Below are positions 1 through 13,415 of a stretch of 13,415 bases of DNA, piece after piece; position 1 is the stretch's first letter; each line of letters starts with the position of its first letter. This DNA is from a bacterium (lineage in GTDB: Bacteria; Zhuqueibacterota; Zhuqueibacteria; Zhuqueibacterales; Zhuqueibacteraceae): positions 1 to 13,415 of the forward strand of contig JBIOXB010000141.1 of NCBI GenBank assembly GCA_044869275.1. The letters are read 5' to 3'. The translations under genes were made by a program, and so were the position numbers. The notes under the pieces are model-generated. The model was not told the DNA's origin. It worked only from the letters and a program-made list of their open reading frames with translations, and made no database searches.

Positions 1-68
1 GGATTTTCGCGGATTTTTTATTTTTGCTTTATCCGTGTGAATCCGTCTAATCCGTGTGATCCGTGTTC
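1..68. repeat. Palindromic short-period repeat element (GGAT/ATCCGT family), left arm cut by window edge
   Basis: ATCCGT at 31, 41, 50 and 59 (9-10 bp period), facing complementary GGAT/CGGAT at 1 and 10 across a T-rich spacer. Confidence 0.75.
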
Positions 69-188
69 AAGAAAATGGCCAAAAAACTTTTGGAATTTTA
101 TTCTATGTTTGGTTCTTTAAGCGCCTAACTCCCCTATTACTTTGGAAATGGACATTATCCCTCACCACCACCCCTCCTCGGAGGTTCT

Positions 189-575
189 ATGAAGCGAGTC
201 ACTGGCATTGGCGGCATCTTCTTCAAAGCCAAAGACGCTCCGGCACTACAGGCTTGGTACAAGCGGCACCTCGGAATCGATGTCCAAGAATGGGGTGGCA
301 CGGCTTTCACCTGGACCGACGGTGAAGGTAAGCCGGTCGCCGGAACAACCATCTGGTCCATTGGTTCGGCGCAAGGTGACCACTTTGCGCCCAGCACTGC
401 AACTTTCATGGTCAATTACCGGGTGGAGGATCTCCACGCCCTGGTTAAAGTCTTACGCGAAGAAGGCTGCAACGTTCTCGAGAAAATTGACGATTCCGAG
501 TACGGGAAGTTTGCCTGGGTCATCGATCCAGAAGGAAACAAGGTAGAACTTTGGCAACCGCCTGCCGGCCAATGA
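189..575 (+). CDS. VOC (glyoxalase/bleomycin-resistance) family protein, 128 aa
   Basis: MKRVTGIGGIFFKAKD start, NYRVEDL and GKFAWVIDPEGNKVELWQP VOC motifs; GGAGG at 180-184; followed by an attC left half. Confidence 0.92.
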   Translation: MKRVTGIGGIFFKAKDAPALQAWYKRHLGIDVQEWGGTAFTWTDGEGKPVAGTTIWSIGSAQGDHFAPSTATFMVNYRVEDLHALVKVLREEGCNVLEKIDDSEYGKFAWVIDPEGNKVELWQPPAGQ

Positions 576-606
576 CCAGGGTAATCGGCCTCAGCACGAA
601 TCTGCG

Positions 607-650
607 GCCTAACCCTTCGGTCAGGCCGACCCGCTCCGGGCTGCGCCCTC
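607..650 (+). mobile_element. Truncated integron attC site (left half only)
   Basis: R'' GCCTAAC (607-613), 5-nt spacer CCTTC, L''-like GGTCAGGCCGAC, GC-rich inner sequence, then an abrupt join to hydrolase codons with no L'/R'. Confidence 0.72.
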
Positions 651-906
<256 letters not shown>

Positions 907-947
907 AAGAACCCCGGCTATAGAAGGGTTCGAATGGATGAAATGAA

Positions 948-965
948 GCCTAACACGCGTTGGGC
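948..965 (+). mobile_element. Collapsed attC site (R'' and R' boxes only)
   Basis: GCCTAAC-ACGC-GTTGGGC: RYYYAAC and GTTRRRY boxes separated by 4 nt, lying between two same-strand ORFs. Confidence 0.68.
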
Positions 966-981
966 TGCCGATTGAATAGTT

Positions 982-1668
982 ATGTTGAAAATCGTCACGT
1001 GGAATTGTTGCAGAGGTCAGCCGGAGGCAAAGCTGCCGCACCTCGCGGGCTTCCGGCCGGATGTGGCTTGCATCCAAGAAATAGCGCGACCCATTCGGCG
1101 AGAGCGCCAATCCATCATTTGGTGCGGGGACAATCTTTACCAAGGCCTGATGGTAATGGCTGGCGGCAAGTTTCGCTTAGTGCCCGTTGGCCGTAAGCCG
1201 ATTCGGGCCAAGCACTTCTTGCCAGTTCAAATCGAGGGCCCAGTGAAATTCAACGTGTTGGGCGCTTGGGCAAAACCGGCCGACCGCCGCCCGCTCTACG
1301 TGACGACGTTGTTACGGGGCCTGGCAGCTTATCGCGACTTTATCCAGTCGGCGCCGACAATCTTCATCGGTGATCTGAACACAGAGAATTTTCTGTCTGC
1401 AGGCGATCCACACATGAAATTGGTTGAGGTGTTGCGGCGAGAATTCGGATTAGTCAGCGCGTATCATGAGTATTATGGTGAAGAGCACGGGCGCGAGTCG
1501 CGCCACACCTATTTTGATCGGACCAAACAAGGAAGGCCGTATCATATCGACTACTGCTTTATGCCCATATCCTGGTTGCCATATCTCCAGACGGTAACGG
1601 TTGGAACACAGCGTAGGTTTGGTGGGGTTAGCGATCATGTTCCCCTCCTCCTGGAATTCAAGCTTTGA
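982..1668 (+). CDS. Endonuclease/exonuclease/phosphatase (EEP, ExoIII-like) family protein, 228 aa; gene cassette
   Basis: Motifs [21 protein letters not shown] and SDHVPL all present; bounded by GTTGGGC (959-965) and its exact complement GCCCAAC (1680-1686). Confidence 0.92.
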
Positions 1669-1679
1669 GACCTTCGGCA

Positions 1680-1701
1680 GCCCAACCACCGCGTGCAGAC
1701 G
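1680..1701 (+). mobile_element. Truncated attC site (left half) of the EEP cassette
   Basis: R'' GCCCAAC, spacer CACCG, L''-like CGTGCAG, starting 12 nt after the stop codon; right half missing. Confidence 0.7.
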
Positions 1702-1721
1702 TTTGTTTCAGATGAATCGCT

Positions 1722-2120
1722 ATGATAATTAGATGGCTGACAACGCATATTATTTGGTTAAGTATTCTCATAGGGGGAAGCAATCAGCCCTTGCAAGCAC
1801 AACTCGATACCAGTAGCTTTCCACTCACGATTGGGAATAAGTGGTTTTATCGTCACACGTCATCGCGAGTGCCGTTACCAATCGTCCTCGTTAAGACTAT
1901 TGTTGATACCACACAAGATGGTACTCGCATAGTGCATGTTAGACGACATAATGAAGACAGTACGTTATCTACTGAACTCTGGGCTGTAAAAACTGGCTCA
2001 TTCTATGTCAATAGGTTTCAAAACCTTCCGATCTACGACTCCGCACTCGCGCATGATACAACGTGGGGTCTTTATGGAAATACTTTTTCGTATAAGCTGA
2101 TGCAGGTGACGCTTTTGGGG
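1722..2120 (+). pseudogene. 3'-truncated predicted secreted protein (end approximate; open frame runs on to 2315)
   Basis: Signal-peptide-like N-terminus ending LQA-Q, then FPLTIGNKWFY; AT-richer than its neighbours. After about QVTLLG the translation looks non-proteinaceous and overlaps the next gene out of frame. Confidence 0.5.
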
Positions 2121-2202
2121 CCAAATTTAGCCGCGCACCACATCCCAGAATCACAAACAATCGAATGTAATCCAGAACCGACACGGAACAGGAGGAATGA
2201 CG

Positions 2203-2661
2203 ATGATTGCAGGCGCAAAATATGGTCACACGAATCTAATCGCGAACGATTGGAGATCGCTGGCGCGGTTCTACGAAGAGCAATTTGGCTGCACGCCGGT
2301 TCCACCAGAACGTGATTTCAAAGGGCGAGACCTTGAGCGTGGGACGGGGATACCTGGAGCTGAACTGCGAGGTGTGCACCTCCGGTTACCGGGGCACGGC
2401 GGAGAGCGACCGACGCTTGAGATCTTTAATTACAACATTCTCAAGGACAGGCCGGAAGTGGCGGTGAATCGACCGGGATTTGGGCACATTGCATTTGTGG
2501 TGAACGATGTGCATACGGCGCGCGAGGCAGTGTTGGCAGCTGGCGGAGGAGGGGTTGGAGAAATAGTCACATTGACTACAGCAGCAGGAACGAAAGTGAC
2601 GTGGGTGTATGTGACGGATCCGGAGGGAAACGTGATTGAACTGCAATCATGGTCGAAATAG
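2203..2661 (+). CDS. VOC (glyoxalase) family protein, 152 aa
   Basis: YGHTNLIA, TLEIF, GFGHIAFVV and YVTDPEGNVIELQ metal-ligand motifs. GGAGG at 2191-2195 favours ATG 2203 over 2197. Confidence 0.92.
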   Translation: MIAGAKYGHTNLIANDWRSLARFYEEQFGCTPVPPERDFKGRDLERGTGIPGAELRGVHLRLPGHGGERPTLEIFNYNILKDRPEVAVNRPGFGHIAFVVNDVHTAREAVLAAGGGGVGEIVTLTTAAGTKVTWVYVTDPEGNVIELQSWSK

Positions 2662-2708
2662 ATCAGAAATATTGACCGATTGCAGAATGCGATGGTCAAT
2701 GAGAGACG

Positions 2709-2802
2709 GCACAACACAGCATGCAGCCGACGTCCATGGCCGCTGGAAAATCGATCCGCCGCAAGGCTCCGGCCATGTGCGCGGCTGATGCTTACGTTGC
2801 AC
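2709..2802 (+). mobile_element. Near-complete integron attC site (94 bp)
   Basis: R'' GCACAAC (2709-2715); GCATGCAGCCG pairs with CGGCTGATGC leaving one extrahelical base; inner stem CATGGCCG (2735-2742)/CGGCCATG (2770-2777); R' GTTGCAC (2796-2802). The R-L spacers look 1 nt shorter than the usual 5/6. Confidence 0.78.
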
Positions 2803-2878
2803 ATCCGGAAACCAAATAGGCAGGAAACGTGCACGACTATGAAAGCTTCAAATCCGAAGAGACGATAAAGAATAAGTC

Positions 2879-3064
2879 ATGAGCAAAACAAAACTAAATG
2901 AGATAACAAAGCGTTTCGAGGAACGAAAAGAAGGCGGTTTTTCTGTTGAACTTTTCAAAATGGATACGGGGATGAGATTTGCGCTAATACCATCGTGGTT
3001 GTTTCATGGGTTATTTGCGATGACTACTCTTGTCTTAGTATTTTTGTTAATTCGGAAAACATAA
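2879..3064 (+). CDS. Small hypothetical membrane protein or cassette remnant, 61 aa
   Basis: AT-rich ORF with a hydrophobic C-terminal segment, directly after the attC. An upstream ATG (2839) mini-ORF suggests a damaged longer gene. Confidence 0.4.
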   Translation: MSKTKLNEITKRFEERKEGGFSVELFKMDTGMRFALIPSWLFHGLFAMTTLVLVFLLIRKT

Positions 3065-3074
3065 AGTTGAGTTA

Positions 3075-3104
3075 GTGCAAGAATAAGTTTTAGAGCCGGA
3101 ACGG
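3075..3104 (+). mobile_element. Possible degenerate attC left half
   Basis: GTGCAAG (3075-3081) is one mismatch from GTGCAAC, the complement of the upstream R' GTTGCAC; it starts 11 nt after the stop and is followed by TAGAGCCG. Confidence 0.4.
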
Positions 3105-3110
3105 AGTTTT

Positions 3111-3269
3111 GTGGTGAATACAAGCTTTGCCGGCAGTTGGCGCGACATGCCCGACGAAATATACATGGAGTTCATCAACGATGTGACGAAACGCCGGCAA
3201 ACAGCGTTTTCTGAAAATCACTTCGAGAGAATCGAAGGCCTGGAAATAGGAAATTGGAGTACATCATAA
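3111..3269 (+). pseudogene. In-frame fusion of an antitoxin-like C-terminal half and a VapC (PIN) C-terminal tail
   Basis: Manual translation: VVNTSFAGSWRDMPDEIYMEFINDVTKRRQTAFS-ENHFERIEGLEIGNWSTS*. HFxRIxGLxIxNW is the typical VapC end. Too short for the ORF track. Confidence 0.65.
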
Positions 3270-3290
3270 TTCGAATGATGTACCTTTTTT

Positions 3291-3524
3291 ATGAATCCTC
3301 ACGCAAAAAATGTCAAAGCGTTGGACGATTATCAACTTGCGCTGGAATTTGAAAATTATGAGGGCTGGCGAATTTTCGATATGAAGCCCTATTTAAATCG
3401 TGGTATTTTTGTCCGGCTGCAAGATCGCGCTCTGCTTCAAGCGGCGCGAGTGGTGGCGGGTTCGTTGGAAAGCCGCCCCGCGGAGGCTATTGACTTCCAG
3501 ATGGCGGAAGCTTTGTCAACGTGA
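3291..3524 (+). pseudogene. DUF2442-family (TA-associated) protein, 3'-truncated at about 3470
   Basis: VKALDDYQLALEFEN...RIFDMKPYLNRGIF...ARVVAGSLE matches the DUF2442 pattern, but the expected W-P-x-x-x-D-L tail is replaced by unrelated sequence. Confidence 0.7.
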
Positions 3525-3704
3525 AGAAGTTAGATTACGGTAAATGAACATCCGATTCCCTTGCTGTTTCAACATAATTTCAGTTCGAAATGTTTTCTGC
3601 CGGAAAATACAAAGTCGTTTGGGAGGCCGGCGACAAATCACCGGAAATTTGTTGTTCTTGATTGCAAATGTTGATTTTTCAGACATGAAACAGCTTGTTT
3701 TGCA

Positions 3705-3734
3705 TTGCATTACATTCAAATGCTTTGCTATATT
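3705..3734 (+). promoter_or_regulatory. Putative sigma70 promoter
   Basis: TTGCAT (3705-3710), 18-nt spacer, extended -10 TGcTATATT (hexamer 3729-3734). Confidence 0.45.
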
Positions 3735-3762
3735 ATTACATAGAAGGTTCGGTAGATGTCGG

Positions 3763-3906
3763 GGTGTTCAGACAATCAGTATAGGAACACTAAAAGAATC
3801 TTTGATTCATCCTCGAGAAGTATTCAAAGCTGCAATACTTGCCAATGCGCACGCAATAATTGTGGGGCATAATCACCCAAGCGGAGATGCAACCCCAAGC
3901 AAATAG
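3763..3906 (+). pseudogene. radC: RadC/JAB-domain internal fragment
   Basis: [46 protein letters not shown] is the RadC signature; it stops before the final Asp of the JAMM motif and has no N-terminus. Confidence 0.85.
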
Positions 3907-3983
3907 GGCAGCCTCTCGACGATATTGATCTACTCATCGCCGGTATTGCAATCTCCAACAATTTTGTGCTATATTCCTATTGA
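3897..3983 (+). pseudogene. vapC: VapC/PIN toxin internal fragment joined to the radC fragment
   Basis: Manual translation [25 protein letters not shown], matching the PIN DLLIAxxA motif. Confidence 0.7.
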
Positions 3984-4051
3984 GTTGATCTTGCAGATTA
4001 CCCCAAGTCGACTCTCAATGAAGATGATAATAAAGTAAGGAAAAATTGAAC

Positions 4052-4279
4052 ATGTCCACCATTGAGCATGTGACTTTCTCGGAATTGGAGAAACTCTTGC
4101 GCACCTTGGCATTGCCGCCTGATACCCGCTTGACGGTAACTTTTGAAGACAAGGAAGCGACGCAAAGAGCCTTGAATAGGCAAAAAGCCTTGGAAGCAAT
4201 GAAACGGCTCAAAGGATCAGGCAATGGCAAGCTCGTCGCCACTTTATTATCGGAAAGAGAACGAGACGCCTTGTTATGA
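4052..4279 (+). CDS. Putative VapB-like antitoxin, 75 aa
   Basis: Small ORF with AAGGA at 4037-4041; ATGA overlap with the downstream PIN gene; antitoxin-like tail LKGSGNGKLVATLLSERERD. Confidence 0.75.
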   Translation: MSTIEHVTFSELEKLLRTLALPPDTRLTVTFEDKEATQRALNRQKALEAMKRLKGSGNGKLVATLLSERERDALL

Positions 4280-4709
4280 ACAAATATGTTTTGGATACTT
4301 CTGCGTTACTTGCCTTTATCGAAAACGAAGAAGGTGCTTCCGAAGTGGAAGAATTATTTAGGCAAGCGCTCGACGATAAGGTCGAGATTTCTATTTCAGT
4401 CATCAGTTGTATAGAAGCTGGATATGTTTCATGGAAGGAACAAGGCGAGAGAGTCGCTCGCGAGCGATTGCAGTTGACAGACGATTTACCTGTGTCGCAG
4501 GAAGCAGTAGATGAACGCTTGATAGAAATAATCGCAGGAATTAAGGCAACATGAGCGATGTCCTGTCCTTTGCTGATAGTTGTATTGCAGGTCTCGCAAA
4601 ATTCAAGCAGGCAAAACTGGTTCATAAAGATCCGGAATACGAACAGATCCAAAATGACATCGAGCAGTTAAAGCTGCCTTATAAGCAGGACACCAAGCAT
4701 GAACTTTAG
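4276..4709 (+). pseudogene. vapC: VapC/PIN toxin disrupted by a nonsense codon and a 5-bp duplication
   Basis: YVLDTSALLA N-terminus; in-frame TGA at 4552-4554; TGTCC duplicated (4559-4563, 4564-4568); shifted frame continues SFADSCIAGLAK...LVHKDPEYE...LPYK to TAG at 4707-4709. Confidence 0.88.
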
Positions 4710-4711
4710 CA

Positions 4712-5081
4712 ATGAACATCCGTCCAATCAAAAATGATGCAGATTATCAAGCCGCGCTTGTGGAAATAGAGCGTTTGTTCGAAGCCGCACCTGGTTCACC
4801 GGTGAGCGATCGTTTAGAGATATGGACTACGCTCGTTGAGGCTTACGAGGAACGGAAATACAGCATTCCGCCGCCAGACCCGATCGCAGCTATCAAGTAT
4901 CATATGGAAAGCCGCGGGTTTGTCTTCTCGTGAGTTGGAGCCGCATCTTGGGGACAGTGCAACAGTCGCAGAAGTGCTCAATCGCAAGCGTGCTTTAACG
5001 ATAGATATGATACGCCGGCTGCATACCGGGCTGGGCATTTCAGCGGAGGTCCTTATTCAATCCTACTCCCTGGCTGCTTAG
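4712..5081 (+). pseudogene. higA: HigA-type HTH antitoxin with a 1-nt insertion frameshift near 4916-4921
   Basis: MNIRPIKNDADYQAAL...PPPDPIAAIKYHMESRG continues in another frame as LSSRELEPHLG...VAEVLNRKRALTIDMIRRLHTGLGISAEVLI. No higB upstream. Confidence 0.85.
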
Positions 5082-5155
5082 GGGAATTGCTCATCCTGGC
5101 TCTTAACGGGCAAGCTTGGCGGTTCCAACTTCTTTGTGCAGCAAAGAAATTTGTC

Positions 5156-5184
5156 TTGACATTTCCCGTGTATTTTTTTACAGT
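5156..5184 (+). promoter_or_regulatory. Putative sigma70 promoter directed toward the CHAT gene
   Basis: TTGACA (5156-5161), 17 nt, TACAGT (5179-5184). Confidence 0.5.
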
Positions 5185-5338
5185 CTCTCCGAAATTCTTG
5201 CAGGAACAGGGCTCCCCTCTTTGCCGCCACACTGAAAGCTCCGCGATGATCATTCCAAAACTCGCCTTTATCTCTTGTAAGAAGCTTTGTAGTTTTCAGC
5301 TCCATTCAGAACATGATTATGAGAACCTGGCAAAAAAA

Positions 5339-5417
5339 CTCATGCAGAGCCGCGCCAAGAGCGCAGAGCTGGCCTTAAAGCATTTGCTCTGCGAAGCTCT
5401 GCGTCTCTCTGCGTGAG
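5339..5417. repeat. Palindromic 10-bp-period repeat element (CGCAGAG/CTCTGCG family)
   Basis: CTCTGCG at 5387, 5397 and 5407; complementary left arm CTCATGCAGAG (5339-5349) ... GCGCAGAGC (5361-5369). Confidence 0.75.
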
Positions 5418-5478
5418 GCTTATTGGCTGCGGGCCCAAAGTCGACAAACCCTTTAGCGGCTTGTCCGAAAAAATGAAC

Positions 5479-5547
5479 TTGACACAGATCAAAAAACCAC
5501 ACGGATAGATAGACACAATTCCGCGTGGTTTTTTAATCCGTGTGCAA
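5479..5547. repeat. Imperfect inverted repeat (ATCCGTG-related) upstream of the CHAT gene
   Basis: CACAGATCAAAAAACCACACGGA (5483-5505) versus TCCGCGTGGTTTTTTAATCCGTG (5520-5542): 20 of 23 complementary. Confidence 0.8.
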
Positions 5548-5580
5548 AAACTTTTTTAAAGCAACTCTGGGGAGAATCAA

Positions 5581-8500
5581 ATGCCATCTATACAATCCCA
5601 GCCAAACACCGCCTGGGCCTTCATCAGCAGTGTTCTTCTTTGCAACATGATGGTGCACTTGGGGTGCACCCAGAAACCATCCGTCAAAACACAATACCAG
5701 CAGGTGCTTCTGGCAACAGGTTCAAATGACTGCGACAAGGCCATTGTACTCTGCAAGAAAATCATTTCCCAAGACCCCGCCTTTACGCCCGCGTACAAAA
5801 AACTCAGCCAGGCCTATCGCGACGCCAAACGTGCGGATGAAGCCATCTCTTACTTCGACTCTCTGCGTGCCGCGCAGCCGCAAAATGCCAATGCCTATTT
5901 GGGGCTCGGGCTTGCTTATGTTGCCGAAGAAAAGTATGAAACAGCGCTGGAAAATTATCCAACTGCCATCTCGTTGGCGCCACAACAGCCGGAAACATAT
6001 GCCGCACTCGTGGAGGCCTATGCAAAAATAAAAAAACGGAGCGAAGCTCTCGGCCGGCTCCGAGATTTGACCGCCGCATATCCCCATTTGGCCGCGCCCC
6101 ATTATGGCCTGGGTTATGCCTATTATGAAACTCAAACCCATTGGCAGGAATGTTTCGCGGCGCTGGCTCAGGCCACGGCTTTGGACTCCACCCTTCTCGA
6201 TGCCTACCGTCTGTGGGGAAACGGCTGCCTGCAAATCAACGACGAGGCCGCGGCGTTGCCGATTTTTGAGAAAGGGTTGCGCCTAACACAAGCGCAAAAT
6301 GATCTGGAATTTCAAAGTACTTTTGCCGGCAGCCTGGGGCTCGTCTACAAACGGTTGGGCAAGGATGATTTAGCTTTGGAGCGATTCAACCAAGCCGCGG
6401 CCTTGGCGCGCAGCACCGGTTATAAAACCAATGAGGCCGCCCTATATGGCAATATAGCGGCAATTTATCGGAACCGTGGCGAGCTGGAGCGCGCCATCGA
6501 GCACTACCACCGGGCCAGAGAGCTTCACCGGCAGGCCAAGTCATTAGTGGGTGAAGGCAATCAACTGAACAATCTCGGCAATCTTTATCATGAAGAATTC
6601 GGCGATCCGCAACAGGCCTTGCAATATTATGAAGAAGCGTTGCGGCTTTTTCGCCAGGCGGAGAATGCCGGCGCCATGGCCGAGGCGCTTGCCAATCTGG
6701 CCATGGTTCATCGTGAGCTGGGGGAATATGAGCAAGCCCTGGCCGAGAACGCAGAGGCTCTATCTCTGGCTGAAACAACCTCCCGGCGCCGGGTGCAAGC
6801 CAACGTTCTGGCCAATCGCGCGCTCCTTCATGCCGATCTCGCCGACACCGCGGCGGCCTTTCGCGACAATCGCGCGGCTCTGGCGCTGTACCGGCAAATG
6901 GGCGACATAGCCAAAGCCTCCGGCATGCTGGGTAATCAGAGCATATGGTATCGTGCGGCAGGAAACTATACGCTGGCTCTGCTACGCGCCCGGGAAGCAC
7001 TAACGCTCGTGCGCGCAGGCGGACAGAACAAAGCGCAGGAAGCCCTGGCACTGAATGCCGCCGGCATGACCTACAGCGCCATCGGCCAACCTCGCCGCGC
7101 GCTTTCGCTCTTTCATGAATCGCTGACATTGGCAGAAGTGGCGCGAGATACCTCCACCCAAGCCGGTGCCCTGGGCAATATCGCTCTGATGTATTCACAT
7201 CTAAGCCAGCCGGACAGCGCCCTGATTTATTATCGCCAGGCGCTGACACGCACTCGCCGGCGCACAGATGCGGAATATCAATCCCTGCTTTTCGCAAACA
7301 TGAGCCTGGCCCAGGGCGCTCTCCAGCGCTACCAGGCTGCGCTGGATACCGCCAAACTCGGGTTAAGCCTGGCCGAAAAAATTCATCACCCGGCCAGGCA
7401 GGGCATTTGCCTGAGGGCGGTTGGCTCGATGCATCTCAAACTGAAAAACTACGACGCCAGCCTGCGCGCCTTCCGCCGTTCGGGTGAGATTTACCAAAAG
7501 ATCGGCCAGCCGGTAGGGATTTGGCATGCTCATGCCGGGCAAGCTCGAGTCCATAAAGCGCGCCTGGAATACGCCCAAGCGATCGCAAGCTATCAAGCAG
7601 CGATTGCCACGATTGAAAAGGTGCGCGGTGGATTATTGGGTGAAGAGCAGCGCGGTGGCTTCTGGCAGGATAAGATGGAAGTTTATACCGAACTGGTCGA
7701 GGTATTTGCACGTCCTGCCCAGAACGATAGCGCGGCAACGTACGCCGGCAGAGCTCTGTATTACGCCGAGAGAGCTAAAGCTCGTGTGCTGCTTGATTTG
7801 TTGTCGCGTGGGAAGGTTTTTGAAAAATCGCCTGAGGCCATGCTGCGGGCTTATGTGACTTTGGGTAAACGCATACAGGCCCAATACGCCGTTATTGAGC
7901 GCGAGTTGTCCATGGACAAGCCCAATCAAAAATTCGTTGAAAACCTTGAAGGGGAGATCGAAGATCTACGCGTCCAGCAGGATTCCCTCGGCCTCACCAT
8001 ACAAAGGCAAAATTCGCATGAGGTGCCGGCGGTTCTAACCCTTGCAAGTATTCAACATCAAGTGCTTGCATCCGGCCAGGCGCTGCTTGAGTATCTGATC
8101 GGCGAAGAAGATTCATTTGTATGGCTAGTGACGAGAGACTCCTACATTTTTCAACCTCTCGGCCTCGGCCGCAAGCAGCTCCTGGAGCGCCTCGGCGCTG
8201 TCAGTCCGCTTCTTATCTCTCAAGAAGACTCCACTACTTCCGGCCAAAAGCCGCGATCTCCCATTACAGCTCACACCGAAGCCGCCTTCAGCTTTCCTGC
8301 ATTGCACGAACTCTATCAAGCTCTGATTCCCCAAACGCTGGAAAAGCACTTGCCGCTTCATACCGAACTCGTCATCGTGCCTGATGACGTCCTGTTCTAC
8401 CTTCCTTTCGAGATTCTGGTCACTCATATGCACGAGGGCCAGGCAGAGTATTTGATCGAAAAACACCCCATTTCTTATTCCTCGTCCGCCAGCCTCCTCG

Positions 8501-9240
8501 CCACGGAACTGTATCGTCCCACCCAAGCAGTACAAAACATCCTGGCCCTCGCCGATCCGCAGGTGCCAGCATTGGCGGAAGAGAGCCTGCTAATGCTGAC
8601 CGACGCTGGACTGCCCATGAACCGCCTCATCCGCAATGGTCGCCTAACGCCGTTGCCGCATGCCGTGCAGGAAATCGCGGCCATACGGGCGATCTTTCCG
8701 GGGGCGCAGGCACATACCGGGGCCGGCGCTTCCGAGGCGCGGTTCAAGGCCCGGGCCGGCGGTTTTCGGCTTCTGCATCTGGCCGTGCATGGCGTTGCCA
8801 ATGACCGCCAGCCGCACTTCTCGAGTGTGATGCTGGCGCCCAGCCGGCAACCCGAAGAAGATGGCGTCCTGCATGCTTATGAAATTTCAAACATGGACTT
8901 GCAGGCCGAAATGGTGGTGCTGAGTGCGTGCGAATCCGGCGCGGGCAGGCTGATGGCGGGCGAAGGCTTGCTGAGTTTGACGCGCGCCTTCCTGGGCGCG
9001 GGCGCGCATAGCGTGGTGGCCAGCCTGTGGCATGCCAACGACGCGGCCACCGCGCAATTAATGAAATTTTTTTATGCCGGTTTGAAAAAAGGCGAGAGCC
9101 GCAGCCGCGCCCTGCAGCGGGCCAAGATTGCCTTGCGCCACAGCGCGGGCCGGGAGAGCAATCCGTTTTATTGGGCGCCGTTTATTCTTATGGGCCGGAG
9201 CGGGCCATTGCAGCTCAACGAGCTTGTGGCAGCGCAGTGA
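5581..9240 (+). CDS. TPR-repeat, CHAT-domain (caspase HetF-associated with TPRs) cysteine protease, 1219 aa
   Basis: Long TPR array, AERAKAR linker, LVIVPDDVLFYLPFE, catalytic HLAVHG (His1070) and VVLSACESG (Cys1117), VVASLW and PFYWAPF; GGGGAG ribosome-binding site; hydrophobic N-terminus. Confidence 0.95.
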   Translation: MPSIQSQPNTAWAFISSVLLCNMMVHLGCTQKPSVKTQYQQVLLATGSNDCDKAIVLCKKIISQDPAFTPAYKKLSQAYRDAKRADEAISYFDSLRAAQPQNANAYLGLGLAYVAEEKYETALENYPTAISLAPQQPETYAALVEAYAKIKKRSEALGRLRDLTAAYPHLAAPHYGLGYAYYETQTHWQECFAALAQATALDSTLLDAYRLWGNGCLQINDEAAALPIFEKGLRLTQAQNDLEFQSTFAGSLGLVYKRLGKDDLALERFNQAAALARSTGYKTNEAALYGNIAAIYRNRGELERAIEHYHRARELHRQAKSLVGEGNQLNNLGNLYHEEFGDPQQALQYYEEALRLFRQAENAGAMAEALANLAMVHRELGEYEQALAENAEALSLAETTSRRRVQANVLANRALLHADLADTAAAFRDNRAALALYRQMGDIAKASGMLGNQSIWYRAAGNYTLALLRAREALTLVRAGGQNKAQEALALNAAGMTYSAIGQPRRALSLFHESLTLAEVARDTSTQAGALGNIALMYSHLSQPDSALIYYRQALTRTRRRTDAEYQSLLFANMSLAQGALQRYQAALDTAKLGLSLAEKIHHPARQGICLRAVGSMHLKLKNYDASLRAFRRSGEIYQKIGQPVGIWHAHAGQARVHKARLEYAQAIASYQAAIATIEKVRGGLLGEEQRGGFWQDKMEVYTELVEVFARPAQNDSAATYAGRALYYAERAKARVLLDLLSRGKVFEKSPEAMLRAYVTLGKRIQAQYAVIERELSMDKPNQKFVENLEGEIEDLRVQQDSLGLTIQRQNSHEVPAVLTLASIQHQVLASGQALLEYLIGEEDSFVWLVTRDSYIFQPLGLGRKQLLERLGAVSPLLISQEDSTTSGQKPRSPITAHTEAAFSFPALHELYQALIPQTLEKHLPLHTELVIVPDDVLFYLPFEILVTHMHEGQAEYLIEKHPISYSSSASLLATELYRPTQAVQNILALADPQVPALAEESLLMLTDAGLPMNRLIRNGRLTPLPHAVQEIAAIRAIFPGAQAHTGAGASEARFKARAGGFRLLHLAVHGVANDRQPHFSSVMLAPSRQPEEDGVLHAYEISNMDLQAEMVVLSACESGAGRLMAGEGLLSLTRAFLGAGAHSVVASLWHANDAATAQLMKFFYAGLKKGESRSRALQRAKIALRHSAGRESNPFYWAPFILMGRSGPLQLNELVAAQ

Positions 9241-9271
9241 CTCACGCAGAGATTCGCAAAGAATCGCAGAG
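9241..9271. repeat. Half element of the CGCAGAG 10-bp-period repeat family
   Basis: CGCAGAG/CGCAAAG/CGCAGAG at 9245, 9255 and 9265; CTCACGCAGAG (9241-9251) is the exact reverse complement of 5407-5417. Confidence 0.75.
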
Positions 9272-9297
9272 ACTCTTGCAGATCGCATCTGAATTTT

Positions 9298-9464
9298 GCA
9301 ACGAAAAAAGACCCGCAACGAAAGCAGGTTTTAGAATCGCAGTTTTCATTAATCTTACTTGAGGACACAAAGCTACCCGGAGGGTGAGTTTCGATTAAGC
9401 TATTGGTTTGGCAAATCTCCTTTCGTTGCGGCTCGGAAGCCCTATCGCGTTCCTTTTTCGTTGC
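9298..9464. repeat. Nested inverted repeats (GCAACGAAA family) between convergent genes
   Basis: GCAACGAAAAA (9298-9308) pairs with 9454-9464 and CCGCAACGAAAG (9313-9324) pairs with 9420-9431, both perfectly. Confidence 0.75.
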
Positions 9465-9534
9465 CAGCCATTTTTGAGCGCAAAATCTAAGTTGCAAACG
9501 CTTTTCTCTTCCAAGATGATCGAGATGAGATGAT

Positions 9535-12117
9535 TTACGGCAAATTTTCCTTTAACAAAGCAAGATTCTCGCGCACCGTTCTGGTGTTGGGATGATCCGG
9601 CCCAAGTGATTTTTCGAAAATCTCCAGGCTGCGGCGATAGAGCGGATCGGCGGCGGCATACTGGCCCTGAGCGCGCAGCAATTCCGCCAGGTTGTTCAAG
9701 CCGGTGGCGACAGAGGGATGCTCCGGCCCAAGTTGCTTTTCTTTAATCTCCAAGCTGCGGCGATAGAGCGGCTCGGCGGCGGTATACTGGCCCTGAGCGC
9801 GCAGCAATTCGGCCAGATTGTTCAAACCGGTGGCGACATATGGATGATCTCGCCCTAACTGTTTTTCCAAAATCTCCAGGCTGCGGCGAAAGAGCGGCTC
9901 GGCGGCGGCATACTGGCCCTGAGATTCTAGCAATCCCCCCAGGTTGTTCAAGTTGGTGGCAAGATCAGGATGGTCCCGTCCCTGATGTTTCTCTCGAATC
10001 GCAATCGCCCGGCGATAGAGTGGCTCGGCGGCGGCATACTGGCCCTGAGTGCTCAGCAAGAGCGCCAGGTTGTTCAAGCTGGTGGCAACAGATGGATGAT
10101 CCCGCCCAAGCTGCTTTTCTTCAATCTCCAGGCTGCGGCGATAGAGCGGCTCGGCGGCGGCATACTGGCCCTGAGCGCGCAGCAATTCCGCCAGGTTGTT
10201 CAAGCTCTGTGCAACATCGGGATGGTCTGGCCCAAGTTGCTTCTCTCGTATCTCCAGGCTGCGGTGATAGAGCGGCTCGGCGGCGGCATACTGGCCCTGA
10301 GTTTTCAGCAAGAGCGCCAGGTTGTTCAAGCCGGTGGCGACAAAGGGATGATCAGGCCCAAGCTGCTTTTCTCTAATCTCCAGGCTGCGGCGATAGAGCG
10401 GCTCGGCGGTGGCATATTGCGCACGGGAATATAGATAGATCCCAGTTTGATTGAACAGAGTCGCCACCTGCTTCAGTTCAGCAATGTACTTTTCCGCATA
10501 CTCGGCCACACTCAGTACATGCGCCAAGAGCGCCTCACACGCCGGCCAGTGGCGGACATCATCTGGGGACTTTTCTCCGTGTGGATAGGCGTCTGCCATG
10601 AGCTTGACCATTGCTGCGGCCCAAGTCTTTTTTAGCTCTGCCGGCATGCGATCTCGTGTCACCGCCTGTACCAGGCGATGTTGCGAAAAGCTCTCGCTGC
10701 TCGCTTCCACCAGCGAGTAGCGCGCCAGGCTGGCAATGGCGCGGTTGGTCTCCAAGGGTTTCGACAAAGCCTTGGATAGTTTCTTGGGCAAGTGTTCGCG
10801 CCCGTCAATTAACAGCGCGCGTGGAATGTTGTCCGGCGCGAGAAAGGATAGAGCATTGAGCAGGTCCACGGCTGCCGGGTCTTCAGTCTTGAGCTTTTGA
10901 AAGGAAATCTCCCAGGTGGTGGCCACGGTGGCGTCATATTCTAGCGGTTGGTGTTCTTGCAGCAACTCCGCGCGATATTGCTGGAACAAGGTCAGATAGT
11001 CAGCTATGCTCACGCCCGTGGCTTCCACATAAGCGCTGGCTTGTTCCAAGGCCAAAGGCAAGTCGCCCAGGGCTTGGGCCACATCATCTGCAGCCTGCTC
11101 GTCTTGAGCGCCACTACGGCGCAGTAAGAAGGCGATGGATTCGGCGCGTGGCCACACCTGTACTTTGAACGCATGGGCCACTTCTTTCCACTGTGGGTTA
11201 CGCGAGGTGATGAGCACTTGCCCGCTCATCGATTGTGGCAAATAGGGCAACAAATCCTGGGGTTGTTGGGCATTGTCAAAGATCAACAACCAGCCGGTGT
11301 GATGATCGAGCCATTGCCGCACCGCTTGAATGATGGCAGTTTGATCTTGAGCTTCCTTCTCGGGCAGCTCGAGTGCCGTCGCCAGTGCGGCAAAGTCTGC
11401 GGCCAGGGTGGCGGCTTCTTCCGCGCGCAGCCACCACACGATTTGAAACTCCGCGGCGAAGCGGTAGGCATATTCCAGCGCCAACTGGGTTTTGCCCACT
11501 CCGCCGAGGCCGTGAATGGCTTGCGCTTGCGTGAGGGCTGCGGTTTTGTCCTTGGTTAAGGCTGCGCGCAACTCGGCGAACAGCTCGGCCCGGCCGGTGA
11601 AATTGGGGTTGCGGTGGAGGTGCACATTCCAAATTGCGGGGAGCTCGCCGGAGACCTGAAAGCGTAGAAACCGCGCCAGTCGTTCCGCAGGTGTAGCGGG
11701 CGTTTGCGCAACCGGCTTTTGCGCGGAGAGTACCACTTCGCGTAACTGTGACATGCCCTGGCTGACAGAGCTGAAGTCGATATAGAGCAGATTAGAGAGC
11801 AGTGCCGGAAGCCCGGTTTTGTCCGCCCTGCAGGGGATGATCAATTTGCGAAGCGCGACGGCGCATGCCCATTCCAATTCCACCCAGTGCGACTGAGCCG
11901 CATCGCGCGACCAAACCAGCAGAACGGTATCGCACCACGCCAACGCGTCGCTGATCTCTTTAGGGAGGCTGTCACCGGCGCGCACTTCGGCATGATCGAC
12001 CCACACCTCGGCGCCGGCGGTCTTCAGCTCCGTTTCGAGCCGGCGCACCAATTCCTTGTCGGCCCAGGAATGGCTGATGAAGATTTTGGGGTGAAGAGTA
12101 CGCTGGGTGGCGGCCAT
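9535..12117 (-). CDS. TIR - STAND/NB-ARC-like NTPase - TPR protein (NLR-like; FxsT-type NTPase-TPR architecture), 860 aa
   Basis: TIR: KIFISHSWAD...WVD...SHWVELE (Glu82). NTPase: RNPNFTGR, Walker A GLGGVGKT, Walker B WLLIFDNA, VLITSR, LGDLPLAL. C-terminal 42-aa kinesin-light-chain-type TPRs. A GGGAGG site supports ATG at 12117 rather than 12150. Confidence 0.93.
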   Translation of the reverse strand: MAATQRTLHPKIFISHSWADKELVRRLETELKTAGAEVWVDHAEVRAGDSLPKEISDALAWCDTVLLVWSRDAAQSHWVELEWACAVALRKLIIPCRADKTGLPALLSNLLYIDFSSVSQGMSQLREVVLSAQKPVAQTPATPAERLARFLRFQVSGELPAIWNVHLHRNPNFTGRAELFAELRAALTKDKTAALTQAQAIHGLGGVGKTQLALEYAYRFAAEFQIVWWLRAEEAATLAADFAALATALELPEKEAQDQTAIIQAVRQWLDHHTGWLLIFDNAQQPQDLLPYLPQSMSGQVLITSRNPQWKEVAHAFKVQVWPRAESIAFLLRRSGAQDEQAADDVAQALGDLPLALEQASAYVEATGVSIADYLTLFQQYRAELLQEHQPLEYDATVATTWEISFQKLKTEDPAAVDLLNALSFLAPDNIPRALLIDGREHLPKKLSKALSKPLETNRAIASLARYSLVEASSESFSQHRLVQAVTRDRMPAELKKTWAAAMVKLMADAYPHGEKSPDDVRHWPACEALLAHVLSVAEYAEKYIAELKQVATLFNQTGIYLYSRAQYATAEPLYRRSLEIREKQLGPDHPFVATGLNNLALLLKTQGQYAAAEPLYHRSLEIREKQLGPDHPDVAQSLNNLAELLRAQGQYAAAEPLYRRSLEIEEKQLGRDHPSVATSLNNLALLLSTQGQYAAAEPLYRRAIAIREKHQGRDHPDLATNLNNLGGLLESQGQYAAAEPLFRRSLEILEKQLGRDHPYVATGLNNLAELLRAQGQYTAAEPLYRRSLEIKEKQLGPEHPSVATGLNNLAELLRAQGQYAAADPLYRRSLEIFEKSLGPDHPNTRTVRENLALLKENLP
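9590..10420 (-). repeat. 126-bp tandem repeat array encoding 42-aa TPR units (6 full plus partial)
   Basis: CTCCA(G/A)GCTGCGG anchor at 9622, 9748, 9874, 10126, 10252 and 10378, with a variant unit at about 10000; exact 126-bp period. Confidence 0.95.
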
Positions 12118-12135
12118 GGGGGAGTCCCTCCCAAG

Positions 12136-12202
12136 AAATTCAAAGCGCAAAATTCAAAGCACAAAATCCAAAAGTGGTTTTGGATTTTGTGCTTTGAATT
12201 TC
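12136..12202. repeat. Perfect 24-bp inverted repeat built from a 14-bp tandem unit
   Basis: AAATTCAAAGCACAAAATCCAAAA (12150-12173), loop GTGG, exact complement at 12178-12201; extra unit AAATTCAAAGCGCA at 12136-12149. Confidence 0.92.
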
Positions 12203-12230
12203 GGTTTTCTCAAATTTGCTTTATGGGGGG

Positions 12231-12259
12231 ATTATACGAATTGGTGCGGCATTACTCAA
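12231..12259 (-). promoter_or_regulatory. Putative sigma70 promoter of the TIR-NTPase-TPR gene
   Basis: Minus strand: TTGAGT (12259-12254), 17 nt, TATAAT (12236-12231). Confidence 0.65.
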
Positions 12260-12328
12260 ACGGACTTAATCGCACTCCGATTCGGTAACGTCAACGAAAT
12301 GATCGAATGCCAGTTTGAATGGCCAAAA

Positions 12329-12427
12329 CTACGGAAAGTACCTGTAGATTTCTTTCCGATGCAGTAGCTGTTTCTCTTTAATCTTCTTGAGATCTCGAGC
12401 AAAGCTTTTTCTGAATTCTACCGTCAC
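12329..12427 (-). pseudogene. relE: RelE/ParE-family toxin with a large in-frame internal deletion (32 aa left)
   Basis: Manual translation from GTG: MTVEFRKSFARDLKKIKEKQLL-HRKEIYRYFP*, which is the RelE N-terminus joined directly to its C-terminus; GTGA overlap with the upstream antitoxin. Confidence 0.85.
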
Positions 12428-12633
12428 GCTTTCGCCTCGATGATCTTGTAGATCTCTTGCTTGCTCGCCGCTTTCGTAGTCTCGCCTTCTTTTATAGCAT
12501 TAACAAGGGCAATATCCTCTAATGCCTCTGCAAAAAGCTCCGAGAATAAAGCCCTTCTTTCCTCCAGCACTTCAATTAATGCCGTCTTTAGTACATTCTT
12601 TAGACGGGTCTCATCAAAAACTACTTGTTCCAT
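12424..12633 (-). CDS. Putative antitoxin of a RelE-type module, 69 aa
   Basis: Small acidic helical protein (EALEDIALVNAIKEGE) with a GGAG site, translationally coupled to the relE remnant. Confidence 0.8.
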   Translation of the reverse strand: MEQVVFDETRLKNVLKTALIEVLEERRALFSELFAEALEDIALVNAIKEGETTKAASKQEIYKIIEAKA

Positions 12634-12692
12634 TTCAATCTCCGAAAGAAAAGTTGGTAAAATGGGGCCTCATCAACAGCAACTATACAATA

Positions 12693-12725
12693 TTTGAATA
12701 TAGCATAAATTCAAAATTAAGCAAT
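12693..12725 (-). promoter_or_regulatory. Putative TA promoter with overlapping operator palindrome
   Basis: TTTGAAT (12693-12699)/ATTCAAA (12709-12715) palindrome overlaps a minus-strand TTGCTT-16 nt-TATATT with an extended TG. Confidence 0.45.
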
Positions 12726-12943
12726 CATCGTTTGCAGATGCAGGAGCAGTGGTGGGAAATTTGTAAAGCGTTCGTAATTTGTTCTACTTGAGTACATTTT
12801 TGCCAACGATGCGGTTGCGCAGAGCTGTTATATTGAGATGGCGTCTGGAATGAATTGAGCGTCAAAAACAATTGCTGAACGAGTACCCTGTGGTTATTGA
12901 TTGCAAGCGCTTTTCTGCTTCAAGCAGATGGGGATGAGATGAT

Positions 12944-13415
12944 TTACTGCAATTTCTCCTGTAACAGAGCAAGGTTCTCGCGCACCGTTCTGGTGTTGGG
13001 ATGATGCGGCCCAAGCGTTTTTCCGAAAATCTCCAGGCTGCGGCGATAGAGCGGCTCGGCGGCGGCATACTGGCCCCGAGATTCCAGCAATCTCGCCAGG
13101 TTGTTCAAACTCTGTGCAACATCAGGATGCTCTGGTGCTAGTTGCTGCTCTCGTATCTCCAGGCTGCGACGATAGAGCGGCTCAGCGGCAGCATACTGGC
13201 CCTGAGTTTTCAGCAAGAGCGCCAGGTTGTTCAAACTCTTTGCAACATCGGGATGGTCTGGTCCAAGTTGCTTCTCTAGTATCTCCAGGCTGCGACGAAA
13301 GAGCGGCTCCGCGGCGGCATACTGGCCCTGAGATTTCAGCAATTCCGCCAGGTTGTTCAAATCTGTGGCCACTTCGGGATGTTCCGGTCCATAAGCTTTC
13401 TCATCAATCTCCAGG
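12944..13415 (-). CDS. 3' end of a paralogous 42-aa TPR-repeat protein (runs off the window)
   Basis: Frame is open to the edge (LEIDEKAYGPEHPEVATDLNNLA...); 126-bp anchors at 13031, 13157, 13283 and 13409; the cap HPNTRTVRENLALL is identical to that of the TIR gene. Confidence 0.92.
   Translation of the reverse strand, partial: LEIDEKAYGPEHPEVATDLNNLAELLKSQGQYAAAEPLFRRSLEILEKQLGPDHPDVAKSLNNLALLLKTQGQYAAAEPLYRRSLEIREQQLAPEHPDVAQSLNNLARLLESRGQYAAAEPLYRRSLEIFGKTLGPHHPNTRTVRENLALLQEKLQ

Follow-up and report, generated by a model that had tools for sequence, protein, structure and literature searches.

Fungal NLRs of high internal conservation (HIC) include the TPR-sensor NB-ARC/TPR protein Pa_2_10340 of Podospora and the HNWD family (PMC4986451, PMC13449251), the criterion being either 85% over 100 aa (PMC4986451) or a Psim of 0.7 or more (PMC13449251). 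The locus described here, which lies in a window of 13,415 nt (the whole stretch of DNA analysed, contig C141), resembles them in its effector-NBD-repeat layout, in nearly identical units for which kinesin light chain is the model, in sites on the predicted concave face that vary and are apparently under positive selection, and in repeat exchange between genes. It differs in its bacterial host and TIR effector, while the fungi show repeat-number polymorphism and a role in cell death. Gene 1 has the effector, NB-ARC/NACHT and repeats of an HIC NLR with high internal conservation (0.85, measured as identity to consensus, which approximates Psim and does not derive from T-REKS), as well as the features of selected concave sites, modest here and strong in pooled homologs, and of repeat exchange within and between genes, gene 1 alone showing none.

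Bacterial proteins of NLR architecture with internally conserved TPR or WD repeats have been described (bioRxiv 10.1101/2020.01.06.895854; PMC13449251, section 12). As far as the available text of these sources goes, their NB-ARC/TPR members have units 80-90% identical, are proposed to diversify like fungal NLRs and have shuffling inferred from internal conservation, whereas the present analysis tested for recombination, exchange across paralogs and selection at sites and, unlike in the published proteins, the effector is fused to the NB-ARC/TPR. Shuffling, established together with diversifying selection for fungal NLRs, had thus already been proposed in bacteria (2020, 2026), and the locus is a well-tested case. 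The NB-ARC-TPR genes of Ectocarpus likewise have shuffled units of 126 nt and 42 aa with signs of diversifying selection, but there the units are exons, whereas here introns are absent and exchange occurs inside units (PMC3341825).

The TIR-AP-ATPase-TPR proteins in conflict systems that process peptides (PMC7159879) and NF040586, the TPR protein of the FxSxx-COOH system, share the combination of TIR, AP-ATPase and TPR, and the NF040586 cut-off of 300 bits is passed with 528 (gene 1) and 433. Membership of the FxSxx system was rejected on its partner genes, with no FxsB radical SAM over cut-off in the genome (94% complete) and no FxSxx-ending short ORF in a pattern search of C141 and C227. Avs and bacterial NACHT proteins (as summarised in PMC10907252) are similarly tripartite STANDs with a TPR sensor and an enzymatic effector, from which the locus differs in its NB-ARC clade and exchangeable near-identical sensor units; PADLOC gave no curated Avs or NACHT defence model match and no defence model spanning the whole protein, only domain-level matches to TIR and TPR.

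Architecture and setting of the two genes

The TIR-STAND-TPR architecture put forward in the preliminary description was recovered in gene 1 by both profiles and structure model (Table 1), with Pfam domains TIR_2, NB-ARC, DUF7779 and TPR_10/12, and the 860-aa form of the product is present in the protein collection. Glu82 of the TIR domain, invariant in 8/8 homologs, falls in the alignment column of the conserved glutamate in AbTIR 8g83, which we take to be the catalytic residue in bacterial TIR NADases. The core has profile matches to AfsR (the best) and Roq1, and the low-confidence TIR-NB-ARC structure model (pLDDT 65) resembles RPP1, NRC and Apaf-1, the proteins of both genes being built like plant immune receptors. 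The TPR array was modelled with a pLDDT of 94.6, its best structural match being the KLC1 TPR.

Table 1. Features of the window, with positions and strand
Feature	Positions	Strand	Remarks
TPR-CHAT protease gene	5581-9240	+	convergent; fixed neighbour marking the slot, outside the array
Gene 1	9535-12117	-	intact 860-aa TIR-NB-ARC-TPR (NLR-like STAND) protein; ORF and Pfam
C-terminal capping helix and stop, gene 1	9535-9594	-	homologous to gene-2 counterpart
Six 126-bp TPR units, gene 1	9595-10350	-	42 aa, kinesin-light-chain type, three variable blocks each
56-nt tract	10205-10260	-	53/56 vs 13236-13291; spans unit-1 linker and unit-2 block 1
44-nt tract	10286-10329	-	identical to 13191-13234; gene-1 unit 1, its block 2 with constant flanks
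Pre-TPR cap and first degenerate TPR, gene 1	10351-10632	-	paralog cap only 42% identical
NB-ARC/STAND core, gene 1	10633-11616	-	Walker B, GxP motif, winged helix/DUF7779
Walker A of NB-ARC, gene 1	11488-11511	-	
TIR_2 effector domain, gene 1	11749-12084	-	Glu82 at catalytic-glutamate position of bacterial TIR NADases
REP-like hairpin	12136-12208	.	upstream of gene 1
RelB-like antitoxin-family ORF, 69 aa	12424-12633	-	between gene 1 and gene 2; PF25734, 63 bits
Gene 2, 3′ part	12944-13415	-	three units (13004-13381) and cap; runs off contig C141
Contig-terminal 70 nt	13346-13415	-	identical to first unit junction of C227 array, divergent beyond

The N-terminal part of gene 2, which extension of the contig had been expected to reveal, is very likely the TIR-NB-ARC gene at C227:1-2149, encoding TIR-NB-ARC, three units and part of a fourth. 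This contig carries the only other TIR-NB-ARC-TPR core of the gene-1 kind in the genome, 90% identical to that of gene 1, and is presumably adjacent to C141, whose terminal 70-nt match to it could be an internal duplicate or an alternative allele. Synteny in the sister species G001 was uninformative on this adjacency, its TPR-CHAT gene and its sigma/anti-sigma pair being on separate contigs with other neighbours. An alignment of 208 nt, which takes in the cap, the 3′ flank and the greater part of the last unit, shows the 3′ ends of genes 1 and 2 to be 88% identical. At the other end of the array the paralog carries a swapped pre-TPR cap module, the boundary of the swap lying near residue 495, and one contig from run X1 spans this boundary in gene 1 with 0 differences.

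A REP-like hairpin similar to that upstream of gene 1 lies upstream of the C227 paralog, with ~63 such loci genome-wide, and the RelB-like antitoxin ORF is probably a passenger. In G001 the slot beside the TPR-CHAT gene appears to be filled by NACHT-CLec and a reverse transcriptase (RT), the NACHT-CLec sensor being of the diversity-generating retroelement (DGR) type and probably sharing the slot with a TPR remnant across a gap between contigs C25 and C368; a search of two loci gave no TR/VR pair for it. The effectors are swappable, other N-termini being found on homologous arrays. Glu82, the swappable effectors and NACHT-CLec in the same slot together suggest an immune function for the TIR-NB-ARC-TPR pair. 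Conspecific alleles were not found, the best metagenome matches being 33-55% identical and the best other genome 76%. Runs X3 and X4 held only small shares, X4 showing ~90% relatives.

Mosaic units and probable exchange between paralogs

The units are 85% identical to consensus in both genes, with a mean pairwise identity of 0.76, and the AAC-AAC codons of their Asn-Asn pair are nearly invariant; homologous arrays have 3-11 units each. The motifs listed in the preliminary description are all present in the units of genes 1 and 2, and the two variable blocks that it named are there, but variation is not confined to them, a third block at the end of helix B and in the linker (TPR positions 24, 31 and 34) having been overlooked. 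The blocks are combined as mosaics. As had been noticed, the three copies of AELLRA in gene 1 stand behind three different upstream blocks; their codons are identical, and the motif is found once more on C227. The reported tract matches between the two genes were likewise reproduced, at 44/44 and, for the adjacent 56 nt, 53/56. The 44-nt identity was rejected as stand-alone proof of exchange, since constant framework makes up most of the tract and stretches of 58 and 47 nt are likewise identical between the paralogs' non-repeat cores.

For the 12 units of both genes, PHI was significant whether computed from nucleotides (p = 0.0003-0.002), codons (0.0002-0.0004) or third positions (0.005-0.016), weakening under an alternative unit framing to 0.002-0.005 by site and 0.04-0.07 by codon block. 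None of 150 no-recombination simulations, run on a single tree with rates set for each site and under two rate settings, reached the observed ratio of 0.71 (null 0.98-0.99, sd 0.07). The signal requires both genes, with p = 0.004 for the nine units of the window and none for the six units of gene 1 alone (p = 0.78). Removal of the two contig-end units gave p = 0.0002, and removal of the gene-end units as well, leaving eight, p = 0.088. Single small homologous arrays gave significant PHI in only 2/10 testable cases and the pooled arrays of another genome, G004, gave p = 0.23.

Mean unit identity is 0.78-0.81 within genes, 0.79-0.82 between genes and 0.62-0.76 to other genomes; units group by genome rather than by gene, as in concerted evolution, and the strict clustering by gene and position that would speak against a mosaic was not seen. 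Arrays alike at 0.83 occur in G004 on a pair of genes whose ATPase cores are unrelated. When gene-2 units were painted from gene-1 units, 22 synonymous mismatches were found against 39.8 (sd 5.6) expected from core divergence (P = 0.0025), total mismatches being not significant (P = 0.12). Having fewer synonymous mismatches than core divergence predicts points to unit exchange after paralog duplication. The mosaic within and between paralogs proposed earlier is thus upheld by PHI, the simulations and the exchange test.

Variable positions and selection

Variation sits at TPR positions -1, 2, 3, 9, 12, 13 and 31, mostly in the predicted concave binding groove, in keeping with the expectation of the preliminary description; TPR numbering and a helical wheel, rather than model coordinates, served to assign this face. 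Positions 2, 9, 12 and 13 are concave ligand positions (PMC1261162). The exposed face of helix B is conserved, with 4 changes against 23.8 expected under neutrality. Position 31 corresponds to R312 of KLC2, which we take to be a cargo contact, a literature search having found no paper for it.

In this genome M2a was favoured over M1a on block trees (2dL = 7.9, p about 0.02, sites 9, 12 and 31) with an omega of 3.8, a quantity that multi-base codon changes can inflate and in which high GC3 (0.49-0.91) can depress dS; 0/30 recombining null simulations reached this 2dL. Omega at groove sites is thus above 1 where dN/dS well below 1 would have counted against the earlier proposal. The 16 other arrays (91 units) gave 2dL = 56 on single trees, for which the test has 3/30 false positives under recombination, and 37 on block trees, with sites 9, 3, 12, 2 and -1 ranking highest. 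Positive selection therefore appears modest in this genome and strong in the 16 homologous arrays pooled. By tree-free counts, concave sites in this genome show no significant excess (23 against 25.5 expected), and the groove codons of the homologs also have elevated synonymous variation (0.88 against 0.51 array-wide).

Alternative explanations and significance

Our preferred reading, which we consider probable, is that two paralogous TIR-NB-ARC-TPR genes, with unit mosaics likely arising by recombination, encode predicted NLR-like receptors in which reshuffling of groove residues would alter which invader protein is detected. An unlikely alternative is passive concerted evolution, the groove varying because it is unconstrained in a regulatory STAND protein of the AfsR or FxSxx-system type whose ligand is fixed or loose. 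The tree-free dN/dS of about 0.9-1.25 in this genome, the elevated synonymous rate at the same codons in homologs, the AfsR profile match and the passing of the NF040586 cut-off would all fit such a protein, yet convex positions, equally exposed, stay conserved, amino-acid change is in excess, block-2 sites changing 3-4x more than neighbouring synonymous sites, and M2a is favoured with block trees. The N-terminus is moreover a TIR enzyme and no DNA-binding domain, and the lack of FxsB over cut-off in the genome weighs against the FxSxx variant.

That the mosaic is a short-read repeat assembly artefact, or the alleles of two strains mixed into apparent paralogs, is improbable, even though the genome is metagenome-assembled, the gene-2 array is where both contigs are broken and the end of C141 repeats 70 nt of C227. 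The contig ends overlap by 127 nt and no exact array repeat exceeds 70 nt, so the assembly graph resolves the arrays; the junction of the preliminary description spans ~100 nt and the signal survives the dropping of contig-end units. Contigs of runs X1 and X2 hold both cores, at a depth in X1 of 8-10 beside single-copy DNA at 12, which is weak evidence as X1 is possibly the source sample. Mutation of the repeats by a DGR is more improbable still and was rejected as the cause of unit variation: the genome holds an intact DGR on C184 and several variable codons have C or T as their last base, but the template repeat on C184 corresponds to its own CLec target alone and not to the arrays, the AAC-AAC codons are kept, and variable columns are not adenine-specific (12/28 A columns against 27/98 others).

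Under the preferred reading of reshuffled NLR-like receptors, the constant DNA between blocks would recombine within and between paralogs, by homologous recombination or gene conversion. An extended peptide may bind the groove with its backbone held by the invariant Asn-Asn pair, positions -1, 2, 3, 9, 12, 13 and 31 setting specificity, upon which the NB-ARC would exchange nucleotide and oligomerise and the TIR would break down NAD+, leading to cell death or arrest, with phage or another invader as the putative selecting agent. More tentatively, the paralog pair might be a two-gene donor library from which blocks and entire caps pass from gene to gene and from genome to genome under invader selection, the TPR-CHAT slot being a dedicated variable-sensor site that uses repeat shuffling here and a DGR-type NACHT-CLec in the sister species; these two unrelated engines in one slot would then be interchangeable for one job.

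The locus and the 16 homologous arrays provide direct bacterial sequence tests of recombination, cross-paralog exchange and site selection, and seven positions per unit are named for mutation. If the immune reading is true, the arrays would represent RT-free sensor diversification in bacteria, and the family would be a naturally occurring library in which modular peptide binders are linked to a TIR read-out.

The two genes and their contigs

The window comprises the entire contig C141 of a genome of 6.67 Mb in 255 contigs, and the sequencing runs containing it carry the label soil metagenome. The domains of gene 1 (see table) bear out the TIR-STAND-TPR architecture proposed in the preliminary description. 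Gene 1 contains six 126-bp units and the open gene 2 contains three, and in a genome-wide search the repeat was found outside C141 only on contig C227, whose end bears a TIR-NB-ARC gene left open within its array. Since the genome holds just two TIR-NB-ARC cores of this kind and both C-terminal caps lie on C141, C227 very likely carries the 5′ half of gene 2, the join being inferred rather than bridged. The final 70 nt of C141 match the first unit junction of C227 exactly and diverge beyond it, so that either gene 2 has a recent internal duplicate or two alleles of gene 2 exist.

A graph misjoin is unlikely because the longest exact repeat among the arrays is 70 nt, while contig-end overlaps reach 127 nt, which is also their most frequent value. 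Both cores are present on contigs of two sequencing runs of one study, X1 and X2, of which X1 may be the source, with X1 contigs spanning the stretch from the gene 2 stop to the gene 1 start, and the cap boundary, with 0 differences. The X1 depth of 8-10 at each core vs. 12 in adjoining single-copy DNA weakly fits two paralogs rather than alleles. Unit order is taken from the assembly.

Features of the window and of further loci (L numbers)
Feature	Position	Strand	Remarks
Gene 1	9535-12117	minus	intact, 860 aa; TIR_2, NB-ARC, DUF7779, TPR_10/12 domains
Gene 2	12944-13415	minus	open at contig end
TPR-CHAT protease gene	5581-9240		converges on gene 1; N-terminal signal-like segment
REP-like hairpin	12136-12208		upstream of both paralogs; ~63 loci genome-wide
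Short/broken toxin-antitoxin-like and RadC ORF cluster	3291-5081		PIN fragment, truncated JAB domain, split HigA-like ORF (by eye)
ECF sigma and anti-sigma-like pair	L021:2842-5122		upstream of C227 gene
Intact diversity-generating retroelement (DGR)	L033:1-2373 (C184 of this genome, ~3.7-6.1 kb)		FGE-sulfatase/CLec target, bAvd, template repeat, RT
RT beside Cas1-like gene	L032:1231-3364		by eye
Retron-like RT behind HTH gene	L034:1050-2310

Mosaic structure and probable exchange of units

The units are mosaics of blocks within a homogenised framework and with a variable groove. Informative sites of the 12 units fall in three blocks with constant DNA between, and the nearest neighbour of a unit switches block by block. 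PHI over the 12 units gave p = 0.0002-0.002 (third positions, p = 0.005-0.016), and in single-tree simulations with site-specific rates the observed ratio was reached in 0/150 under each of two settings. Without the two contig-end units PHI gave p = 0.0002, without contig-end and gene-end units p = 0.088, and on the units of gene 1 alone there was no signal (p = 0.78); p < 0.05 was reached in just 2 of the 10 testable homologous arrays. The two matching tracts first pointed out between the genes were reproduced exactly (44/44 and 53/56), but the 44-nt match is rejected as stand-alone evidence, the cores themselves, 89% identical in DNA, having common exact runs of 58 and 47 nt, and the mosaic claim holds through the pattern across all 12 units.

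Recombination within and between the paralogs, as envisaged in the preliminary description, is supported by PHI, by a painting test and by the units not grouping by gene, mean unit identity being 0.78-0.81 within genes and 0.79-0.82 between them vs. 0.62-0.76 to four other genomes. Six gene 2 units painted from gene 1 units showed 22 synonymous mismatches vs. 39.8 (sd 5.6) expected of units diverged as much as the cores (P = 0.0025), with total mismatches not significant (P = 0.12). As synonymous mismatches fall below the core-divergence expectation, exchange after duplication is favoured. The C227 gene shows a cap swap near residue 495: its pre-TPR cap (L021:400-670) is 42% identical to that of gene 1 and 62% to that of a homolog in genome G004 with a core only 55% identical, although the cores of the two paralogs are 90% identical. 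In G004, arrays 83% identical in DNA are carried by a TIR-NB-ARC gene and by a gene with an unrelated ATPase core (L004, L023; C118, C132). NB-ARC-TPR genes built on 42-aa units also lie in tandem or in clusters in other genomes, two in L028/L046 and several in L098.

Variable sites and tests of selection on the sensor

The sensor is modelled as a helix-pair solenoid (pLDDT 94.6) with kinesin light chain TPR as nearest match. Variation falls at TPR positions -1, 2, 3, 9, 12, 13, 31 and 34, with the Asn5-Asn6 pair invariant across units. TPR positions 2, 5, 6, 9, 12 and 13 are concave-face ligand contacts in PMC1261162, and variation at 2, 9, 12 and 13 agrees with the concave-face location expected from the outset, the face being assigned from TPR numbering and a helical wheel. 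On the wheel -1, 2, 9 and 13 face away from the buried side, which 3 and 12 flank. In KLC2, R251 and N287 bind cargo (PMC5450233). By our arithmetic their spacing, 36 residues, agrees with TPR positions 12 and 6 when these are counted along KLC1. KLC2 R312 would be a cargo contact at TPR position 31.

Site-wise dN/dS had been suggested earlier as a check. Codon models favour selection (2dL 11.8 on one tree; 7.9 on block trees, with omega 3.8 and sites 9, 12 and 31). Tree-free counts in this genome place the groove at about neutral (23 vs. 25.5), while helix B is conserved on its exposed face, with 4 changes against a neutral expectation of 23.8. Among recombining null simulations 3/30 reached 2dL 11.8 on one tree and 0/30 reached 7.9 on block trees. 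An outside test started from 47 arrays of at least three units, with own-genome, duplicate and RT loci skipped; once three duplicate loci had been dropped, along with cap-type units and any array with <4 unique units or <75% identity, 16 arrays and 91 units were left, two arrays being from one genome. In these, six helix-A sites chosen in this genome had 0.95 amino-acid changes per site vs. 0.51 synonymous array-wide, with 0.88 synonymous changes at the same six codons. Pooled M2a on the 16 arrays, uncalibrated by simulation, gave 2dL 56 and 37 with top sites 9, 3, 12, 2 and -1. High GC3 and multi-base codon changes qualify these selection tests.

Genomic setting, proposed mechanism and known systems

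Among 20 relatives, close orthologs of the TPR-CHAT gene and the sigma/anti-sigma-like pair were found only in the sister genome G001, of the same genus, where the slot after the TPR-CHAT ortholog holds NNH2, NACHT-FGE-sulfatase and RT genes in place of the TIR-NB-ARC-TPR pair (L127:9143-13633; C25). Another G001 contig (C368, L129:500-800) carries, directly after a bAvd fragment, the broken remains of a TPR tail: one unit, the cap and the 3′ flank, 79-87% identical to the window tails. These remains are a trace of the loss of the gene family there. No template repeat for the G001 NACHT-FGE-sulfatase was found in the two loci searched. In the DGR on C184, template adenines account for 14 of the 15 TR/VR mismatches in 90 nt, but this element does not target the arrays and a DGR was rejected as the source of their diversity. 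A short TIR_2 N-terminal fragment lies 5′ of the C227 paralog (L021:2716-2796).

Crossovers or conversion tracts would resolve in the constant stretches between blocks, by which specificity blocks may be recombined within and between the two genes, and a bound ligand would release the NB-ARC switch, allowing the protein to oligomerise and the TIR to be activated. The nearest solved relatives of the core are AfsR, Roq1, RPP1 and Apaf-1. The alignment places Glu82 at the conserved AbTIR glutamate, the catalytic residue of bacterial TIR NADases, and Glu82 is invariant in 8/8 homologs. The N-termini of homologous arrays are mostly TIR, others appearing by eye to be nuclease-, nucleosidase- or ParA-like.

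The gene 1 protein passes NF040586 but FxSxx partners were not found, and the Avs models gave no match to it. All the traits of the mosaic are also found in the fungal high internal conservation (HIC) TPR NLRs, as far as the accessible text of PMC4986451 describes them, and likewise in the brown-algal 126-nt TPR exons in the sections available of PMC3341825. HIC NLRs are present in bacteria (PMC13449251, in part), and bacterial NLRs with 80-90% identical repeats have been noted and a like diversification proposed (bioRxiv 10.1101/2020.01.06.895854, in part). The literature searched, with most subscription papers, figures and supplements outside its scope, held no paper testing recombination or site selection on bacterial NB-ARC-TPR units. 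The mosaic feature is real and its reading as a candidate variable-sensor NLR array is supported; bacterial NLRs with conserved repeats are already known, and the locus adds another such member.
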